DNA of 64,000 bases from Chlamydiales bacterium. GTDB taxonomy: Bacteria > Chlamydiota > Chlamydiia > Chlamydiales > SM23-39. How positions within the stretch are numbered: position 1 is the first letter of the stretch; the number at the start of each line of letters is the position of its first letter. The position numbers were made by a program, and so were the translations under genes. The stretch spans positions 74,289 to 138,288 of the forward strand of contig JANQFC010000027.1 of the NCBI GenBank assembly GCA_028278035.1, given 5' to 3'. Positions 1 through 64,000 of the stretch are shown piece after piece. The notes under the pieces were generated by a model. It was not told the origin of the DNA and did no database searches. It saw only the letters and a program-made list of their open reading frames with translations.

Positions 1-389
1 GTAGGTTTGAAAAACTGGGTTAACATGCAGTTAATGCAGGTTACATTCAGTCCTGTACCTGATAAATACACAGCAAGGCCTAGATGTAAATTAGATGTTG
101 TTAATATAAAACACCCGCTAGCCTGCAGAAGCATGCCTATTGCAAATAAAGACCTGTGGGAAAAAAGTCTTCCCGTTACAAAACCTCCAACTAAATGAAG
201 GGCATAATTAAAAGCAACAAAGCTTGCAGTAATTGTAGTGGCTGTTAAATCTGTTTGTTTAAGTCCATTTGTAATATACAAAACTAAAGTAGAATATAAA
301 ATGCTATAACTTAGAGTGGCAAATATTTGAATAAAAAATAAAGTAATGGACCCTATTTTTTGCTGTTTTTTTTCTTTTAATGTGCTCAT
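1..389 (-). CDS. POT/PTR2-like MFS peptide transporter, N-terminal part only (gene runs off left edge)
   Basis: Not in ORF track because no stop lies in the window. Manual translation from ATG at 389-387 gives MSTLKEKKQQKIGSITLFFIQIFATLSYSILYSTLVLYITNGL...VGGFVTGRLFSHR...GLAVYLSGTGLNV. The hydrophobic layout and motif order resemble the N-terminal signature region of POT-family transporters. Confidence 0.45.
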   Translation of the reverse strand, partial: MSTLKEKKQQKIGSITLFFIQIFATLSYSILYSTLVLYITNGLKQTDLTATTITASFVAFNYALHLVGGFVTGRLFSHRSLFAIGMLLQASGCFILTTSNLHLGLAVYLSGTGLNVTCINCMLTQFFKP

Positions 390-502
390 AAAATTTGAAG
401 TTTTTATTTTTATTCGTACCACAATAAAATATATTTTAAAATCTTTTTTCTTGTGTTATTATTTTATATGAAACTTTATTCTACTTAGAAACAGGGATCA
501 AG

Positions 503-1258
503 ATGGATAATTTATTGGAAATAAAAAAAATATCTAAAGTTTATAAAGACGATAAAAAAAAGATAGAAGCTTTAAAAAAAATAAGTTTGGATATTAAAAA
601 AGCAGAGATAATTACTCTTTTAGGGGTAAATGGGGCTGGTAAGACAACTCTTTCTTCAATCATAGCTACTTTATTAAAACCATCGGATGGCGATATTTTT
701 TATAAGGGAAGATCGATTTATTCGAATGTTGCTGATTTTAGAAATCAATTAGGTTTTTGTCCGCAGTTTCAAAATTTAGACATGGAGCTAAATGTTAGAG
801 AAAATCTTATTTTTGCAGGCAGGTATTACAGACTTTCTAGTAAAGAGATAAAAAAGAGAATAGAAGAGCTGCTTCAACAATTTGATCTAAAAAAATATGA
901 GGATTTTAATTTAAAGTCTTTATCAGGTGGATATAGACAAAGGTTTATGATAGCCAGAACCTTAGTTCACAGCCCTAAAATAATAATAATGGATGAGCCT
1001 ACTGTTGGATTAGATCCTAAACATAGAAGACTTTTATGGAAAAATATAATGGATTTAAAAGATGAGGGCAGAACCATTATTTTAACAACCCATTATCTGG
1101 ATGAAGCAGACATTTTATCTGACAGAGTGTGTGTTATTGACGAAGGTCAGATAAAAACAATTGATACTCCAAAGAGATTAAAAGAGATTTGGAAATCAAA
1201 AAATTTAGAAGATATATTTTTAGAGTTAATAAAAGAAAGAGATGTAAAAGATGATTAG
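503..1258 (+). CDS. ABC transporter ATP-binding subunit (ABC-2/DrrA-like exporter)
   Basis: Walker A GVNGAGKTT, ABC signature LSGGYRQR, Walker B IIIMDEPTVGLD. The stop overlaps the start of the downstream permease. Confidence 0.9.
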   Translation: MDNLLEIKKISKVYKDDKKKIEALKKISLDIKKAEIITLLGVNGAGKTTLSSIIATLLKPSDGDIFYKGRSIYSNVADFRNQLGFCPQFQNLDMELNVRENLIFAGRYYRLSSKEIKKRIEELLQQFDLKKYEDFNLKSLSGGYRQRFMIARTLVHSPKIIIMDEPTVGLDPKHRRLLWKNIMDLKDEGRTIILTTHYLDEADILSDRVCVIDEGQIKTIDTPKRLKEIWKSKNLEDIFLELIKERDVKDD

Positions 1259-2033
1259 ACTTTGGATGATAACTTTTTCTCAAATTGTATATAGGGAAAT
1301 AATAGTTTTTATAAAAATTATTAGAAGCAAGTTTATTGATTTAATAATAATGCTGACGACCAATGTTTTGGTTTTTACTTATTTAATGCCGTATTTCGGA
1401 TTGAAAACAGGGTATGGGGCTTTTTTAATAGCCGGATTAATACCTGTTATCGGTCTTTTTGAAGTAATGCCCAGAACCAATCAAATGATTGTGGATATTT
1501 CTGGCAATAAAAAAATATCTTATATTTTAACTCTGCCCCTTCCTACTATTTTGAGCTTAGCGGCCATTCCCATAGGCTGGGCGGCATGTGGGTCAATTTT
1601 TACTATTTTGATATTACCTATTGGTAAATTGATGCTTTTAAAAAAATTTGATTTATCAAACTTTTCTTATCTAAAGTTTTTTTTAAGTTTTTTCTCTATT
1701 AATATCTTGCTTGCTTTTTTTGCTTATTGGATAACTTCTTTAATTAAAGGAATGCAGTATTTTGCTTGGATATGGTCGAGGATTGTAAATCCTATTTTTA
1801 TGTTGGGGGGATATTTTTATACTTGGAAAGCTGTTTATGCTGCATCACATGCAGCCGGGCTGCTGAACTTGATAAATCCTTTGATATATTCAACAGAGGC
1901 TGTCAGATCTGCAATATTCGGTTCTGCTAAATATTTGCCTTTTTGGCTGAGCTTGTCAGCAATATGGGTGTTTATCTTGGTTTTTGCTTTTTTTAGTATT
2001 AAAAGAATTAAAAAAAGGCTTGATTGTGTATAA
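1251..2033 (+). CDS. ABC-2 type transporter permease
   Basis: 260 aa polytopic membrane protein with about 6 hydrophobic helices. An 8-nt overlap couples it to the upstream ATPase. Confidence 0.7.
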   Translation: MIRLWMITFSQIVYREIIVFIKIIRSKFIDLIIMLTTNVLVFTYLMPYFGLKTGYGAFLIAGLIPVIGLFEVMPRTNQMIVDISGNKKISYILTLPLPTILSLAAIPIGWAACGSIFTILILPIGKLMLLKKFDLSNFSYLKFFLSFFSINILLAFFAYWITSLIKGMQYFAWIWSRIVNPIFMLGGYFYTWKAVYAASHAAGLLNLINPLIYSTEAVRSAIFGSAKYLPFWLSLSAIWVFILVFAFFSIKRIKKRLDCV

Positions 2034-2054
2034 AGCGTATTTTATAAATAAGAT

Positions 2055-2939
2055 ATGATTACACAGCCGGCAAATTGGGAATTTCAGGTAATAGAGACTC
2101 TTCAAAAAATAAGATGTCCTGTTATTGATGATTTTTTTATAACTCTTAATTTTTTTGATTCTCCTGCGTTTTATTTTATGTTAATACCTTTTTTATGGCT
2201 GGGTTATAACTGGAGAGTAGGTGTAAAAGTCTTTTTTATTTTTATATTAAGCAATATTGTCAATGAACTATTAAAAGACTATTTTATGGCGCTTAGGCCA
2301 TTTGAGATAAATCCCATGTTTTATGTCATAAAAGTATCGGGCTTTAGCTTTCCATCGGGAGCCGCTCAAAGTTCTGTTATAATGCCTGTTATCTTGATAA
2401 GTACTTTTAAGAATAAAAAATGGCCTTGGATAGTGGGGATCAACTTTTTTTTCTGGATAAGTTTGTCTAGAATGTATTTGGGCGTACATTTTCCAAGAGA
2501 TATATTATTTGGTTGGTTTATAGGGGTTATAGTAGCTTTAGTTTATCTATATATATTTCCAATAATTGAAAACATGATAAGAAGAGTTAAATCAATCAAT
2601 GCTTATATTGTAAGTCAGGTATTTTTATTAAGCTGTTTATTTATTCCTCAGTCCAAAATATCACTTATGTATATTTTTGGTTCCTTAGGGGTAACTTTAG
2701 GGCTTTTGTTGTGTAGTAAGTATCATTTATTTTTAAAAATCCCTAAAAATTTTAAAGAGTTTTTTGTAAGAGTGTTTCTTTGTTTATTGGGGATATTTTT
2801 TATTAGTTACATTTTTCTAATATTGCCGCTTTTTCAAAATTATTATTATGTAAAAATAGCTATAGCTTTTTACATCTCTGGCGCGTGGCTTAGCTTTTTA
2901 TCTGCTTATTCTTATAAACGTTTTTTTTCAAAGCCTTAA
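2055..2939 (+). CDS. PAP2-superfamily membrane phosphatase
   Basis: PAP2 motifs are present: KDYFMALRP (KxxxxxxRP), SFPSGA (PSGH-like, but His replaced by Ala), SRMYLGVHFPRD (SRxxxxxHxxxD). There is an extra polytopic C-terminal extension of about 110 aa. Confidence 0.75.
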   Translation: MITQPANWEFQVIETLQKIRCPVIDDFFITLNFFDSPAFYFMLIPFLWLGYNWRVGVKVFFIFILSNIVNELLKDYFMALRPFEINPMFYVIKVSGFSFPSGAAQSSVIMPVILISTFKNKKWPWIVGINFFFWISLSRMYLGVHFPRDILFGWFIGVIVALVYLYIFPIIENMIRRVKSINAYIVSQVFLLSCLFIPQSKISLMYIFGSLGVTLGLLLCSKYHLFLKIPKNFKEFFVRVFLCLLGIFFISYIFLILPLFQNYYYVKIAIAFYISGAWLSFLSAYSYKRFFSKP

Positions 2940-3015
2940 GTTTAGAAATATACTTGTTTTATAATCATGGTTTTATATACTAATTTGCATTATTAAAAAA
3001 AGGAAGAATTTATCA

Positions 3016-3807
3016 TTGAGTATTAGAAGTGTAGATGGTCAGTATGGGAGTGTATTTTCTCAAAAAAAACAAGAGGAGTATACTTTAAAGAACCTTATTA
3101 ATATGATTAAATTAGGAAACCTAGTGAGTTTAAAGCAGGCTGTAAAACAATCTTCAACATTTTTGTTTGAGAAAGATAAAGATGGTTGGAGTCTTGCTCA
3201 TTATGCGGCTTTATATAGATCAAAAGACATCCTTAGATTTTTAGCGCAGGAAATGGGGGATTTTCTTTATGATAAAAATCGTGATGGTCTCGACCCTTTA
3301 CATTTAGCTTTTGGAGAGCTGGAGGAAGGGAGAGTAGAGGAAGATATTGCAGATTTTTTAATTTTTTTCATAAAAGAATTAGGAGCGAATCCATATAGCA
3401 GAGACGGGGAAGGCAAAAATGTTTTAGATAAGGCCGCTGCTGCGGGTTTAAATAATGTTATTATTGCTTTAGTAATAACCTGCAATATGAAGATGCATGG
3501 GGTGCATAAACCCTCTATTCATTATGCATTATTAAATAAACAATATTTTACTGCAAAACTTTTAGTTCAATTAGGATACCAAGTAAATTACCAGGGAAAA
3601 TGTGAAGACCTTTCTAGGAATGCAGAAGTATTAACTACTTGTTTGCATTATGTTATTTATGAAAATCAGCTTGATGCAGTGAAATTTTTAATTGAAGAGT
3701 TGAATGCTGATACAACTTTGACCGATTGGCGTTATAATAAAACACCTTTAGAGATTGCTCGAGAATTAGAATTTCAGGCAATAGAGAAGTATTTAAAAGA
3801 GCGATAA
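3016..3807 (+). CDS. Ankyrin-repeat protein
   Basis: ANK-like units: DGWSLAHYAALYRSKDILRFL, DGLDPLHLAF, GKNVLDKAAAAGLNNVIIALV, TCLHYVIYENQLDAVKFLIEE. TTG start with AAGGAAG about 10 nt upstream. Confidence 0.75.
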   Translation: MSIRSVDGQYGSVFSQKKQEEYTLKNLINMIKLGNLVSLKQAVKQSSTFLFEKDKDGWSLAHYAALYRSKDILRFLAQEMGDFLYDKNRDGLDPLHLAFGELEEGRVEEDIADFLIFFIKELGANPYSRDGEGKNVLDKAAAAGLNNVIIALVITCNMKMHGVHKPSIHYALLNKQYFTAKLLVQLGYQVNYQGKCEDLSRNAEVLTTCLHYVIYENQLDAVKFLIEELNADTTLTDWRYNKTPLEIARELEFQAIEKYLKER

Positions 3808-3809
3808 TT

Positions 3810-4724
3810 ATGAGTGTAGCTGTTACTTCGGGGGTTTTAGATTATTGTGACTCGGCCACGAAAGTAGCAGAAATTAATTTAGATAGTTTGATTCAAGCTG
3901 TTTTATCGGGAGATATTTATTCTTTAAGACTTTTTAAAAATAGAAATATTGATCCCAATCAAATATACAACGGTCCTGATTTAAAAGATATATGCAAGCT
4001 TCAGTCGAAAAAAGCTCAGCTACTTCAAAGCTGTATTGGTTTTTCTTCAATACATATTGCTATAATGATAAAATCCGAGATGAGCTTGGTTACTTTGCTG
4101 GAATATGAAAAAGCCAATGTAAACGTTAGAGATGCAATTGGCAGAACGCCTCTGCACTTAGCAGCTGAACACGATGATCCTTATTATGTGGACCTTTTAA
4201 TAAATAAATATCATGCAGATACTCAGGTTGTAGCAAAAAATGGTCAGACTGCTGTATTTAATGCAGTTAAAGTTAATAGTCCGTTAGTTGTCAGATCTTT
4301 AGTTAAAACGTATGGTTTTAATATAAATCTAAAAGATGCGAAAAATTTAACGCCTTTCTTATACGCTCTTAATAATAAGCATTATAATATGATGAAGTTT
4401 TTAGTAAGAGAGCTAAATGTAGATGTTAATTCTTCAGAGTTTCGAGGCTTTGCGCCCTTATTTTATGCTCATGAAGCACTTGATACCGAACTTATGACTT
4501 TTTTAGTAAAGATATTAAAAGCAGATGTTAATATTAAAAGTTCAGGCGGAGAAACTTGTTTGCATAGGGCTGTATTGAAAAATCAAAAAACAATTGTTAA
4601 ACTTTTAATAGAACAATTACATGCAGATATGTCTATTCGCGATAGTAGTGATAGATTGCCCTCAGATTTAGTTTCTTGTAAAACAGCGTCGGAAATCATA
4701 AGTTTACTGATAGCAAAAGATTAA
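3810..4724 (+). CDS. Ankyrin-repeat protein
   Basis: Clear ANK consensus (GRTPLHLAAEHDDPYYVDLLI, NGQTAVFNAVKVNSPLVVRSLV, NLTPFLYALNNKHYNMMKFLV, GETCLHRAVLKNQKTIVKLLI). Starts 2 nt after the previous ANK gene. Confidence 0.85.
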   Translation: MSVAVTSGVLDYCDSATKVAEINLDSLIQAVLSGDIYSLRLFKNRNIDPNQIYNGPDLKDICKLQSKKAQLLQSCIGFSSIHIAIMIKSEMSLVTLLEYEKANVNVRDAIGRTPLHLAAEHDDPYYVDLLINKYHADTQVVAKNGQTAVFNAVKVNSPLVVRSLVKTYGFNINLKDAKNLTPFLYALNNKHYNMMKFLVRELNVDVNSSEFRGFAPLFYAHEALDTELMTFLVKILKADVNIKSSGGETCLHRAVLKNQKTIVKLLIEQLHADMSIRDSSDRLPSDLVSCKTASEIISLLIAKD

Positions 4725-4786
4725 TTGTTTGCATTAATTTGCTATAAAGAATAAATTTTAATCGCTTAAATTTTGCGGTAAAAAGC

Positions 4787-6625
4787 ATGTCTGTTTTGCA
4801 AACAAGTAATTTTTTTCAGTCTTTATATGATAAATTCCAAAGAGGATTATATTTAAACGATAAATTTGAAGAGTCGAAGGTAGATGTTCGATTATTAAAA
4901 TTCGGAAAATTTATAGGTGCTCTTCCTCAGTATTCTATAAACCGTATAGTTTTGAGCGTGCTTGAGAAAAGTAAAGAGCTTGTCAATAACTTTGATGATC
5001 GAGGCGAAACTGCGAATATTGAAATTGCCAGTGAAGAAGAATTGAAATATGCATGGAAGGTTTTGGCTTTTTTAGAAAAAAAATCATCAGTTAGTATAGA
5101 GAATAAAGGGACTCTTCAAATTTATAGGGCACACTGTTCAGATTTATTTAATAGGATAAAGGCATATGAATTAGCGGCAAAAAGATGTCAGGCTAGGTGG
5201 AAAGCAAAAATTGAGGCTGAGAGAACTAGAAGGTATTTCATTTTACCTAAGAATATAGAATTATTGAGAAAAGAACTTTCAAATTATAGATTTTTAGATA
5301 CAGAGGGCAAGGTTTATGAGTTTTGTAGGTTTTTATCTCAAATGATGAAAATATATTATGAAAGAGGGGTTAAATATAGATTTGATAGGCATAAGTCTTA
5401 TAGGATTCTTGATGTAAATTATGATTGTTTTGGGGTGGATTTTTGGTTTCAATTAGATAAGGAAAGACATGAAGTGTTTTTATATTTTAAACTTCCTGTT
5501 AAGTTAGGTGGTGGTGGATTTAAAGATGTATTTGCATCAAAAACATTTACTATTTCCATGCCTTATCATAATGGTCTTACAAGGGTTGTTACATATCAGC
5601 CTACAGGTTTTGCTCAAATAGTCTCTGGTAAAAAAAGTTTGCAAAAAGATGTTCTTAGAGGTCTTAAAGTTCAAAAACAACTAATACAGCAACTTTCGAA
5701 TGCTAGAAATATAGCGGTGTTGCCACTTTTTAAAGGAGATCACAACAACCGTCTAGAGCTTATTTTTCCTTGGTATAACGGCGATTTTTTTACTGTTAAC
5801 AATTCTTTAAGAGGAGCGCCGTTAGATATTGATAAAACTTCATACAAAATCTTGACATTAGAAGATAAAATGAACGTTCTAATAGATATTGGAATGGTCC
5901 TTGCGAAAATGCATAAAATGGCATTGGTGCACAGAGATGTAAAAGCTACAAATGTTTTAGTAAGATATGAAGGTGACAACTTATGGTCAGGCCATTTAAA
6001 TGATTTTGATTTAATTGAAGAGTTCGGAAAATGCTCTAACGCAAGAAAATATTGTTATTGGGATTTAGCATCTCAAGAAGGATGGGCAATTCCTACTTCA
6101 GATGCATATGGACTTCTAATGTGTATGGGCGAGGCTTTTTTTGGCAAAGAGTTTTTAGATAATTTTGTGTTTCATAGGGAAAAGTTTAAAGAAACTAGCT
6201 ATTTTACAATGCTGGAGAGAATTGTCTCGAAAAAAGTAAAAAATGAAATTGAAAGCTTAGGGGTGCAGATGGAAAGAGAATCTTATAATACCGACTGTCC
6301 CTCTAAAATTGATTTAGAGCTTCAGTATGTAGTCGATGTTTTAAGGAAATGTGATTTAACACAAGAGCAAAGACAGGGTTTAAATAGACTGAAAAAGGAA
6401 ATAAGAATTTTAGAGATAAACCATAATTTTATCCGGGAGTGTATAGAGAGAGATAAACAGCTTTATAAAATTCTTACTCAAGATCTTTCCTTGCAGCGTA
6501 AATTAGTATACAGCGATGTTCAACAAAAATTAGTCGGAGCTGAAATTTTATATGATATTTTTCCATCAGTTGAACAATTGATGCAAAGATGTATTTCTAT
6601 AAGAGATATTTTAAGAGCGGAATAA
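4787..6625 (+). CDS. Divergent protein-kinase-fold protein (eukaryote-like, effector candidate)
   Basis: Catalytic loop LVHRDVKATNVLV (HRDxKxxN). DFD in place of DFG (LNDFDLIEEFG). Gly-rich loop GGGGFKDVF. About 230 aa at the N-terminus and about 130 aa of helical C-terminus match no family I recognise. Confidence 0.65.
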   Translation: MSVLQTSNFFQSLYDKFQRGLYLNDKFEESKVDVRLLKFGKFIGALPQYSINRIVLSVLEKSKELVNNFDDRGETANIEIASEEELKYAWKVLAFLEKKSSVSIENKGTLQIYRAHCSDLFNRIKAYELAAKRCQARWKAKIEAERTRRYFILPKNIELLRKELSNYRFLDTEGKVYEFCRFLSQMMKIYYERGVKYRFDRHKSYRILDVNYDCFGVDFWFQLDKERHEVFLYFKLPVKLGGGGFKDVFASKTFTISMPYHNGLTRVVTYQPTGFAQIVSGKKSLQKDVLRGLKVQKQLIQQLSNARNIAVLPLFKGDHNNRLELIFPWYNGDFFTVNNSLRGAPLDIDKTSYKILTLEDKMNVLIDIGMVLAKMHKMALVHRDVKATNVLVRYEGDNLWSGHLNDFDLIEEFGKCSNARKYCYWDLASQEGWAIPTSDAYGLLMCMGEAFFGKEFLDNFVFHREKFKETSYFTMLERIVSKKVKNEIESLGVQMERESYNTDCPSKIDLELQYVVDVLRKCDLTQEQRQGLNRLKKEIRILEINHNFIRECIERDKQLYKILTQDLSLQRKLVYSDVQQKLVGAEILYDIFPSVEQLMQRCISIRDILRAE

Positions 6626-6663
6626 CTTTTAATAATTAAAATAATTTTTAAAAAATTACAATA

Positions 6664-6745
6664 TGCCCAGGATAGGACTCGAACCTACACACCTTGCGGC
6701 ACCAGATCCTAAGTCTGGCGTGTCTACCAATTTCACCACCTGGGC
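6664..6745 (-). tRNA. tRNA-Leu (anticodon UAG)
   Basis: Reverse complement folds as a class II tRNA. Acceptor GCCCAGG/CCTGGGC, anticodon arm CCAGA-CTTAGGA-TCTGG, long variable arm, T arm GTAGG-TTCGAGT-CCTAT. No encoded CCA. Confidence 0.85.
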
Positions 6746-6809
6746 ATAAAAGATGAATCTAATTTAGTATTTTTTTTTATTAAAATCAAGGGCAAGAAAA
6801 AGTAAAAAA

Positions 6810-7295
6810 TTATTTTTCTGTATTTGTTGCTATATTTTCATCAGGCTCATATATGGGGTAGGCTTCAAAACCTTCTTCCCTAATAGCAAAAATTAATTTA
6901 GCAACAGGTTCCCAGGAAGCGTCCTTGTCAATATGAAGCAATACTTGTGTTTGAGCTTTTTCTTTAGGTAAAAGTCCAATTTCAAACTGATGGTGAAGTT
7001 CTTTTTGGATTTTATCCAAAGTATCCATTGGATATGTCTGGATATCCGTTATCCACTTGTAATTGCCTTCGTTAGTAACACTTAAATTTATCTGAAAAGG
7101 CTCGTCAGATTGCTGGATAGGGGCTGCTCCCTCTTCTGTTTTTAACTGTACTAGATTTAATTTAGTATCATATAAAGATGCCCTGGATACTGCTAAAGTT
7201 GCAAAAAAGGCTAACATTAAAAATAAAAAATCTATCATAGGAGCAAAATTAAAACTGGATCCTGACTTCAACTTATCTTCCGGAATAAGGCTCAT
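6810..7295 (-). CDS. ExbD/TolR-family biopolymer transport protein
   Basis: 161 aa. A single N-terminal TM with the typical FNFAPMIDFLFLMLAFF segment, then a periplasmic domain. Lies directly downstream of the ExbB/TolQ gene. Confidence 0.75.
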   Translation of the reverse strand: MSLIPEDKLKSGSSFNFAPMIDFLFLMLAFFATLAVSRASLYDTKLNLVQLKTEEGAAPIQQSDEPFQINLSVTNEGNYKWITDIQTYPMDTLDKIQKELHHQFEIGLLPKEKAQTQVLLHIDKDASWEPVAKLIFAIREEGFEAYPIYEPDENIATNTEK

Positions 7296-7306
7296 TAGCT
7301 ACTCCT

Positions 7307-8053
7307 TTATAATGCTTTTTTTCTTGTTACTTTAGAATGTATTAAACTACTTAAAGAAAATGCTTCATTCTCAACTAAGTTTAAAGTTTTAACCAATCGA
7401 AATTTAAGTGTTGCATGAAATATCATTGCTATAATTGCTACGACCAGTCCGGCCACGGTAGTTCCGATCGCTATTCCTAGACCATCGAATAATGATGCTA
7501 TGGAATCTATTGATCTGTTCATATCATAAAAGGCATAAAACATTCCTATTACCGTACCTAAGAGACCTAACATAGGAGCTATGATTACTATATCATTTAA
7601 AAGGCCCATTCTTTGCCAGAATTTAGTGGTAAAGCGCTGACCTTCTGATTTCATAGAGTCTACAATAAACTGAGGGCCGTTAGATCTGGCCGATATGCCG
7701 GATGCTATCAAACTTGCAAATAAGTTATTGTTTGCATTACAGTAGCTTTGAGCTTTATCGAATTCTTTTTTTAGTAAGTATTGTTTTAAGTCCGTTTTCA
7801 TTTTGTCAGACATATTGCTGTCTTTTCTAAAAGAAAAAATACAGTATATCCAAATAGCTACGGCACCTACAGATAAAGTAAGTAACACTGAATAAATAAC
7901 AGGGGATGCGAAAAATATTTCTTTTATATCTAAGGTAGTTGTGAACTTATCTTTTAAAGACAGTTTTGTATCATTTGCATAAATAAAATTTGTGAATAAT
8001 AACAGCAATGTAAGCAAGATATTTTTCTTCATTAAGATTCTGAATATTTTCAT
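7307..8053 (-). CDS. MotA/TolQ/ExbB-family proton channel protein
   Basis: 248 aa. Signal/TM, then the conserved C-terminal block IAPMLGLLGTVIGMFYAF...GIAIGTTVAGLVVAI typical of ExbB/TolQ. Confidence 0.8.
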   Translation of the reverse strand: MKIFRILMKKNILLTLLLLFTNFIYANDTKLSLKDKFTTTLDIKEIFFASPVIYSVLLTLSVGAVAIWIYCIFSFRKDSNMSDKMKTDLKQYLLKKEFDKAQSYCNANNNLFASLIASGISARSNGPQFIVDSMKSEGQRFTTKFWQRMGLLNDIVIIAPMLGLLGTVIGMFYAFYDMNRSIDSIASLFDGLGIAIGTTVAGLVVAIIAMIFHATLKFRLVKTLNLVENEAFSLSSLIHSKVTRKKAL

Positions 8054-8170
8054 AGAAATTTTTACTCCTATAACATCTCTTAAAATTGGAGAATACCAAT
8101 TAATTTTTGAATCTTCAAGAAATAATTTAAATATAGCAAGTAAAAGGCTTCAAATATATAATTTTTATCT

Positions 8171-8836
8171 ATGAAAACAAAAGATTTGCATATTCCTTTT
8201 GATTGGGAAAATAGACAGCCGGTTATTGTTAATAGGCTTTTATATGTTCCAGCTTATTTTACTGAACATAAAAAATTTGATGAAAAGATAACTTTTGAAA
8301 AAAAGCAGCCTTTGAATATCGAGTACTGTTCAGGCAATGGTCAGTGGATAATAGACAAAGCGAAAAGCCATCCCGATATTAACTGGATAGCTGTTGAAAT
8401 GGATTTTCAGAGGGCTAGGAAAATTTGGGTTAAAATGCATAATGAAAATTTAAATAATCTCTTTGTTGTTATGGGCGAGGCTAAAACTTTTACAAAATAT
8501 TATCTTTTAAAAGAATCTATAGATAATATTTTTATAAATTTTCCGGATCCCTGGCCTAAAAAAAAGCATGCTAAAAATAGACTTTTGAAAAAAGATTTTT
8601 TAACGGAAGTTTCCAGAGTTTTGAAGCAAGATCATGAAATTACTGTGGTCACGGATGATACTGTATATTCCAAGCAGGCAATAGATACTTTTGTAGAACA
8701 TAAAGATTATCAAAATATCTATCCTAGTCCGTATTATGTAAATGAACTTATAGATTACGGGGCTTCTTATTTTAATGATTTGTTTGTTTCTCAAAAAAAA
8801 GATATTTTTTATATAAAATTTAAAAAACAGATCTAG
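8171..8836 (+). CDS. trmB: tRNA (guanine-N7)-methyltransferase
   Basis: SAM-binding block IEYCSGNGQW and the TrmB hallmark FPDPWPKKKHAKNRL. Confidence 0.85.
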   Translation: MKTKDLHIPFDWENRQPVIVNRLLYVPAYFTEHKKFDEKITFEKKQPLNIEYCSGNGQWIIDKAKSHPDINWIAVEMDFQRARKIWVKMHNENLNNLFVVMGEAKTFTKYYLLKESIDNIFINFPDPWPKKKHAKNRLLKKDFLTEVSRVLKQDHEITVVTDDTVYSKQAIDTFVEHKDYQNIYPSPYYVNELIDYGASYFNDLFVSQKKDIFYIKFKKQI

Positions 8837-8886
8837 CTTTTCAAATTAATTAAAATCAGTTATATCGAAAAGAAAAGCATGTTTTT

Positions 8887-10737
8887 ATGAAAATTGATCT
8901 AAAAAAAATATTCACTTTTTTATCCGGCATATTTTTAGTGGTCGGGTATGTTGTAGGCAAGTTAAATGGCTTTCAAGACATATTTTATTATATATGTATA
9001 GCATTTGGCGGCACTTATGTTGCTATAGATGCTTTTAAGGTAATTTTTGAAAGGCACTTTTTAGATATTAATTTTCTGGCTTTAATTGCAGCTGTCGGCG
9101 CTATTTTTATAAGTCAGCTTCCAGAAGCCGGAGCTGTGGTATTTTTATTATCTCTTGCTAAAGTCTTTGAAGAATACGGCATTGAAAAATCCAGAAAAGC
9201 AGTCGAGTCTTTAGTCAGAAAGTCTCCTAAAGAAGCTACTTTATTAGATGGAACTAAAAAGAAAATTGAAGATATCAACGTTAAAGACAAAATTATTGTA
9301 AAGCCTGGAGACATGATTCCATTAGACGGAATTATTACTAAAGGCCAGTCTTCTGTTGATGAAGCGACTATTACAGGGGAGTCTATTCCTAGAGATAAAA
9401 AAGAAAAAGACAGCGTTTTTCAAGGAACAATGAATATCAATGGATATTTGGAAATTGAAGTATCTAAAAAAAGTACAGATACAATTTATTCAAAGATAAT
9501 AAAACTTATTGAGCAGGCTCAAAAGTCTAGAGCTCCCATGCAAGAGTTTGTTGATGTTTTTGCTAAATATTATACTCCTATTATTGTAATATGCGCTTTT
9601 TTGTTAGCTGTTATACCTTCTTTATTTTTTAAAGAGGCTTTTAGCCCTTTTTTGTATAGATCTTTAGTGTTATTGGTTATAGCCTGTCCCTGTGCTTTGG
9701 TTTTGTCTACACCGGTAAGTGTAGCTTCCGCCATTGGAAGCGCTTCTAAAAAAGGGCTTCTTGTAAAAGGAGGTAAGTATTTAGAATTTTTAGCAAAAGT
9801 AAAGGCCATAGCTTTTGATAAGACCAAGACCTTAACCTACGGCAAGCCTTATGTTGAGGAAGTTATTACTTTTAATGATTTTTCTGAAAAAGAAGTCTTG
9901 GCCGATGCTGCAGGAATAGAAAAATTTTCTTCTCATCCTATATCAAAAAGTATTTTGGATTATGCGGAAAAGAAAAAAATAACACCTCATTTAATGAAAG
10001 AGTTTGAAAATATATCAGGAAAAGGTAGTCATGCTGTTTGTTTGGTTTGTGAGAACTTAAAGCACCTAATAGGCAATTTAAAATTATTCAAATCCAGTAT
10101 TGATATTTCTAAAGCGCATTTAGAGAAAATTGAGAATCTGGAAAAAAACGGCAAGACAGTAATTTTAGTGGGGGAAGGAGATAAGCTAACAGGAGCTATT
10201 TCTATTTCTGATAAAATTAGAGATGAAGCGGCTCAAGCTGTTAATGATCTAAAAAATATGAAAATAGAATCTATTGTTTTGACCGGCGATAATTATCATG
10301 CTGCAAATTTTGTTGCCCAAAAGTTAAATATTAAAAAAGTTTTTGCCTCTCTGCTTCCAGACGAGAAAGTAAATAAGATTAATGAATTAAAACAAGAATA
10401 TAAAATTATATCTATGGTAGGAGATGGTATTAATGATGCGCCGTCTTTAGCGACTGCATCAATTGGGATTGCAATGGGAGTGCAGGGCTCTGATGTTGCG
10501 ATAGAAACAGCGGATGTGGTTTTAATGAATAATAATTTATTGAATATTGTAAATGTTATAAAGCTTGGAAAAAAAACTATTAAAACGATAAAGCAAAATA
10601 TTTTTGCTTCCCTTTTAATAAAGTTTATATTTTTTTTACTGGCTGTAATCGGATATATGGAACTGGAATATGCAGTAATGGCAGATTCCGGAATAGCCCT
10701 TATGGTAATATTAAATAGTTTGAGATTATTCAAATGA
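8887..10737 (+). CDS. Heavy-metal translocating P1B-type ATPase (Cd/Zn/Co-like)
   Basis: CPC metal motif in TM (ACPCALVLSTP), TGES, phosphorylation motif reading DKTKTLT, hinge GDGINDAP. No N-terminal CxxC metal-binding domain. Confidence 0.9.
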   Translation: MKIDLKKIFTFLSGIFLVVGYVVGKLNGFQDIFYYICIAFGGTYVAIDAFKVIFERHFLDINFLALIAAVGAIFISQLPEAGAVVFLLSLAKVFEEYGIEKSRKAVESLVRKSPKEATLLDGTKKKIEDINVKDKIIVKPGDMIPLDGIITKGQSSVDEATITGESIPRDKKEKDSVFQGTMNINGYLEIEVSKKSTDTIYSKIIKLIEQAQKSRAPMQEFVDVFAKYYTPIIVICAFLLAVIPSLFFKEAFSPFLYRSLVLLVIACPCALVLSTPVSVASAIGSASKKGLLVKGGKYLEFLAKVKAIAFDKTKTLTYGKPYVEEVITFNDFSEKEVLADAAGIEKFSSHPISKSILDYAEKKKITPHLMKEFENISGKGSHAVCLVCENLKHLIGNLKLFKSSIDISKAHLEKIENLEKNGKTVILVGEGDKLTGAISISDKIRDEAAQAVNDLKNMKIESIVLTGDNYHAANFVAQKLNIKKVFASLLPDEKVNKINELKQEYKIISMVGDGINDAPSLATASIGIAMGVQGSDVAIETADVVLMNNNLLNIVNVIKLGKKTIKTIKQNIFASLLIKFIFFLLAVIGYMELEYAVMADSGIALMVILNSLRLFK

Positions 10738-10738
10738 A

Positions 10739-10813
10739 TCGGGGTAGAGGGATTTGAACCCCCGACCTACTGGTCCCAAACCAGCCGCGCTAGCCAAGCT
10801 GCGCTATACCCCG
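10739..10813 (-). tRNA. tRNA-Pro (anticodon UGG)
   Basis: Reverse complement CGGGGTATAGCGCAGCTTGGCTAGCGCG...GCTGG-TTTGGGA-CCAGT...TCGGGGGTTCAAATCCCTCTACCCCGA. Canonical cloverleaf, no encoded CCA. Confidence 0.85.
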
Positions 10814-10940
10814 ATTTGAAACTCCAATTTTATTATAAATAACTCTTTAAGAGCAATCTCAAAAAGTAATTTTTGAAAACTTATAAAAAATATTGTATAA
10901 CCAATTGTAATAATAAACGGGATTCAAAAAAGGCTTTACC

Positions 10941-12479
10941 ATGACATTTAAAAACACTAAGAGTTATAAGAAGTTAACTGATTTAGCGAAAAATCCGATA
11001 GACCTTACCAAAGAAGGCGTTTTTACAGCTCAAAGAGTTAAAAGTTGCAAAATTGAAAATTTAAAATATAAACTTTTATATGCAGCTGAAAGAGTTGATG
11101 AAAATGTTATTGAAGAGCTGAAAAATTTAGCTGAGGAGATGAAAGTTGTTGAAAAAATGCATCAGATGCAAGAGGGTAAGGTTATAAATACATCTGAAAA
11201 TAGAGAAGTCTTGCATACAGCTACAAGAGATTTTTTTGAAGATCCGATTAATTCAAAACAAGCGAAAGAAGCTGCGCGGTTAGCGTATTTAGAGGTTAAA
11301 AAATTAGATAGGTTTTTAAAGAAAATAGATGGCCAATTCTCTACTTTAGTGCAAATTGGAATAGGAGGATCTTTTCTAGGGCCTAAAGCCTTATATCATG
11401 CTTTGGAAAAATATAATCACAATAAAGCGGTTAAATTCATTTCAAATGTGGATCCTGATGATGCTATAGCTGTATTAAAGGAAGTTGATCTTAAAAAAAC
11501 ATTGTTTGTTGTAGTTTCAAAATCAGGCACTACATTAGAAACTTTAACTAATGAAGAGTTTGTTAAAGAGGTTTTAATTAAAAAGGGATTAAAACCTAAA
11601 GATCATATTGTATCAGTGACAGCAAAAGATAGTCCAATGGACGATCCAAATAATTATTTAGAGTCTTTTTATATATGGGACTATATTGGAGGCAGATATT
11701 CTGCGACAGCTATGGTGGGAGGTGTTTCTTTAGGCTTTGCTTTTGGAGTAGATGTTTATAGAAAAATCCTGCATGGAGCCAGTAATATGGACAAGGTTGC
11801 ATTAGATAGTGATATAAATAAAAACTTACCTCTATTTTCTGCTCTTTTGGGGATATGGAACAGAAACTTTTTAAATCATCCGACAGCGTCTGTTATTCCA
11901 TATTCTCAGGCATTGTTGTATTTTCCGCTGCATCTACAGCAGTTAGATATGGAGTCTAATGGAAAATCAGTGAATGTTGAAGGTAAGAAAATAGATTATA
12001 GAACAGGACCTGTAACTTTTGGAGATATAGGAACTAATGCCCAACATTCTTTTTTTCAGCTTTTACATCAAGGTACAGATATTGTTCCGATTGAATTTGT
12101 TGGTTTTAAAAAATCCCAATACAACAAAGATCTGAAAGTAAAAGGCACATCATCTCAAGAAAAGTTGTTAGCCAATATGCTGGCTCAATCTATTGCTTTG
12201 GCAACCGGTAAAAAAGACAAAAATCCCAATAAAAACTTTTCCGGTAATAGAGTTAATCATATTTTAGCGGCAGACGAGCTGACCCCTTATAATTTGGGAG
12301 CTTTGCTATCGTATTTTGAAAATAAGATAGCTTTTCAAGGTTTTATTTGGGGGATAAATTCTTTTGATCAGGAAGGAGTTCAGTTAGGTAAAGTATTAGC
12401 TAATAAGATTTTGGATATCTATCAAGAAAAAGAAACAAATTTTGATACTGCCAAAGCTTATTTAAATCATTTAAAATAA
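10941..12479 (+). CDS. pgi: Glucose-6-phosphate isomerase
   Basis: 512 aa. PGI blocks IGIGGSFLGP, VVSKSGTTLET, IGGRYS, ESNGK, GTNAQHSFFQLLHQG. Confidence 0.9.
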   Translation: MTFKNTKSYKKLTDLAKNPIDLTKEGVFTAQRVKSCKIENLKYKLLYAAERVDENVIEELKNLAEEMKVVEKMHQMQEGKVINTSENREVLHTATRDFFEDPINSKQAKEAARLAYLEVKKLDRFLKKIDGQFSTLVQIGIGGSFLGPKALYHALEKYNHNKAVKFISNVDPDDAIAVLKEVDLKKTLFVVVSKSGTTLETLTNEEFVKEVLIKKGLKPKDHIVSVTAKDSPMDDPNNYLESFYIWDYIGGRYSATAMVGGVSLGFAFGVDVYRKILHGASNMDKVALDSDINKNLPLFSALLGIWNRNFLNHPTASVIPYSQALLYFPLHLQQLDMESNGKSVNVEGKKIDYRTGPVTFGDIGTNAQHSFFQLLHQGTDIVPIEFVGFKKSQYNKDLKVKGTSSQEKLLANMLAQSIALATGKKDKNPNKNFSGNRVNHILAADELTPYNLGALLSYFENKIAFQGFIWGINSFDQEGVQLGKVLANKILDIYQEKETNFDTAKAYLNHLK

Positions 12480-12525
12480 AGTTAGGTATTGGAGTTATAT
12501 TCCTAGAAAGATTGTTTCGGATACT

Positions 12526-13581
12526 CTAGCTTTTAATATGAATTAAATATTCACCTTTAAAAGATCTGTCTACTTTAGGTTGGGTTATGAAAACCTGTGA
12601 GAAATTATTTAAATACTTTTTTAGCATATGTTTATGATTCTCATCTAAATGAGCATCATAATCATCAATTCCCAAAATAGCTAGATTGTATTTAGATAAG
12701 ATTTTCCATTCGGTGAAGCGAAGAGCGAACAAGAGCAGTTTTTTTTGACCTTCAGATGCGAATTTCTTAGCTATATTGTCGTTTATTAGAAATAACAGAT
12801 CGTCTTTATGAGGACCTATCAAAGTACTGCCGAATATGAATTCTTTATTTCTATTTTTATCTAGCTCTTTTAAGAACTGAGCTTCTGTGTCTAATATATT
12901 TTTTTGCATGGACATGGACGATTTATAAAAAAGTTTAAAGGTCTTTATTTTCTTAGTGAGGTTTTGAATGATAAAGGAGAGCTCTGCGTTCAATTCGGTT
13001 ATCATTTCATTTCTTTTATGAGTTATATAGCTAGCTGATTTGGAAAGGATGATTTCCCATGGTTTTATTGTGCTTTTGTTTTTTGCCTTTAATAAAAAGT
13101 TTCTTTGTTTGTTTGCTTTTACAAATCTGGACAAATGATGTATGTACAAAGGATCTTTTTGAGCTAAATGCAGATTTAAAAGCTTTCTTCTAATAGATGG
13201 CTTGCTGGATATTAACTCTATATCTTCTGGGGCATATAAGATCATTGGGAAAAGACCCATTAGATCGGAAAAAGAAAAATATTTTTTAGAGTTGTACTCT
13301 ATTTTTTTATTTTTACCATCGTAGTATATTTTAATATTTTGAGAGATTGTATCTTTTATAATTTCAGCTTCTACATAAAAAAACTTTTTATTTTCTTGAA
13401 TAAGATCCGATAAGTTTTGAGTTCTAAAAGATTTACCGGTACTTATTAAATAAATAGCTTCTAATATATTTGTTTTGCCTTCAGCATTATCTCCATATAT
13501 CACATTAATATGAGGAGAAAAAGAAATTTTAAAGTTTGAAAAATTCCTAAAATTATGTAAGAGCAGGCTTTTCAGTTGCAT
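12526..13581 (-). CDS. recF: DNA replication/repair protein RecF
   Basis: N-terminus LLLHNFRNF...IYGDNAEGKTNILEAIYL (Walker A), C-terminal LGIDDYDAHLD (Walker B-like). Immediately downstream of dnaN. Confidence 0.9.
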   Translation of the reverse strand: MQLKSLLLHNFRNFSNFKISFSPHINVIYGDNAEGKTNILEAIYLISTGKSFRTQNLSDLIQENKKFFYVEAEIIKDTISQNIKIYYDGKNKKIEYNSKKYFSFSDLMGLFPMILYAPEDIELISSKPSIRRKLLNLHLAQKDPLYIHHLSRFVKANKQRNFLLKAKNKSTIKPWEIILSKSASYITHKRNEMITELNAELSFIIQNLTKKIKTFKLFYKSSMSMQKNILDTEAQFLKELDKNRNKEFIFGSTLIGPHKDDLLFLINDNIAKKFASEGQKKLLLFALRFTEWKILSKYNLAILGIDDYDAHLDENHKHMLKKYLNNFSQVFITQPKVDRSFKGEYLIHIKS

Positions 13582-14704
13582 TTGCAGAACTTATTGTAAT
13601 GGATCCCTCATTTAACCTCATAGGCATAATAACAAATAAAGCTGATGTAGAATCTGTAATAACTCCCGGGTTATAAGAATCCTGAAGAGAAAATTTTATC
13701 GTTTCATCTTTGCTGTGTCTTAAGATATCTATAAAGTAAAAAGGGTTAAATGCTATTTCGAATCTTTCTCCTGAATAATCAACAGGCATAGATACTATAC
13801 CTTCTCCGATGTCGGAGCTAATTGCAGTAAGCTGAAGTTGATTATCTTCAAAAATAAATCTGACAGAGCCGGAAGTATCTGTTGTAAATAAAGAAACCTG
13901 TCTGAGCAGGGTAATAAGTTCTTCTCTATGAAGAGTCATTTCAATTGGGGTAGTCTCCGGGATCACTCTTTCAACATCAGGATATTGTCCTGTTAATAGT
14001 TTGGTGATTAATGTTAGATTTGAATTTTCTAAAAAGACTTTATCATGCATTAAACAAAGATTGATGTTTTGCTCTTCGTCCGGAAGCATCTTTATCATTT
14101 CTTCCGATGCCTTTAAAGGCAAAATGTAAGAGCCCTGAAAAGAAGTATCAATGTCTATTTTTGTTTGCAGTTTAGAAAGTCTTTTGCCGTCAGTGCCGAT
14201 AAAAGTTGCTGATCCGTTATTGATTTGCATATAGATGCCGTTTAGGACATATCTGCTGTCTTCTCTTGCACAGGCAAAATATGTTTTAGATAGCATCTCT
14301 TTTAACTTCATTGCCGGAATTGGTATCTGCATAGCGTTATTGATATCTGGAAGTGTCGGGAACTCTGATTTGTTCATTCCGTTAATTTTAAAGTTAGAAG
14401 ATACTGATGTAATTTCAGCGACTTCATTTGAAAGAAGGCTTATTTTAATTTGAGGGGAAGTTAATTCTCTTACCAGCTGAAAAAATCTTTTAGCTGGAAG
14501 GGCTATCGCTCCTTCTTCTATGACTTTTGATTCTGAATTGCATCTCATGGATGTAGTTAAATCTGTTGCGCTGAGTATTAGTTGATCGTCAATAGCTTCA
14601 ATTAGAACATTAGACAAAATAGGGATTGCGGGTTTATTTGCTACGATACTTTGTATTTTTCCAATTAGAGTAACCAAATCGTTTTTGGAAATTACAGCTT
14701 TCAT
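13553..14704 (-). CDS. dnaN: DNA polymerase III beta sliding clamp
   Basis: 383 aa with three-domain clamp pattern and a typical N-terminus (VISKNDLVTLIGKIQSIV...PILSNVLIEA). After the usual MPMRL end there is a tail of about 19 aa that overlaps the recF start by 29 nt. Confidence 0.9.
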   Translation of the reverse strand: MKAVISKNDLVTLIGKIQSIVANKPAIPILSNVLIEAIDDQLILSATDLTTSMRCNSESKVIEEGAIALPAKRFFQLVRELTSPQIKISLLSNEVAEITSVSSNFKINGMNKSEFPTLPDINNAMQIPIPAMKLKEMLSKTYFACAREDSRYVLNGIYMQINNGSATFIGTDGKRLSKLQTKIDIDTSFQGSYILPLKASEEMIKMLPDEEQNINLCLMHDKVFLENSNLTLITKLLTGQYPDVERVIPETTPIEMTLHREELITLLRQVSLFTTDTSGSVRFIFEDNQLQLTAISSDIGEGIVSMPVDYSGERFEIAFNPFYFIDILRHSKDETIKFSLQDSYNPGVITDSTSALFVIMPMRLNEGSITISSANATEKPALT

Positions 14705-14778
14705 GAATTTACCTCATTAAATATTACACTTTAAGAAAAAAACATACGTTATTTTTTTAAGATCGTCAAGAATTATTA

Positions 14779-15237
14779 TTAATAGTCTTTTATTGTTTTT
14801 TGAATTTGTTTTTTGTGTTCTTTTTCTTTCAATTTAGAGCGTTTATCGTAAGTTTTCTTGCCTTTTGCGACAGCAATTTTTATTTTTGCTTTTCTATTTT
14901 TTAGAAAAATAGACAGTGGTATTAAAGCGAGGCCCTTTTCTTTTATTTTTTTATCGAGTTTTAAAATTTCACTTCTGTGCATTAAAAGTTTTCTTCTTCT
15001 TCTTTCTTCGTGAACATAAGAAGAAGTGTGGGAATATTGAGAAATATGGCAGTTAAGAAGCCATATTTCATTGTTCTTGATCTCGACATAAGAATCTTGA
15101 AGTGATCCGCCATGGTTTCTAAGAGATTTGATTTCACTTCCTAAAAGTACCATGCCAGCTTCATATGTTTCTAAAATTTCATAATCATGAAAAGCTTTTC
15201 TGTTAGACACTAATTCATTTTGTTTCATAAAAAACAC
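14779..15237 (-). CDS. smpB: SsrA-binding protein
   Basis: NRKAFHDYEILETYEAGMVLLGSEIKSLR and a basic C-terminal tail typical of SmpB. The true start may be the internal Met 3 codons in. Confidence 0.9.
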   Translation of the reverse strand: MFFMKQNELVSNRKAFHDYEILETYEAGMVLLGSEIKSLRNHGGSLQDSYVEIKNNEIWLLNCHISQYSHTSSYVHEERRRRKLLMHRSEILKLDKKIKEKGLALIPLSIFLKNRKAKIKIAVAKGKKTYDKRSKLKEKEHKKQIQKTIKDY

Positions 15238-15242
15238 ATTTT

Positions 15243-16688
15243 TTAAAAGTCAAACAATGATCTTCCAAATTCTGTGACCATTAAACAGTCTTTTTGTTTG
15301 ATAGATCCAATAGCTACAATACCAGTTTCAAATAATCTTTCAAATACAACTGTTTTAATAAACAGAACCTCTTCTTGAGTATAAACGGGAATATTGTATT
15401 TATAAATTTTTCCAAATTTTTTTAGTTTAACGCTATTATCTGTATCAAATGATACTAAGAAGCTTTTTACAAAATCTTCGAAATATACCCATCCGATATG
15501 AAGTATTCTTAAAATAGATTTTTCAGCTTCTCTGATCTTTTTTTCTGTAAGCAAGGTATTTGGTATATCTTTATTGACTATATGGTTCAATGAATGATGG
15601 TATAAATGAAGAGCTTTTTTACCAAAGTCCATAGTCATCCAGTCTTTAGCAGATTCAGATAGATATAATTTATCATTTTTTTTCTCGATAAACTTAATTT
15701 GGAGAAGTTTATTTACCACAGAGTTAATATATGCAGAGTTCACATGAATGTCAGGATCTTTTAAATTTAGTTCTTTTGCTAAATTTTCTTTAGTTTCTTT
15801 AAGGGAAAAATTTTTCTTAGCCATGAGCAGGATGCTGGAGATATCTTCAACAAAACCAAAGTCAGTATTTCTTTTTCTGCTGATACTATTAGAGGGAATT
15901 GTCTTAACTTCTGTATTTTTTAAATGATGCTTATATTCTTTATATTCATGAAAAAATACTATTTTTTCTACTAGGACGTTATTTTCAACTTTATATGTTA
16001 AATAACACACAAAATTAAATTCTAAAAGTAGAATATGTTCTAAGAAATCTTCTCTTGCTAAATTGAATTTTTGCTGAATGTCTTTTGAGTTTATTTCAAA
16101 ATTAGTGGAATTTCTTAATTTAGTGATAATTTCTTTAAATATGTCATTCTCGTTTTCAATTTCATCTAAATAACGTTGGTACATTTGAGGAGTAAGCAGA
16201 TATCTATCTATTATTGAATTAAATATATTATTAGAAGCTCTGGGAAGAGAATACCAAATCGGCAGGATATGAATAGGAATCTTATGTAGAAGACCTTGAA
16301 TAAATAACATGTCGGGTTTGAAGTCATCATCAAATCTGGAGAATTCAAATTCAAAATATTTTCTTGTTTTCTTATCGATGAAAATGATTTCTTGCTCTAT
16401 TTGCAAAAGATTTGTAGTACTTAATTTTTCTAGAATCGGCATCAGCTTTTTTTCTGATACATCTAAATTTTTGGATAGTCTACTGACAGAAGTTTTTACT
16501 GAGCTATATAAAATTTCTTCTAATACTTCCAGCTCGAATTTCGAGAAGGTAGACAAAAGAGATCTATTATCTATGTCTTTTTTGTAATCATAATCTAGAA
16601 GTGAAATTTTATTTTTACGTACTTGAGTGAGTTCTAACATCTTTAATCCTAAAAATTTGGCTTTTCCCGAGTATAAACTATAAATCAA
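15243..16688 (-). CDS. Hypothetical protein (481 aa), unknown function
   Basis: Long uninterrupted ORF with protein-like composition, co-directional with and tightly packed between smpB and rarA. No motif recognised. Confidence 0.6.
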   Translation of the reverse strand: MIYSLYSGKAKFLGLKMLELTQVRKNKISLLDYDYKKDIDNRSLLSTFSKFELEVLEEILYSSVKTSVSRLSKNLDVSEKKLMPILEKLSTTNLLQIEQEIIFIDKKTRKYFEFEFSRFDDDFKPDMLFIQGLLHKIPIHILPIWYSLPRASNNIFNSIIDRYLLTPQMYQRYLDEIENENDIFKEIITKLRNSTNFEINSKDIQQKFNLAREDFLEHILLLEFNFVCYLTYKVENNVLVEKIVFFHEYKEYKHHLKNTEVKTIPSNSISRKRNTDFGFVEDISSILLMAKKNFSLKETKENLAKELNLKDPDIHVNSAYINSVVNKLLQIKFIEKKNDKLYLSESAKDWMTMDFGKKALHLYHHSLNHIVNKDIPNTLLTEKKIREAEKSILRILHIGWVYFEDFVKSFLVSFDTDNSVKLKKFGKIYKYNIPVYTQEEVLFIKTVVFERLFETGIVAIGSIKQKDCLMVTEFGRSLFDF

Positions 16689-16718
16689 GGTTTAATAAAG
16701 AGCAAGCTTGTTGACTAG

Positions 16719-17984
16719 TTAAGTAGAATCTTTAATTTTTCTTAATTTTTTAAAGTACTCAAGCCTTTTTTTCATATCCCTTTCAAAACCTCTTTCTATA
16801 GGGTGATAAAATTCTTGTCTCTGCGTATCTTTGGGAAAATAATTTTGTCCTGAAAAACCATCTTTTTCATCGTGATCGTATATGTATCCTTGTGAATAAC
16901 CCCAATCTTTCATTAGCTTAGTCGGGGCATTAAGTATCGTGTGAGGAGGAGGCAGGTGACTGGAATTTTGTGCTAATTTTGAAGCTTTTTCATATGCTAT
17001 ATATGCTGCGTTGCTTTTAGGAGCTAAAGCCAAATAAATTACCGCCTGTGCTAATGCCAGCTCGCCTTCCGGGGAACCTAGCATGTGATAAGTGTTATAA
17101 GCATTCATAGCAATATTTAAAGCTTGGGGGTCTGCTAAAGAGATATCTTCGATTGCTATTCTAATAATTCTTCTAGCAATATATTTTGGATCTTCTCCTC
17201 CGTTTAGCATTCTGCACAGCCAATATAATGCTGCATCGGGATCAGAGCCTCTGACTGATTTATGCAAAGCTGATATTAAATTGTAGTGCTCTTCAGAGGC
17301 CCTATCGTAAAGAGCTGGTTTTTTTTGTATGATCTTATCAATGTCAGCAATGTCAATTTTTGCTTTATCGATGTTTTCGATGTTTTCGATCATGTTAAGA
17401 AGGTGCCTTGCATCTCCATTAGAAATATTGATTAAATGATTTTTGGCTTTAATGGAGAGATGTAACTCTTTTTTATTAGACTCATAATGATTGATAATTT
17501 TTTCTAAATCAATGTTTTTTAGTGAATTAAGTTTTAATACTCTAAGTCGTGATAGCAAAGCATTATTTAATGAAAATGAAGGATTTTCAGTTGTGGCTCC
17601 TATTAAAATAATAGTGCCGTCTTCTACAAAAGGAAGAAAACTATCTTGTTGGGCTTTGTTAAATCTATGTATTTCGTCAACAAAAAGAATGGTGTGAGTA
17701 TTTAAAAGTAGCGTGTTTTTAGCTTTTTCGATTATTTTTTTTATGTCCGACACGCCGCTAAAAACAGCACTGAGTGTTATAAACTCACTTTTGAATGAAT
17801 TGGCATAAAGTTTGGCTATTGTAGTTTTGCCGGTTCCCGGAGGCCCGAAAAGTAAGATAGACAAGGGTCTTTTATTTTTAATGCTTTTTTGTAAAAAGCT
17901 GTTTGAATCAATAATTTCTTCTTGTCCTACTACTTCTTTGAAAGATTTTGGTCTTAATATTTCAGATAACGGAATTGTTTTCAT
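16719..17984 (-). CDS. rarA: Replication-associated recombination protein A (AAA+ ATPase MgsA/RarA)
   Basis: Walker A GPPGTGKTT, Walker B ILFVDEIHRFNKAQQD, C-terminal MgsA block HYNLISALHKSVRGSDPDAALYWL. Confidence 0.9.
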   Translation of the reverse strand: MKTIPLSEILRPKSFKEVVGQEEIIDSNSFLQKSIKNKRPLSILLFGPPGTGKTTIAKLYANSFKSEFITLSAVFSGVSDIKKIIEKAKNTLLLNTHTILFVDEIHRFNKAQQDSFLPFVEDGTIILIGATTENPSFSLNNALLSRLRVLKLNSLKNIDLEKIINHYESNKKELHLSIKAKNHLINISNGDARHLLNMIENIENIDKAKIDIADIDKIIQKKPALYDRASEEHYNLISALHKSVRGSDPDAALYWLCRMLNGGEDPKYIARRIIRIAIEDISLADPQALNIAMNAYNTYHMLGSPEGELALAQAVIYLALAPKSNAAYIAYEKASKLAQNSSHLPPPHTILNAPTKLMKDWGYSQGYIYDHDEKDGFSGQNYFPKDTQRQEFYHPIERGFERDMKKRLEYFKKLRKIKDST

Positions 17985-18140
17985 AACTTCTCTTATTTAC
18001 AAATTCGATTTCATCTTAAATTATTTAAATAATTAATAACCAGTATTTTATTAAAAAACTTTAAAAAAAATACTTGCATATAAAATAAATTTTTGTCACT
18101 AGTAATAATTGTGAGGGAAATCATTATTTAGAGGAAAATT

Positions 18141-18350
18141 ATGAAAAAAATTAATATTATTGCTTTATTTTTATTAATTCTTGGTGGTTTAAACTGGGGA
18201 TTTTGGGGTGTTGTAGATTTCAACATCGTTGATTATGTTTTTGGAAAAATCTGGATAGATAAAGTTCTTTACTTCTTAATCGGGGTTAGTGCTATCTATG
18301 TAGCAGTAAACTGGAAAGGTTTTTCTTCTAAAATCAAGAAAAAACAATAA
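18141..18350 (+). CDS. DUF378-family small membrane protein
   Basis: 69 aa, two TM helices, with the characteristic LGGLNWGFWGVVDFNIVDYVFG motif. Confidence 0.7.
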   Translation: MKKINIIALFLLILGGLNWGFWGVVDFNIVDYVFGKIWIDKVLYFLIGVSAIYVAVNWKGFSSKIKKKQ

Positions 18351-18363
18351 GCTATAATCAATT

Positions 18364-18404
18364 GGCTCTTTGTAAAATTCTTTGCAAAGGGCCATTTTTA
18401 TTTA
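18364..18404 (+). terminator. Rho-independent terminator after the DUF378 gene
   Basis: Stem GGCTCTTTG / CAAAGGGCC (one mismatch) with a 12-nt loop, followed by a T-rich run ATTTTTATTT. Confidence 0.6.
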
Positions 18405-18480
18405 TCCTTTTAATCTTTAATTTTTTATAAAATAGTAACATAAAGTCGAGTAAAAACAGTTTTAAACTGTTATTAAAAAT

Positions 18481-18505
18481 TGTAAAAAAATCATATTTTT
18501 TTACA
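18481..18505. promoter_or_regulatory. AT-rich inverted repeat in the long leader upstream of the histone-like gene
   Basis: TGTAAAAAAAT-CAT-ATTTTTTTACA: perfect 11-bp arms with a 3-nt spacer. Function unknown. Confidence 0.3.
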
Positions 18506-18797
18506 TTGATTTTTTCTGAATTTAATTAAATTAATCTATTTTTTATATAAAATTTATAAGAAAAAATTGTTTTTTTATTTTGTTTTTTTAATATAAAAAA
18601 AATGGTTCAGAATTACTTTTAAGCGGGATTATTTATAATTAAAATTCTGATTTGTTAAATTAATTGTAAAAAAAATGCAAGAAAATTTGTTTTTTTTTAT
18701 AGAAAATAGTATATTAAAAGTATAAAGAGTAATCATATAAAAAGGTGTTAACCTAGATTACTTTTAACATAGCATTTGAACATACAAGGAGGAATCT

Positions 18798-18983
18798 ATG
18801 TTAAAAAGAAAAAGAAGAAAAACAAAAGCTAAGAAAACTAAAGTAAGAAGAAAAAGAAGAAAAGTAGCTAAAAAACCAGCTAAGAGAAAAACTAAAAGAA
18901 AAACAAGAAGAAAAGTAGCTAAGAAAAAACCAGCTAAAAAAACTAAAGTAAGAAGAAAAAGAAGAAAAAAAACAAAAGCTTAA
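18798..18983 (+). CDS. Lys/Arg-rich histone-like nucleoid protein (chlamydial Hc-like)
   Basis: 61 aa, almost entirely K/R/A/T/P, with internal repeats (KTKVRRKRRK twice, RRKVAKK twice). Strong SD AAGGAGG 5 nt upstream of the ATG and a perfect terminator hairpin downstream. Confidence 0.7.
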   Translation: MLKRKRRKTKAKKTKVRRKRRKVAKKPAKRKTKRKTRRKVAKKKPAKKTKVRRKRRKKTKA

Positions 18984-19016
18984 GTAAACTTTTTATTCTT
19001 AAACCTTTAAAATTCC

Positions 19017-19051
19017 AAATCGAGTAGTTCCCAAGATCTACTCGATTTTTT
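19017..19051. terminator. Bidirectional terminator hairpin between convergent genes
   Basis: Perfect stem ATCGAGTAG (19019-19027) / CTACTCGAT (19038-19046), extendable by flanking A-T pairs, followed by TTTTTT. Confidence 0.8.
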
Positions 19052-19382
19052 ATTCAGAAGAAATTCTAAAAATCTTAATTATTTCAAAAACGAATATAAA
19101 AATACTAATAGCACTCATTATTCCTTGAAAAAACAAATGGGTTTGAGAAAAATTATATCCATAAAATATTGCTAATAAAAGAGATAAAATAGCTGCTGAA
19201 TAAAAAGAGAACATCATTTCTTTTAGCATGAATAAAGAGCTAATAAATAAAATTATTCCGAGAAAAACCTCTACAAAAAGTGAAATTGTCATGTCTGCAT
19301 ATCTGAAAGACATTATGCCGCCTAATATCACTATTAATGAATATAGTAGTGTCATGTAAGCTGTTGTTTTCATATTATTCAC
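19050..19382 (-). CDS. Small 4-TM membrane protein, TMEM14 (UPF0136)-like
   Basis: 110 aa with four hydrophobic helices. The ILGGIMSF...ISLFVE and YGYNFSQTHLFFQGI segments line up by eye with the GGIIGY...PSLAAG and RFYHSGKFMPAGL blocks of TMEM14 proteins. GTG start overlaps the upstream stop (GTGA); an alternative ATG lies at 19373. Confidence 0.45.
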   Translation of the reverse strand: MNNMKTTAYMTLLYSLIVILGGIMSFRYADMTISLFVEVFLGIILFISSLFMLKEMMFSFYSAAILSLLLAIFYGYNFSQTHLFFQGIMSAISIFIFVFEIIKIFRISSE

Positions 19383-19915
19383 CTTATATTAATGTACATA
19401 TTAAATCCTATGATAAAAGCAGCCCAAATGGAACAAAATGAAAATATATAGGATCCTATACTATACTTTTTCCAAAATAATACATTTGTAATAGTGCATA
19501 TTGGTAATATAAACAAGCCGACTAAAAAAGATAGATAGCTGTTTTGATATGAAAAAAATAAATAAGCCCAAAGAATTACAATGCTTTGAAATAATAAGAA
19601 GATAGTGGCTTCTAATTTCAGGTCTTTAATTAAAAAATTTTTCCAGATACTGAAAAAACTAATAAAGCTTAGTGAATAAAATAGTAGAAAGCTTATTGAA
19701 AAAATCTTTTTTACTGACCATAATTTGAAAGAATAATCACTTAAGAAAAATAACGTAAATGCCTGAAATGTAAATGCAATAGTTAAAAAAATAAAAAATC
19801 CAAGCAGTTTTTCAGAAAGTGACCTTTTCTTTTTTAAAGTTATTTGGTTTGATTGATCTAATATTGACATAATATTTAAAAAATTGGTTGGTTGTTCATT
19901 ATTGAGATAGTTCAT
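19379..19915 (-). CDS. Polytopic membrane protein, TspO/MBR-like (tentative)
   Basis: 178 aa with about 5 TM helices. The C-terminal half ILWAYLFFSYQ...LFWKKY...FCSIWAAFIIGFNMY resembles the TspO blocks NxLWxxxFF and PYLxWxxxAxxLN. The N-terminal TspO motifs are not evident. Confidence 0.4.
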   Translation of the reverse strand: MNYLNNEQPTNFLNIMSILDQSNQITLKKKRSLSEKLLGFFIFLTIAFTFQAFTLFFLSDYSFKLWSVKKIFSISFLLFYSLSFISFFSIWKNFLIKDLKLEATIFLLFQSIVILWAYLFFSYQNSYLSFLVGLFILPICTITNVLFWKKYSIGSYIFSFCSIWAAFIIGFNMYINIR

Positions 19916-19973
19916 TTTTAATTAATTCTCAAGAAATACAAGTATTTTTTTTATAAACATATTTAGACAAGAT

Positions 19974-20654
19974 ATGAAAAATCGGATAAAATACTTGCAA
20001 AAACATGGTAAACATATGATAAAAACAGATATTTACTCAAAAGATAATTTAGATTTTAAAAGCTATCAAAAAATAGCGCAAATAGCTAATAATGGGGATG
20101 TTATAGCCTTTCCCACGGAAACTGTTTATGGTCTTGGCGCTAATATTTTTTGTGTTGATGCCATTCAAAAAATATATGAGCTGAAAAATAGGCCTAAAAA
20201 TAAAGCTTTGATAGTTCATATTTCAAAAATTGAAGATGTTTTAAAAGTAGCTAGAGAAATTCCTAAAGATTTTTATAAATTGGCAAACCGGTTTTTTCCC
20301 GGTCCTTTGACGGTTATTTTAAAAAGACATCCCAAAGTGCCGGATATTATCTGTAGAGAAGATACCGTTGCTGTACGTATGCCTGACAACGACATTGCCC
20401 GGCAATTGATCGATTATATTAAAGAGCCGATTGTAGGTACTTCTGCAAATATTTCTAACGAGAAAAGTCCTGTTTGTTTGGAGGATGTTAAAAATACGTT
20501 TTTTAATAAACTGCCAGTAATAATTGATGGAGGCAGATGTCCTGTGCAAATCCCGTCTACAATTATTGATTTAACCAAAGATAAATACGAGATTTTAAGA
20601 GCTGGATCTATTTCGTTGGACGAAATCCAAGAAGTGCTGAAAAAAGACTTTTAA
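19974..20654 (+). CDS. tsaC: L-threonylcarbamoyladenylate synthase (YrdC/Sua5-domain, TsaC-type)
   Basis: VIAFPTETVYGLGANIF, KNRPKNKALIVHI, PGPLTVIL, VAVRMP, TSANISNE blocks. The true start may be the internal Met at about 20016. Confidence 0.85.
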   Translation: MKNRIKYLQKHGKHMIKTDIYSKDNLDFKSYQKIAQIANNGDVIAFPTETVYGLGANIFCVDAIQKIYELKNRPKNKALIVHISKIEDVLKVAREIPKDFYKLANRFFPGPLTVILKRHPKVPDIICREDTVAVRMPDNDIARQLIDYIKEPIVGTSANISNEKSPVCLEDVKNTFFNKLPVIIDGGRCPVQIPSTIIDLTKDKYEILRAGSISLDEIQEVLKKDF

Positions 20655-20686
20655 TCAAAATATTTAACATGTTTTAATTATTTGTT

Positions 20687-21241
20687 ATGAAAGATGAAGA
20701 GATAATAGAACCATCAGAAATTATAGTAGATCAACCGGAAGTTGAAGAAGCAGATTATTCCCATGTTAATCCGTGGATAAGGTTTTTGGCCAGATTATTT
20801 GATTATGCTTTCTTTGGCCTTGTCTGTTTTATTTTTGCAAAATTTCTTCCTTTGTTTGGTCTGGCTTTTCAAAAAGAGTATTTAATTCCTCTGCAGTTTG
20901 TTTTATGGATACCTGTAGAAGCTATTTTTATTAGTCATTTTAAGGCAACCCCGGGAAAACTTATTTTGAAAACCCAAGTTAAAGATGTATCAGGAAATAA
21001 ACTGAGTTATAAAAAAGCTTTGATCAGGAGTTTCGCTGTCTGGTTCAGGGGTATTGGAATGGGCATTCCTATTATCAATTTTTTTGCTATGTTTTTTGCT
21101 TTTTATCGATTGAAAATAAACCATATAACTTCTTGGGACAAAGACGAAAATATAAAAATTACACATAAAAGCATAAAGCCTATAAGACTTGGTCTTGCGG
21201 TTGGTTTTATAATCTTGTGTGTGTTTTTAGAGTTTTTATAA
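20687..21241 (+). CDS. RDD-family membrane protein
   Basis: Acidic N-terminus, then WIRFLARLFDYAFF plus 3 TM helices, typical of RDD-domain proteins. Confidence 0.6.
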   Translation: MKDEEIIEPSEIIVDQPEVEEADYSHVNPWIRFLARLFDYAFFGLVCFIFAKFLPLFGLAFQKEYLIPLQFVLWIPVEAIFISHFKATPGKLILKTQVKDVSGNKLSYKKALIRSFAVWFRGIGMGIPIINFFAMFFAFYRLKINHITSWDKDENIKITHKSIKPIRLGLAVGFIILCVFLEFL

Positions 21242-21306
21242 AAAATTCTTTGCAATTTGCTTGTATTCTTTATATATCTAAAAGATAAACAATTTAACTA
21301 ACTATC

Positions 21307-24033
21307 ATGACAGATTATAAATTTGATCCTTCTTTAAATATTTTATACAAAGAACACCATAATTTGGATTATGTTTTTGATCCTAAAAGCATAGCTGTAA
21401 TAGGAGCTACTGATAGGGACGGAAGTGTGGGCAAAACTCTTTTGGATAATTTGCTGCAGAAATTCACAGGTAAAATTTATCCTGTTAATCCTAAGAAAGA
21501 TAAGATTTTAGGACTTAAAGCTTATAAAAGTATAAAGGACATTAAAGATACTATAGAGCTATGTGTAATTGCAACTCCTGCCAAAACAGTTCCAAGTATT
21601 ATAAAAGAAGCAGTGGAAGCAAAAATTCCTGCTGCAGTTATTATATCTGCGGGTTTTAAAGAGTTAGGAGAGCCCGGTATAAAACTTGAAAAAGAAATAA
21701 TGAAGCATGCCAAAGGTAAAATGAGAATAATCGGACCTAACTGTTTAGGGGTTATGAATCCCATTAATGGCCTTAATGCTACATTTGCAGCTGAAATGGC
21801 AAATAAGGGAAATATTGCTTTTATAAGTCAGTCAGGAGCCTTATGTACAGCTGTACTGGATTGGAGCTTAAAAGAAAAAGTAGGATTTAGCTCTTTTGTA
21901 TCAATCGGTTCTATGTTAGATGTTAACTGGGGGGATTTGATTTATTATTTTGGAAATGATCCTAATACCAAGAGCATACTGATATATATGGAAAGTATTG
22001 GTGATCCCAGATATTTTTTATCAGCAGCAAGAGAAGTGGCTCTTACAAAACCGATAATTTTAATTAAAGCCGGAAGGACTAAAGAATCAGCTCAAGCTGC
22101 AGCTTCACATACAGGCGCTTTAGCTGGCAGTGATGAAGTGTTAAATGCAGCTTTAAGAAGAGTGGGTATTTTAAGGGTTTATAATATTTCGGATTTATTT
22201 AATATGGCCGAAGTATTATCAAAGCAGCCTATTCCAAAAGGGCCAAATTTGGTTATTATTACAAATGCCGGAGGGCCTGGAGTAATAGCGACAGATGCAT
22301 TAGTGGAATCTCAGGGACAGATTGCAAAGCTTTCTAAAAAAAGCTATGATGAGCTAAACAACTTTTTACCGGAGGCTTGGAGCCATAATAATCCGGTAGA
22401 TTTATTAGGAGACGCTACTGCGGATTTATATGCCAAGAGTGTGGACATTTTATCAAAAGATGAAAATGTAGATGGTATTTTAGTAATCTTGACCCCTCAA
22501 TACATGACAGATCCAAAGGGAGTTGCTGAAAAACTCAAAAAATATTCCAGATTAGATTCCAAACCTTTATTGGCTTCTTGGATGGGAGCAAAGGTTGTAG
22601 AAGATGGAATGAAAATATTAGCAGATGAAGGAATACCTTCATTTAATTATCCGGATAATGCCTGTAAGGCATTTTCCTATATGCATTCATATAGCTACAA
22701 TTTAAAAGGGATTTATGAGACGCCTGTGCAGGAAAGCAAAAAGCTGTTTGATAAAAAGGTGATCGCAAAACATAAAAAAGTATCAGATATCATTCAAAAA
22801 GCCAAAAAGGAAAACCGATTTTTATTAGATGAATATGAATCTAAAAAAGTATTGAAAGCATATGACATTCCGGTTGTTGAAACCAACATAGCTAAAAACG
22901 CAGAAGAAGCTGCAGAGTTAGCTGAAAAAATCGGTTTTCCTATAGTTTTAAAGCTATATTCCAAAACTATCACCCATAAAACTGATGTTGGAGGCGTAAA
23001 GCTTAACTTAACGAATAAACAAGAAGTCAAAAGCGCTTTTTTAGATATTTATAATTCCGTAAAAAAAGCCGCTAATGCAAGTGATTTTCAGGGAGTAACT
23101 GTTCAGCCTATGATAAAACTAGAGGGTTATGAATTAATACTCGGTTCTTCAATAGACCATGAGTTTGGCCCTGTTTTATTATTTGGAACGGGAGGACAGC
23201 TGGTGGAAATTTTTCAAGATAAGTCTTTAGCGCTTCCGCCTTTGACCTCTACTTTAGCTAAAAGAATGATGGAGCAGACAAAGATATTTAAAGCCCTTCA
23301 GGGAACAAGGGGAAGGGAAACGGTAAATATAGAAGAAATGGAAAGGATATTGGTTCGATTTAGTAATCTTATTGTTGAGTATCCTGAGATTAAAGAATTT
23401 GATATAAATCCATTATTGGCATCTTCTGATAAGATAATAGCATTGGACGCTAGAATTATTCTGCATAAAACAGATGAAAGGCCAGCTCAGCTGGCTATTA
23501 GGCCGTATCCGCTTCACTATGTTACAAACTGGAGCTTAAAGGATGAAACTGAGGTAATAATCAGACCCATTATTCCTGAAGATGAACCTTTGGTTAAAAA
23601 ATTTTATCAAGATATTTCGGAAAAATCATTAAAACAAAGGTATTTAAAAGTCCTGCATTATGATGAGCTTATAGCTCATGATAGATTAGTTAGAATTTGT
23701 TTTAATGATTATGATAAGGAAATAGCGATTGTAACAGAGCTGGATCAAAAAGATTCCAGAGAAATTTTAGCAATAGCAAGACTTTCCAAACTTGCAGGGA
23801 CCGATGACGCTACTTTTGCAATTTTAGTAAAAGATAAATGGCAGAAGCGCGGCATTGGAAAGAAGCTGCTTAGCTCACTAATTGATATAGCTAAAGAAGA
23901 AGGTATCGAATATCTTATATCTTCCATGTTTACAGATAACGTCTCTATGCAGAAGATTTGCAGGGATTTGGGTTTTAAAATAAAAAAATCTCAAAAATCT
24001 ACAGTTGTTATTGCTGAGCTTGATTTGAAATAA
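21307..24033 (+). CDS. Pat-like protein: ADP-forming acetyl-CoA synthetase-like domains fused to a C-terminal GNAT acetyltransferase
   Basis: 908 aa. CoA-binding start [15 protein letters not shown], ligase-CoA blocks (IGPNCLG, ISQSGAL), ATP-grasp segment ([13 protein letters not shown]...VLKLYS...[10 protein letters not shown]), GNAT motif [11 protein letters not shown] near the C-terminus. Confidence 0.85.
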
Positions 24034-24077
24034 GTGATAATCATAAAAATTTCACGCCTAAATAAACTAAAGGTTAC

Positions 24078-24560
24078 TCAGTTTGTTTTTTTTGCGTTCA
24101 TCAAGGCTGAATAGCAAAGAATTGCTATTATCGGAAAAAATATATTAGCAGCTAAAAATACACCGGCTTTTGGCTGAAAATCATTATTTATTACCAAGTG
24201 CATAATATAGCCGATTACATTTCCCCAATAAAAAATGGAGTTTCCAATAATAGTTGACAACCAGTAATGTTTCATTTTTACCCAAAAGCAGGATATAGCC
24301 AAGGATCCTAAAGCTAAATTAGCTATACCTACACTATACTCAAAAATACATCCTGAGTTCCAGCCGATATATTGAGCTGATTTGATAGGAAAAAATATTA
24401 AAAAAAATGCTTTTGTTAAGTTATTTATTCCAAACGAAAAAAACAAGAGATAAGCCAGGAAAAGCTCTATTAGCAACTTTTTGTTTTTAGGTCTTTTGGT
24501 ATAATATAAATGCAGAAAAAATCCTATTATAGTGAATATAAACGAGTATAAGGGTATCAT
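24078..24560 (-). CDS. Hypothetical polytopic membrane protein
   Basis: 160 aa with about 5 hydrophobic helices. No family recognised. Confidence 0.5.
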   Translation of the reverse strand: MIPLYSFIFTIIGFFLHLYYTKRPKNKKLLIELFLAYLLFFSFGINNLTKAFFLIFFPIKSAQYIGWNSGCIFEYSVGIANLALGSLAISCFWVKMKHYWLSTIIGNSIFYWGNVIGYIMHLVINNDFQPKAGVFLAANIFFPIIAILCYSALMNAKKTN

Positions 24561-24751
24561 TTTAGCAGCTCCTTTTAATCCTCACATAGCATTTTCGTAA
24601 AATAATTAAAATTATTATTTTACAAAGTTATTATATATTAATTATTTTATTTAGTTTGTAAGTGGTTGATAATTAATGCACTTCAATTATATTCTATTAT
24701 TATGCTATTTATAGTATAATAGATAGTATAATTTAAATAATTGGACCAAAT

Positions 24752-25606
24752 ATGAAGGCTGCTAAAGTCAAAATAAAAGATCCTGTTAAAACCGATATTG
24801 AAGACAGTATTAGAGTAATGTCTTTTAATATAAGATGGAAAGGGTGTGAACAGAAAAAAGAGCCTATTAAAAACTGTTGGCATGCAAGACGTGAAAATGT
24901 GGCCAGTATGATCCGTTTTCATCACATGGACTTAATTGGGATACAAGAGCCTACTAAAGATCAGATTGATGATTTAGATGAATTGTTATCAGATTATGAT
25001 TGGCTTGGAGCGGGCTTGGATGATGGAAAAAATAAAGGTCTGATCGATGCTATTTTTTATCTTAAAAACAGGTTCGAGCTTTTAGATAGTTCTTATTTTT
25101 ATTTATCTGAAACGCCGGATATACCGTCTATTGGCTGGAAAGCTAAATTTATAAGAGGAGTTACCTGGGCAAAATTTAAAGACAAAAAAACAAAACAAGA
25201 GTTTTATTTTTTCAATACCCATTTTGACTATCATTCTAAATTAGCAAGAAATAAGAGTGCGGAACTTTTAAAAAATAAGATTTTTGAAATATCCAAAAGT
25301 AAGCCTTTTGTCGTGACAGGAGATTTTAATATTTTTCCTGAATTAGGAGGGGAAGAGACTTATAAAATATTAACAAGAAATAATCACTTAATAGATGCTC
25401 ACTTCAAAACTATGTTTCCTCATCACGGACCCACAGGGTCATGGTCTGGATTTAAAGAGCCGGGACAGCCCGGGATCAAACCTGATTATATTTTTGTTGA
25501 TGGTAAGATAAAGGTGATATCTCACGGTATTTTAGCAGATACTTTTGATGGCAATTATCCATCGGATCACCTGCCTGTAATTGCTGAGTTAGATTTAAAA
25601 GCTTAA
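24752..25606 (+). CDS. Endonuclease/exonuclease/phosphatase (EEP) family protein
   Basis: EEP blocks VMSFNIRW, IGIQE, NTHFDY, VTGDFN, PSDHLPV. Confidence 0.8.
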   Translation: MKAAKVKIKDPVKTDIEDSIRVMSFNIRWKGCEQKKEPIKNCWHARRENVASMIRFHHMDLIGIQEPTKDQIDDLDELLSDYDWLGAGLDDGKNKGLIDAIFYLKNRFELLDSSYFYLSETPDIPSIGWKAKFIRGVTWAKFKDKKTKQEFYFFNTHFDYHSKLARNKSAELLKNKIFEISKSKPFVVTGDFNIFPELGGEETYKILTRNNHLIDAHFKTMFPHHGPTGSWSGFKEPGQPGIKPDYIFVDGKIKVISHGILADTFDGNYPSDHLPVIAELDLKA

Positions 25607-26352
25607 TCTTTTATAGCTTTTAATAAATCGTTTAACACTTCATCTTTTTGTTTTGTAGAATCAATATTATTTAATATGTTCTGATTTTTATAGTATTCAA
25701 TTAAAGGCTCGCTTTCAGCATGATATATTTCAATTCTTTTTCTAACCACTTCTTCTGTGTCGTCTTTTCTTTGATAAAGTTCTGCTTTACATTTATCGCA
25801 TTTGCCTTCAACTTTCGGTTTTAAATATGTTTTGTGAAAAGGGCATCCGCAGTTAGAGCATACTAGTCTGTTGGTTATCCTATCTATTAAAAGAGCGTCA
25901 TCAATTTGTAAATTTAAAGCTTTTACAATAGCCTTATTATGCAGTTTTTTGTTAAGTATTTCAGCTTGATTTATGGTTCTAGGAAAGCCATCTAAAATAT
26001 ATCCTTTTTTAAGGTTGTTTTGCTTAATATGATCAAAAAGCATTTCGATTACTAGACTATCCGGTGCTAATTGTCCGTTGTCAATTAATGTTTTTGCTTC
26101 TTTTCCGTACTTGGTTTGTTTTTTTATGTTTTCTCTAAATAAATCTCCTGTTGAAATATGAGGCAGGTGTAATTTGTATGAAAGTTCTTTTGCATGAGTT
26201 CCTTTACCGGCACCGGGCGGCCCTAACATAATAACAACGGTAGGTTGTTCTTTTTTAGATTTTAGCTGGAGGATAGAAAATACAGCTGCTATTACTATTA
26301 AAAAATAAATTAAACTTCTTTTCACAAGCACCTCTAAAAAATAAATTTTCAA
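25603..26352 (-). CDS. adk: Adenylate kinase with N-terminal hydrophobic signal/anchor extension
   Basis: P-loop GPPGAGKGT, Cys4 lid (CSNCGC...CDKC), GFPRT, DDTEEVVRKR. The first beta-strand (TVVIMLG) needs a start upstream of the only nearby ATG. All upstream in-frame starts (TTG 26352, GTG 26328, GTG 26322) include KRSLIYFLIVIAAVFSILQL. Confidence 0.9.
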   Translation of the reverse strand: MKIYFLEVLVKRSLIYFLIVIAAVFSILQLKSKKEQPTVVIMLGPPGAGKGTHAKELSYKLHLPHISTGDLFRENIKKQTKYGKEAKTLIDNGQLAPDSLVIEMLFDHIKQNNLKKGYILDGFPRTINQAEILNKKLHNKAIVKALNLQIDDALLIDRITNRLVCSNCGCPFHKTYLKPKVEGKCDKCKAELYQRKDDTEEVVRKRIEIYHAESEPLIEYYKNQNILNNIDSTKQKDEVLNDLLKAIKD

Positions 26353-26399
26353 AGGTATATTGTATATTAGATTATAAAAAAAATCAGCTCAAAAACAAA

Positions 26400-26828
26400 T
26401 TATGTAATATTGATATGACAGGTTTTTCCGGATTTAATTGAGTTTGTTACCGGACATATTTTTAATGCTTTCTCCAAAAATTCTCTTGCTTTTTCTTTAT
26501 CAGACGCTTCTTCCACATGTAAAGTGATTTCTAAGTTTTTCATGATAAGGCCATTGCCCGAATGACTTTTGTCCATACAGACTATTAAAGAGCCTGATAT
26601 TTTTTTAAACTGTATATTATTTTTTTCGCAAATGTCTTTATATACGGCAATTATACAGTTAAGTACAGCCAAACCATAGAGGTCTTCAGGAGAATATGCT
26701 TTTCCAGGACCATTGAATTCTGGGGGAATAGCAATTGATATTGGATCAAAATCTTTTGCCGAGCATGTCCATGGAGTAGAAATGTTTGGGACAGCTTCTG
26801 CCTTTACTTCGAATTTTAAGGGAAACAT
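26400..26828 (-). CDS. OsmC/Ohr-family peroxiredoxin-like protein
   Basis: SPEDLYGLAVLNCIIAVY and ICPVTNSI blocks carrying the two conserved Cys. I prefer the start at MFPLKF (26828); the ORF-track start at 26885 adds 19 aa. Confidence 0.75.
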   Translation of the reverse strand: MFPLKFEVKAEAVPNISTPWTCSAKDFDPISIAIPPEFNGPGKAYSPEDLYGLAVLNCIIAVYKDICEKNNIQFKKISGSLIVCMDKSHSGNGLIMKNLEITLHVEEASDKEKAREFLEKALKICPVTNSIKSGKTCHINIT

Positions 26829-26905
26829 AAAAATACCTATTTCAAATTTTTTCTTTATTGTGCAAAAGTTTATCTTTTTTTGCAAAATGTGATAAACTTT
26901 AAATC

Positions 26906-27526
26906 ATGAAAGAAAAAACTTATTTTAAGATTTTGATAGATGGAAAAATTAGAACCATCACTAAAAAACAGTTAGAGGATTTAGTTGAAATAGATTATTT
27001 ACCAAGCTTGACGTTTGATAAGCTGCAAATAAAAGAAAAAATAGAAAAAAAGTGTATGCAGGCCGCCCGGTATGGATATATGCAAAAAGAGCACCTGTGG
27101 TTTGGTGCTTATTATGAAAAAGAAATTATAAACCACATAATTCCTGATGTATATCTTAAATGGATAGATCCAATTAAAGAGTATGGCCTTTATGCATGCA
27201 AAGATATAAAAAAACATACATTTATGGGAGAATATACTGGGATAATTAGGCGATACAAGAATAAAATAGACGATAGAAATGCATACTGTTTTGAGTATTC
27301 CATAGGTCAAAAAAAAACACCATATACCATAGATGCCAGAGAAAAAGGCAGTTTGATTAGATTTGTAAATCATTCAGATACACCTAACCTATCTCCTTTA
27401 TCTGTTTATTTAGAGGGGGTAATGCATATTATTTTCAGATCAAATAAAGATATAAAAAAAGATGAAGAGCTCACTTACGATTATGGGCCCAATTATTGGA
27501 AAAGAAGAGAAAAACCGAAGGTATAA
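26906..27526 (+). CDS. SET-domain lysine methyltransferase (eukaryote-like)
   Basis: SET hallmarks GLYACKDIKKHTFMGEYTG, RFVNHSDTPN (NH motif), ELTYDYG (post-SET Tyr motif). Confidence 0.85.
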   Translation: MKEKTYFKILIDGKIRTITKKQLEDLVEIDYLPSLTFDKLQIKEKIEKKCMQAARYGYMQKEHLWFGAYYEKEIINHIIPDVYLKWIDPIKEYGLYACKDIKKHTFMGEYTGIIRRYKNKIDDRNAYCFEYSIGQKKTPYTIDAREKGSLIRFVNHSDTPNLSPLSVYLEGVMHIIFRSNKDIKKDEELTYDYGPNYWKRREKPKV

Positions 27527-27529
27527 GAT

Positions 27530-28255
27530 ATGACATTCATTATGGGAAAAAATACTGTTAAAGAGGTGATTAAACATAAGCCGGACATAGTAAAAACTGT
27601 TTTTGTTTCAGAAAATGTTAAAAGAGATACGGCAGATCTTTTAAGAAAAAATAATATTCCTATTCAGACCGTCAATAAAAAAATACTGTCCTCTTATGTG
27701 AAATCTGATTCTCATCAAGGATATGTTGCAGTTGTTAAATCCAGAAATTACATGGATATTAAGGAATTTATCGAAAAGTCTTATGATAAAGAACAATGTT
27801 TTGTGTTAATAGTAGATAGCATTTTTGATCCACAAAACTTTGGTTCTATTTTAAGAACGGCTGAATGTTTTGGTGTGGATCTTGTTGTTTTTTCTAAAAA
27901 CAGGGGAGCTGAAATTACTCCTGTTGTTACTAAGGCCGCATGTGGAGCCACAGAACTATTAAATATTTCCAAGGTATCAAATTTAGCTCAAACAGTAGAT
28001 CTTTTCAAAAAAGAGGGGTTTGATATTGCAGCATCTGTATTAGATAAAAAATCAGTAGATATTAATGATTTTGAGTACTCTAAAAAAACAGTTTTAATAG
28101 TTGGCTCTGAGGGAGAGGGAGTTCAGCCTTTATTAATAAAAAAATCCGATCATCTAATAAAAATTCCAATGATCGGTAAACTTCAGTCTTTAAATGTATC
28201 TCAAGCTAGCAGCGTTCTATTATATAAAAGGCTACTTGATTTGAGGCCATTTTAA
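27530..28255 (+). CDS. rlmB: SpoU/TrmH-family RNA 2'-O-methyltransferase, probably 23S rRNA Gm2251 methyltransferase
   Basis: N-terminal substrate-binding domain plus SpoU motifs DSIFDPQNFGSILRTAECFG, VGSEGEGV, SLNVSQASSVLLY. Confidence 0.75.
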   Translation: MTFIMGKNTVKEVIKHKPDIVKTVFVSENVKRDTADLLRKNNIPIQTVNKKILSSYVKSDSHQGYVAVVKSRNYMDIKEFIEKSYDKEQCFVLIVDSIFDPQNFGSILRTAECFGVDLVVFSKNRGAEITPVVTKAACGATELLNISKVSNLAQTVDLFKKEGFDIAASVLDKKSVDINDFEYSKKTVLIVGSEGEGVQPLLIKKSDHLIKIPMIGKLQSLNVSQASSVLLYKRLLDLRPF

Positions 28256-28525
28256 TCCCATAGTTGAAATGCCTTTTTGAGCTAACCAGTTATCTATGTT
28301 TTCTTCTATAACTTTAGCCTTTATTATGATCTCAGATAAATCAGCTGAGCTATCTACCGTATTGGTATGGTCTATCAAGTCTAATATTTCATTATATAAC
28401 ATATCATCAATGTCATCATAGCCATTGTCAGTACACTTCACTAATGTAGTTCGAAGCCCTGCTAGGTTTTCTAGTATCAGTTCTTTCATAATCAAGAACT
28501 TTTCTAAATCGGTATTTTTTTTCAT
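28232..28525 (-). CDS. Small acidic hypothetical protein (97 aa)
   Basis: Helical, strongly acidic ORF 26 nt downstream of and co-directional with the ANK gene. Its 3' end overlaps the convergent rlmB-like gene by 24 nt. Coding status uncertain. Confidence 0.4.
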   Translation of the reverse strand: MKKNTDLEKFLIMKELILENLAGLRTTLVKCTDNGYDDIDDMLYNEILDLIDHTNTVDSSADLSEIIIKAKVIEENIDNWLAQKGISTMGLKWPQIK

Positions 28526-28551
28526 AACTATCTTTATTTAAATTATTAATC

Positions 28552-29358
28552 TTAAACTTCATTACCTTCATAATATTGACTAAAATCAAGCTTGGCATAA
28601 GGATCTTGAGGGGTTGTTTTTTCTAAATAAGTAGCAAGCTGGGTATGGCAGCGGGATTTGGCCATATCTAAAGCAGTTTCCCCAGCAGAGGTTTTTGCTG
28701 TAGTGTCTGCTCCAGCTTTAATAAGCACAAAAGCGACGTCTGGATTGCCTAATGCCGCAGAATGCAGCGGAGTCGTTCCGTTTAAATCTGTAGCTTCTAT
28801 TTCAGCTTGATATCTAATCAATAAAGAAGCCATGGCACAGCTAGTTGTCAAGCTTTGTGTAGTTGTGGATTCTAGTCCTGCATAATGCAGAGGTGTTAAT
28901 CCCCGAGCATTTCGAATGCTTGGATCAGCTCCGAGCTCAAGAAGGTGTTGAAAATCATCCCAGTTTCTATAAATAACAGCATTATGCAAGACTGTTTGTC
29001 CGTCTGCATCAAGCTCACTTAAACTTTGCTGGCATTTCTCAACTTTTTTAAGACATGTGCCATCATATACCGGAAATAACTTTGTTCGTGTATAACAATA
29101 TATTCTGGACATAAGTCCATGCAATCCGTCTTTTGTATCTTTTTCAGGGCATAGATGCATTGCATAGTTATATTGAAAATATTGAGGATGTCTCTCTGCG
29201 ATGGGATGTTCGCAAAGAGTTTCTATATCATTTAGACAATTGAATATTTTTTGTTCGACAGTTTCTCCTCTGAGTTCAGGGGCAGCGGCTGCTGCTAGAG
29301 CTGGTGTTGCACGAAAAACTAATCCAATCAGTCCGGTTGCTACTGCTGTAAGTGCCAT
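28552..29358 (-). CDS. Exported/anchored ankyrin-repeat protein, paralogue A
   Basis: Ala-rich hydrophobic N-terminus (MALTAVATGLIGLVFRATPALAAAAAP), a Cys-containing middle module, and C-terminal ANK repeats (DGQTVLHNAVIYRNWDDFQHLLELGADP, GLTPLHYAG, GTTPLHSAALGNPDVAFVLIKAGAD, GETALDMA). Visibly higher GC than its neighbours. Confidence 0.8.
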   Translation of the reverse strand: MALTAVATGLIGLVFRATPALAAAAAPELRGETVEQKIFNCLNDIETLCEHPIAERHPQYFQYNYAMHLCPEKDTKDGLHGLMSRIYCYTRTKLFPVYDGTCLKKVEKCQQSLSELDADGQTVLHNAVIYRNWDDFQHLLELGADPSIRNARGLTPLHYAGLESTTTQSLTTSCAMASLLIRYQAEIEATDLNGTTPLHSAALGNPDVAFVLIKAGADTTAKTSAGETALDMAKSRCHTQLATYLEKTTPQDPYAKLDFSQYYEGNEV

Positions 29359-29450
29359 GAAAATACTCCTTTATTTCAATAAAAATTTAGAAAAAGCTAA
29401 TAAAGAAAAAAAATATAGTCAAGCATATTTTTTATATTGGAAAAATTTAA

Positions 29451-30191
29451 CTATCTTTTTCTGAAAGAATTCAAAAAGAAAAACCAAAGGTATGAAATGT
29501 ATCTTTTGATTTTTAAGTGTTCTTCTTTAGATTTTAAATTGTCGCTTATTATTCTATAGGTTATTCCTGTTATGTTTTGCCAGGAAAAATTAATAGCAGA
29601 TCCAATTCTCATAACATATTTATAGTGTTTTTTTACGCATTTGTGTATTTCTTCATTAAATTTACCTAGCGGATAAACAAAAGTGTCAATTTTAGTATTT
29701 AGTTTTTTTTCTAAGAATTTTTTGGATTCTTTGATTTCTAAATTGAAATCGACTTTATCTTTTAAAAGGTTTTTGTGGTTATAAGAATGAGAGGCTATAT
29801 AAACTAAACCACTGTCATGCATTTCTTTTATTTCTTTCCAGGAGCAAAAAGGAACTTTTGTTTTGTAATTATCATTTTTCATAGCCTCATGATAAGTAAC
29901 AGACAATCTTGTTTTATCATCTAAATAAGTGTCTTCTTGAATGAATTTAATAGGAACTGCTAAAACAGCTTTGATTTTTAAATTTTTTAAAAGAGGGAAC
30001 ACATACTTATAAAAATCGAAGTATGCATCGTCAAAAGTTAAGCAGATATTCAATTTAAAGAGATTGATTTTGTCTTGCGGAATTACAATTTTATATTTTT
30101 GAGATAAATATTTCAAATGTTCATATATTTGCTTTTCTGTATTAGCATATTTTCCAATAGATACTCTATGATATAAAAAAGTAAGTAGCAT
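29451..30191 (-). CDS. Polysaccharide deacetylase (NodB-homology) family protein
   Basis: LTFDDAYFDFY (TFDD motif) and ASHSYNH (His motif), 246 aa. Confidence 0.7.
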   Translation of the reverse strand: MLLTFLYHRVSIGKYANTEKQIYEHLKYLSQKYKIVIPQDKINLFKLNICLTFDDAYFDFYKYVFPLLKNLKIKAVLAVPIKFIQEDTYLDDKTRLSVTYHEAMKNDNYKTKVPFCSWKEIKEMHDSGLVYIASHSYNHKNLLKDKVDFNLEIKESKKFLEKKLNTKIDTFVYPLGKFNEEIHKCVKKHYKYVMRIGSAINFSWQNITGITYRIISDNLKSKEEHLKIKRYISYLWFFFLNSFRKR

Positions 30192-30192
30192 A

Positions 30193-30963
30193 TTATTTTT
30201 TATTAATTTCTTCTAATTTTAAATATTTATACAAAGCGGTATTTGCATTATATAGTGATATAATAAATCCTTCTTTTCCACCAAAAATGCCTTTTTTTAT
30301 TATATAGCTTTTAAAAAAAGCAAACAATGAGTGAGCGATAGCTTTTAATAAAGAAGAATCTTTTTTATTTTTATTTTGATTAGCAAATAAAGTTGAGTAA
30401 TGGCTCATTTTTTTTAAAAAATCGTCTAAATTTTGATATGAATAATGATTAATAGGGGATTGAAAAGATATTTTGTTCAATCCTTTATCAAGTAATTTTT
30501 CATGAACTAAAGAATTTGAAAAATGAGTTTTGTTTTTATTATATAATCTAATGTGGCTTTCTGGATACCAGCCGCAGTATTTGATTAGTTTATTATTAAA
30601 ATAATTATGGAAATTAAAGGAATAAACATTTATCTCGTTAAGAGATATGTTTTTTAATTCAGCTTGCAGTTGTTCAGATAAGGCTTCGTCGCTGTCTAAT
30701 GCTAAGATCCAATTGTTTTTAGCGATATCAGCTCCTTTATTTCTTAAAGGTCCATAACCTATAAAATCTGAAAAATGGATTTTTACATTTTTATAGCTTT
30801 TGGCAATCTCTATTGTTTTATCTGTTGAACCATTATCTAAAATAATGATCTCATTAAGCTGCTTAATAGACTCTAATGTGTTTTTTAGGGTCTTATCTGA
30901 GTTTTTTGTAAGTATTACTGCACTAATCATAAATGAAAATAATACCATAGTTTGAAAAAGCAA
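30193..30963 (-). CDS. Family 2 glycosyltransferase (LPS-core KdtX/WaaE-like)
   Basis: ISAVILTKNSDKTL...IIILDNGSTDKT...ILALDSDE (DxD). About 256 aa, a size typical of soluble GT2 LPS-core enzymes. 1-nt gap to the deacetylase gene. Confidence 0.8.
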   Translation of the reverse strand: MLFQTMVLFSFMISAVILTKNSDKTLKNTLESIKQLNEIIILDNGSTDKTIEIAKSYKNVKIHFSDFIGYGPLRNKGADIAKNNWILALDSDEALSEQLQAELKNISLNEINVYSFNFHNYFNNKLIKYCGWYPESHIRLYNKNKTHFSNSLVHEKLLDKGLNKISFQSPINHYSYQNLDDFLKKMSHYSTLFANQNKNKKDSSLLKAIAHSLFAFFKSYIIKKGIFGGKEGFIISLYNANTALYKYLKLEEINKK

Positions 30964-31047
30964 TCTAGATATTAAAAAAAGTATCTTTATGCAACAACAA
31001 AGATACTTTGTTCTAATTAAAGGTTTTTCTTGGATAGGTTATATATC

Positions 31048-31758
31048 TTACACTTTTTTCACATTATCACATATAACAGGAACCTGTTTAAAATATGCCT
31101 GTTTTTCTTGTAGTTCTTTTGTGAGCTCTCTTCTTGCATTCAGAACAGATAAGTCTAATGCTGTATAACCTGAGTAAGTTTCTGGATAAGGATATGCTCC
31201 AGCGCCAAGCAACATCAAGCCTATTTCTTCACTTTTTATAGCTGCCATATGCAGAGGCACAAAGCCTTGATCGTCCCCAATATTAATTTTAGCACCAAAT
31301 TCAGTAATGTTTTTAGCTGCAGCATAATCTTTTTCTTCTACTGCTTTAAGTAAAGGAGTTTGTTTGTGTTCATCTTGCTCATTAATAGTTTCTATACAAT
31401 GATCGATCACTTCTCGGCACGGCTGTTTGTCATCATATCCAAAATTGCCATGGCTTACATAACATTTTAATCTTGCAAGATAGCCGACTATTTTGTTTGT
31501 CCAATGAGCTATTTTATCTACAGCAGATTGGTTTGCATATGGATCTTCACATTGATCTATTAGGAACTCATATAGATTAGGATGATCTTCAACTCCCGCA
31601 TATTCGCCGCATTGTCTGCCTATATCCTCTATACACCTTTGAATATTTCTCTGAACAGAGTTTCCTTCTAAAGCCGGATCTGTTACAGCAGCCGTAGCTA
31701 ATGTTGATGTTGCTTGAGCTGCTACTGCTGCAAAGCCTGCTGCTACCGCCAATGACAT
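31048..31758 (-). CDS. Exported/anchored ankyrin-repeat protein, paralogue B
   Basis: Same architecture as 28552-29358: MSLAVAAGFAAVAAQATSTLATAAV N-terminus, an alignable Cys module (VQRNIQRCIEDIGRQCGEY versus VEQKIFNCLNDIETLCEHP), then ANK repeats (KQTPLLKAVEEKDYAAAKNITEFGA, GFVPLHMAA, GYTALDLS). Confidence 0.75.
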   Translation of the reverse strand: MSLAVAAGFAAVAAQATSTLATAAVTDPALEGNSVQRNIQRCIEDIGRQCGEYAGVEDHPNLYEFLIDQCEDPYANQSAVDKIAHWTNKIVGYLARLKCYVSHGNFGYDDKQPCREVIDHCIETINEQDEHKQTPLLKAVEEKDYAAAKNITEFGAKINIGDDQGFVPLHMAAIKSEEIGLMLLGAGAYPYPETYSGYTALDLSVLNARRELTKELQEKQAYFKQVPVICDNVKKV

Positions 31759-31918
31759 AGTGTTCTCCTTTTGTTTAGTTTAGAAATTTTCAAAAAAAGT
31801 AATGAATAATAAATATATGGTCAAGTTATCTTTTGCAGTTTTTTAATTTTACCTAAAAAATATTTATAAATTGTTGTATAGTTTTGTTGTTTGATACAAA
31901 AAAATAAAAAGGTAATAC

Positions 31919-32923
31919 ATGAAAAAATCTTATACTTTTGACGATGTTGCGTTAATTCCCCAATATAATAATATTCCTTCTAGAACAGAACCTTCTTTAA
32001 AAAGCTGGCTTACCAAGGATGTTAAAATAGACATTCCTATTATGGCATCTAATATGGACTCTGTTATTTCGGATGAATTGGCTGAGATATTAATTAAAGA
32101 AGGCTCGATTCCGATATTTCATAGGTTTACAGATTTTGAAACTCAAAAAAAATGGGTGAAAAAGTATAAGGAAAAATCATTTGTTTCGTGCGGCATTAAA
32201 AATATTGATTATCCAAGCAAGTTATTTGATTTGGGTGCAAAAGGTGTTTGTATTGATATAGCTCACGGCCATTCCAATAAAATGTTGGATTTTATAGAAC
32301 AGCTTAAGAAAAAACATCCGGACAAACAGATTGTTGCTGGTAACGTTTGTACTGCTGTAGCTTATCATGATTTGGTAAATGCGGGAGCAGACGCGGTAAA
32401 AGTGGGTATTGGCCCAGGGGCTATTTGTACAACTCGGATGGTAACTGGGTTTGGGGTGCCTCAGTTTACTGCTATTCAAGACTGTGCCCATATAGCAGAC
32501 AAATTGCGAGTCCCTTTAATTGCGGATGGAGGGATTAGAACAAGTAGAGATGTTGTTCTAGCCTTGGCTGCAGGGGCCAGCTCTGTTATGATAGGAAAGC
32601 TTTTTGCGTTAACTGATGAAAGTGCTGCTGTCAAGAAAGAAACAAAAGATGGGCTTTATGCAAAATATAGAGGTCAGGCAAGTATAGACTTTCAAAATGA
32701 TTACTATGGCAAGGTAAAAGAAAAAACAACTGCAGAGGGAGTTAATTTTTGGGCTAAAACATCAGGCCCAGCTGTTAATTTAATAAATGAGCTTTTAGGT
32801 GGTATAAGAAGCGGAATGACTTATGGAGGCGCTAGAAGTTTAAAAGAACTGCAGAGAAAAGCTGAGTTTACAGAAGTAACAACTTCTTATATATTTGAAA
32901 GTATGCCAAGGCCTCATAAATAG
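31919..32923 (+). CDS. guaC: GMP reductase (IMPDH/GMPR family, no CBS insert)
   Basis: 334 aa. [35 protein letters not shown] (catalytic Cys), IADGGIR. Layout resembles Bacillus-type GuaC. Confidence 0.75.
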
Positions 32924-32937
32924 TTTGTTGGGTAGAG

Positions 32938-34206
32938 ATGAGAAAAGATTTATTAGCACCCAGTAAAAAGATATATGATCCAATACATGGCTTTATAAGA
33001 ATAGATGAGATTGAAAAAGATCTTATAGATTCCTATCCATTTCAAAGGCTTCATTATATAAGGCAGCTAGGCCTTACTTATTTGATATATCCGGGGGCTA
33101 CCCATACAAGATTTGAACATTCTTTAGGCGTTATGCATTTGTCTTCTATTATTTTCAAAAGACTTTGCAAAACGCTCAGGCCAGATGTATTTAATGAAGT
33201 GCCGAGAATAGGATCGGATGATTATATTTATTCGAAGCAAATTCTAAGACTTGCTGCTTTGTGTCATGACTTGGGGCATTTGCCCTTTTCTCATGTGGCA
33301 GAAAAAAAGTTATTAGATAATAAAGGACATGAAAAATGGACCTTGAATTTAATAGAAAGTCCTTATCTTGAAAAAATTTGGAAAAAACTACAAAAAAGAC
33401 CGGGATTTGAAAACAGAAATATCAAAGAAGATGTTATCAAAACTTCATTAGGAGAAGAAGTTTTAGAAAAACAGGGCAGAAATTATAAATTTTCTGCTTG
33501 GGAAAAAATATTGTCTTTAATAATTTCTGCGGATTTTTTTGGGGCGGACAGAATTGATTACCTTTTAAGGGATTCTAAATATACAGGTGTGGTATACGGC
33601 CTTTTTGATTATCTGCAGCTAATAGAGATGATGCGAATTTTACCGTCTAAAAAAAACAGCTTGGCTCTTGGTATTGACGAGGGTGGTTTGGAGTCTTGCG
33701 AAGCATTGCTGCTGGCAAGGCATTTTATGCATAAAAGAGTCTATAAACATCCGTCTGTTAAAGCATTTAATTTTCATTTGTCTAAATTTATGACAAGTAT
33801 TTATAAAGAATTTACAGATGAGGATTCTTTTTTACTGGCAACAGATGCGCATGTTATTGCAAAACTTACTAAAGCTTCTTTAAATAAAAAAGACCCTATG
33901 TATTCGGCCGCTGTTAAAATAGTTAGAAGAAAGGATCACTTCAAAGCTATACCGGCAAATTCGATTAGTGAAAAAGATTTAGAGAAATTTAAAAATGACA
34001 ATAAAATAAAAGATGATCAGATTTATTGGGAATTTGAAAAAACTTTAAAAAAAGATTTTTCTTTTTTAGTATCAAGAAAAAATTTAAAATTAGCAAAAGC
34101 CTCAGATATTTCATCAATTTTAAGCTATATACCGCCTTCCGAAAAAAAATGGGTATATATAGCACCTCAATATGAGGTGCTTTTTTTGAACTGCTTCAAA
34201 AAATAA
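32938..34206 (+). CDS. HD-domain dNTP triphosphohydrolase-like protein (SAMHD1/EF1143-like)
   Basis: IYDPIHGFIRI...FQRLHYIRQLG...YPGATHTRFEHSLGVMHL, CHDLGHLPFSH, GADRIDYLLRDS. Confidence 0.8.
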   Translation: MRKDLLAPSKKIYDPIHGFIRIDEIEKDLIDSYPFQRLHYIRQLGLTYLIYPGATHTRFEHSLGVMHLSSIIFKRLCKTLRPDVFNEVPRIGSDDYIYSKQILRLAALCHDLGHLPFSHVAEKKLLDNKGHEKWTLNLIESPYLEKIWKKLQKRPGFENRNIKEDVIKTSLGEEVLEKQGRNYKFSAWEKILSLIISADFFGADRIDYLLRDSKYTGVVYGLFDYLQLIEMMRILPSKKNSLALGIDEGGLESCEALLLARHFMHKRVYKHPSVKAFNFHLSKFMTSIYKEFTDEDSFLLATDAHVIAKLTKASLNKKDPMYSAAVKIVRRKDHFKAIPANSISEKDLEKFKNDNKIKDDQIYWEFEKTLKKDFSFLVSRKNLKLAKASDISSILSYIPPSEKKWVYIAPQYEVLFLNCFKK

Positions 34207-34263
34207 AGCATCTTTACTCTAAATTCGGTATAATTCATTCTATATTTTATTTTTGTAAAAAAG

Positions 34264-35529
34264 ATGTTTAAATTAAAAAGTATTAAAAGTAATTTTTTAA
34301 GTTTTTCCAGATCGCAAAAGATCTTCATAATAAGTATTATTGCGAGCGTTTTTTTTATATCTGCTGAATACGGAATAACCAGACCTGCAAGCACTTCTAT
34401 TTTTGTATCCAACTTTACAAGTCGCTTATTTCCTTATTGCTGGATTTTAGCGGTGCCCGTTAATTTACTGATAGTATATTTATATAACAGGTTTTTGCCT
34501 AAGCTCGGGTGTTTGAAAACATTTTTTGCGTTTGTTATATCAATTATTTTTGTAAATTCCACTACAGCCTTGTTAGTAAAGAAATATCCTTTCTTGGCTT
34601 TCATTCAGTTTATTTTTAAAGATGTATATATATTACTTGCGTTCAAACAGGCATGGTCTATTATTCATTCCACGATAGATACCAATAAAGCCAAGTATCT
34701 TTATGGTGTTATGTTTGGAATGGGGGGAATGGGCTCTGTTCTTGGAGGATTGGTCTCAGGTTTTTCAGCTGTTAAGATGGGCTCTGTTAATTTGTTTTAT
34801 TTTTCCTGTCCTTTATATTTGCTTATATTTTTTTTCTATTACACAGCTTATAAAAACAGTTCTATTTCAAAGGGAAAGTTTCAGGATTTGCTGTTTTCTG
34901 AAAATTCAAATCCAAAAGAAGGATTTTCTTTAATTAGAAAATCATCTTTTTTATTATTTATTTTATTAATCGTGATTTTCATGCAGGTATCTACTGCGCT
35001 TTTAGATTATCAGTTTAATTTCTTTTTAGAAAAAAACATTCCTAATATGGACCTAAGAACGCAGTATACTGGAAGGCTTACCAGCCTTATTAATTTTTTA
35101 TCTACCGCTTTTCAGTTTTTCGGCGGATTTGTTTTAGTTCATTTCTTGGGACTTAAAAGAGCTCATAAATTAGTTCCTATGCTTTTAGGGGTTAATTCTT
35201 TTGCTTTCTTGTTATTTCCTTCCTTCGGCATGGCTACTTATGCTTTTGCTACGATAAAATCTTTAGATTACTCGTTATTTGGAATTATCAGAGAAATGCT
35301 TTATATTCCTTTAAAGCTGGATGAAAAATATAGGGCAAAAGCTATTATAGATGTTTTTGCATATAGAAGTGCAAAAGCCTTTGCTTCTTTATTTTTGATA
35401 TTTATTCAGAATATAACAGGTTTAAATATTATTCTGCTGATAAGCGTAATGTCTACAATTATATATTTGTTTTGGATAAAAATTGTTTCCCTGATGTTCA
35501 AAAAGCAAGAAGTTCAAAAACCAATTTAA
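34264..35529 (+). CDS. TLC (ATP:ADP antiporter/NTT) family-like membrane transporter, divergent and short
   Basis: 421 aa with about 11-12 TM helices. By eye, YGITRPASTSIF, WSIIHSTIDTNKAKYLYGVMFGMGG and YSLFGIIREMLYIPLKLDEKYRAKAIIDV align with the conserved Tlc blocks ([61 protein letters not shown]). Confidence 0.55.
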   Translation: MFKLKSIKSNFLSFSRSQKIFIISIIASVFFISAEYGITRPASTSIFVSNFTSRLFPYCWILAVPVNLLIVYLYNRFLPKLGCLKTFFAFVISIIFVNSTTALLVKKYPFLAFIQFIFKDVYILLAFKQAWSIIHSTIDTNKAKYLYGVMFGMGGMGSVLGGLVSGFSAVKMGSVNLFYFSCPLYLLIFFFYYTAYKNSSISKGKFQDLLFSENSNPKEGFSLIRKSSFLLFILLIVIFMQVSTALLDYQFNFFLEKNIPNMDLRTQYTGRLTSLINFLSTAFQFFGGFVLVHFLGLKRAHKLVPMLLGVNSFAFLLFPSFGMATYAFATIKSLDYSLFGIIREMLYIPLKLDEKYRAKAIIDVFAYRSAKAFASLFLIFIQNITGLNIILLISVMSTIIYLFWIKIVSLMFKKQEVQKPI

Positions 35530-35652
35530 GCTTTGTGTGCTTTTCTAAATGAATAATAGTAATAATTTATTATTACAGTTTAGACTTAAAGTGCTTTAGC
35601 AAAACAAGAGGAAAAGGTTTGAAAAAGAACTAAACAATTTAATGGAAAAGGC

Positions 35653-36849
35653 CTAATCGGCGCTTCCTGCAGCTTCAGAGCCGGAAGTAAAGTAAGGATG
35701 GTTTAAAGCTTTAGTTGCTGTTAGCCTATTTTCTGGTTTTATTGCTAAAAGAGATTTAATAAGATCTGCCAGATGAACTGGAAGAGCGCGTGTTTTATCT
35801 AAATCTTCAAAATTTAAGGGGTGTTGCTTTTCAATATGCTTCTTTAAAAGGTATTGTATTGCGATCGGAGTATCTGCATTTTTTAATACGGGATGAAGGC
35901 CGGTAAATGCTTCATGTAATATTATTCCAACAGCCCAGCTGTCGCTTTGAGGGCATACAATTTTATGAAATACTTCGGGAGACATATGAGTTGGCGTGCC
36001 TTCTATTGAACTTGGGGTACTTGCTCGGATGTTTAAGTGTTTTGCTAAGTTGAAATCAAATATTACTACCCTGTATTTTGGGGTACCGTCAGCAAGGTGA
36101 TATCTTTCTACTTTGATATTATCAGGTTTTAGATCGCAATGCACAATGCCCCTACTATTCATATAGGCAATTCCTGATAGTAATTGGCGCAAGATCTCTT
36201 TTTGTTCTTCTAAAGTTGCTTCTTTCAATGCCTGTTTTATGTTTTTACCTTTAAGGCATTCCATTGTTATTTCATCATTTGCAAAATGAAATATTCTTAC
36301 AATATTTTCATGATCCAATTTGGACAATACTTTAGCCTCTTTCTCTGCGGAGGCAAGTGAATGAAATTTCTTTTTAGCATAAAACTCATTTTTTACAGGA
36401 TGTTTATAAGAGTTTACTGATCCATAAGATCCTTGGCCTAGCTCTTCGCTTTCTTGCAGAATATTTGCAATTTTTGCTAGATCAAACGTTTCGGGATGAA
36501 CCTTTTCAGGCCTTAATTCTGTGAAGCTGTGAAGATACAGCAAGGCTCTTTTTGCTTTTTGTAAATCTGTACATTCAGTTGTCACGGCTTTTGCATATAA
36601 AGATATCGGATGTCTAGTATGCTCACCCAGATGTGTAAAATAATCTCTTGCTAATTGAATTGTTGCATCTGGAAAATTTTCTTCTAGCGCGTTATATCTG
36701 TGATTAAACTGCTCGCAGCCTTTCTGATTGGGCTGAGTTTGTAAAGTTTCCAGATATATCTGTGCTCGTCTTGCGAAGTTGGGCTGAGCTAAATCTAAAT
36801 AATCAAGCCTTTGATTATAATGCGGATTAAATAATATTGCATAACTCAT
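35653..36849 (-). CDS. Eukaryote-like Ser/Thr protein kinase
   Basis: Full Hanks set: GQGSYGSV, YAKKKF, HCDLKPDNIKV, DFNLAK, GTPTHMSPE, DSWAVGIILHE, R in subdomain XI. About 130 aa of N-terminal region are of unknown function. Confidence 0.9.
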   Translation of the reverse strand: MSYAILFNPHYNQRLDYLDLAQPNFARRAQIYLETLQTQPNQKGCEQFNHRYNALEENFPDATIQLARDYFTHLGEHTRHPISLYAKAVTTECTDLQKAKRALLYLHSFTELRPEKVHPETFDLAKIANILQESEELGQGSYGSVNSYKHPVKNEFYAKKKFHSLASAEKEAKVLSKLDHENIVRIFHFANDEITMECLKGKNIKQALKEATLEEQKEILRQLLSGIAYMNSRGIVHCDLKPDNIKVERYHLADGTPKYRVVIFDFNLAKHLNIRASTPSSIEGTPTHMSPEVFHKIVCPQSDSWAVGIILHEAFTGLHPVLKNADTPIAIQYLLKKHIEKQHPLNFEDLDKTRALPVHLADLIKSLLAIKPENRLTATKALNHPYFTSGSEAAGSAD

Positions 36850-37083
36850 AATTAATTACTCTTTTTTAATAATAAATAATATTAATTATATAATATTTAT
36901 TATTATAATTAAATTAATTATATATGTATTTAAAATAATATCGCTAAGACGTTTGTTATTAGTCGCTTGTAAATAGGAGGGCTTAAGGCAATTATTTTGC
37001 TTTTAGAGAGGTTTTACAAAGAAATTATCAAGAAATTTATTGAAATTAAAATGGAGGATCAATACTTTGAAAATGAGGGGAGG

Positions 37084-37284
37084 ATGAAGATGATTAAGAA
37101 ATTCACTGTTATTATTTTATTATTAATGTCTTACGTATATGTGGTCTCATCTGATCCCGATGGAAATTTAGTATATAAAATTAAAAGGTTTTGCAATTAC
37201 TGCTATCATAAATATAAAGGCATGGACTTAGAGTATCACGTTAATAAATGGCCTGAAAAGAAAAGTAGTAGAAGGAGATTTTAA
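37084..37284 (+). CDS. Small secreted hypothetical protein
   Basis: Start chosen at ATG 37084 behind GGGGAGG. The N-terminus MKMIKKFTVIILLLMSYVYVVSS looks like a signal peptide. The 3' end overlaps the convergent HIT gene by 4 nt. Confidence 0.4.
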   Translation: MKMIKKFTVIILLLMSYVYVVSSDPDGNLVYKIKRFCNYCYHKYKGMDLEYHVNKWPEKKSSRRRF

Positions 37285-37736
37285 CGGTTTAATTTTTTTG
37301 CAATTTTTTCTAAGGCGTTATCATCAATTCTTTGGGCGTCATGTGAAGATAAATAACCTTCGTATTTTTTGAAATATTTATCCAAATAGGCTGAGGCCGA
37401 GCCCCATTTATTAATATGTTTGGTACCATGCATAGGAATTAATTTTACATGGACATGATCTATGCCAATACCTTCTAGTACAATACCTGTTCTTCCAACA
37501 TCATCTAATTTTGCATCTAAAAGCTTGCCTACTTTTTTAGAAGCTAAAATTAATTTAGATAACACTTCATCTTCAAGGTCCAGCGCATAGCCGGGAGAAT
37601 GTTTTTTGGGAATCAAGATAGTAAAACCTTCGGTATTAGGAAAAATTGATAGGAATGCAATATGATCTTCATCTTCCCATATTTTATGGCAAGGAGTATG
37701 ACCTTTTACTATTTTACAGTATGCGCAATCTTCCAT
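37281..37736 (-). CDS. HIT-family nucleotide hydrolase/transferase
   Basis: CAYCKI zinc-like N-terminus and histidine triad GIDHVHVKLIP. Confidence 0.85.
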   Translation of the reverse strand: MEDCAYCKIVKGHTPCHKIWEDEDHIAFLSIFPNTEGFTILIPKKHSPGYALDLEDEVLSKLILASKKVGKLLDAKLDDVGRTGIVLEGIGIDHVHVKLIPMHGTKHINKWGSASAYLDKYFKKYEGYLSSHDAQRIDDNALEKIAKKLNR

Positions 37737-37783
37737 ATTTTATATTCATTTGCTTCCTATCAATTATTTTTAGCATTTTCTTA

Positions 37784-38476
37784 TTAATGATTCAAACAAG
37801 ATTCTTTTAATATTGCTGTAATTATGTTAGTTGCAAGCATTGTTGTTGCTAAAATTAGCATTGCAATACCAGGGGTTGCAAAAGCAAAAAAGGCCCCGAG
37901 ACCTACTAACGCTCCAATCATTGCTTTAGTAATATTGTTTATTGTTTTATTTAGGTGCAGCATTTTTTTATAATGATGGGTATTATCTAATCTTAAATAA
38001 GAAGCAGCTTCTATGTATGCTTTTTCTAAAGAGCTTGCAGCAAAACACGCTCCACCAATAATCGATATTTTGTTAAGGAATGTTTTTGCGATGGGTTGGA
38101 CATTTTGAGAAATCCATTTAGCTACCTTCATTGCGTTCCAAGCTTCATCGCAAGCGGCTATTCTGGCTTCAGAAAATCTAAGATTTTTTATACTGGAGCC
38201 GAGCTTGAAAGCTCCTGTTGTAAAATCATGAAGAGATAATACGGACATTCCTTTTTTAAGATTATCGGCAAACGCTATTACAGGAAATAAATTATCAAGA
38301 TCTTTAAAGGCTATAGCCGACCATCTAAGTACGGTTTCTATTAATCTCAAGAAATCTTTGTGATTTGCTTTAATTATCTTTTCTCCAGCCTTTAAAATAT
38401 CGACTCGTCGAGGGGATATTGGCTGAGGCTGGGGATTTTGCACTGCTATCTGGGGCACATCTAATACTACTGACAT
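37784..38476 (-). CDS. Hypothetical membrane protein with C-terminal bilobed hydrophobic domain (Inc-like)
   Basis: The 230-aa protein ends in two adjacent hydrophobic helices split by a short turn: MIGALVGLGAFFAFATPGIAMLILATTMLATNIITAIL. Confidence 0.5.
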   Translation of the reverse strand: MSVVLDVPQIAVQNPQPQPISPRRVDILKAGEKIIKANHKDFLRLIETVLRWSAIAFKDLDNLFPVIAFADNLKKGMSVLSLHDFTTGAFKLGSSIKNLRFSEARIAACDEAWNAMKVAKWISQNVQPIAKTFLNKISIIGGACFAASSLEKAYIEAASYLRLDNTHHYKKMLHLNKTINNITKAMIGALVGLGAFFAFATPGIAMLILATTMLATNIITAILKESCLNH

Positions 38477-38549
38477 AACAAACTCCTTTTGTTGTGTTAA
38501 GGGCGGATATTATAAAACTTATTTGTAAAAATGTATATTCAAAAAAAAG

Positions 38550-39299
38550 TTAGCCTTGATTTGTGCTATATTTATATTCCAAAAGGGTAGATGCAATGTT
38601 CGCTCCTAAAATGACAGTTTCTGCCAATAACATGAAGAATCCTATGTAGGCAGCTTCAGACACTGCGCTTGCTATGGCCAACACGCCTAAAATCATGCTT
38701 GCTATGTTATTTGCTAGAGCTGCCGCTCTGACGTAATCTTTGCCCTCGCCGTATTTTTGAGCATATTCGGCATCATAAATGTGATCAACTATCCGGTAGG
38801 CTGTTTCAAAAGAACTGGCAGTATTAAATAAACCAGTAATTATATTTAATTTAGTTATAAAGGATTTTGAGAATTGCAGAGCCCTGCTTTTATCAAACCA
38901 TAAAGTAAAGCTCCTGATCTTCCATATTAGATTAAAGGTGTTTGTTCTTAATTGAAAAGAGGTTAAATTTTGTTGATCTGGAGTTGCTTCATTATTTGCT
39001 GAGCTTAAATACTGACTCCATAAATATTGATTTTCTAAAAAGTTTGAGATGATGTTTGGGAATACGAATATTTTTTGCCCGAATTCTATTCCTGAAATAT
39101 AATTATTCAGAAAAGAATTTTCCCTAAGACTTCTGAAACTTAGTTTAGCCCACTCTCCGATTTTAAGAAAAACTTCTATTACATCCTTTGGCTTTTGTTT
39201 TATCATTGACTGTGCAACAAGCCAGTAAGATTGCTGATTTGCTTGTTGTATATTTTCATTGGTCTCAATATCCGGATTTAACACGACACTCATCAACAA
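38550..39299 (-). CDS. Hypothetical membrane protein with C-terminal bilobed hydrophobic domain (Inc-like), same architecture as its neighbour
   Basis: 249 aa. The C-terminal ASMILGVLAIASAVSEAAYIGFFMLLAETVILGANIASTLL and the preceding helical region have the same layout as 37784-38476. Confidence 0.5.
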   Translation of the reverse strand: MLMSVVLNPDIETNENIQQANQQSYWLVAQSMIKQKPKDVIEVFLKIGEWAKLSFRSLRENSFLNNYISGIEFGQKIFVFPNIISNFLENQYLWSQYLSSANNEATPDQQNLTSFQLRTNTFNLIWKIRSFTLWFDKSRALQFSKSFITKLNIITGLFNTASSFETAYRIVDHIYDAEYAQKYGEGKDYVRAAALANNIASMILGVLAIASAVSEAAYIGFFMLLAETVILGANIASTLLEYKYSTNQG

Positions 39300-39369
39300 C
39301 TCCCTGGTTTATAAAAATGAGGGATTTAAAGAATATAAAAAATGAGCTCTTTATGCAATATAAAAGATG

Positions 39370-40164
39370 TTAAATCATCATTATAATGCTTGTGCCGATA
39401 AGAGCTATTGCAAATATTTTTTTTAAGATGTGCACGTCTAGCCTATCTGCTAGTTTTACACCGAAATAAACAGAAAATATTGAAGTGGTTCCTACAATAA
39501 TAAAGGCAGGGAGATAAATGTACCCTAAACTTAAAATATTATTAGAAGAGGAGATGAATCCCGCGAATATATAACAAAGCATGCCGACAATGGATGTTAT
39601 GAAAGTAGATACTGAAGCATTACCAATCAAGCAATATTTAGGGACTCTAAAAGACATAATAAAAAACGGCATGGCAACAACTCCGCCGCCTATTCCCAAT
39701 AAAGTAGCTAAAATGCCGATTATTCCTCCAAAGATATTAGAATATAATTGAGCGGGTTTTGTTTTTGTTTGATATATTTTTTTAGCAAATAATAAATAAA
39801 GACCGATTATAAAAGCAAAAATACCGAATATTTTAGTCAAAAGTTGGCCTGGTATAAAATATGCGAAAATTACTCCCAGTATACTGCCTAATATCAATCC
39901 TATAGTTAAATTTTTAAAAGTGGGCCAGAAAATAGCGTGCCTTTTTTGATATAGATAAACGGACATTAAAGATGCTATTGTAATGATAGCTAAAGAAGAG
40001 CCTATAGCTAGGTGCATAGGCATTTGGATATGAATTAAAAGGTATTTAAAAATAAAAAATAAACAGGGAACAATAATAATGCCGCCGCCAATCCCTAAAA
40101 GCCCGGCCAGAATACCGGAAACCGTTCCCAAGACAACATAAATTAAAATACTAAGTAATATCAT
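39370..40164 (-). CDS. TauE/SafE (DUF81) family anion exporter
   Basis: 264 aa with about 8 TM helices and duplicated Gly-rich motifs LLGIGGGIIIVP and LLGIGGGVVAMP. Confidence 0.85.
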   Translation of the reverse strand: MILLSILIYVVLGTVSGILAGLLGIGGGIIIVPCLFFIFKYLLIHIQMPMHLAIGSSLAIITIASLMSVYLYQKRHAIFWPTFKNLTIGLILGSILGVIFAYFIPGQLLTKIFGIFAFIIGLYLLFAKKIYQTKTKPAQLYSNIFGGIIGILATLLGIGGGVVAMPFFIMSFRVPKYCLIGNASVSTFITSIVGMLCYIFAGFISSSNNILSLGYIYLPAFIIVGTTSIFSVYFGVKLADRLDVHILKKIFAIALIGTSIIMMI

Positions 40165-40257
40165 TTTATTTTACCTCTTTTTTTTCATAAAAGCAAATCC
40201 TGGATAATATTTCTATCAAAATACTTTTTAATAATTATATTATTTCTCTTTTTATGT

Positions 40258-41079
40258 ATGCTGTTTAAAAAAAATATATTTATGAGTATTGAAGTCAATA
40301 TAGAAGATTTTTTATTGTCTTTTCAAATACAGGAGCTTTTATCTGTAAACTCTATATTTGATAATAGCAATCTATCTGCAAAAGAATTTACCAAAGTGAT
40401 GCAGGAAGCTTTTGATAATCTTGAAAAATCTTTTCAAAGTTTAGATCAAGTAAAGAATCTGACTCAAAAACAAATAAAAGAAGTCTCCTCAATTATATTA
40501 AACAAGTTTGTTGAAAAATTTTCTCAAATGCAAGAGATAAAAGTTTTAAATACTTTAAACGCGAGCTTGGATGATGACGCAAACAATAACTTTGATAAGT
40601 CTAATAAAACTAACTCTATTGCAAAAAACAAAAAATTTGCTGATAATTTTATCACATCTAAGGTAGATCCTAAAGTTATTGTAAAACACACCAAGCTATT
40701 GTCTTTATTTTTGAAAAAAGATCCTATAGAGCTCAAGTTCCAAAAAGAGCCAACGCCTCAAAATTCCAATAATATAAAAAGTTCGGCTTCAAGTGTTAAA
40801 GCCGAAACTGTAAAGGGTTTGTCTCACAACCTACTTTTAAGTTCTAAAGTTTATAAACCGGAAATAGTATTAAAAAATTTTGAAGTGTTAATTAAAAATT
40901 TAATACAAAGAATTGATAGTAAGGAGTTTATAAAGAATGAAATACAACCTTTTGGGGTCGTAGGGTTTATGGAATCTAAAAAAAACACCGGACTTAAAAA
41001 ACTCCGAAAAAAGAAAAAAAATAGCAAAGGTTTTTATAGAAAAGAACTTGATTATAAAAAAGATAATCATTCTAGTTAA
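40258..41079 (+). CDS. Hypothetical protein (273 aa), Lys-rich C-terminus
   Basis: Long ORF with no recognisable motif. Start uncertain; an internal Met lies at codon 9. Confidence 0.45.
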   Translation: MLFKKNIFMSIEVNIEDFLLSFQIQELLSVNSIFDNSNLSAKEFTKVMQEAFDNLEKSFQSLDQVKNLTQKQIKEVSSIILNKFVEKFSQMQEIKVLNTLNASLDDDANNNFDKSNKTNSIAKNKKFADNFITSKVDPKVIVKHTKLLSLFLKKDPIELKFQKEPTPQNSNNIKSSASSVKAETVKGLSHNLLLSSKVYKPEIVLKNFEVLIKNLIQRIDSKEFIKNEIQPFGVVGFMESKKNTGLKKLRKKKKNSKGFYRKELDYKKDNHSS

Positions 41080-41097
41080 TTCTTTAATTAATTTGTA

Positions 41098-41683
41098 ATG
41101 AGTTCGAGTATTTCAAAAATTGATTCAGCTTTTTTTAACTCTCCGAAGGCTTGGCTGCGGGCTGCTACAATTTCTTTGATAAATGTTATTTTCTCTGCAT
41201 TGAATCGAGCTAATCTTTGGTTTAATTATTACATTGGAACCTCTAGTCGTCTAAAGAGAATGGATTTTGGAGTGAATTAAAACAAAGTGTTGATGACAGA
41301 AAAAGGCTTTCAAGAATGATGCAGTTGGTGTCTCAAGATTTTATTGTAATCGGCGCTTTATCTAAAGCTGCAAATGATGCGAAAAAATTACCGATAGAAG
41401 ATTCGTTAAAAGTATTTTTGATGCAGGCTTGCAAGCAGACTTCAGCCATTGATAGATTTTTTATATTTTGTTGGAAAAATATCAGAAAATTTTAGCGGAT
41501 AGCCTAAAGGCTTATTCAAAAGGCTCTTTAGATATAAAGCAGGTAATAATTAAGCCTGCTAGAAAACAAGAGTATTCATTTAGGGGATATTTAAGCGCTG
41601 GATTTTCATGGTTAAGCAATCTAATCTGGCAGCGTTTTCCTATATTATTCAAATGCCGCAAAGGCATGAATATTCGATTGTGA
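41098..41683 (+). pseudogene. Probable frameshifted gene (three consecutive ORF pieces in three frames)
   Basis: ORF 41098-41280, an overlapping open frame from 41247 to about 41495 (contains MMQLVSQDFIVIGALSKAANDAKK...), and ORF 41468-41683 follow one another head-to-tail in different frames. Confidence 0.4.
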
Positions 41684-41768
41684 AGATTTAAAAAAAAGTA
41701 TTGATAATAATTTTCATTTGGAATATCTACTTGTGCGCAATATTTAAATATTAATAAGAGCGTATGCG

Positions 41769-43139
41769 ATGTGTATTACGGGAAAATTGTTTGAGCTAGG
41801 CGCAATAATAGGTAAAATCTTTGGAGTAGAACATTGCAATTGTTGCTCTACGATATATCAGCAGACCGAAAAAGAAGCTCAACCTCTTCCTCAAGATTCT
41901 TTAATGACACTTAAGCAAATTGAAAACAATTCAAAAGAGTATAAAAAAATTCGGGGAGGAATAAGCTGTCTTCAAAGCGACTGTATTCAATTTTTACGTC
42001 AAAATGGAAGTTCTCAATTATCTCAAGAAGAAGGGGAAGCTCGGTTTGCTTCTGTTTTGATATTAGCAAAAACTTCTCTACATCAGCTGAATACAAGAAA
42101 AGAGAGCATTATACAATTAGAAAGAAGCAAAGATCCTGAGGAAGGATTTGATATTAATGCTATGACGACTTTAAGACAGTATGCTTTACAGAACAAAGAG
42201 ATTAAATTAATTATAAAACAGGTCGAATATGTGGCTAGATACGGAAATATTGCCTGCTATTTATGGCAAGTATTTAAACATTATAGATTAGTTAATGAAA
42301 TCGAAGTAAAAAGCTATGTGGCTTCTGGAGATATTAATCCCGCCTTTAAACGATTTTATAAATCTTTAACCACATCCCGAAAAAAAATTGATGAGGTAAT
42401 TTCTTTTGCAAATTTAGATAATTTAAAAGATTTAAAACTTTTTTTTAAGGCAGCTAAATCATTAGAGAAAAAAGTTACAAAAGAAAAACAGCAAGGGTGT
42501 TTATGGCTTGATAATGTTTCAGCAGAACTAATGCCCTCTCAACCTGAAGAAGAAATGATTCAGGTTGAAGATACTGGTGCTGGTGCTTTTGCGCCTATCG
42601 CTATGATTCGTGCTAGTAGGGATGTTGGAACAATGGGACCTTTGTTGACAGATTTCAAGCAAGTGTCTCCTGCTTGCGCAGCTTATGTTAAAGTGTTGTC
42701 TCAAAGCAGAGAGGAGAAAGAACAGCAATGTATTGGTTTGTTAAAATTGCAGACGATATGTTGTTTATTGAATTTGGATTATAAAGTGATAAAAACAAGT
42801 AATGATTTGAAAAAGCATGAAAAAAAGATTGGTTTAAAAGTCAAAGAAATACAGCAACGGTCTAATGCTATTGTTCATTTATTTATAGTTATAAAAAATG
42901 CTAGAGAGGAAACTTTAAAGCAAAAATTAGGAGAAGAAATATACCAAGAGTTCGAACAATATACGTTGAGTGCTGTGAATTTTTTTGAAGATGTTGAAAA
43001 AGCAGCATCAATTATTGAATTGCCTGCTCAACAAATAGCAATATTAGAACAAATAGCAGGGAAATATTGCGATGAAGAATTAAAGTCTTTTAAAGAATAT
43101 AGCTGGACAGCAAAATTAAAACTAGGGGATATGACATGA
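41769..43139 (+). CDS. Hypothetical protein (456 aa), Cys-rich N-terminus, largely helical
   Basis: Long ORF whose stop overlaps the start of the downstream LRR gene (ATGA overlap at 43136-43139). No family recognised. Confidence 0.6.
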   Translation: MCITGKLFELGAIIGKIFGVEHCNCCSTIYQQTEKEAQPLPQDSLMTLKQIENNSKEYKKIRGGISCLQSDCIQFLRQNGSSQLSQEEGEARFASVLILAKTSLHQLNTRKESIIQLERSKDPEEGFDINAMTTLRQYALQNKEIKLIIKQVEYVARYGNIACYLWQVFKHYRLVNEIEVKSYVASGDINPAFKRFYKSLTTSRKKIDEVISFANLDNLKDLKLFFKAAKSLEKKVTKEKQQGCLWLDNVSAELMPSQPEEEMIQVEDTGAGAFAPIAMIRASRDVGTMGPLLTDFKQVSPACAAYVKVLSQSREEKEQQCIGLLKLQTICCLLNLDYKVIKTSNDLKKHEKKIGLKVKEIQQRSNAIVHLFIVIKNAREETLKQKLGEEIYQEFEQYTLSAVNFFEDVEKAASIIELPAQQIAILEQIAGKYCDEELKSFKEYSWTAKLKLGDMT

Positions 43140-45427
43140 CATGGTTTTCTTTAGATTATTTATATAATGCTACTAATAGCATTGTGCAGTGGATTTATCC
43201 GTCGGAGCCTCCTCCGATTGAAGTTGTCAAGGAAAAAGATAATGATGTTTGGAAATATGCCTCAGCTATTTCTGCCATAGCTTTATCTATAATTGCAATT
43301 GGAAGTGTTTACTTTTGCAGAAGAAAAAAAGAAGTTGTTTTATCTAAATATAAAACACCTATATTCATACCCAATATCTTCAAGCTCACAAACAAAGTTT
43401 TAAAAGATATAACGGTTAACACATGTTTTAAATATTTCACTGAGACAGGTCAAAAATTAGGTATAAAGATTGATTGTGCTCAATTGACAAAAGAAGAGTT
43501 AGTAGCAAGCCTCGAATTATTGCGCCGTTTATATAAAGATGCGGCGATTTTGGCTTTTGAAAATTTAAAATTTGATCTTGTTAATCTAAAAACTGAATTA
43601 CAAAAATTTGATAATTTGAGCTGTGTTTGTTTTTCAAATACCCGGGAAATTAAAAGCTCTTCTGTAAAAACACTTGTCGGAAGTGTAAAAAAATTAAAAA
43701 GATTGCAGTTTCAAAGAGCAGCAGAGAAAAAAGATGAGCTAAGATTTTTAGAAAATAAATATATCGTTTCATATTCGGATGGACAATCAAACAGAAATGA
43801 AAAAATTAATGAATTTAAAGAAGATATACAAAACTTATTATGGAGTATAAGAGCTCAAGAGGCGCAAATAAAAGAAAGAGCGATAAGAGATTTCTTGTCA
43901 CAGATAAATAAGAAAACTTATTTTCCTGTGTTTGACGATCCTAATGTTGAATTAGATTTATCTGATATATTCCAGGTTAGCGATGTTTTTATGGGGTTCC
44001 TGTTAGATTTTTTTAGAGAAAACAATTTGAATATATCTTCTTTAAATTTAAGTGGGTTAGCTTTAAACGGCAATTTTATAGAAAAAGGCGCAGGGCTGGG
44101 GATTAAAACTTTGATATTGTCAGATATGGAAAGAATTGAAATAACAAATTTGCATGCTTTGAGCTCATATCCCGTTTTAAAAAACCTGGACATTTCTAAT
44201 TCCCATATTACCAATGAGAGTTTAGAAGACGATATACTATCTTTGCCTAACTTAAAAAGATTGATATTAAATAATTGCAGATATTTAAGGCCTACCGAAT
44301 TAAGAAAAGATATTTTAATTAAAGCTCAGGCTTCTTTGGAATATTTATCTTTGGAAGGAACGCAAGGTGCAGTTTATAATTTTATTGAGGAGATCATAGA
44401 AGATTTAAAAAAACCTTTTATTTTTGTAAGTAATAGAGGGATGGAGAGGACCGTTCATTTTTTTGGATGCGATGGTATAAGCCAAAATTCGTTGCTTCAT
44501 TTATATAGAATCCAGGATCAGGTTACTGAATTAAAATTTGGTAGGGGAGTCGTTTTATATTTAAATGATTTCAATGCTTTAATTAAATGTTCTGCCTTTC
44601 AAAACATAAGAATGTTAGATTTAACAAATGTTAAAATAATTGATCATAATAAAATCATGCCAAGGCCTTCGCATGGAAGATCTTATTCGGAATGTAGAGG
44701 GAATGCTATCACTAGACGTAAACAAAGATTTTCAAGGCCTGTTCTGCCAGTAGTTCCACAGACAATATTTGATATGTTTAAAGGTATTCATCCTCTTCAG
44801 CAAATAAGTAGGTGGCAATCTCTTCGCAATATTGAATTGTTGGGTTTTTCTATAAATATTAATCGAAATGATGAGCATACAGCAGATTCCGTTATAATTC
44901 AACACAATGAAATTGACTTGGCAGGAATTGGAATGAAAGAAGAGCAAAGACCTCTCTTATTAGAAGCGTATAGAGCAAATTTATATAATGTTTTATTTAT
45001 TATATCGAAATTTAGAAATATAAGGTTTTTAAATTTTGCAGGTATTCAATATTTTGATATAGGAGCATTAAATGCATTAGCGAGATTAAGCGACGTTGAA
45101 AATCGTGAAAGAGTTGCGATTGAAAATTTAGATTTGAGTAATACAAATTTAAGTATTTTTGATTATGAAGGTTTTGTGAAAATTCATGGAGATAGACATT
45201 GCCCAGCTAATTTTCTTCAAACTCTTTTCAAGTCAGTGGCGTCATTGAATTTACAAGGCATTAAACGTATTGATCGTAGAGATCAGATTATTCCTGCAGA
45301 ATCCATATTTTCTGGATGGAAAAAAGATTCTGCAACTCCCTTAATAAGACGAGGCAATATTGGAAATCAGAGAAGAGTAAATATAACACTGGAAAGAAAT
45401 AAAGAAATCACAATACTTCCGGCTTAA
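43136..45427 (+). CDS. Membrane-anchored leucine-rich-repeat protein (RNI-like LRRs)
   Basis: Single TM ASAISAIALSIIAIGSVYFC near the N-terminus. LRR units such as NISSLNLSGLALNGNF, IKTLILSDMERIEITNLHALSSYPVLKNLDISNSHITNESL, LPNLKRLILNNCRYL, IRMLDLTNVKII, IENLDLSNTNLSI. Confidence 0.75.
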   Translation: MTWFSLDYLYNATNSIVQWIYPSEPPPIEVVKEKDNDVWKYASAISAIALSIIAIGSVYFCRRKKEVVLSKYKTPIFIPNIFKLTNKVLKDITVNTCFKYFTETGQKLGIKIDCAQLTKEELVASLELLRRLYKDAAILAFENLKFDLVNLKTELQKFDNLSCVCFSNTREIKSSSVKTLVGSVKKLKRLQFQRAAEKKDELRFLENKYIVSYSDGQSNRNEKINEFKEDIQNLLWSIRAQEAQIKERAIRDFLSQINKKTYFPVFDDPNVELDLSDIFQVSDVFMGFLLDFFRENNLNISSLNLSGLALNGNFIEKGAGLGIKTLILSDMERIEITNLHALSSYPVLKNLDISNSHITNESLEDDILSLPNLKRLILNNCRYLRPTELRKDILIKAQASLEYLSLEGTQGAVYNFIEEIIEDLKKPFIFVSNRGMERTVHFFGCDGISQNSLLHLYRIQDQVTELKFGRGVVLYLNDFNALIKCSAFQNIRMLDLTNVKIIDHNKIMPRPSHGRSYSECRGNAITRRKQRFSRPVLPVVPQTIFDMFKGIHPLQQISRWQSLRNIELLGFSININRNDEHTADSVIIQHNEIDLAGIGMKEEQRPLLLEAYRANLYNVLFIISKFRNIRFLNFAGIQYFDIGALNALARLSDVENRERVAIENLDLSNTNLSIFDYEGFVKIHGDRHCPANFLQTLFKSVASLNLQGIKRIDRRDQIIPAESIFSGWKKDSATPLIRRGNIGNQRRVNITLERNKEITILPA

Positions 45428-45492
45428 AAAGAACTTTGACATTTCTATATATTATCTTATATTATCAAATTTATAAGGTTTGAAGGGTGTTT

Positions 45493-46089
45493 ATGAGCAA
45501 GTACATAATGTTTTTTATTTCTTTAGCTGTTGTTTTTTCGAGCTGTTCTACCAGCACTACTTTAGTCTCAGGATCTATAGCAGAAGAAAATAAGATAAAC
45601 ATGTTGAATGTCCAAAAGGATATGACGCAAGATGAAGTATTATGTATCATGGGATATCCCGATAAAAATGAAGTAGAATCATTTGGCGATGAAAATTATG
45701 ATGTCTGGTATTATCAGACAACAGAGACTTTTTTTGGACAGTCTAAACTAATCTTTAGAAATTTCACTCCGTTCATTTTTAAAGACGGCATTCTGCGGGG
45801 ATGGGGGAAAAATTATTATAAATATACATTTGACGTAGATAATGAAAAAAACAAGCGATTAGAACAGGATAGACAAAAATACACTAACGATAGAAATGAA
45901 TGGCCTTCTAATTCTCATTTGATCATATCTCCTATTAATGCACCTAAAGCTGATGAAAAAGAAGAAAAGCTTTTAGATGAGGATAGTAAAGAATCCTTAA
46001 AATCTCAATCTAAGCCCAAAACATCTAAAGACTTAGAAGGTCCATGCATAAATCGTGATAAATCAGAGGGTTACGGTTGGTGGGAATAA
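45493..46089 (+). CDS. Lipoprotein with BamE/SmpA-OmlA-like domain (tentative)
   Basis: Signal peptide ending in the lipobox-like VFSSC. The block MTQDEVLCIMGYPDKNEVESFGDENYDVWYY resembles the SmpA/OmlA fold motif. Acidic/Lys-rich tail. ATG at 45493 preferred over GTG at 45487. Confidence 0.5.
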   Translation: MSKYIMFFISLAVVFSSCSTSTTLVSGSIAEENKINMLNVQKDMTQDEVLCIMGYPDKNEVESFGDENYDVWYYQTTETFFGQSKLIFRNFTPFIFKDGILRGWGKNYYKYTFDVDNEKNKRLEQDRQKYTNDRNEWPSNSHLIISPINAPKADEKEEKLLDEDSKESLKSQSKPKTSKDLEGPCINRDKSEGYGWWE

Positions 46090-46277
46090 ATAATTAAATC
46101 AATTTTTAATTTTTTATAATAAAAAAGGACAATATCAATTATTCAAAGTGCTCAAGTAGCTAAAAGTTTTTATTCGGAGATCTTGAATATAATAAAAAAC
46201 AGTTCAGAGGGGAATTGTAGATTTAGCTAGTAAAGCTGCTCTATATTCTTTCAAGCATCAAATGAATAGTTAAAAAA

Positions 46278-46307
46278 ATAAATAATTAATGTACATTAAT
46301 TATTTAT
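46278..46307. promoter_or_regulatory. Perfect 30-bp palindrome upstream of brnQ (candidate operator)
   Basis: ATAAATAATTAATGT|ACATTAATTATTTAT. All 15 positions pair when checked base by base. Its 3' end is 78 nt upstream of the brnQ ATG. Confidence 0.4.
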
Positions 46308-46384
46308 ACATAGATTAGCTCTTTCAATTAATATACAATTTTTTGTAACATTAAACACTAAATGTAACCACAAAAAATTGTATT

Positions 46385-47563
46385 ATGAAAAAAAAATTAA
46401 GTATCTTTTCTTTAGGAATCGCAATTTTTACTATGATTTTCGGAGCTGGAAATATAGTATATCCTTTAATTTTAGGCAGAGAGACCGGATCTCAAATATC
46501 TTTTTCAATGATTGGTTTTATATTAACTGCGGTTATCGTTCCTATTATAGGGCTTGCAGCGGCTATTTTGTTTGAAGGGGATTATAAGAGATTTTTGAAA
46601 AACACAGGCAAACTGCCAAGTATTATTTTTATGTTTGTAATAATGCTTTTTATCATAGGACCCTTAGGAGCTATGACCAGATGCTTAATTTTGTCTTATT
46701 CAGCTTTAAAGATATATATGCCTGGAGTTCCGATATATGCATATTGTGCGGTAGCTTTATTTTTAGTATATTTATTAACTCGTAAGGAAAATAAAGTTGT
46801 GGATATTTTAGGGACAATATTAGGGCCTATTAAAATAACTCTTCTTGTAGCCATTATCGTTATTGGATTAGCAAGCGTTTTATCTTTTGTAAAGGTTCCA
46901 ATAACTCCTACAGAGGGTTTTGTTGAAGGAACTAAGGTGGGGTACTATACACTTGATCTTATAGGGATGATTTTTTTTTCCCGCTTAATATACGATGCTA
47001 TGAAAACTAAGTTTGATCAATTTGTTCAGCCTAAAAAAATTATTGTTCCGTGCCTGAAGGCAGGTTTGATATGCGCAGTATTATTAGGTGCTATTTATTT
47101 TGGGTTTGGGATTGTATCAGCTGCTTTTAGTTCTAAGCTAAAGGGAGTGGCTGATGAACAGCTTTTAAGTATTTTATCTATTAGAGTGTTGGGTAAGCAG
47201 GCGGGGATTTTAGCTAATTTAACAGTGGCTGTTTCAACTTTGGCTACGGCAACTGCTTTAGTGACTCTATTTTCCGACTATTTGACGTTTACTGTATTTA
47301 GAGGTAAGGTTTCATACAACAAGTCATTAATTATTACCATTTTGGCGGGTTTAGCAGCTGTTAATTTGGATTTTGAAGGCATTATGAAAATTATTGCGCC
47401 TATCGCGGTGGCAGTTTATCCGGCTTTAATTGTATTAACTTTGGGCAATATTGCTAACAAGCTTTTTAATTTTAAAGAAAAATATATAATGATTTCTGTT
47501 TGGATAGCGTTTGGTCTGACAATGGTGTTTCAATATATCTTGCCAAATTTGATGCATACATAA
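46385..47563 (+). CDS. brnQ: Branched-chain amino acid transport system II carrier (LIVCS family)
   Basis: 392 aa, 12 TM helices, N-terminal signature FTMIFGAGNIVYPLILG. Confidence 0.85.
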   Translation: MKKKLSIFSLGIAIFTMIFGAGNIVYPLILGRETGSQISFSMIGFILTAVIVPIIGLAAAILFEGDYKRFLKNTGKLPSIIFMFVIMLFIIGPLGAMTRCLILSYSALKIYMPGVPIYAYCAVALFLVYLLTRKENKVVDILGTILGPIKITLLVAIIVIGLASVLSFVKVPITPTEGFVEGTKVGYYTLDLIGMIFFSRLIYDAMKTKFDQFVQPKKIIVPCLKAGLICAVLLGAIYFGFGIVSAAFSSKLKGVADEQLLSILSIRVLGKQAGILANLTVAVSTLATATALVTLFSDYLTFTVFRGKVSYNKSLIITILAGLAAVNLDFEGIMKIIAPIAVAVYPALIVLTLGNIANKLFNFKEKYIMISVWIAFGLTMVFQYILPNLMHT

Positions 47564-47582
47564 GATCAAATGTTTATGTTTT

Positions 47583-47619
47583 ATATGAGTCATAATAAGT
47601 TAATATTTATGACTCATAT
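47583..47619. terminator. Hairpin between convergent brnQ and YVTN genes
   Basis: Perfect 13-bp stem ATATGAGTCATAA / TTATGACTCATAT with an 11-nt loop. No strong T-run, so function as a terminator is inferred from position. Confidence 0.5.
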
Positions 47620-47638
47620 GCTAATTCCAAATATCTTG

Positions 47639-48853
47639 TTAAGGGCAGGAGATTGTTACTTGACCGATAAGACTTTCGCTACCAACGTTATCAACTGATA
47701 CAACATAGTAACTATAAGTTTGACCAATCTGTCTATTATGATCTTCAAATTGTGTTGACGTAGTCTCTCCTATCCTATTGGTAAGACCGGAATCCCTATA
47801 AACTCTATATGACACGGCACCGGAGACGGCTCCCCAGGAGATCGTATTATAGAAATCCTTTTGAGATAAAAAAGTATTTGTAGAGCAAAAGCCGGAAATA
47901 GAGCCAGAAGAAGAAGTAACAAATGCAGATGCTAAAGGACTAGTGCCGACAGAAAATGAACTTGTTACAGTTTCCGAGGCAATATTTACAACAGAAACAG
48001 TGCCTGAACCAGAATTGGTTACATATGCATAAGTTCCATCATCTGACAAAGTTATACCATAAGGGATAGTTCCTATTCCTGAAGAAATATCATTTGTAAC
48101 TGTTTCTGAAGCTGTTGAAATAACAACTACTTTATTATCTGCTCCAGCTGTAACAAAGGCTTCAGTTCCGTCTGTGGTAAATATTATTCCATAAAGATTT
48201 CCTCCTCCTGCATTAATAATGTTGGTCTCACTTTCAGTTGCAGTATCAACTACAAAAAGGGTAGAACTAGAGCGGTTTACATAAGCTACGCTTCCATCGG
48301 GAGAAAATACCACTCCTAAGCCAGCACCGCTCAAATTTATAGTGTTAGTGACAGTATCTGAAGATGTTGTAATAACAGAAAGGGTCGAAGCTCCAGAATT
48401 AGCAACATAAACTTTAGTGCCGCTTGGGTTGGCATCGAGCCCTCTAGGAGTAGAACCCACATTAATAGTTTTGGAAACTGTTTCAGTTGCTACATCTATA
48501 ACAGAGACAGTATCATCTCCTGAATTACTTACATAAGCTTTTGTTCCATCAGGAGTAAAAGTAATAGCTGCCGGACTTCCTCCTACGTTAATGGTCTTAG
48601 TAACTGTTGCAGAAGAGACCGTTATGACGGAGACAGTATCGTCTCCAAAATTGACTACATAAGCTTTAGTTTCATCTGGAGTAGCCTTTACATCAAAAGG
48701 CTGACTTCCAACAGATATTGTATTTATTATCTGTTCTTGAGATACATTAACAATGCTGACCGTTTCATCGCTATAATTTAAAACATATGACAACTCTGTA
48801 GCCGTAAGGTTTATACCTATGAGTAAAAAAAATGCTAAAATAATTTTTTTCAT
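47639..48853 (-). CDS. Secreted YVTN-type beta-propeller repeat protein with C-terminal Fn3-like domain
   Basis: Signal peptide MKKIILAFFLLIGINLTA. About 7 repeats of about 42 aa (e.g. DDTVSVIDVATETVSKTINVGSTPRGLDANPSGTKVYVANSG). C-terminal ISWGAVSGAVSYRVYRD looks Fn3-like. Confidence 0.8.
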   Translation of the reverse strand: MKKIILAFFLLIGINLTATELSYVLNYSDETVSIVNVSQEQIINTISVGSQPFDVKATPDETKAYVVNFGDDTVSVITVSSATVTKTINVGGSPAAITFTPDGTKAYVSNSGDDTVSVIDVATETVSKTINVGSTPRGLDANPSGTKVYVANSGASTLSVITTSSDTVTNTINLSGAGLGVVFSPDGSVAYVNRSSSTLFVVDTATESETNIINAGGGNLYGIIFTTDGTEAFVTAGADNKVVVISTASETVTNDISSGIGTIPYGITLSDDGTYAYVTNSGSGTVSVVNIASETVTSSFSVGTSPLASAFVTSSSGSISGFCSTNTFLSQKDFYNTISWGAVSGAVSYRVYRDSGLTNRIGETTSTQFEDHNRQIGQTYSYYVVSVDNVGSESLIGQVTISCP

Positions 48854-48991
48854 ATTTTTTCCTTGGTAAAAGCGAAAAAAATATAAATTCTTCGTTTATA
48901 AACATCAACAAAAAATTTTAATGAATATTTAAAAAAATATTGAAAAAGCTAATATTAAAGTTTAAAATACAAGTAATATTTGGAGTTTAAA

Positions 48992-49594
48992 ATGTATAAA
49001 AAATTTATTTTTATTTTTGCCATTTCATTAATTTGTTTTACGCAGCTTAAAGCTACAGATGTATTACTTGAAGGACAGGTCGGATATTTTCTGCCGACCT
49101 CCAAAAAGTTTAGGGACATATATGGCAACGGCATGGTATTCGGGGGATTAGAAGTCACAGCAAAGCTGCAATGGCAGATGTACATTTGGGGCAGTACTCA
49201 TTATTATTATGATAAGGGAAAATCAATTGGATTGAGGGATACTACTGAAGTGACCATGGTTCCTATAGGTTTTGGTTTGAAATATTTGTATCCTGTTAAT
49301 TTTGTGGATTTGTATTTAGGAATTGGAGCTTTGCCCACATATGTGAAATTTAGGGATAAATCTGCATATGTAATACCCAAAAGTGATAAATGGACTTTGG
49401 GGGGCATTGCTAAGATGGGGGCGATATTTAATATTAATAAACATTTTTTCATAGATTTATTTACAAATTATTCCATGGTAAGAACAAAATTTGATGATAC
49501 CAATAATAACAATAGGGTTGAACGAACCAGTTCAACTTTGGATACTTGGAATATTGGATTAGGTCTTGGCTATAGATTTGGTAAAAACTCTTAA
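48992..49594 (+). CDS. Small outer-membrane beta-barrel protein (OmpW/OmpX-size)
   Basis: Signal peptide MYKKFIFIFAISLICFTQLKA, alternating hydrophobic beta-strand pattern, aromatic-rich C-terminal strand NIGLGLGYRF. Confidence 0.55.
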   Translation: MYKKFIFIFAISLICFTQLKATDVLLEGQVGYFLPTSKKFRDIYGNGMVFGGLEVTAKLQWQMYIWGSTHYYYDKGKSIGLRDTTEVTMVPIGFGLKYLYPVNFVDLYLGIGALPTYVKFRDKSAYVIPKSDKWTLGGIAKMGAIFNINKHFFIDLFTNYSMVRTKFDDTNNNNRVERTSSTLDTWNIGLGLGYRFGKNS

Positions 49595-49848
49595 AACGAA
49601 TACTTTGTCTAAAAGTTTTATTAATCCTGTAAAAAATTAAATTCAATATTTTTTTAGATTCAAAATATGCTATCAGTTGTAAAATTTTTATTTTTTAATT
49701 GATGATCTTTGAAATTAAGGTAAATTTAATCATTTATTTAAAATGCAATTAAATTAATTAATAATATCATTTTTTATTTATTGTTGATTATAATAAAATT
49801 AACTTAATTAAAATGTTGTGCGAAAACAAAATTAAGGTGAATTAAAAA

Positions 49849-50751
49849 ATGAAAGATATTCAAAGAAATAATTTAGTTAGTAATCCTTCTTATTATGACA
49901 GAAATTTTGAAAATGATGTCCCTGAAATCAAAAACAAAGAACAATCAATAACAGTTGGTGGGCATTCGCTCACTATTACTGCTGATACTGTAAGAAAGTC
50001 TTTAACAGCAATATTTCCGTTAATTTGCTCTTTTAAACCAGTCGGCAGGGCAATGAGTATTGCACTAGATAGTGTAAATAGCATTAAGTCTATAATGCAT
50101 TTTAGACATCAGGTAAATGAACAAGGCTTTAAGGCTTTACCTAACTCTGTCTCAATTAGGAATGACACTTATAGCGCATCCATTAGGTCTATTTTTGAAT
50201 ACCGGGAAAGAAACGGTTAATAATGCTTTTGATACTATTAAAGCCCTGTATAATCAAGAATACAAAAAAGCATTTTTTACATTATTCAACACAGCCAATA
50301 ACAGGCTAAAATGCAAAGCTGCTCCCAGGCTGCTAAAACTTCAAAAACAGATCAAGCTTTAGATGTTAAGACTGCTAAAACCAATCAAGCATCAAATGTT
50401 AAATCAGCTAATAAATCTCAAAATTTTAGTATGGAAATAAGACCTGATAAATTTGAACCTGATACTACTTTTAATGGATGGAGAGCAAGTATAGGATATT
50501 ACAATTTTGCAGGGGAGTCTTTCAAGATTGTAACTATTAACCATGATCCGTCTGGAAGATATCGCTCAGGTTCGCAGTTAGTTTATTATGGTAATGAAAT
50601 TGACAGCTATTGCTTGGTATATTCAGAGGTTACAATTAACGGCAGTAAGTATAAGAAACATCAATATGAAGATATGGATGATGATGGTATGCGTCTTATT
50701 ATAGATGTTTTTACCAGCGCAATAAATCAATATATCGTATTTACATGTTAA
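49849..50751 (+). pseudogene. Probable doubly frameshifted gene (about 300 aa if repaired), unknown function
   Basis: ORFs 49849-50220 (frame 1), 50117-50362 (frame 2) and 50311-50751 (frame 1) overlap head-to-tail. The frame-2 piece reads protein-like across the frame-1 stops. Confidence 0.4.
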
Positions 50752-51130
50752 TGTTGTTCCTAGTTACTGGCTTAGAAACCTACTAATTTTGAGTTACTTA
50801 TATTTTGAAACAATCAATTAAAATTAAAAATATATATTTTTGTAAAAAAATAATTGATTATTCAATTCATCGAAAATAAATGGTTATTTACGTATATGTA
50901 AATAATACTGGTAGCTTACAATATTTTTACTTTTTTTATCACTAAATAGCTTATTATTAATAATATAGCATTTGAACATTCTTTAGGATCTAAAATACAA
51001 ATATTTTATTTTCAACAACTTAGGCCAATAGGGTTTTTTTATAATTAAATTATTAATAAATAATTAATTATGTTATAATTAAATTTATTATTAAATAGAA
51101 TAAAAATATTATTAAGGAATAATTATAAAA

Positions 51131-54100
51131 ATGTCTTCAGTTATTAATTTACGTCAACAAGAAGGATTAGAGGTCTTCAAAAGAAGTTATCAAGAAGAAG
51201 ACGTTCAAGTTGCTATTAAAGAGTTTAAGGAATGGAAAGATCAACAAAGATATGGATTATCTTATAATGACATTCAAATAATTTTACAATCCATTACTGA
51301 AGAATTATTCCGAAAGAAAAATATTGAGTTTTTAAAACAAACCGCTTTAGCTTTTATTTCAAATAATGTAATAACAACTATCGATTCTCGAAGAATGTGC
51401 GGTAATTTTATAAGGTCACTTAACGTTTTAGGTAGCGATGTACTAATTGAAGTATTTTCTGCCGTTTTAGAGAAATGTAGTTATATATCAGCTTTTATAG
51501 ACAATTTTTATACTGGTGCTTTTGGTATCCCAGATGAAAAGGACAGAATAAAATTAGCTAAAATTGTTGCTGTTCACGATAGTTGTAGTATTGGGAATAA
51601 TATTCAAGAGTTTTGTATTTCAGATGAAAAAACAAGAGTAGAAATAGCGATGATAGCTGCACAAAAAAGGCGGGGTGTTGCTGATAACATTGAAAAATTC
51701 AATATTTCAGATGAAAATAGAAGGATTGAGATAGCTAAGATAATAGCGGAACGAGACGGAAAAGAGATTGCACTAACAATACAAAAATTCAGTATTTCAG
51801 ATGAAAATAGAAGAATTGAAATAGCAAAGATAGCTGCAAAAAATAGTCCTCAATATGTTGCTACATACATTAAAAAGTTCGATATTTCAGATGAAAAAGC
51901 AAGAATTGAAATAGCCGAGATATGTCTAGAACAAAATGCAAAAGAGGTAGCAAATTACATACAAAATTTTAATATATCAGATATAAATAAAAGGAGTGAA
52001 TTAGCCCAAAAAATAGCCACTAGAGATGGAAGAGCTATTTCTGAAAGAATACAAGATTTTCGAATTTACGATAAAGAAACGATGGTAAAAATAGCTATAG
52101 CTGCTGCAAAACAAAATGGTTCTAGTGTTATAAAAAATATTCGAAATTTCGCTCTTTCAAATGATCTAGCAATGATTGTATGTATAATAGCAGAACGAGA
52201 CAGAGAAAATCTCATTAAAAGTATTAAAAATTTTAACATAAATAGTAAATTTAAATTATTAATAGATTATTTGGAACTTCGGGAAATATTTGATCTTATA
52301 TTATTGAAATTACAGGCAGATAATCCGAATTATCAATTTACAGATGAAGCTTTAGTGGCTCTAAAGAAAATATATCAAAATATCATTGATGAGAAAAATC
52401 CCTTATGGCAACAAAATATGTTGGAATGTTTTTATGAAACTATAGCTGGAATATACCGAAATAATATTTCCTCCGAACAAATTGTTTTCCTTAGACCATT
52501 ATTAGAAAAAATTCAAAAATATCGCGAACCAGAAAGACGAAAAATACTTATAAATTTAGCCCTAGATGTCACTAGAACAAAATATAACCAGTTACATGAT
52601 ATTTTAAGTCAAAAACCAGATTATCAGCATTTGCCTGGATTATATTTGATTGATTTGATAAATGATGCGCATGTCTGTGAACAAATATTTCAGCTTATCC
52701 ATCGCATGTTTAGAGATGTAATGAATGCACGGATATTAATAGATGTGTTGTCTTTTTTAAAGGCGAGCAATTTAAGTCAAGAGGACAAAATATTCTTGTT
52801 AAGATATGCACTAGAGGGAAATAAAAAAGAGATACTTATAAAACTTACTGCCATACAGGGTATCTGCAGGCTGGAAGAAACTCAGCAATTGACTGAAGCC
52901 AATTTGACCCGATATAATCTAGATACTTTATTTCAACAAATATTCAACCAGCATGTTGAACATACACAGATAGATAATTTCGCAACAAAATTTAATCAAA
53001 CTTTTGCCAGATTTAGAAATCCATGGGCACTACTTACATATGCTCAGGGTATAAAAACTTTACAAGACCGAAGACTAATGTCTCTTTTGGGAAAATATAT
53101 CGAGTCTGTTCTCAATGGCGATTTTGAAGTGCGCTACGATAAAGCAATCAGTCCTCATTTAAAAAAAATTTTTTCATATAATAGCAAAATAGAAGAATTG
53201 TGGAGAAAAAGCGATAGAATTGAAATTACTCCAATGTCAGGTAACAATATAGAGACTAACATCAAAGAATATTTAAAGACTAAAATTATAACAGATCGAC
53301 ATTTAGGAAATTGTGCTGAAAAATTACCTTATCTCTATCAATACTTGATAAATAACACAAAGCCTACAATAGAATTGAAAAGAGATGAACTGGTTAAGCT
53401 GCAAAAATTATGCATAGAGCTTTGTGAAGCCTCTGCTTCAGAGCGTGTAACATATCTAGACAGGCTCTTAGCGCATTTACATGAAATGGAAAATGTCCGA
53501 ACTTTTATGCAGGATATAGAAGAGTTAAAACAACAATTGCTGCCAAAGGAATATAACCAGGAAGCTGAATGTACTATTGAGGATTACCCAGAAGACTATT
53601 TGGTTGTTGCCAGTGAGACAACAGGATGTCAGCGGGTAGATGGTAATCCTAGTCTAAATAAGGCTCTTTTGGCGTATATGATGGACGGTAAAAATAGAAT
53701 TATCGCAATAAAAGATAAAAAGACTGGTAAATTGATTGCCCGGGCGATTTTTAGAATATTGTGGGATAGAGATAATAATAAGCCCATGCTTTTTGTAGAA
53801 AGATTTTATCCATCTAATATTAAGCTTGAACATCAAAAAGCAATCCACGATATGGCTATAAAAAGGGGGAGGGAAATGAATTTAGATGTAGTGACTTCTA
53901 ATATATTGGAAAATACAGAGAGACATCTAGTAAATCTTGCTTCTTTAGGAGGAATAGCTCCTTTTGAATATTCTGATGCAGCTGGAGGTATGTTCGAAGG
54001 AGGTAAATTTATAATAAATGGACAATCAAATCTATATCTTTTATTTAAAGCCATAGATGCTGATTCTAACGATAATTCTGGATCGTGTTCAATTTTATAA
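51131..54100 (+). CDS. Large repeat-containing hypothetical protein (989 aa), effector candidate
   Basis: SD AAGGAA upstream. Contains 8-9 tandem 30-aa repeats and a long helical region. The C-terminal domain of about 190 aa matches no family I recognise. Confidence 0.7.
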   Translation: MSSVINLRQQEGLEVFKRSYQEEDVQVAIKEFKEWKDQQRYGLSYNDIQIILQSITEELFRKKNIEFLKQTALAFISNNVITTIDSRRMCGNFIRSLNVLGSDVLIEVFSAVLEKCSYISAFIDNFYTGAFGIPDEKDRIKLAKIVAVHDSCSIGNNIQEFCISDEKTRVEIAMIAAQKRRGVADNIEKFNISDENRRIEIAKIIAERDGKEIALTIQKFSISDENRRIEIAKIAAKNSPQYVATYIKKFDISDEKARIEIAEICLEQNAKEVANYIQNFNISDINKRSELAQKIATRDGRAISERIQDFRIYDKETMVKIAIAAAKQNGSSVIKNIRNFALSNDLAMIVCIIAERDRENLIKSIKNFNINSKFKLLIDYLELREIFDLILLKLQADNPNYQFTDEALVALKKIYQNIIDEKNPLWQQNMLECFYETIAGIYRNNISSEQIVFLRPLLEKIQKYREPERRKILINLALDVTRTKYNQLHDILSQKPDYQHLPGLYLIDLINDAHVCEQIFQLIHRMFRDVMNARILIDVLSFLKASNLSQEDKIFLLRYALEGNKKEILIKLTAIQGICRLEETQQLTEANLTRYNLDTLFQQIFNQHVEHTQIDNFATKFNQTFARFRNPWALLTYAQGIKTLQDRRLMSLLGKYIESVLNGDFEVRYDKAISPHLKKIFSYNSKIEELWRKSDRIEITPMSGNNIETNIKEYLKTKIITDRHLGNCAEKLPYLYQYLINNTKPTIELKRDELVKLQKLCIELCEASASERVTYLDRLLAHLHEMENVRTFMQDIEELKQQLLPKEYNQEAECTIEDYPEDYLVVASETTGCQRVDGNPSLNKALLAYMMDGKNRIIAIKDKKTGKLIARAIFRILWDRDNNKPMLFVERFYPSNIKLEHQKAIHDMAIKRGREMNLDVVTSNILENTERHLVNLASLGGIAPFEYSDAAGGMFEGGKFIINGQSNLYLLFKAIDADSNDNSGSCSIL
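51509..52246 (+). repeat. Intragenic tandem 90-bp (30-aa) repeats, consensus I-x-x-F-x-I-S-D-E-x-x-R-I-E-I-A-K-I-x-A
   Basis: Repeat-initial Phe at residues 131, 161, 190, 220, 250, 280, 310, 340. Examples: IEKFNISDENRRIEIAKIIAERDGKEIALT and IQKFSISDENRRIEIAKIAAKNSPQYVATY. Confidence 0.85.
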
Positions 54101-54190
54101 AACAACTCAGTTAAACATAACATGTATTATCAGACTATTTAAGTTAGTCCCTTTTTATCCAAGATTGTCTATGAAAATTTAAAAAAACGA

Positions 54191-54682
54191 TTAATGTCTG
54201 ATCTTTTTAGCTTTTGCTATAACAGCATTGATAAATTCCGTTTTATCTTTGCAATATTCCATGCCATCTGTATGTTTTTTTGAAAGCTTTATTTTGAGCT
54301 CTTCATAAGCCTGTCTATCTTTAGGATGATCTCGAAGCCAGTCTCTAAACAGCAGATTATTTTCAATATTAGGATTGCCTTTTTCGAAGATATGTAAATT
54401 GATTTTAAAGGGCTTTCTTTTAGAAAAATATCTTCCTGTCGAAATAATTTCTCCCCTCACCTCGAAACCTATGTTTTCCAGTTTTTTTTCGTTAATTGCT
54501 TTAAAGCTGTCAACAATAACCAAGATATCGATTTTAGGCTTGGCTTTGAGCTTTGGAATGGATGTTGAGCCAATATGGTGAATTTCAATTAAGCTATCTT
54601 CAAGAGCCTTTTTAATTAAAGATGCCTCTTTTTTATAAATTTTTGGCCACTTAGAATTATATTCTTCTAATTTTATACTCAT
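54191..54682 (-). CDS. GrpB (UPF0157) nucleotidyltransferase-fold protein
   Basis: EYNSKWPKIY...IEIHHIGSTSIPKLKAKPKIDILVIV...FRDWLRDHP, typical of the GrpB family. Confidence 0.85.
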   Translation of the reverse strand: MSIKLEEYNSKWPKIYKKEASLIKKALEDSLIEIHHIGSTSIPKLKAKPKIDILVIVDSFKAINEKKLENIGFEVRGEIISTGRYFSKRKPFKINLHIFEKGNPNIENNLLFRDWLRDHPKDRQAYEELKIKLSKKHTDGMEYCKDKTEFINAVIAKAKKIRH

Positions 54683-54795
54683 ATTTATAAAGTGTGTTTT
54701 TGATAATTAATGATAATTAATTTCAGTAAAATTGAGAAGAATATAATAAGCCTCTAATATTTTTTGCGCTTAGGTTTGAGCAATACAAAAAATTA

Positions 54796-55119
54796 TTATA
54801 CTTTTAGCTCAGTAATTTCTTGAGTGTCTGCTGGTTCAGGTTCTGGAATAGTTGGCGTTGTTATTTTTGCATGAGGTTCGTTTTTATCGTCTTTTAAAGC
54901 TAGAAACCTTCTGTATGCTTCTATTTCAACTTGTCTTCTTGCAGCTTGTGCTGCGAGCCTTCTTTCTAGAGCTTTGTAGTTTACGGGCATTGTTGCTGGA
55001 GAACTTTTTGCCCGAATGTCTCGTACTGGAGCAAAAGCTCCCGGCGTTGCTGAAGTCATATACCCCCATTTTAAAATTTTTGCAATGGTATAAACCCCTT
55101 CATTTATTTTTTCAAACAA
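54796..55119 (-). CDS. Hypothetical protein (107 aa)
   Basis: The minus-strand reading is protein-like (Ala/Arg-rich helix, Pro/Glu-rich tail). The overlapping plus-strand ORF is Leu/Phe-rich shadow. Confidence 0.4.
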   Translation of the reverse strand: MFEKINEGVYTIAKILKWGYMTSATPGAFAPVRDIRAKSSPATMPVNYKALERRLAAQAARRQVEIEAYRRFLALKDDKNEPHAKITTPTIPEPEPADTQEITELKV

Positions 55120-55561
55120 TTTTTTTTCGGCTCTATATTTAGAATATTTTAATGAAAAATTAGCAGCTAACTATTTAAGGTATAGAATTAATTATTTTAA
55201 TTTTAATGAATGGACCTTAAAGAGATTTTTGATGATGAAAAAGTTAATTCTAAGATAAAAACAATTCAATGATCAAAATAAATGTTGTATTTTTTTTATT
55301 TTTAGTCTTATTGTTTTTAATAAGTTTTTTTTAAGTGATTTAACTCTTATAAAGGAGAAAATTTATGTCAATATCATCAACAGATTTTTCGGTTACGTAA
55401 GGAAAGCTTGCATCCATTTGGGGGAAAGAAGATTTAAAAGAATCATGTCATGGTTAGGAGCTTTAAGTTTTATATTACAGCTCGAAAATTATTTACAAGA
55501 AAAATTGGTGTCATAAAAACCTGAAAATTTAAAGAGAATGTAAATCAAGAAAGGAAAATAA

Positions 55562-55887
55562 ATGAATATTGAAACAGCAATTCAAAATGCAGATTTTAAT
55601 CAATTATATGAGATTTCATCTAACACAATTCCTATTCTTTCTTTTTGGGGAACGCGCAGTATTCAACATATGGGATATAATGAAAAGGCATCATAGATTT
55701 GTTAGCGAGTAGAGTTATGGAGTTAGTAAAATCTAAAAATTTTGAATATACTGAAGAAGAGCGAAAGAAGGGAAAGTTAATAGCACAAAATATTAATAAA
55801 ATTTATGCAGAAAGTGATAACCAGGTGGCAAAGAGCAATTTTATAACTAGAATTATATGTGCTATTGAAAGTTTTTACTATACATAA
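55562..55887 (+). pseudogene. Small gene interrupted by one frameshift (about 108 aa if repaired)
   Basis: MNIETAIQNADFNQLYEISSNTIPILSFWGTRSIQHMGYNEK stops at TAG. The reading continues in the -1 frame as GIIDLLASRVMELVKSK...ESFYYT (ORF 55699-55887). The shift lies at GAAAAGG. Confidence 0.35.
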
Positions 55888-56113
55888 GGTAATTAAAAAA
55901 TATCTTATTCAATTGTAATGGAGTGAATTTTTTTTAAATATTAAATTTTTCAATAATTAAATTCTTATAGAAGAGAAAATTATAACAATACGATCAACAG
56001 ATTTTTCGACTGACAGGATAAGCCTGTTTTTGTTTTTCTTTGAAGAAGATGTTTTAACTGAATTACACAAAATTAAAATCGTAATTAATTTTTTAATAAT
56101 AAGGAGTTTTTTT

Positions 56114-56578
56114 ATGTCTATTACTCGGGTTCAGACTACAGGAATCGCTCATGAAGATGCTTTAATTCCTCATAAAAGAATTGCTTTAATGCATGAATAT
56201 CTTTCTCTTTTTCCCCGCTCTCCTCCTTGGGTAAACCCTTCTTTATCTAGACAATTCCAGGTATGGGAGGCCGGTTATGAAAAAAGACAGGAGATTGAAC
56301 TTGAAAAACTAAAACAGACTGTAATAAATACAATAGAAAAAGTGCAGGTTGGAGCAAACCAAATTTTAAACAAAGAGCGTAAACAGGCCTTGAAAGAAGT
56401 TTTATTCGAAATGCTTCAATCTCAAAATATCAAAAAGACTGCAGATTTAAATATTGATGTTCTCGAGTCTGTTATAACAGAAATGCTAGTTACTGCATTT
56501 CCTCAAGAAGTTGAGTTTGCATTACAAGTATGTGAGAGCGAAGAAGAAATGCAATATCTTTTAGAGGAGGAGGAATGA
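56114..56578 (+). CDS. Hypothetical protein (154 aa), acidic C-terminus
   Basis: Start moved to ATG 56114 behind AAGGAG (56101-56106). No family recognised. Confidence 0.5.
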   Translation: MSITRVQTTGIAHEDALIPHKRIALMHEYLSLFPRSPPWVNPSLSRQFQVWEAGYEKRQEIELEKLKQTVINTIEKVQVGANQILNKERKQALKEVLFEMLQSQNIKKTADLNIDVLESVITEMLVTAFPQEVEFALQVCESEEEMQYLLEEEE

Positions 56579-56730
56579 TTTGCGGCTTTATTTAAATATT
56601 TAATTATTAACTCTTTGTGATACAATTAAATTTCTTGTTAAAGTAATTATTTTAATTATATTTAGAGTTTTTTTTATCGTTGCAACTTCAGAAAGTAAAA
56701 GACAAAATAGAAGCAGTATCTATAATTATT

Positions 56731-57186
56731 TTATGTAAAAAAATATTCTAAAATTTCTTTTTGATAAGGAATTAATGAATATTTAAGAAAATCACTCTTA
56801 GAAATCCATTTATAATCAATATGTTCAATTGATAATTTAATAGATATAATATCATTTGTTTTGTAAAGAAAAACATTATGAGTATTGTGAACACCTTCTT
56901 TTTGAACTATAAATAATGTTCCTAAATATTTTAATCTATCAAGTTGTGGTTTACATCCAATTTCTTCTTTTAATTCTCTCAATATAGCTGAATAAATGTC
57001 TTCATACTTTTCCATTCTTCCGCAAGGAATACCCCATAAATTTTCAGACCATTTTCCGGGTGCTTTTTGCAAAAATAAAAATTTATCATTTAATCTAATA
57101 AAGCATGCGCAAGATTCAATATCAGATGTAAATGAACTTGGTTTGTTATAATAAATTCCAGGATTTAAAGAAATTTTACTAATCAT
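56731..57186 (-). CDS. NUDIX hydrolase
   Basis: Nudix box GRMEKYEDIYSAILRELKEEIG (Gx5Ex7REUxEExGU). Confidence 0.85.
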   Translation of the reverse strand: MISKISLNPGIYYNKPSSFTSDIESCACFIRLNDKFLFLQKAPGKWSENLWGIPCGRMEKYEDIYSAILRELKEEIGCKPQLDRLKYLGTLFIVQKEGVHNTHNVFLYKTNDIISIKLSIEHIDYKWISKSDFLKYSLIPYQKEILEYFFT

Positions 57187-57188
57187 AG

Positions 57189-57842
57189 TTATTTCGCTTG
57201 TTTTAATAATTTTAAATCTGCTCCAATAATATTTTTAATATTTCTTGAGATTTTTTCTTTAGACCAATCCCACCATTTAATTTTTAAAAGTTCATCTATA
57301 ATTTCATCACTAAAACGTTTTTTAACAATTTTAGCAGGATTTCCTGCAACAATTGCATATGGAGGAACATCTTTTACTACAACTGCTTTTGCGCCGATAA
57401 TAGCTCCATCTCCTATCTTTACTGCTGGCATAATAGTGCTATTATATCCAAACCATACATCATTGCCAATAACCGTATTACCTTTATTAGGAAGTTTAGT
57501 AAGATCATAATCTCTCTCCCATCCATGGCCCATAATTGAAAAAGGATAAGTTGAAAAACCATCTAATTTGTGATTTGCAGAGCTGGTAATAAATTTAACA
57601 TCTGTTGCTATAGCGCAAAAGTTTCCAATAATAAGCTTTTCTTTTGAGAAATTATATAAATAAGGTACGTTTTTTATTTCAAAATTTTCAGCCTCATTTG
57701 GATCGTCATAATAAGTATAATCACCAACTATAATATTTGGGTTAGTTATAAGAGGCTTCAAAAAAACTACTCTTTTAGTAGTTTTAAGATCGTAATTTAA
57801 TCCATCAAAAGGATATTTGCATTCAGGATTGGGACCATTCAT
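57189..57842 (-). CDS. vat: Xenobiotic (hexapeptide-repeat) acetyltransferase, Vat/streptogramin A acetyltransferase-like
   Basis: Collinear with Vat(D)/SatA as I remember them: GPNP...YP, IGNFCAIA, ANHKLDGFSTYPF, GHGWE, KGNTVIGNDVWFG, IMPAVKIGDGAIIGAKAVVVKDVPPYAIVAGNPAKIVKKRF, IKWWDW. Confidence 0.85.
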   Translation of the reverse strand: MNGPNPECKYPFDGLNYDLKTTKRVVFLKPLITNPNIIVGDYTYYDDPNEAENFEIKNVPYLYNFSKEKLIIGNFCAIATDVKFITSSANHKLDGFSTYPFSIMGHGWERDYDLTKLPNKGNTVIGNDVWFGYNSTIMPAVKIGDGAIIGAKAVVVKDVPPYAIVAGNPAKIVKKRFSDEIIDELLKIKWWDWSKEKISRNIKNIIGADLKLLKQAK

Positions 57843-57880
57843 ATTTTATATTCCTTAAAATTTAATATATAAATTACACT
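57808..57880. repeat. 73-bp direct repeat, copy 1 (vat 5' end plus upstream sequence)
   Basis: AAAGGATATTTGCATTCAGGATTGGGACCATTCATATTTTATATTCCTTAAAATTTAATATATAAATTACACT, identical base for base to 61393-61465. Confidence 0.95.
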
Positions 57881-57908
57881 TACCCAGTTTATAAAATCCT
57901 GATTTAGA

Positions 57909-58200
57909 TTAGTCCGAGCCAATATTAAAAGGCAATTTAAAACCCAAAGTGGCATTTAAACCTGCTTTGAAAAGGCAATCGGAAGCGGTTTTTTTTCCTA
58001 TACCGAATTGTTGACTTAAATCTTCGGTAATATTTTCAAAGTATTATACTGCCCAAAAAAAACCGATAGATATGCCGATTAAAATTAAAAATTTAGGCAA
58101 TCCGCCTTTTACAAGTATGGCAATCCCGTAAAGAGACTTTTCTTAAGAAATAGATAGAATTATCCTGGCTTAAGGAGGTACATTCGCAAGTATTGCAGCA
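57909..58200 (-). pseudogene. Gene remnant (two short frame-shifted pieces)
   Basis: Minus-strand pieces ...EKSLYGIAILVKGGLPKFLILIGISIGFFWAV* and YFENITEDLSQQFGIGKKTASDCLFKAGLNATLGFKLPFNIGSD* are separated by a shift at a T8 run. No start codon context. Confidence 0.3.
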
Positions 58201-58218
58201 GGGACTTTGGCTTCCTCA

Positions 58219-59823
58219 TTATTTTAGAAATTGTAAATTCGTAAATACAAACGGAAATAATAAAGAGCCGTCAGCAACCTGAACGATAGGGTTTGAAGAT
58301 TCATCGCTTCTTCTCCAAATAACATAAATATTTCTACCCGTAGAATCTGTAGTTATTTGTGAATAAAGCGCTTCTTTTCCATCATCAGAAAGATTTGGGA
58401 CTCCTCCATCGCCTGTAACAGTAGCTGGATTTTCCCAGGTAATACCATAATCAGCCGAAAAAGCTGTTTGAACAATATAGTTTGTTCCGTCATTTGCCCT
58501 AGTCCAAGTAGCATAAATATATCTACCGGTCGAATTGCTGACTATTTTAGAATCGCTAGCATTTCGTCCATCATCAGAAAGGTTTGGGACTCCTCCATCG
58601 CCGGTAACGGTGGTCGGATTAGACCATGTAATGCCATAATCGGAAGAAATGGCTGTTTGAACAATATAGTTTGTTCCATCATTTGCCCTAACCCAAATAG
58701 CATAAATATATCTGCCGGTCGAATCGGTAGCTATGTTAGCATAAGAAGAACTTTGATCATTATCAGAAAGATTGGGTGTTCCGCCATCGCCGGTAACAGC
58801 AGTCGGATTAGACCATGTAACGCCGTAATCAGCCGAAAAAGCTGTTTGAACAATATCGTATATCCCATCATTCGTCCTAACCCAAATAGCATAAACATAT
58901 CTGCCGGTCGAATCGGTAGCTATGTTAGCATAATAAGAACTTTGATCATTATCAGAAAGATTGGGTGTTCCGCCATCGCCGGTAACGGTAGTCGGATTAG
59001 ACCATGTAACGCCGTAATCAGCCGAAAAAGCTGTCTGAACAATATCGTATATCCCATCATTCGTCCTAACCCAAATAGCATAAACATATCTGCCGGTCGA
59101 ATCGGTAGTTATGCGAGGTGATGTAGCATTTTGTCCATTATCAGAAAGATTAGGTGTTCCGCCGTCGCCGGTAACAGCAGTCGGATTAGACCATGTAACG
59201 CCATAATCGGAAGAAATAGCTGTTTGAACAATCGCATTAGATCCATCAGATCTGGACCAAATAGCATAAACATATCTGCCTGTTGAATCTGTAGTTACTT
59301 GAGCCGATGAGGCACCATATCCGTCGTCTGAAAGATTGGGGGTGCCACCGTCGCCTGTAACGGTAGTAGGGTTTATCCAGGTGGTGCCGTAATCGGAAGA
59401 AATAGCCGTTTGAATAATCCCATTAGAACCATCATTGCGTCTTTCCCATACCGCATAAACATATTTTCCGGTCGAATCAGTAGCTATTTGTGGATAAAAA
59501 GCATTTCGTCCATCATCTGAAAGATTGGGAGTTCCGCCGTCGCCTGTAACAGTTGTAGGATTAGACCAGTTAACACTATAATCGGAAGAAATAGCTGTTT
59601 GAATGATAAAATTGGAATTATTGTATCTAAACCATACCGCATAAACATATTTTCCGGTCGAATCAGTAGCTATTTGTGGATAATCGGCTGATTGACCATC
59701 ATCTGAAAGATTGGGAGTTCCCCCATCACCTGTAACGGTTACCGGATCAACAAAATTAACTTCTGCGAAAATATTTGCTGATGCAAATATCATTAATATA
59801 AAAAAAATAAACTTTTTTAGCAT
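58219..59823 (-). CDS. Secreted BNR/Asp-box repeat protein (8 blades, sialidase-like propeller fold)
   Basis: Signal peptide MLKKFIFFILMIFASANIFA, then eight units of about 61-63 aa, each ending in an Asp-box (SSDYGVTWS / SADYGITWE, i.e. SxDxGxTW) and containing VTGDGGTPNLSDDG and TDSTGRYVYAIW. Confidence 0.8.
   Translation of the reverse strand: MLKKFIFFILMIFASANIFAEVNFVDPVTVTGDGGTPNLSDDGQSADYPQIATDSTGKYVYAVWFRYNNSNFIIQTAISSDYSVNWSNPTTVTGDGGTPNLSDDGRNAFYPQIATDSTGKYVYAVWERRNDGSNGIIQTAISSDYGTTWINPTTVTGDGGTPNLSDDGYGASSAQVTTDSTGRYVYAIWSRSDGSNAIVQTAISSDYGVTWSNPTAVTGDGGTPNLSDNGQNATSPRITTDSTGRYVYAIWVRTNDGIYDIVQTAFSADYGVTWSNPTTVTGDGGTPNLSDNDQSSYYANIATDSTGRYVYAIWVRTNDGIYDIVQTAFSADYGVTWSNPTAVTGDGGTPNLSDNDQSSSYANIATDSTGRYIYAIWVRANDGTNYIVQTAISSDYGITWSNPTTVTGDGGVPNLSDDGRNASDSKIVSNSTGRYIYATWTRANDGTNYIVQTAFSADYGITWENPATVTGDGGVPNLSDDGKEALYSQITTDSTGRNIYVIWRRSDESSNPIVQVADGSLLFPFVFTNLQFLK
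58687..59064. repeat. Two adjacent 189-bp intragenic repeat units, about 97% identical
   Basis: Units 58687-58875 and 58876-59064 differ at 5 positions by my manual alignment. A third unit starts at 59065 and then diverges. Confidence 0.85.
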
Positions 59824-60317
59824 AAAAAGACCTTATTTGTTAAAAAAGCATGAATGTTAAAAGAAAAATAAAAAAATTAAAATATTTTTTTATAAATTGA
59901 TGGCCAAAAAGGAGTTTTTTTTAAGATCTGATATAATTCGTTTTATAGACTTAAGCCTTTTAATTACTGAAATTTTTTAGTTTCTTTGACACTTGCTCAT
60001 GATAGGAGATGGTTTGATATTACGAAATAAAGTCAGTAAAGCTTGAGAAAAATGATATTATAATACTCTATAGAGGCTACTATTTGATGCAAAAGGAAAA
60101 TGCTTCGGCAAACAAGCCGTTTGGATTTTTTGCAAAAACTTGAAGGCAAAAGTTCCAAAGAAATATCGCATGAGTTATTTAAAAAAATTAACTAATATGT
60201 TGAAACTACTGAGCAATACAATAACACGACGGCTACAATTTTTAAGATATAATATTATTTGCTTAAATTGAATATCATTTGTTAATAATATCATTATAAC
60301 ATAGTAAGGAATAACAA

Positions 60318-61307
60318 ATGAAAAAATTGATATTAATGCTAATTATTTGCACAGGGCTTTATGCGGTAGATGACAAAGAATGCTGCGATAATGTAAATAA
60401 CTTTCCACAAGCTTTCTTGTATCCCGAGGATAAAAATTTAAGATGTTCCAATGATACATCAGTTTTTGGAGAATATTTATTATTTCATTTCTTTGAAGAA
60501 GGTTTGGAATATACCGCTGTCAGCGGAAGAAATAGAATAAGATATAATAGACTTAGTTGGAATTCCGGATTTAGAATAGGGGCAAGAACAATCATTAAAA
60601 ATTTAAGTTATATTGCTGCAGACTGGACATATTTGAAACTAAAAAAAGATAATAATGTTCAGGTGAACGACAATACTATTTTTGGTACTTTGCTGCCTCC
60701 TGATGATGTAAATTATATGAACTCAGCATCATCTAGATTTTCTTCTGATTTTAATACCCTGGATGTATACGGGACAGCTACTTATCATATAAGCCGATAT
60801 TTTATTTCCGAGCCTGCTATTGGTATTAGAGCCGCATGGATTGATCAGGATTATCATACAAGGTATTCGATCAGCAGTCAAAAAAACAATGTTTTTATTA
60901 AAAATGATTATTGGGGGGTAGGGTTAAGGACTTCATATAAAGGTAAATTTATTTTAAGTAATAATTACAGCTTGTATTCCAGCCTATTAGGTTCATTGTT
61001 ATTTTCAAAATTTGATGTGAGTCAAAATTCGCAGGTCAATAGCAATTTCATAAAATATAAAGAACAAAAGTCGGAATATCAGATTATTCCAAATATGGAG
61101 CTGGCATTAGGATTATTGTGTTCTAGATATTTTAATAATGATAAAAGTTTAATTTCATTAAAAATAGCTTATGAATTCCATAACTGGAGGAACTTGAATC
61201 AAATATATAGATTTTTTAATCAGACTAATCCATCCGGAAGTGATATAACCTCTAGAGGAAATCTAGCCATGAATGGATTTATCTTTGGACTGAATGTATA
61301 TTTTTAA
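60318..61307 (+). CDS. Cys-rich outer-membrane beta-barrel protein, MOMP-like (Legionella/Chlamydiales porin-like family)
   Basis: Signal peptide. Cys cluster after cleavage (DDKECCDNVNNF...LRC). FGEYLLFHFFEEGLEY resembles the conserved first strand of MOMP-like porins. Ends in an aromatic strand FIFGLNVYF. Confidence 0.55.
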   Translation: MKKLILMLIICTGLYAVDDKECCDNVNNFPQAFLYPEDKNLRCSNDTSVFGEYLLFHFFEEGLEYTAVSGRNRIRYNRLSWNSGFRIGARTIIKNLSYIAADWTYLKLKKDNNVQVNDNTIFGTLLPPDDVNYMNSASSRFSSDFNTLDVYGTATYHISRYFISEPAIGIRAAWIDQDYHTRYSISSQKNNVFIKNDYWGVGLRTSYKGKFILSNNYSLYSSLLGSLLFSKFDVSQNSQVNSNFIKYKEQKSEYQIIPNMELALGLLCSRYFNNDKSLISLKIAYEFHNWRNLNQIYRFFNQTNPSGSDITSRGNLAMNGFIFGLNVYF

Positions 61308-61392
61308 AAATACTCCTTATTTGAGAATGTGAAGATTTATAAAGCCAAAAACGAGGAAAAGCTCCTATCAGAAACTTGTATAATATTATTAG

Positions 61393-61465
61393 AAAGGATA
61401 TTTGCATTCAGGATTGGGACCATTCATATTTTATATTCCTTAAAATTTAATATATAAATTACACT
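61393..61465. repeat. 73-bp direct repeat, copy 2 (orphan copy of the vat 5' end)
   Basis: Identical to 57808-57880. Carries the first 35 nt of vat coding sequence with no gene body attached, 30 nt upstream of the GNAT gene start. Confidence 0.95.
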
Positions 61466-61495
61466 AAAGGGTAATTTAATTTTGATAAAAATATC

Positions 61496-62281
61496 ATGAA
61501 AAAAAATATTATCGGTAGCATATATAAAAATTTACTTTTCCAAGTCACTTATTTTGCTCCATATGTACCAATAATGCAAATTATAAAAAATGACTGCGTA
61601 ATTAAAATTACAGATATACAAGATGATACTTTTAATATGGTTTTAAAGGCTCATTTTACTCAACAAAATGCAAATAAGAAAATAGAAGAAGTTATAAGTA
61701 TTTTTAATACGAAAAATCTTCCTTTTTCTTGGTGGGTAGGACCAAATGATACTCCTGCTAATTTAAAAGCAATTTTAATTTCAAAAGATTTTGTTTCAAA
61801 AGAATATGATTATGGAATGTATTTAGATTTAGAAAAATATACTCCTAATATCTCAAGTGAATTAAAAATCAAGCAGATATCTAGTGCTAATGAATTAAAA
61901 GAATTTGATAATATCCATGTTCAGTCTTTTGGTAATCCAAATGCTTTTGAAATTATTTTTAGTAAAATTCCTTCTTTTTCATATCAGGATAAATCACCTT
62001 TTAGATTTTATACGGGATATTTTGAAGGAAAACCTGTTACAACTGGAGTTTTAGTTTTTCATGCAGATGTTGTAGGTATTTACTATATAGTTACTTTGCC
62101 AAATGAAAGAAGAAAAGGATATGCCACTGATATGATGCATTATTTACTTACTACAGCTAGAAAAGAAAATCAAAAAACAGCTGTTTTACAAGCTTCAGAA
62201 GAAGGAAAAAAAGTGTATGCGAAAATGGGCTTTAACGAATGTTGTGTTTTTCAAGAATTTGTTTTAAATAATAAAAAATAA
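61496..62281 (+). CDS. GNAT-family N-acetyltransferase
   Basis: C-terminal GNAT core VVGIYYIVTLPNERRKGYATDMMHYLL...AKMGF (R/QxxGxA-type acetyl-CoA motif). Confidence 0.8.
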   Translation: MKKNIIGSIYKNLLFQVTYFAPYVPIMQIIKNDCVIKITDIQDDTFNMVLKAHFTQQNANKKIEEVISIFNTKNLPFSWWVGPNDTPANLKAILISKDFVSKEYDYGMYLDLEKYTPNISSELKIKQISSANELKEFDNIHVQSFGNPNAFEIIFSKIPSFSYQDKSPFRFYTGYFEGKPVTTGVLVFHADVVGIYYIVTLPNERRKGYATDMMHYLLTTARKENQKTAVLQASEEGKKVYAKMGFNECCVFQEFVLNNKK

Positions 62282-62420
62282 ACAAATAAGCCCTTTTATT
62301 AAAACTGATAGGCTGATTTTACAACTTTTCAATTAAAAAAACAGTTGGTTTCAGATTTAGAGTTTTGAAGAAAATAGGTGTTTTAAAGCCGCCTTTTTCT
62401 TGAGCTATTGATAATCAAAA

Positions 62421-62464
62421 TAGCAGCAGTCGGACTCGAACCAACGACACCCGGATTATGAATG
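62421..62464 (-). pseudogene. Orphan tRNA 3'-half fragment (anticodon loop CAU to 3' end)
   Basis: Reverse complement reads TTCATAA-TCCGG-GTGTC-GTTGG-TTCGAGT-CCGAC-TGCTGCT-A: a good T arm and 3' acceptor strand. No matching 5' acceptor (AGCAGCA), D arm or 5' anticodon-stem strand lies upstream. Confidence 0.5.
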
Positions 62465-62644
62465 GAGGAAGATTACCAAATCGTTCAATAACATCCAACT
62501 AATATGAGTATAATAATAAATAACTTGTATTTAAATATGTAGTGGTTTTTATTGAATTATATTGGTTGATTTTGCTCATCACCGCACCTCAATATGTTTA
62601 GATTTCATAAGCATTAAATCATCAAAGCGACATTTGATTCTCTA

Positions 62645-64000
62645 TTATCTAATCTCGCGTGCTTTTAATACTTTATTATCTGAAACTTTATCAATGAGCT
62701 TATTTAAGGGATCTATGCCTCCTTTAGAAGGTTCATAGTTTACTTCTATGAAAAAAACATTGCGTCCATTCTTGATTTTATGTTTTTGCAAATACTTCAG
62801 ATTTTCATTCAAATCAAAAATTCCAACGTCAATATAATCATCCATTGGAATCTCTTGTTCTTTTCCAAGCCCATTTGCACGTAATTTTTTATTTGTTGAA
62901 TGAATCTCAACTTGATATTTATTATTAGATATTTTTTTGAAAGAGACCTTGTCAGTACGGTTGTCATAAAATGTAATAGTCTCAAACATATCTTCTATAA
63001 GATATTTTTTATCATTGGGAGTAATATCTTTAAAACGCTGAACTAGATCAGTAGCTTTTGTAAAAGGAGGTTTTTGAAAGGCAAAATCATGAATATAATC
63101 ATGTAATACTTTATTGACTATTTCTTCACCTAAATAATCTTTGAGTGCATAAAAGACCAAGCTTCCTTTCATATAATGAATATATCCTTGATTTTCATTT
63201 AACATGAGAGGAAGTTCCTTTTTTGTTTCTAAGCTTCGGCCGTTCAAATATCGATCCAATTCATACTTCAAAAACTTTTTCATTTGCTGTGGCCCAAATT
63301 CCCTTTCCATAACCATTAGAGCAGAATATTGGGCTAATGATTCGGAAAGCATAGTGCATCCCTGAACATTTCCTCCAATAACCTGATGAGCCCACCATTG
63401 ATGGGCTACTTCATGAGCTGTTATATAAAACGGATAATCAATATCTTTTGGATCATTTGGCTTTACTTTTGCAATAAACCCTATGTTTTCCGAATATGGA
63501 ATCATATTTGGAAATGACTGTGCAAAAGATTGATATCTAGGAAATTCGACGATGCGAATTTGTCTAAACTGATAAGGAGAAAAATTTTTCGTGTAATAGT
63601 CTAGAGATTTTTTAATGGAATGCATCATTCGAGATATATTAAAAGTATGACCTGGATGGTGATATATTTCTATGTTTACATTTTGCCATTTATCACGAAC
63701 TACTTCATAGCGACCAGATAAAAATGCATAAAATGGCAGGATGGGTCGATCCATTTTATAATGAAAGTAGCGACGCTCATCTTCTGTCCATTCTTTTTCC
63801 AAATATCCTGGTGCAATTGCAATTTGATCTAAAGCTGTGCTAACAGTTGCTTCAAAATCAATCCATGTGCCCTCTTGAGAAGTATAGGTTTTGTTAATAG
63901 CATTGGGATCGTTAAGGCTTGGTATTCGTGGTTTTTCAGGTAAATGATATTTTCTTCTAGTCTTATCATCGGGAATTTCTTTCGTTGGAGCATAACCTAT
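62645..64000 (-). CDS. M1-family zinc metallopeptidase (aminopeptidase N-like), C-terminal part; gene continues beyond the right edge
   Basis: HEVAHQWW...LSESLAQY (HExxH-x18-E gluzincin motif). The reading frame stays open upstream of the ORF-track Met (63802) to the end of the window. Confidence 0.85.
   Translation of the reverse strand: MGYAPTKEIPDDKTRRKYHLPEKPRIPSLNDPNAINKTYTSQEGTWIDFEATVSTALDQIAIAPGYLEKEWTEDERRYFHYKMDRPILPFYAFLSGRYEVVRDKWQNVNIEIYHHPGHTFNISRMMHSIKKSLDYYTKNFSPYQFRQIRIVEFPRYQSFAQSFPNMIPYSENIGFIAKVKPNDPKDIDYPFYITAHEVAHQWWAHQVIGGNVQGCTMLSESLAQYSALMVMEREFGPQQMKKFLKYELDRYLNGRSLETKKELPLMLNENQGYIHYMKGSLVFYALKDYLGEEIVNKVLHDYIHDFAFQKPPFTKATDLVQRFKDITPNDKKYLIEDMFETITFYDNRTDKVSFKKISNNKYQVEIHSTNKKLRANGLGKEQEIPMDDYIDVGIFDLNENLKYLQKHKIKNGRNVFFIEVNYEPSKGGIDPLNKLIDKVSDNKVLKAREIR

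Follow-up and report, generated by a model that had tools for sequence, protein, structure and literature searches.

Two paralogous ankyrin-repeat genes with an orphan six-cysteine module in a conserved chlamydial gene block

The locus lies in a chlamydial MAG of 1.79 Mb and 30.7% GC, the single genome that exists for its genus. Within the window (the whole 64,000-nt stretch of DNA that was analyzed), five minus-strand ORFs follow one another in the order acid97, ANK-A, PDA, GT2, ANK-B by rising coordinate. A check of the ORFs confirmed the genes listed in an earlier note on this DNA and the gaps given there, which for the longest ORFs are 26 nt (acid97/ANK-A), 92 nt (ANK-A/PDA), 1 nt (PDA/GT2), and 84 nt (GT2/ANK-B). 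GT2 probably starts at ATG 30930 rather than at TTG 30963, which opens the longest ORF, because its orthologues begin at MIS(V/A)VIL; the ANK-B/GT2 spacer would then be 117 nt rather than 84 nt. The features are as follows.

28232-28525, minus strand: acid97, small acidic protein, 97 aa; ORF conserved across the family
28525-28535, minus strand: direct repeat copy 2, exact 11 nt AAAGATAGTTA (minus-strand reading), the last nt being the A of the acid97 start codon, ATG
28552-29358, minus strand: ANK-A, 268 aa; leader, residues 1-26 (29281-29358); six-Cys helical N-module, residues 27-118 (29005-29280); ANK repeats, residues ~119-250
29366-29433, minus strand: ANK-A upstream region, homologous to that of ANK-B; TTGACT (29417-29422), N17 spacer, TAGCTT, then AAAGGAG
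29448-29458, minus strand: direct repeat copy 1, 11 nt; last PDA codons, TAG stop, TTA
29451-30191, minus strand: PDA, NodB-type polysaccharide deacetylase, 246 aa; PF01522 Polysacc_deac_1, E = 1e-18
30193-30930 (longest ORF to 30963), minus strand: GT2 glycosyltransferase; Glycos_transf_2 PF00535, E = 2e-17
30971-31017, minus strand: AT-rich hairpin downstream of ANK-B, 13-bp core stem, then U7; -15.7 kcal/mol, z = -3.2
31048-31758, minus strand: ANK-B, 236 aa; leader, residues 1-27; six-Cys N-module, residues 28-131 (31366-31677); 2-3 ANK repeats
31765-31834, minus strand: ANK-B upstream region, homologous to that of ANK-A; TTGACC, N17 spacer, TACTTT, then AAAGGAG

Three of the five genes have counterparts in relatives. 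PDA is of the NodB type: it scores 68 bits with PF01522 (cut-off, 23.1), its translation contains LTFDD and SHSYNH (Asp-His-His metal-binding motifs), its PDB matches are PgaB, BpsB, and other deacetylases, and its orthologues in relatives are 45 to 73% identical. GT2 belongs to the core genes of the order (56 of 61 genomes). Its best PDB match is the GT2 domain of GmaR; no NCBIfam equivalog scored above its cut-off, and for the "KdtX-like" label in the earlier note (KdtX/WaaE, an LPS-core glucosyltransferase) the PF00535 match shows general GT2 family membership. As read from the sequence, both PDA and GT2 lack a signal peptide. The acid97 product (K+R, 11; D+E, 18) matches neither Pfam nor NCBIfam, and the 3′ end of its gene overlaps a convergent SpoU gene by 24 nt. 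Of 102 other family genomes, 89 have the gene, which directly follows PDA or GT2 in 11 genera. Judged by this distribution, acid97 is an ancestral member of the block that predates the ANK insertion, and not the partner of the ANK proteins for which the small acidic ORF had been taken.

Genomes of the same family carry a compact block, adk-OsmC-SET-SpoU-acid97-PDA-GT2-GuaC-HD, that contains no ANK gene. Linkage of GT2 and PDA is widespread among relatives. The GT2-(PDA)-acid97 segment is tight and ANK-free in 11 genera, where GT2 and acid97 are ≤900 nt apart, so that there is no space for an additional gene. Relative to this block, ANK-B sits in the divergent GT2-GuaC spacer and ANK-A in the PDA/acid97 junction, which is 3 to 12 nt wide in relatives (PDA stop to acid97 ATG in genomes G024, G011, and G017).

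Both ANK proteins pass the Pfam gathering thresholds for ANK repeats (Ank_2, PF12796; Ank, PF00023), with Ank_2 scores (cut-off, 27.3 bits) of 74.5 bits for ANK-A (E = 1e-20) and 29.9 bits for ANK-B (E = 8e-7), and there are 2 to 4 repeats per protein across the pair. The start of ANK-A is preceded by AAGGAG 7 to 8 nt before the ATG, with an in-frame stop 4 codons upstream, and the AlphaFold2 model of this protein matches DARPins in the PDB (E of ~5e-8). The paralogy claimed in the earlier note was borne out by pairwise alignment (BLASTP, 28% identity over 159 aa, E = 1e-16). The N-modules, aligned on their own, gave a Smith-Waterman score of 85, compared to 26.7 ± 5.0 for shuffled sequences (0 of 2,000 reached it), and their similarity persisted when Cys was replaced by Ser (z = 7). 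On these alignments, ANK-A and ANK-B are true paralogues with a common, unusual N-terminal architecture. Synonymous sites are saturated between them (dS of 1.41; 34 of 66 codon matches versus 29.6 expected), indicating that the paralogues are old.

The N-module contains the Cys motifs quoted in the earlier note and in fact has six Cys in each protein (positions 41, 49, 70, 88, 102, and 109 in ANK-A; 42, 50, 70, 99, 114, and 121 in ANK-B). Two pairs lie on predicted helices, as CX7C in helix 1 and as CX6C in the helix that directly precedes the ANK stack. None of 60 relatives and none of 102 family genomes has the module, and among 1.84e9 representative proteins (15 billion clustered) the only matches were ANK-A and ANK-B plus one spurious tandem-repeat match; against the PDB there were no matches at an E value of ≤10. 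AlphaFold2 confidence for this region was low (pLDDT of about 30 to 74). By these searches it is a new helical module and a true orphan, with no relative among 15 billion clustered proteins. In the predicted model, it resembles the twin-CX9C (CHCH) hairpins, which are stapled by two disulfides, in that Cys pairs lie one or two turns apart on helices, where inter-helix disulfides would be possible. It differs from them in its spacing (CX7C and CX6C, not CX9C/CX3C), in having two further Cys, and in the lack of sequence similarity; any disulfide pairing within the module is conjecture.

Ahead of the module, each protein has a hydrophobic leader that is rich in Ala, carries no charge, and contains AXA sites. 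At least 10 Ala in the first 30 residues occurs in 2 of 1,604 ORFs, namely, ANK-A and ANK-B. Both leaders have what a Sec type I signal requires in a 10- to 15-residue h-region (mean Kyte-Doolittle values of 2.14 and 2.27 over 12 residues from residue 3) followed by small residues at -3/-1, with candidate AXA sites at A20-L21-A22|A in ANK-A and A21-T22-A23|A in ANK-B. Neither has the basic n-region of such a signal, there being no K or R before the h-region; the single R of ANK-A, at position 16, is C-terminal of it. Some other ORFs of the same genome, unlike the ANK leaders, start with MKK-type N termini. A hydrophobic N-terminal stretch of the signal-peptide type is carried by 38 of the 113 nearest ANK-domain matches, and the genome encodes DsbB, two secretins, and SctV (FHIPEP, the T3SS export gate). 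An export signal or membrane anchor, as suggested in the earlier note, is a plausible reading of the leader, and the most likely fate of the proteins would be Sec export with disulfide folding. The leader could act as a Sec signal cut after AXA near residues 21 to 23, or as a signal anchor; the all-helical six-Cys module could be oxidized by the Dsb system to form a disulfide-stapled cap; and the short ANK stack might engage another protein, either in the periplasm or envelope or, if type II release follows, in the inclusion or the host. A bolder version, which we consider improbable, holds that leader and module form a hitherto unseen export and anchoring device, which would either fasten the ANK stack to the chlamydial outer-membrane complex with its disulfide cross-links or re-target the protein within the host cell; the module would have arisen de novo in the lineage, with two copies diverging under a common conserved promoter.

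The similarity of the two genes extends upstream of their coding sequences. Regions of ~70 nt, from a TTGAC box to AAAGGAG, are identical at 53 of 72 positions in a local alignment that scored 26, compared to 12.4 ± 2.0 for shuffled sequences (0 of 1,000); 8 of 5,528 natural AT-rich genome segments reached the same score. The regions have thus stayed similar despite the saturation of synonymous sites between the genes, and an nhmmer scan of the genome found no third copy. The -10 hexamers agree with the consensus at no more than 3 of 6 positions, and a consensus promoter scan omitted both sites. Downstream of ANK-B, the hairpin followed by U7 looks like an intrinsic terminator, with an equally good fold in 1 of 200 shuffled sequences; a consensus terminator scan missed it because the stem has <3 GC pairs. 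No obvious terminator was seen between PDA, ANK-A, and acid97. Transcription of each ANK gene probably starts from a conserved promoter-like element of its own, TTGAC-N17-TAnnTT, the ANK-B transcript probably ending at its own hairpin and that of ANK-A probably reading through into acid97. These putative signals speak against the single cotranscribed five-gene unit that had been suggested.

ANK-A is bracketed by an exact 11-nt direct repeat, one copy covering the PDA stop and the other the acid97 start. Of 2,000 shuffles, 33 (1.65%) had an exact repeat of at least 11 nt somewhere in the flanks. Around ANK-B there is a repeat of 10 nt, which lacks significance (436 of 2,000 shuffles). No terminal inverted repeat was found inside the 11-nt repeat, no transposase ORF is present at positions 28000 to 32100, and no pseudogene remnant of a second copy longer than 8 to 11 nt was found at the locus; a 36-nt inverted repeat (29/36) overlaps the acid97 coding sequence and the 11-nt repeat itself. 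We conclude, with a probability of about 0.65, that the locus is a conserved chlamydial block that received two copies of a self-contained, lineage-specific ANK cassette. Each cassette would comprise ~0.9 kb, with promoter-like region, Shine-Dalgarno site, and ORF.

The second copy may have arisen by local duplication in either of two ways. After tandem duplication of [ANK-GT2-PDA], the surplus GT2-PDA copy could have been lost. The 11-nt repeat would then be what is left of that PDA copy, its final 8 nt, together with the spacer, and this route would explain why ANK paralogues flank GT2-PDA in the same orientation. Alternatively, a copy of the cassette could have inserted directly, with an 11-bp target duplication. 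The locus resembles known cases of tandem segmental duplication with loss of redundant copies, or of mobile cassettes with target-site duplication, in its co-oriented paralogues around retained single-copy genes, a short exact repeat at the borders of the insert, and a control region duplicated with its gene; it departs from them in lacking terminal inverted repeats, a transposase, and a second-copy remnant of >8 to 11 nt. The short repeat fits both routes, and we slightly favor the first. Under either, the location of the ANK genes beside glycan genes is probably a by-product of duplication and does not mark a functional module.

The base composition of the ANK genes might instead point to a recent foreign island from a GC-richer donor, whether the host eukaryote or another bacterium. 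The G+C counts given earlier were exact (29/60 at 28681-28740; 15/60 at 29461-29520). Gene GC is 0.41 for ANK-A and 0.38 for ANK-B (97th to 99.6th percentile of the genome), compared to 0.25 to 0.26 for GT2 and PDA; the proteins differ from the proteome in amino acid composition (Ala, 12% versus 5.7%; Cys, 3.0% versus 1.1%); and the genes are absent from all relatives. However, GC3 is 0.245 for ANK-A (59th percentile) and 0.219 for ANK-B (38th percentile), near the genome mean of 0.233, and the excess is confined to codon positions 1 and 2, which argues against recent transfer and removes GC richness as a sign of foreign origin. Moreover, other ANK genes of this genome likewise combine high GC1/2 with low GC3 (e.g., C21:44994, with GC of 0.394 and GC3 of 0.203), no donor homologue appeared among 15 billion clustered proteins, and the dS-saturated paralogues are old, making such an island distinctly unlikely; an ancient transfer with later amelioration may nevertheless have taken place. 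A further unlikely account makes the ANK proteins effectors of type III secretion, with the uncharged Ala/Thr/Ser-rich N terminus as secretion signal and acid97 as the class I chaperone of ANK-A. The SctV gate in the genome, the lack of acidic residues in the first 26 to 27 positions, N termini predicted by AlphaFold2 to be unstructured, and the small, acidic acid97 would suit that account. Yet chaperone and cargo should co-occur, whereas the family genomes that have acid97 all lack the ANK module and acid97 predates the insertion; the N termini are as hydrophobic as signal-peptide h-regions (2.1 to 2.3 Kyte-Doolittle), which is unusual for type III signals, and the six conserved Cys suggest an oxidizing folding compartment.

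The earlier note had placed duplicated host-interaction proteins around an envelope-glycan module, and it named homologues never linked to glycan genes in other genomes as the observation that would count against this. That is what was found: the N-module is absent from the 102 family genomes, and the GT2-(PDA)-acid97 segments of relatives are ANK-free. Taken as one functional module, the five genes would make exported ANK proteins that work with GT2 and the deacetylase on a glycan of the envelope or on the way it is presented to the host. Co-direction, close spacing, and the run from PDA to acid97 with no obvious terminator are consistent with this, and there is a precedent in Bdellovibrio Bd3460, a periplasmic ANK protein that controls cell-wall enzymes (cited in PMC9553169). 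But GT2 is core and its linkage to PDA widespread, while no relative has the ANK module; PDA and GT2, without signal peptides, would not be in the compartment of an exported ANK protein; and each ANK gene comes with a conserved upstream region of its own, with a terminator-like hairpin behind ANK-B. We therefore consider a functional module very unlikely.

As lineage-specific, fast-evolving, duplicated ANK genes of a host-dependent bacterium, the pair resembles the Ank genes of Legionella and Coxiella (Dot/Icm), Orientia, and Ehrlichia. The Ank effectors of those bacteria use C-terminal T4SS or T1SS signals and have no N-terminal hydrophobic leader, whereas the window proteins have one, and their repeats scored 18 to 45 bits with the NCBIfam T4SS_Ank models (AnkH, AnkY, AnkG, AnkX, and AnkQ), far below the cut-offs of 500 to 1,400. 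Sec-exported or periplasmic bacterial ANK proteins have been described; Rickettsia RARP-1, Pseudomonas aeruginosa AnkB, and Bdellovibrio Bd3460 share with the window proteins a hydrophobic N-terminal stretch of the export-signal type that precedes a region without ANK repeats and then a short stack of them, and the bacteria that make them are likewise Gram negative and in part obligately intracellular (PMC9553169). The window proteins differ from these in their extremely Ala-rich leaders without a basic n-region and in a six-Cys module without homologue, and their export is a prediction.

Reading the locus as a conserved block with two ANK cassettes removes the tempting but wrong inference that an envelope-glycan module is the center of an array of host-interaction proteins, or that the ANK genes are a foreign island rich in GC. 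It offers instead a clean illustration of the way in which effector-like genes can join a conserved operon of an obligate intracellular bacterium and leave it intact: insertion into a 2- to 12-nt junction, with an 11-nt repeat that keeps the upstream stop and downstream start intact, and duplication of the promoter along with the gene. Since the pair is known from one uncultured genome only, its practical value is modest. The ANK leader is the compositional extreme of its own proteome. Should the two proteins prove to be exported, the few bacterial ANK proteins known as periplasmic or secreted would be joined by a pair with a new type of domain.

The earlier note described five minus-strand genes at 28232-31758, in which two paralogous ankyrin-repeat (ANK) genes, ANK-A and ANK-B, flank genes for a glycosyltransferase (GT2) and a NodB-type polysaccharide deacetylase (PDA). 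The same ORFs were found, in this order:

acid97, minus strand: acidic ORF of 97 aa
ANK-A, minus strand: ANK protein of 268 aa
PDA, minus strand: NodB-type deacetylase of 246 aa
GT2, minus strand: glycosyltransferase
ANK-B, minus strand: ANK protein of 236 aa

The gaps of 26, 92, 1, and 84 nt between them were as described (the last measured from the longest GT2 ORF), every domain call was matched by Pfam, and the observation as a whole was confirmed. The longest GT2 ORF starts at TTG 30963. Because GT2 orthologs (G011, G024, and G017, all related genomes) begin with MIS(V/A)VIL, a start with which ATG 30930 aligns, this ATG is probably the true GT2 start; the annotated start would then be 33 nt too long and the ANK-B/GT2 spacer 117 nt, not 84 nt.

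BLASTP bore out the paralogy of ANK-A and ANK-B (28% identity over 159 aa, E = 1e-16). Between its leader and its ANK repeats, each protein carries a non-ANK part, the N-module, with six cysteines in the pattern CX7C ... C ... C ... CX6C. Smith-Waterman alignment of the two N-modules (residues 27 to 118 versus 28 to 131) scored 85, compared to 26.7 ± 5.0 for shuffled sequences (0/2,000), and the similarity was still at z = 7 against shuffles after replacement of Cys by Ser. BLASTP restricted to the N-modules gave no alignment between the two proteins; since the Smith-Waterman score is highly significant against shuffles, this null result is an artifact of seeding and composition. AlphaFold2 modeled both N-modules as all-helical with low confidence and the ANK stacks well; a fold search with the model returned DARPins only, the N-module being too poorly modeled to search.

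The N-module was found in none of 60 relatives and none of 102 family genomes, where the single weak match (the G014 profile match) was rejected as a homolog on being recognized as RsmH. HMMER, run exhaustively over 1.84 billion representative proteins, retrieved only the two window proteins and one tandem-repeat protein (P0122), a spurious profile match that was likewise rejected, and the PDB held no match at E ≤ 10. With ANK-A as the query, a word-indexed search across 5.8 billion proteins returned ANK-repeat matches only and nothing on its origin. By these searches, the six-Cys N-module appears to be new.

For 20 related genera, we placed the window proteins on the 12 to 16 kb surrounding the GT2 ortholog. 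The block adk-OsmC-SET-SpoU-acid97-PDA-GT2-GuaC-HD is kept among relatives. GT2 belongs to the core genes of the order, with orthologs in 56 of 61 genomes, and acid97, for which Pfam and NCBIfam detected no family, occurs in 89 of the 102 other family genomes. The distance between GT2 and acid97 is at most 900 nt in 11 genera, where PDA alone or nothing separates them; the PDA stop precedes the acid97 ATG by 3 to 12 nt (G024, G011, and G017), and GT2-GuaC spacing is usually about 100 nt. Because the N-module is absent from all relatives searched and the block is conserved, both ANK genes appear to have been added, in this lineage only, to two spacers of a block that is itself old, as judged from one genome of the genus. 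The same comparison points to acid97 as an old resident of the block and not an ANK chaperone. The reading of the ANK and glycan genes as a functional module is not supported.

PDA is absent between GT2 and acid97 in loci L050 (G022) and L061 (G032) and in G035, where the GT2-acid97 gap is 11 to 58 nt, so some members of the family seem able to do without the deacetylase. Other genera have acid97 at 15 to 33 kb from GT2. In the window, acid97 and the convergent SpoU methyltransferase gene share 24 nt at their 3′ ends (28232-28255), and wherever both genes were captured in relatives, acid97 adjoins the 3′ end of convergent SpoU, at 6 to 121 nt. The SET-domain gene (26906-27526) occupies the same position beside SpoU in many family genera, with 40 to 64% identity (L044 to L046, L050, L053, L059, and L061); this conservation of position across genera argues that it is old and vertically inherited in the family and not a recent acquisition. 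Locus L062 (G003:C13) has two tandem GuaC (GMP reductase) copies adjoining GT2 (5218-7290; 73% and 69% identical to the window GuaC), a further indication that duplications occur locally here.

About 70 nt upstream of ANK-A and ANK-B are homologous, with 53 of 72 positions identical. Both regions contain TTGAC(T/C)ATAT..., 17 nt, TA(G/C)(C/T)TT, and then AAAGGAG 6 to 7 nt before the ATG. The alignment score of 26 compares to 12.4 ± 2.0 for shuffles (0/1,000), and 8 of 5,528 natural AT-rich segments of the genome scored at least 26; nhmmer found no third copy in the same genome. Synonymous sites between the two genes are saturated (dS of 1.41, dN of 0.70), and conserved residues use the same codon in 34 of 66 cases versus 29.6 expected. 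That the upstream similarity has outlasted saturated synonymous sites argues for constraint on this region, which would most simply be a shared promoter and 5′ leader. The downstream flanks show no significant similarity to each other. A hairpin 3′ of ANK-B (13-bp core stem plus U7, −15.7 kcal/mol, z = −3.2) has no comparable counterpart 3′ of ANK-A, whose transcription probably continues into acid97. A scan for consensus promoters and terminators gave fewer matches than in shuffles and was uninformative.

The ANK-A insert is 912 nt long and has an exact 11-nt direct repeat, AAAGATAGTTA in minus-strand reading, on both sides:

29448-29458, minus strand: repeat copy 1, the PDA end with its TAG stop plus TTA
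28525-28535, minus strand: repeat copy 2, whose last base is the A of the acid97 ATG

Removal of the insert and one repeat copy yields the junction ...AAAGATAGTTATG..., which resembles the G017 junction ...GATAGTTTTTTTATG. An exact repeat of at least 11 nt arose anywhere in the flanks in 1.65% of shuffles, and a rough calculation puts the probability of an 11-nt repeat exactly at both orthology-defined borders at about 1e-3. A 10-nt repeat around ANK-B was not significant. A 36-nt imperfect inverted repeat also brackets ANK-A (28513-28548 and 29380-29415; 29 of 36 positions complementary; 1 of 500 mononucleotide shuffles). It was rejected as a terminal inverted repeat because one of its arms belongs to the acid97 coding sequence, A/T runs make up most of it, and it shares positions with the 11-nt repeat; its coding overlap and A/T runs make it probably a chance occurrence.

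We propose that a first cassette (promoter-like region, Shine-Dalgarno sequence, and ORF) was acquired or arose upstream of GT2 and that a second copy appeared later, downstream of PDA. In one possible route, the ANK-GT2-PDA segment would have been duplicated in tandem, after which the extra GT2-PDA copy was deleted; the 11-nt repeat would represent what is left of the deleted PDA, its final 8 nt, together with the spacer, and both the flanking arrangement and the common orientation would follow without a mobile element. Alternatively, a cassette copy may have inserted with an 11-bp target duplication, a route for which neither a terminal inverted repeat nor a transposase was found in support. 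The 11-nt repeat would fit either route. In G011 (L045, G011:C2), the GT2-GuaC spacer likewise holds an ANK gene (8406-9200, plus strand), which codes for 264 aa, repeats DLPT eight times, and lies on the strand opposite to that used in the window. It was rejected as an ortholog of ANK-A or ANK-B because of its strand, its lack of the Cys module, and a similarity at the level of repeats only; other ANK genes of genome G000 match it better. An unrelated ANK gene in the same spacer indicates that the spacer tolerates gene insertion repeatedly and suggests a recurrent landing site for ANK genes.

Base composition bears on whether the ANK genes are foreign. The two 60-nt counts on which the earlier note based their GC richness were exact, and total GC places both genes in the 97th to 99.6th percentile of the genome. 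GC3, at 0.245 and 0.219, matches the genome mean of 0.233 ± 0.047, and the excess lies at codon positions 1 and 2 (0.54 to 0.56 and 0.37 to 0.43). Compared to the proteome, the ANK proteins are rich in Ala (12% versus 5.7%) and Cys (3.0% versus 1.1%), and Lys, Ile, Asn, and Phe are each about a quarter to three-fifths less frequent. The same pattern across codon positions is seen in another of the genome's ANK genes. The GC excess reflects amino acid composition. Since GC3 is ordinary and the excess is confined to positions 1 and 2, recent transfer is not indicated and a foreign island is not supported; an ancient, ameliorated transfer is conceivable.

The window's contig (303 kb) belongs to a genome of 1.79 Mb in 97 contigs, with 30.7% GC. 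The nearest GT2 loci among named records, from "Parachlamydiales bacterium" (JBAZUK01) and "Candidatus Anoxychlamydiales bacterium K940_chlam_1" (JAAKFJ01), match G011 and G024, two genomes of the same family. From its genes for SctV, DsbB, and two secretins, this uncultured chlamydia is predicted to have type III secretion, periplasmic disulfide formation, and probably type II secretion. GT2 and PDA have no signal peptides by sequence and match general family models only; their probable target is a sugar acceptor at the cytoplasmic face. The two genes are also paired in other chlamydial families and, occasionally, in Campylobacterota and Flavobacteriia. The closest GT2 homologs outside chlamydiae (46 to 48% identity) come from a Campylobacteraceae MAG (L069) and a Helicobacter MAG (L070); a PDA-like gene lies near GT2 in the latter and in a Sulfurovum locus (L081) with a more distant GT2 (33% identity), which may point to an ancient exchange of the pair between phyla.

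Residues 1 to 26 of ANK-A and 1 to 27 of ANK-B are uncharged, Ala-rich, and hydrophobic (mean Kyte-Doolittle value of 2.1 to 2.3 over 12 residues) and end in AXA-type sites. The two leaders resemble each other (z = 3.9), and of 1,604 ORFs only these two have at least 10 Ala within the first 30 residues. Neither has a basic n-region; some other ORFs of the genome have MKK... N termini (putative export). A hydrophobic N-terminal stretch of the signal peptide type occurs in 38 of the 113 nearest ANK matches, and a leader followed by ANK repeats is a common bacterial layout: Rickettsia RARP-1, with this layout, is Sec-TolC secreted or periplasmic, and Pseudomonas aeruginosa AnkB and Bdellovibrio Bd3460 are further examples (PMC9553169). 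Six conserved cysteines on predicted helices, with DsbB in the genome, would be consistent with a helical cap that is stapled by disulfides and folds in the periplasm. Sec export is our best guess for both proteins (probability of about 0.5); type III secretion, for which the genome has SctV, is the weaker alternative and unlikely. After Sec export, the ANK proteins would either remain in the envelope or periplasm or leave the cell through type II secretion, and they could act as protein-binding adaptors.

What is new here is the six-Cys module on an ANK pair, of modest interest and seen in the one genome of the genus covered. For this chlamydia, the analysis points to an orphan pair of ANK proteins, probably exported, whose genes would have been copied along with their promoter and placed into a conserved block without disrupting it.

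Follow-up and report, generated by a model that had tools for sequence, protein, structure and literature searches.

The window analyzed here is a stretch of 64,000 nucleotides of DNA from a Chlamydiales bacterium. Within it, a complete coding sequence for a protein of 989 amino acids (P0001) occupies positions 51131 to 54100 of the forward strand, from an ATG start codon to a TAA stop codon at 54098 to 54100. The ATG is preceded, 12 nt upstream, by the Shine-Dalgarno-like site AAGGA, and only 5 further codons stay open upstream of it. Checks of start, stop, and Shine-Dalgarno-like site confirmed that the predicted reading frame is real. The AAGGA near the ATG belongs to an intergenic leader (50752 to 51130, forward strand) whose G+C content of 16.9% ranks within the lowest 0.35% of 380-bp windows. 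The original prediction had described this leader as very AT rich, which held, and as sharing a motif with other effector-like genes, which did not. The shared motif was rejected because the sole longer common word fell within a coding region and CATTTGAACAT (1 mismatch allowed) was not enriched (6 observed versus 2.8 ± 2.0 expected). Promoter-like hexamers in the leader were no more frequent than in shuffled sequences. Neighboring the gene were an outer membrane protein (OMP) beta-barrel gene, a broken gene, and GrpB, none of them chaperone-like, and the genomic surroundings were not those of a mobile element. Synteny with relatives did not date the arrival of the gene, as the sampled relatives belong to other genera and their DNA was too diverged.

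The N-terminal region (residues 1 to 126; 51131 to 51508, forward strand) was modeled by AlphaFold2 as helical with low confidence (pLDDT, 44 to 75), particularly over residues 1 to 50 (pLDDT, 44 to 55), the first 60 residues being of low confidence as a whole. It showed no conservation among aligned homologues. Neither a signal peptide nor a transmembrane segment was found in P0001 (maximum Kyte-Doolittle 19-residue mean, 1.40), and there was no hydrophobic stretch within its first 60 residues.

This region is followed by a repeat array (residues 127 to 372; 51509 to 52246, forward strand), delimited from repeat phasing, Tandem Repeats Finder, AlphaFold2, and the spacing of repeats in the family. 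Eight to nine regular 30-residue repeats had been predicted, and we found eight helix-turn-helix units in exact 30-residue register (residues 127 to 366), followed by a degenerate ninth. The repeats follow the pattern I-x-x-F-x-I-S-D-E-x-x-R-I-E-I-A-K-I-x-A... in P0001 and the consensus IqNYgI.De.aLIEIAKiaAqQdG.gvSeY in the family, where exact 30-residue spacing occurred in 741 successive repeat pairs. At the DNA level, Tandem Repeats Finder reported periods of 90 and 180 with 67 to 75% matches (scores, 258 to 397). AlphaFold2 placed two helices in every unit (pLDDT about 97), a model that agrees with the proposed alpha-solenoid. Among relatives, the solenoid ranged from none or one up to at least 21 detectable units, was built from a divergent repeat type, or was joined by additional ankyrin repeats. 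The number of detectable repeats accounted only partly for length differences between members (r = 0.33); in the longest members, we found no additional Pfam domains, only weak repeat-derived matches. An identity of the P0001 repeats with DUF4116 (PF13475) was unsupported, as the HMM gave no match to them at an E value of ≤1; its sole weak match in the same genome (E = 0.5) lay on another contig. P0001 was likewise unmatched by DUF6364 (PF19891). Several homologues passed the whole-protein cut-off of the latter (P0002 with 63 bits), but only with scores that add up many repeat matches to profile positions 10 to 38, each below threshold; no single stretch passed.

The predicted helical region of about 430 residues after the repeats was recovered in the AlphaFold2 model as an all-helical middle domain (residues 373 to 805; 52247 to 53545, forward strand), with pLDDT values of about 48 to 59 over residues 371 to 400 and mostly 84 to 97 from residue 400 onward. 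Homologue alignments revealed a conserved block within it (residues 600 to 730; 52928 to 53320, forward strand), in which Arg629, Tyr637, Arg668, Tyr669, His676, Leu677, and Trp691 were near-invariant. Over 162 homologues, Arg668 and Trp691 were conserved in 100% and His676 in 98%, and the block was also kept in the homologue from Noviherbaspirillum saxi.

The original prediction had regarded the protein as an orphan. This was overturned by 52 homologues in the 90% database and by an exhaustive search of the 50% library, which returned 1,614 cluster representatives (565 at E ≤ 1e-30). Pairwise alignments kept the same order of repeats, middle domain, and C-terminal domain, and the latter was present in 175 of 180 retrieved proteins, always at the C terminus. 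The constant C-terminal module comprises about 400 residues, namely, the helical block with Arg629, Tyr637, Arg668, His676, and Trp691, and then the domain predicted below to have a GNAT fold. P0001 conforms to the family pattern, with a repeat array, the R/Y/R/H/W residues of the helical block, and C, R, Y, and E-Y-x-D in the C-terminal domain. Across the phylum, the C-terminal domain was detected in 100 of 400 sampled genomes and in 71 of 212 genera. Its presence in 25% of the sampled phylum genomes and in only 8 of 68 genomes of the organism's own family is not the distribution of a universal structural protein. Copies per genome ranged from 1 to 9 or more, often in tandem arrays, and the best match in 18 searched relatives of the same family had only 33% identity. 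Almost all named relatives were metagenome-assembled genomes (MAGs) of Chlamydiota (Parachlamydiaceae, Waddliaceae, and Rhabdochlamydia). Obligate intracellular bacteria are not the module's only carriers, since members also occurred in MAGs labeled Verrucomicrobia, Planctomycetales, and Deltaproteobacteria and in a betaproteobacterium known from culture; in N. saxi, the module sits behind ankyrin repeats. The 989-amino-acid protein belongs to a very large accessory family that evolves fast, has no name, and is found in environmental Chlamydiota, with sporadic occurrence elsewhere.

The compact C-terminal domain (residues about 806 to 975; 53546 to 54055, forward strand), defined by AlphaFold2, Foldseek, and alignments, proved to be real and was the best-conserved part of the protein. 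Its near-invariant residues were Asp818, Cys833, Gln834, Asn843, Tyr849, Gly853, Arg871, Arg875, Pro885, Tyr893, Glu946, Tyr947, and Asp949. The alignments placed Cys833 (codon TGT at 53627 to 53629, forward strand), which lies in the a1-a2 loop, in 99% of the 162 homologues and in every member of a diverse set of 28 sequences; Arg871 was kept in 100%, Tyr893 and Asp949 in 99%, Tyr947 in 98%, and Glu946 in 97%. Cys833, His676, and Asp949 are thus invariant or nearly so, as the original prediction had proposed to look for among Cys, His, and Asp residues. About ten polar residues (Cys, Gln, Asn, Arg, Tyr, Glu, and Asp) were kept at 90 to 100% at an overall identity of 25 to 35%. P0001 itself carried all near-invariant polar residues, and the one deviation found was Gly827 to Ala. 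A paralogue in the same genome (contig C59) kept Cys833, Arg871, Tyr893, Glu946, Tyr947, and Asp949 as well as Arg668, His676, and Trp691.

The AlphaFold2 model (pLDDT of 86.3 for the whole protein and 89.5 for the C-terminal part) combined the two-helix solenoid and all-helical middle with a C-terminal alpha/beta domain of topology b1-a1-a2-b2-b3-b4-a3-b5 plus extra beta-hairpins. DSSP assigned the elements E812-817, H820-829, H840-851, E855-862, E868-879, E884-893, H899-916, and E920-922. After b5, the model contained a variable loop and four short strands bearing Glu946-Tyr947-x-Asp949, with no a4 helix. When the C-terminal model was compared with the PDB using Foldseek, the top 50 matches were nearly all GNAT-fold acyltransferases, including acetyltransferases, N-myristoyltransferases, and GNAT toxins. 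The closest was RimI (7n1l; E = 6.8e-4; probability, 1.0; target-normalized TM score, 0.53 to 0.58; root mean square deviation, 3.6 to 4.5 Å), and the best further structures were NatD/Naa40 (4ua3), N-myristoyltransferase (1iyl), and the toxins TacT (5fvj), AtaT2 (7f37), and GmvT (9ils). GNAT matches returned in a search with the whole model, which otherwise yielded generic solenoid resemblance only (E ≥ 0.026). The C-terminal domain, which the original prediction could not assign to any family, is therefore a GNAT fold as far as the predicted model goes, with Foldseek E values only about 1e-3. The likeness extends to the predicted topology, to target-normalized TM scores of 0.5 to 0.58 over about 120 residues, and to the position of the conserved residues on the a1-a2 loop, the b4 end, and the post-b5 segment, which are elements of the GNAT substrate cleft. 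The enzymatic appearance noted earlier for this end of the protein thus gained substance from the near-invariant polar residues across diverse homologues and from the modeled fold.

At the sequence level, in contrast to its predicted fold, the chlamydial domain had no detectable similarity to the GNAT superfamily. Pfam, including the clan Acetyltrans (e.g., PF00583), was silent for P0001 at E ≤ 1 and for 28 diverse C-terminal domains at E ≤ 10; NCBIfam gave no match to P0001, and the PDB gave none by sequence or by profile search. An hhalign comparison with seven canonical GNATs of the same genome yielded a probability of 0.3%. The canonical GNAT of a Pat-like gene in the same window was readily detected. 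In GNATs, the CoA pyrophosphate is bound by motif A (Q/R-x-x-G-x-G/A) of the b4-a3 loop, and the CoA site is completed by helix a4 and the b6-b7 arm. Motif A was absent here, and the b4-a3 loop (residues 894 to 898), which follows invariant Tyr893 and varies in sequence and length, had no conserved Gly. The usual markers therefore give no support to the use of acyl-CoA, since motif A is missing and no a4 helix was modeled. Unlike known members of the GNAT superfamily, the domain is modeled with extra beta-hairpins instead of a4 and has a family-specific invariant set of Cys, Arg, Tyr, and Glu-Tyr-x-Asp, and an obligatory preceding helical block with its own invariant Arg, His, and Trp.

The missing canonical CoA motif leaves room for a cysteine enzyme of other chemistry (hydrolase, deacylase, protease, or transferase) in which Cys833, His676, and an acidic residue would act on a GNAT-like sheet serving as a scaffold. 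Cys833 is the most conserved residue, His676, in the adjoining helical block, is the sole near-invariant histidine, and Asp818, Asp822, Glu946, and Asp949 are conserved. However, papain-like, transglutaminase-like, and other thiol-hydrolase folds were absent from the top 50 PDB matches, and Cys833 lies in a loop, unlike the helix N terminus used by papain-like enzymes; we judge such an enzyme to be decidedly unlikely. The loss of motif A and the apparent loss of helix a4 would also suit a noncatalytic pseudo-enzyme, whose GNAT-like domain binds a ligand or protein while the whole protein acts as a scaffold or adaptor. The GNAT superfamily does include noncatalytic GNAT-fold domains. With about ten polar residues kept at 90 to 100%, the domain looks more like one with an active site or ligand site than like a mere scaffold. 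Such conservation would fit tight ligand binding as well as catalysis, but overall this alternative appears very unlikely to us.

A different origin was suggested by the structural matches in BFVD, the best of which were uncharacterized phage proteins with E values of 7e-6 to 1e-4, better than those of any PDB GNAT. At rank 50 was a weak match to a PcfJ-like phage protein, and PcfJ contains a superficially similar pattern, L-x-H-C-V-x-x-Y...G-K-x-x-I-x-F-x-R. PcfJ-like domains (PF14284), which occur in phages and conjugative elements, also share the C-terminal position and a single conserved Cys, so a distant relationship would point to mobile-element conflict rather than host manipulation. 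Yet a search of the whole genome for PF14284 came up empty at a cut-off as loose as E ≤ 10. When hhalign compared the family profile with the PcfJ domains of pCF10 PcfJ and of eight PcfJ-like phage proteins, nine diverse domains in all, the probabilities were 0.2 to 0.3%. With neither an HMM nor a profile-profile signal, no consistent PHROGs match for the 28 diverse C-terminal domains, and a gene context here that is not that of a mobile element, this lead was dropped as extremely improbable.

Returning to the GNAT-like reading, we consider the chances evenly balanced that the protein is an acyltransferase-like, host-directed enzyme composed of a targeting solenoid and an acyl-transfer module. 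The C-terminal module would be an acyl-transfer-type enzyme that transfers an acyl group, or one similar to it, from a thioester-type donor onto a substrate held near the b4/b5 cleft, around which the modeled topology probably gathers the invariant residues. The invariant cysteine of the a1-a2 loop may have a covalent or substrate-positioning role, and Arg and His of the helical block and of strand b3 might substitute for the canonical CoA-pyrophosphate loop. The solenoid would choose the target, and the enzyme would act on proteins of the protist host after export, most likely by type III secretion. The one type III component that we checked, the export-gate gene FHIPEP/SctV, was found on contig C12 (E = 2.9e-228). 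P0001 lacks a Sec signal and a transmembrane segment and has an unstructured N terminus, features that are necessary, but far from sufficient, for a type III effector. The family's accessory, patchy, and multicopy occurrence, centered on obligate intracellular Chlamydiota, is consistent with action on a host, and the status of the protein as a putative effector is plausible.

The protein has no recognizable secretion signal, and it might instead always stay in the bacterial cytoplasm as an enzyme or regulator, acting on a bacterial protein, a small molecule, or a nucleic-acid-linked substrate, with the solenoid as an internal scaffold. The presence of homologues in MAGs labeled outside Chlamydiota, and in a free-living betaproteobacterium from culture, would fit this, as would the fact that many GNATs, including RimI, the closest structural match, modify the cell's own proteins. 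On the other hand, patchy, multicopy, tandemly amplified, and very fast-diverging genes in obligate intracellular bacteria are unusual for housekeeping; a nonchlamydial member carries eukaryote-type ankyrin repeats; and in a few members, hydrophobic segments rich in Gly and Ala near the N terminus might serve as membrane anchors. Confinement to the bacterial cytoplasm thus seems unlikely.

Effectors that join a repeat scaffold to a host-modifying enzyme are known from bacteria, such as the Legionella tandem-GNAT protein VipF and ankyrin-repeat enzymes such as RomA/LegAS4. Like these, the chlamydial proteins are predicted to pair a repeat or helical targeting region with a catalytic end, and they belong to multicopy, fast-evolving families of intracellular bacteria of amoebae. 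The likeness is one of design rather than of demonstrated homology, and the chlamydial domain lacks the CoA motif kept by VipF-type GNATs. In the eukaryotic N-terminal acetyltransferase complexes NatA/NatB, too, a large helical-repeat subunit forming an alpha-solenoid cradles a small subunit with the GNAT fold. The comparison is no more than an analogy, in that their units are separate polypeptides with TPR-type repeats and the Foldseek matches to them (8bip_B and 4hnx_A) were nonsignificant (E = 0.16 to 0.4). A bolder proposal, which we hold to be doubtful, is that the family represents a new GNAT-fold class that has lost the CoA loop and uses invariant-cysteine chemistry (covalent or with a non-CoA donor). 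Its many paralogues with swappable solenoids (30-residue repeats, a divergent repeat type, or ankyrin) would then form a toolkit for modifying host proteins, deployed by chlamydiae and a few other bacteria.

Among the hundreds of large genes in environmental chlamydiae that still lack an explanation is the one for the 989-amino-acid protein. For this family, which spans more than 1,600 sequence clusters and is unnamed in curated libraries (Pfam, NCBIfam, PHROGs, and PDB), the analysis provides a defined constant module, a predicted fold, and a short list of residues. If the module is an enzyme that is injected into protist hosts, it would bring the chlamydial repertoire a host-modifying activity of wide occurrence and possibly unusual chemistry, and it would also give thousands of "hypothetical proteins" a Pfam-type domain definition. 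If it is not secreted, it would still represent a GNAT-fold branch that is so far undescribed, with a putative cysteine-centered site.

Short "stand-alone" homologues of the module came mostly from very short contigs. The one from N. saxi, viewed in its complete context, was actually the 3' portion of a long gene interrupted in frame. Another member, P0014, carried an additional canonical GNAT at its N terminus.

The open reading frame of P0001, the 989-aa protein predicted at window positions 51131 to 54100 on the + strand, was confirmed, with 989 codons, an ATG start, and a TAA stop codon. An AAGGA sequence lies 12 nt upstream of the ATG, before which the open frame extends by only five further codons. 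Regular 30-aa repeats were found as predicted: residues 127 to 366 comprise eight units in perfect 30-residue register, followed by a degenerate ninth, with the core F-x-I-S-D-E-x-x-R-I-E-I-A-K-I-x-A. At the DNA level, Tandem Repeats Finder reported periods of 90/180 with 67 to 75% matches (scores of 258 to 397), and the units are therefore old rather than recent duplications. The leader is AT rich, as originally described (379 bp with 16.9% G+C, in the lowest 0.35% of same-size windows); the motif it was said to share with other genes of the window did not exceed chance, with CATTTGAACAT (one mismatch) found 6 times versus 2.8 ± 2.0 expected. The longest word shared by the leader, the exact 18-nt sequence ATTTGAACATTCTTTAGG (50970 to 50987 and 33111 to 33128, the latter inside the ORF at 32938 to 34206), is probably a chance match, and its shorter core showed no enrichment in the window. 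Directly 5' of the gene, three overlapping ORF pieces of a broken gene were observed (49849 to 50751, + strand), and the two pieces scanned had no Pfam match. A gene pair encoding a beta-propeller and an OMP beta-barrel is located just upstream (46385 to 49600), and a second copy, 64 to 70% identical, is present elsewhere in the same genome (C11:56963-58830).

All structural statements are predictions. The AlphaFold2 model of P0001, computed with a 50-sequence alignment, had a mean pLDDT of 86.3. Following low-confidence helices (residues 1 to 126), the repeats formed the anticipated alpha-solenoid (residues 136 to 368; pLDDT, about 97), in which each 30-residue unit contributes a 14-residue and an 11-residue helix. 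The ∼430-aa region behind it, expected to be helical, was modeled as helices throughout (residues 372 to 803), with low pLDDT at residues 371 to 400 (about 48 to 59) and values of mostly 84 to 97 from residue 400. It is followed by an alpha/beta domain (residues 812 to 972), and the C-terminal part modeled separately (residues 760 to 989) reached a pLDDT of 89.5 and a pTM of 0.78. Nearly all of the 50 best PDB structure matches of this model were GNAT-fold acyltransferases, including RimI (7n1l; E, 6.8e-4; probability, 1.0; target-normalized TM, 0.53 to 0.58; rmsd, 3.6 to 4.5 Å over about 120 residues), NatD, N-myristoyltransferase, spermidine/spermine acetyltransferase, aminoglycoside acetyltransferases, and the GNAT toxins TacT, AtaT2, and GmvT. 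GNAT matches returned when the whole-protein model was searched; beyond these, only generic solenoids were retrieved (designed helical repeats, importins, and NatA/NatB auxiliary subunits; E of at least 0.026).

The original prediction could not assign the C-terminal domain to any family. This still holds by sequence, since Pfam and NCBIfam are silent, but not at the level of fold, where the predicted model has GNAT topology (b1, 812 to 817; a1; a2, 840 to 851; b2, 855 to 862; b3, 868 to 879; b4, 884 to 893; a3, 899 to 916; b5, 920 to 922). Neither Pfam, NCBIfam, nor a PDB profile search gave a GNAT sequence signal, and an hhalign comparison with seven canonical GNATs encoded by this genome yielded a probability of 0.3%. 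As a positive control, Pfam readily detected the canonical C-terminal GNAT domain of a 908-aa Pat-like protein acetyltransferase in the same window (21307 to 24033, + strand), which also carries CoA-binding, succinyl-CoA-ligase-like, and ATP-grasp domains. In GNATs, the b4-a3 loop (Q/R-x-x-G-x-G/A) holds the CoA pyrophosphate. In contrast, this loop varies in length and sequence among the P0001 homologues and has no conserved glycine, and the model lacks helix a4, having a variable loop and four short strands after b5 instead. The predicted domain thus has the topology of a GNAT but not its sequence hallmarks. Its best matches among predicted viral structures (BFVD) were uncharacterized phage proteins of 320 to 1,100 residues (E, 7e-6 to 1e-4), and those from uncultured marine phages and Dickeya phage vB_DsoM_JA29 (E, 7e-6 to 5e-5) scored better than any solved GNAT. 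A PcfJ-like protein appeared at rank 50; a distant PcfJ-like mobile-element domain is nevertheless highly improbable, since PF14284 had no match in the genome even at an E of ≤10, and when the family profile was compared with nine diverse PcfJ domains by hhalign, probabilities were 0.2 to 0.3%.

Residue conservation, proposed as a check on the C-terminal domain, was scored over 162 homologues and revealed a family-specific set: Asp818 and, less strictly, Asp822 (86%); Cys833 (99%) and Gln834 in the a1-a2 loop; Asn843, Leu846, and Tyr849 in a2; Gly853; Arg871 (100%) and Arg875 in b3; Pro885, Leu887, and Tyr893 (99%) in b4; and Glu946 (97%), Tyr947 (98%), and Asp949 (99%) after b5. The preceding helical block contributes Arg629, Tyr637, Arg668 (100%), Tyr669, His676 (98%), and Trp691 (100%). 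P0001 retains all conserved polar residues and deviates solely by Gly827 to Ala. In GNATs, the substrate cleft is lined by the loop between a1 and a2, the last part of b4, and the stretch that follows b5, and the conserved residues of the modeled domain therefore plausibly constitute one site. We suggest that the constant module, made up of helical block and GNAT-fold domain together, catalyzes an acyl-transferase-type group transfer on a target recruited by the solenoid, in which Cys833 would act covalently or serve in positioning. The missing CoA loop may be compensated by Arg and His side chains, or else the donor would not be CoA linked; some GNAT-fold enzymes use aminoacyl-tRNA or acyl-ACP. 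Loss of this loop would also suit a noncatalytic pseudo-GNAT, which appears improbable beside the enzyme-like conservation. A cysteine-dependent enzyme of other chemistry, using for example Cys833, His676, and an acidic residue, would draw on the same invariant positions; next to the predicted GNAT topology, we consider it rather doubtful.

P0001 had been regarded as an orphan. A word-indexed search already returned 52 homologues, and HMMER, run exhaustively over 1.84 billion representatives, returned 1,614 at an E of ≤1e-3 (1,247 at 1e-10 and 565 at 1e-30). Pairwise alignments showed the order repeats, helical middle, C-terminal domain in most homologues, with repeats aligning in many registers and the C-terminal ∼150 residues best conserved (identity up to 47%). 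The C-terminal domain was present in 175 of 180 retrieved proteins, always at the very end, and a repeat HMM detected the 30-residue unit in 172 (1 to 21 copies; median, 7), spaced overwhelmingly by 30 residues. The family thus combines a constant module of ∼400 residues with a variable solenoid in front. Detectable repeat number accounts only partly for length variation (r = 0.33); the longest members had no additional recognized domains, and one member carries an extra N-terminal canonical GNAT. DUF4116 as the identity of the P0001 repeats had no HMM support, and weak DUF6364 scores in some homologues were summed subthreshold repeat matches. Every named member is annotated "hypothetical protein," and no paper describing the family was found among literature titles and abstracts. 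The GNAT fold is well known, as is the effector-like logic; undescribed are the family itself, its cysteine-centered site without a CoA motif, and the obligatory helical block.

Confirmed loci (108) were counted in species-representative genomes, with taxonomic labels of MAGs taken as given. Titles of the best 70 were almost all Chlamydiota MAGs (Parachlamydiaceae, Waddliaceae, Rhabdochlamydia/Rhabdochlamydiaceae, and "Chlamydiae bacterium"), and several genomes carried many copies. A few loci were labeled Verrucomicrobia, Planctomycetales, or Proteobacteria/Deltaproteobacteria; four of five such members examined carried the C-terminal domain in canonical form, and in one "Deltaproteobacteria" member this domain was divergent. 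Across the phylum, a profile search detected the domain in 100 of the 400 genomes sampled (71 of 212 genera). Of 68 genomes in the family to which the window belongs, 8 were positive, compared with none of 29 in another family; copy numbers per genome ranged from 1 to 9 or more. Six copies lie in tandem within 16 kb in one genome (G211:C2:309735-325923), and four within 80 kb in a Waddliaceae MAG (CAWGIG010000004.1, 11 to 92 kb; L005, L006, L009, and L016). The genome studied here (1.79 Mb, 97 contigs) has two copies: besides the P0001 gene, contig C59 carries a frame of 1,186 codons that has another repeat flavor yet retains all invariant residues. Adjoining this paralogue, the C-terminal part of a DnaB-type helicase was noted (C59 3011 to 4402, − strand; L002), by eye with an intein or homing-endonuclease-like insertion. 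Among 18 same-family relatives, the best match to full-length P0001 had only 33% identity; the relatives sampled for synteny are too diverged to date the gene's arrival. Based on distribution, copy number, tandem arrays, and low identity among relatives, the family is accessory, rapidly diverging, and amplifiable, centered on obligate intracellular bacteria, and not a core structural protein.

We propose that P0001 acts in the host following type III export. The pointers to export are indirect: P0001 has no Sec signal and no transmembrane segment, its N terminus is modeled with low confidence, and its genome encodes SctV/FHIPEP. Also bearing on export, the cultured betaproteobacterium Noviherbaspirillum saxi carries the constant module behind ankyrin repeats (L098; QYUO01000003.1, 5400 to 8720). 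There, an 859-aa ORF containing ankyrin repeats, a few degenerate repeats of the 30-aa type, and the conserved helical block is parted from a 239-aa ORF containing the C-terminal domain by a single in-frame stop; the pair is accordingly a split gene or a pseudogene, or else reflects readthrough or a sequencing error. That P0001 is a bacterial enzyme which is not exported seems unlikely, but deserves some weight. With respect to the export favored here, a few homologues (P0013, P0103, and P0151) begin with a Gly/Ala-rich hydrophobic segment of ∼30 residues (e.g., LAGAGVALAAIGLCSASIVAGAAGAALLGKV). These segments could be membrane anchors and recall the hydrophobic domains of inclusion-membrane proteins.

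Follow-up and report, generated by a model that had tools for sequence, protein, structure and literature searches.

Direct repeats that bracket an inserted segment, with a single copy at the empty site, are known from DDE transposons and insertion sequences, whose transposases make target duplications of about 2–14 bp. Integrase islands and cis-mobilisable elements have direct end repeats of tens of bp, accessory surface cargo and an unoccupied site in relatives; they use a recombinase, and their site is a tRNA gene or gene 3′ end. In Campbell-type integration a circle enters by a single crossover, leaving the shared homology as flanking direct repeats from which the same recombination can release it. 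Break-repair and template-switch insertions (MMBIR/FoSTeS-type) leave a segment from elsewhere precisely where the two copies of a short tandem target duplication meet, show breakpoint microhomology and involve no machinery encoded by an element; most documented cases of such duplicative insertion come from eukaryotes and from experimental systems in bacteria.

The locus described here resembles each of these systems in part. It lies in a 64-kb stretch (the window) of a 302,887-bp chlamydial contig, where a 3.5-kb segment carrying two predicted envelope-protein genes stands between exact copies of a 73-bp sequence. The bracketing duplication and the single-copy empty site are those of DDE elements, but the duplication is 73 bp long and neither a transposase nor terminal inverted repeats accompany it. 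The long end repeats, the surface cargo and the unoccupied site in relatives recall integrase islands; however, neither the insert nor the ORF scan between 39 and 64 kb yielded a recombinase, and the target is a gene 5′ end with its promoter region. A Campbell-type circle would already have to bear this strain's own 73 bp, and the model would therefore explain re-integration rather than origin. The arrangement shares with MMBIR/FoSTeS-type products the exact junction, a breakpoint microhomology (5 nt here) and the lack of element-encoded machinery, although here the mechanism is read from one product and searches returned no donor copy or donor locus for the fragment. Both cargo genes belong to the MOMP-like porin and BNR families of environmental chlamydiae (Anoxychlamydiales and Parachlamydiales), but the window copy, compared with the sampled homologues, sits inside an islet of drug-modifying-enzyme genes and is only 41–55% identical to them. 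The locus probably records a one-time insertion of a 3.5-kb divergent envelope-gene pair, the 73-bp target having been duplicated by an illegitimate, host-mediated route.

The repeat pair and the genes around it

The 73 bp at window positions 57808–57880 (R1) recur base for base at 61393–61465 (R2) as an exact direct repeat. With up to 3 mismatches allowed, the window holds only these 2 copies, and 100 shuffles hold 0. The initial annotation had reported this perfect repeat as the first 35 nt of a vat-like gene plus the 38 nt upstream, which agrees with the vat-like ORF at 57189–57842 (minus strand), and had noted a second copy without a vat gene body; the vat frame there indeed runs for 12 codons (MNGPNPECKYPF) and meets a stop at the junction. 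In R2 a vat ribosome-binding site and start thus stand orphaned, and the 12-codon ORF that they open (61389–61427, minus strand) heads into the porin gene's 3′ end. The features of the locus, by window position, are as follows.

56731–57186, minus strand: NUDIX hydrolase gene (Pfam NUDIX, E = 5e-13; GC3 0.11)
57189–57842, minus strand: gene for a Vat-like/CatB-related hexapeptide acetyltransferase, intact, 217 aa (Pfam Hexapep), with its 5′ end inside R1
57808–57880: repeat copy R1, 35 nt of vat coding sequence and 38 nt upstream, including an AAGGA ribosome-binding site
57881–61392: whole inserted segment, 3,512 bp (3,585 bp with one repeat copy)
57881–58218: left part of the insert, 338 bp, no intact ORF, no homologue
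58219–59823, minus strand: BNR/Asp-box beta-propeller gene, complete, 534 aa (Pfam BNR_2 and BNR)
59824–60317: divergent BNR–porin intergenic region, 494 bp, AT-rich, no ORF
60318–61307, plus strand: MOMP-like porin gene, Legionella_OMP family, 329 aa (Pfam PF05150)
61308–61392: right part of the insert, 3′ flank of the porin gene, 85 bp; empty-site homology resumes at 61389–61393
61393–61465: repeat copy R2, leaving the native upstream region of the GNAT gene intact
61496–62281, plus strand: GNAT acetyltransferase gene, 261 aa (Pfam Acetyltransf_1/7/9/10), the native divergent neighbour of vat

Between the repeats lie the complete BNR/Asp-box gene, the divergent Legionella_OMP/MOMP-like porin gene and 338 bp for which no homologue was recognised; the only insert ORFs of at least 50 aa with domains are these two genes. 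The BNR product scored 53.7 bits against BNR_2 (PF13088, cut-off 31.4; BNR is PF02012) and contains eight repeat units of 62–63 aa (186–189 nt), each with an SxDxGxTW motif, as expected of the 8-blade BNR/Asp-box protein named in the initial annotation. Its C-terminus agrees with those of full-length homologues (P0169, P0170 and P0186), its N-terminus has a hydrophobic leader that looks signal-peptide-like by eye, and its best non-self homologues, from Anoxychlamydiales and Parachlamydiales, are 47–55% identical. The porin matched Legionella_OMP (PF05150) over residues 71–327 with 80.4 bits (cut-off 25.4), and its homologues all belong to PF05150; it too begins with a hydrophobic leader, signal-peptide-like by eye, and its best non-self homologues, from Anoxychlamydiales, are only 41–43% identical. 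The earlier description of a Cys-rich MOMP-like porin was right as to the porin and wrong as to the cysteines, of which there are 5 in 329 aa.

Near-identical copies of the porin or BNR protein were absent from 5.8 billion proteins. A divergent porin/BNR arrangement also occurs in another contig (L009), and tandem porin arrays in a further one (L091). GC3 of the cargo genes is 0.26–0.27, against 0.21–0.29 in other window genes; the two genes appear host-like in codon composition and, in the databases searched, their families were found only in related chlamydiae. Scans for promoters and terminators performed no better than on shuffles.

The 338-bp left part had been called a decayed gene remnant, which the searches did not bear out: 57881–58218 matched nothing in Pfam or NCBIfam, its one match among 1.8 billion protein representatives was to a low-complexity repeat protein and was judged spurious, and loci that carry homologues of the BNR or porin gene showed no similarity to it. 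On the minus strand one frame stays open over about 77 codons, interrupted by a single stop, so that the segment could be the relic of a decayed coding sequence. It is not a frameshifted BNR C-terminus, since the BNR gene has the same ending as its full-length homologues.

The NUDIX, vat and GNAT genes form a small block conserved with relatives. In the contig L003 the NUDIX gene is collinear at 88% nucleotide identity, the Vat-like protein is 90% identical in amino acids to P0001, and the window GNAT is 75% identical in amino acids to residues 1–257 of a 449-aa GNAT. Against NCBIfam Vat_ABCDEFH (NF000311) the vat product scored 274.6 bits, below the 300-bit equivalog cut-off, and the predicted protein is best called Vat-like or CatB-related, as it falls short of the cut-off for Vat streptogramin A acetyltransferases. 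GC3 of the block is 0.11–0.16, atypical for the window, and the relatives, defined by this block, may have only the islet in common with the window, and not a genome-wide relationship. The vat/GNAT locus is prone to rearrangement in this clade: L004 and L007 have a 5′-truncated vat, and in L007 a group II intron remnant lies beside the truncated gene. LigD-type genes, present in L004, do not occur in the 64-kb window.

Empty sites in relatives and the polarity of the event

The initial annotation had predicted that a compact divergent vat/GNAT pair, about 68 bp apart, preceded the insertion, and had proposed a search of related genomes for that site. The comparison was run and the site was found in three metagenome contigs from three samples (L003, L006 and L093), in which vat directly adjoins the GNAT gene, with one copy of the 73 bp each and an intergenic region of 65–68 bp; subtracting the insert and one repeat from the window leaves 38 + 30 = 68 bp, as in these relatives. 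Positions 3988–5153 of L003 align with window 57880–56715, and positions 3182–4064 with window 62271–61389. In L006, positions 231–1033 align with 57880–57077 and positions 1–303 with 61695–61393, the two alignments overlapping by exactly 73 bp, and L093 follows the same empty-site pattern as the other two. The insert is absent from all three contigs, and at R1 their homology to the window stops exactly at 57880.

Other searches for relatives yielded less. Exact-protein look-ups with the window Vat-like and GNAT proteins returned no contig, and a scan of GTDB genomes with GNAT returned two distant Kangiella matches only. A metagenome scan with vat retrieved 80 loci, the best of which (L011) is 74% identical; it has a different gene context, is hence uninformative on the site, and was set aside as a comparator.

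The single copies in the relatives differ from the window repeat at 9–14 of 73 positions, while R1 and R2 differ at 0. If the two copies were as old as the split from the relatives, the probability of seeing no difference between them would be about 7e-5 or less, in keeping with the recent insertion that the initial annotation had suggested. A neighbour-joining vat tree grouped the window with L003 in 218 of 300 bootstraps, and the window was never sister to all three empty-site sequences. Because the window vat never falls outside all three, an ancestral insert would need at least two precise deletions. Together, the single-copy empty sites, the identity of R1 and R2 and the vat tree argue for an insertion in the window lineage with duplication of a 73-bp target, and on these alignments the comparison shows the polarity of the event to be insertion and not deletion.

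Mobile-element hallmarks and alternative explanations

The machinery that might have carried the insert was sought in several ways. Domain searches found no transposase or integrase in the insert, and a scan of ORFs of about 150 aa or more, from 39 kb to the window end, revealed no recombinase. The best local alignment between the 200-bp ends of the insert scored 19, where shuffles averaged 18.6 and reached 29 at most; no hairpins stand at the insert ends, and the right end has no inverted repeat to the left end. Folding of the repeat and of both junction regions was no better than that of shuffles (z −0.8 to +1.0). Rfam returned no element over 56.5–62.5 kb, collections of plasmids and phages had no match to the insert, and the inverted-repeat end of an insertion sequence that lies beside the BNR gene of contig L008 is absent from the window. 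These domain, end-alignment and folding searches agree with the initial annotation, which had seen no transposase, integrase or inverted-repeat ends.

Several classes of element were rejected on these grounds. An insertion sequence or composite transposon does not fit the missing transposase and terminal inverted repeats, nor a duplication of 73 bp in place of about 2–14 bp; an integron gene cassette does not fit the lack of an integrase and of an attC-type hairpin, folding being equal to shuffles; and IS200/IS605 or another HUH element is at odds with the absence of end hairpins and of any Rfam element and with the presence of the 73-bp duplication. A group II intron was discarded as the region has no Intron_gpII match. 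Of the two features looked for in integrase islands, direct repeats at both ends with a single copy at the empty site are present, and a tyrosine or serine recombinase in or beside the element turned up neither in the insert nor in the ORF scan of 39–64 kb.

This last contrast bears on a non-autonomous integrative cassette, in which the repeats would be attL and attR, the recombinase would be encoded elsewhere in the genome, and the module would act as a gain/loss switch for two envelope proteins. The repeats do bracket the module precisely, the relatives hold an unoccupied target, the cargo forms a compact unit of two genes whose ends lie in intergenic DNA, and the locus tends to rearrange in the clade (the vat truncations of L004 and L007 and the intron remnant of L007). 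We nevertheless regard such a cassette as unlikely, given the missing integrase or recombinase and a repeat that has none of the internal symmetry or structure typical of core sites. The incoming DNA would, moreover, already have to carry the strain's own version of the 73 bp, which is 9–14 positions off in the nearest relatives, so that the cassette could cycle only within one population; and the lack of near-identical porin or BNR proteins among the 5.8 billion searched gives no sign of spread.

Tandem duplication followed by partial deletion commonly moves genes without mobile elements. A large duplication might have joined the module's locus to vat/GNAT and a deletion then trimmed the product, with the original copy of the module left some distance away. 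Such a two-step history would suit the host-like composition of the cargo, as expected of an origin within the genome, and AAAGG at both ends of the 73 bp is the type of microhomology that seeds duplications. It seems improbable, however, since no second copy of the insert occurs in the 57 kb upstream or the 2.5 kb downstream within the window, since two events with exact end-points are invoked where one suffices, and since the reads offer a single context at the right end of the insert. The last point comes from a Logan contig (L005, run SRR20820740) that equals window 59654–61422 at 100%, includes an identical copy of the porin gene and runs unbranched, with no alternative continuation, through the right end of the insert.

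The same contig bears on an assembly artefact, by which an empty site and a separate molecule or locus sharing the 73 bp would have been threaded together by the assembler. L005 ends exactly 30 nt into R2, the stop point expected where a k = 31 graph contains each 31-mer only once (PMC12424806). It crosses from the insert into R2, so that the raw reads, assembled independently, do contain the insert-to-repeat junction. The window is itself a metagenome-type assembly, and k = 31 contigs do not distinguish the integrated order vat–R–insert–R–GNAT from an empty vat–R–GNAT site plus a 3.6-kb circle of insert and R. An artefact is very unlikely all the same: common assemblers do not use 73 as a default k, any separate molecule with exactly these 73 bp would itself call for the same biological account, and a circle of 3.6 kb that lacks replication genes would be lost.

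A new form of chlamydial cassette mobility, with a recombinase or nickase acting in trans and making staggered cuts of about 70 nt at AAAGG-type sites, or with a cycling cassette, is a highly doubtful prospect; were it true, porin/BNR modules would be shuffled between sites and strains, and surface composition would be under a heritable gain/loss switch. Most improbable of all is an ancestral insert lost from the relatives, for although homologous deletion across the 73-bp repeats would yield exactly the empty site of L003, L006 and L093, repeats dating back to the split would be expected to show about 9 differences in 73 positions where 0 are seen (P about 7e-5), the vat tree demands at least two independent deletions, and a porin more than 43% or a BNR protein more than 55% identical occurs in none of the five related contigs or the databases.

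A possible route of insertion and its consequences

Under the preferred reading, a single illegitimate insertion, a 3.5-kb porin/BNR fragment would have entered once, in a lineage of an environmental chlamydia, between the vat 5′ end and the divergent GNAT gene, and 73 bp of the target would have been copied to both sides during the insertion itself. With the target copied on both sides, vat still has its ribosome-binding site and start codon, and the whole native upstream region of GNAT is preserved. Two routes could give this product. A break with 73-nt staggered ends might have been filled in and then end-joined to a free DNA fragment, or a replicative template switch might have left the locus and returned 73 bp behind; we infer the fill-in or template-switch step from the product alone. 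To our knowledge, a 73-nt stagger is far above any enzyme-made target duplication in bacteria, and a literature search on long bacterial target duplications brought up nothing pertinent.

Both target breakpoints (ATCA/AAAGGATATTT and ACACT/AAAGGGTAATTT, the slash marking the breakpoint) lie immediately 5′ of AAAGG. The frequency of an identical 5-mer at the breakpoint spacing is about 0.002 in the window, and AAAGG at the right-hand site is specific to the window lineage, the relatives having AAAAG or AAAAT. The shared motif fits microhomology-guided joining, as a coincidence noticed post hoc.

The module is a real one-off gene gain; the on/off cassette poised for excision that the initial annotation saw in it found no support. 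The 73-bp repeat permits rare homologous deletion of the module as a one-way loss; an excised circle of 3.6 kb would have no replication or integration function and hence no route back to an "on" state. The module would thus now be static in the chromosome, where rare recombination between the repeats could remove it and could not restore it.

The locus offers a polarised gene gain in an obligate intracellular lineage, with the before state (in three relatives) and the after state both in hand. Insertions whose target duplication is as long as 73 bp are rare in bacteria, and in this one both flanking genes happen to be preserved. If more cases with similar duplication lengths were found, a specific mechanism would be indicated; as a single event, it is mainly a marker for strain comparison. 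The cargo gained, a porin and a secreted beta-propeller, alters the cell envelope, and the finding suggests that environmental chlamydiae still gain or relocate envelope genes without classical mobile elements.

The 73-bp repeat and the insert it encloses

The initial annotation described a perfect 73-bp direct repeat, which was confirmed with zero mismatches (R1, 57808-57880; R2, 61393-61465), and sequence identity breaks off sharply at both edges of each copy. Even with three mismatches allowed, a search of the 64-kb window returned no further copy of the 73-bp sequence, and 100 dinucleotide-preserving shuffles contained none at the same tolerance. Because the open reading frame of vat, encoding a Vat-like hexapeptide acetyltransferase, occupies 57189-57842 of the minus strand, the repeat comprises the initial 35 nt of the gene together with the 38 nt preceding it, as had been proposed, and includes the AAGGA ribosome-binding site of vat. 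At R2 only 12 codons of the vat frame are left (MNGPNPECKYPF) before a stop at the junction; the orphan ribosome-binding site and start codon thus head a 12-codon ORF (61389-61427, minus strand) that runs antisense into the 3′ end of the porin gene. The insert between R1 and R2 measures 3,512 bp.

Features of the insert and its flanks (window positions)
56731-57186, minus strand: NUDIX gene
57189-57842, minus strand: hexapeptide acetyltransferase ORF (vat)
57808-57880: R1
57881-58218: left part of the insert, without intact ORF, 338 bp
58219-59823, minus strand: BNR protein, 534 aa (Pfam BNR_2 and BNR; eight 62-63-aa Asp-box units)
59824-60317: divergent intergenic region, AT-rich, 494 bp
60318-61307, plus strand: porin, 329 aa, Legionella_OMP family (80 bits, cut-off 25)
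61308-61392: porin 3′ flank, 85 bp
61393-61465: R2
61496-62281, plus strand: GNAT, divergent acetyltransferase gene

The BNR gene is complete, with a C-terminal end as in full-length homologues, and the protein has an N-terminal hydrophobic leader that, judged by eye, resembles a signal peptide. The gene is built of eight tandem 186-189-nt units (61-81% nucleotide identity to the reference unit), which break short-read contigs and could undergo expansion, contraction or conversion. One homologue of the porin carries the source name “MOMP-like family protein”; the porin had been called Cys-rich, a description that does not hold for 5 Cys in 329 residues. In the 338-bp stretch one frame stays open over ~77 codons, interrupted by one stop; family and protein searches matched no family and no protein, so that its reading as a decayed gene remnant is still a guess.

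Empty sites in relatives and the direction of the event

The closest vat homologue (P0001, 90% amino acid identity) is encoded on JGI contig L003, where vat and GNAT are divergent neighbours 68 bp apart. L003 3988-5153 aligns with window 57880-56715 (88%) and L003 3182-4064 with window 62271-61389 (83%); since both alignments share one L003 stretch, R1 and R2 have a single counterpart there and the insert is absent. In the ENA contig L006, positions 231-1033 correspond to 57880-57077 and positions 1-303 to 61695-61393, overlapping by exactly 73 bp, and ENA contig L093, from a third sample, is likewise collinear with an empty site. The initial annotation had asked for a comparison with relatives and predicted a compact divergent vat/GNAT pair with about 68 bp between; this arrangement was found three times, all with the site empty.

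The single 73-bp copies of the relatives differ from the window repeat at 9 of 73 positions (L003) and 14 of 73 (L006), and R1 equals R2. If R1 and R2 were as old as the window-L003 split, the probability of no difference would be ~7e-5, and zero differences place their divergence below ~4% at the 95% level. In a neighbour-joining vat tree rooted with the outgroup L011, the window and L003 grouped together in 218 of 300 bootstraps, and the window never branched as sister to the three empty-site sequences together; had the insert been ancestral, two or more precise deletions would have had to occur independently. The event is an insertion in the window's lineage; barring conversion that kept R1 and R2 identical, its age is less than roughly one third of the divergence between the window and L003. 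The three empty sites strongly back the earlier suggestion of a recent insertion.

Possible routes to a 73-bp target duplication

Domain searches found no transposase or integrase domain in the insert, in agreement with the initial annotation, and it has no terminal inverted repeats, no structure at its ends or in the repeat, no Rfam element and no similarity to plasmids or phages. None of the ORFs scanned between 39 kb and the window end encodes a recombinase. The 73-bp duplication must have arisen at the target site in the course of the event. Two ordinary routes to such a product are known, staggered-break fill-in with end-joining and replicative template switching. By the first, a break with long staggered ends would be filled in and then end-joined to a free fragment; by the second, replication would switch template out of the locus, copy the fragment and return 73 bp behind. 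Both breakpoints of the uninterrupted site (slashes) lie directly 5′ of AAAGG, ATCA/AAAGGATATTT and ACACT/AAAGGGTAATTT, and an identical 5-mer at the 73-bp breakpoint spacing occurs at ~0.2% of window positions. This match, spotted post hoc, fits microhomology-guided joining; the right-hand AAAGG is specific to the window's lineage.

If the 73 bp were instead the attachment site of an incoming element, that element would already need the strain's own version, from which the nearest relatives deviate at 9-14 positions. As this version is strain-specific, homologous (Campbell-type) integration could explain a re-integration, not the origin. A two-step model of large tandem duplication followed by deletion predicts a second module copy; the window holds none, and an unbranched contig from an independent assembly (Logan contig L005, run SRR20820740) speaks against one. 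The same contig supports the repeat-insert-repeat structure itself: L005 equals window 59654-61422 at 100% and ends exactly 30 nt into R2. Logan contigs are built on a k=31 graph that contains each 31-mer once (PMC12424806); a stop at this position is precisely the outcome expected of a 73-mer present twice. The raw reads thus contain the insert-to-repeat junction, and in them the insert does not continue into any other sequence at its right end. Some or all molecules may be an empty site plus a 3.6-kb circle; lacking any replication function, such a circle could not constitute the stable state.

Target site, cargo and consequences for the locus

GC3 of NUDIX, vat and GNAT is 0.11-0.16 vs. 0.21-0.29 in 25 other window genes, and resembles that of genes of L003 and of L004, a further vat-carrying relative (0.13-0.19). 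Collinearity between the window and L003 is limited to NUDIX-vat-GNAT (window 56715-57880 and 61389-62271); both outer flanks, where an M1 peptidase is a further flanking gene of the window, are different. This deviant composition and restricted synteny make the target look like a small, horizontally acquired islet of drug-modifying enzymes with foreign composition. The vat protein scores 274.6 bits, just below the 300-bit cut-off of the NCBI Vat equivalog. The closest vat, porin and BNR homologues come from Anoxychlamydiales and Parachlamydiales metagenome genomes, which marks the organism as an environmental chlamydia.

The L003 islet has an additional APH-type phosphotransferase gene. Window GNAT (261 aa) matches only residues 1-257 of a 449-aa L003 protein (L003 2608-3957); homology stops at 62271, which places a second breakpoint at the GNAT end. 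Just past the L003 islet is a HEARO RNA (RF02033, 93 bits, cut-off 83; L003 6131-6377, plus strand) that overlaps a 110-aa ORF; HEARO is an RNA of IscB/IS200-IS605-type elements. In the vat-carrying relatives L007 (188-263 and 262-777, minus strand) and L004 (1-102), vat is 5′-truncated at the same point (window equivalent ~57672-57675), and L007 has a group II intron remnant (RF00029, 55 bits) and a maturase-domain ORF upstream of vat. The vat locus has been repeatedly rearranged in this clade. L004 (756-4693) also encodes LigD-type functions in separate genes (phosphoesterase, ligase, primase-polymerase), which neighbour Y-family-polymerase-like (IMS) and S24-peptidase genes. The resulting break-repair/mutagenesis cluster, with no counterpart in the 64-kb window, may be relevant to the origin of such insertions. 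A 989-aa window ORF (51131-54100, plus strand), which has no Pfam match and contains many copies of a ~35-aa repeat (…NIQEFCISDEK…RIEIAKI…), may encode a repeat protein specific to the lineage.

Non-self homologues reach at most 43% identity for the porin and 55% for the BNR protein, all from related chlamydiae, and no donor of the cargo was found among the sampled sequences. GC3 of the porin and BNR genes (0.26-0.27) is within the range of other window genes (0.21-0.29), by which the insert looks native or derived from a compositionally similar chlamydia. Since locus L009 has the same divergent porin/BNR pair, the two genes travel, or persist, together; other genomes have porins in tandem but no BNR gene beside them (L091). 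An IS5-type element with 27-nt inverted repeats (DUF4096 and DDE_Tnp_1; L008 2061-2943, L009 3789-4142) lies ~110 bp downstream of the homologous BNR gene in another chlamydial metagenome genome; this BNR gene is the one paired with the porin gene in L009. Three tandem BNR genes on one short Anoxychlamydiales-type metagenome contig (L010 2-4157) represent local family amplification.

GNAT retained its entire native upstream DNA (30 nt plus R2). The native upstream DNA of vat is down to 38 nt, and 376 bp now separate the gene from the co-oriented BNR gene upstream of it, so that vat is probably transcribed by read-through or from a new promoter; promoter and terminator pattern scans gave no informative signal. 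Recombination between the 73-bp repeats would, in principle, restore the ancestral site exactly, a one-way loss, and the “on/off cassette” proposed initially is unsupported. Islets that are specific to one lineage and bracketed by a target duplication are a known type of structure; this one is unusual in how long its duplication is and in lacking any mobility gene. The wider significance is modest, unless more examples reveal a dedicated mechanism.
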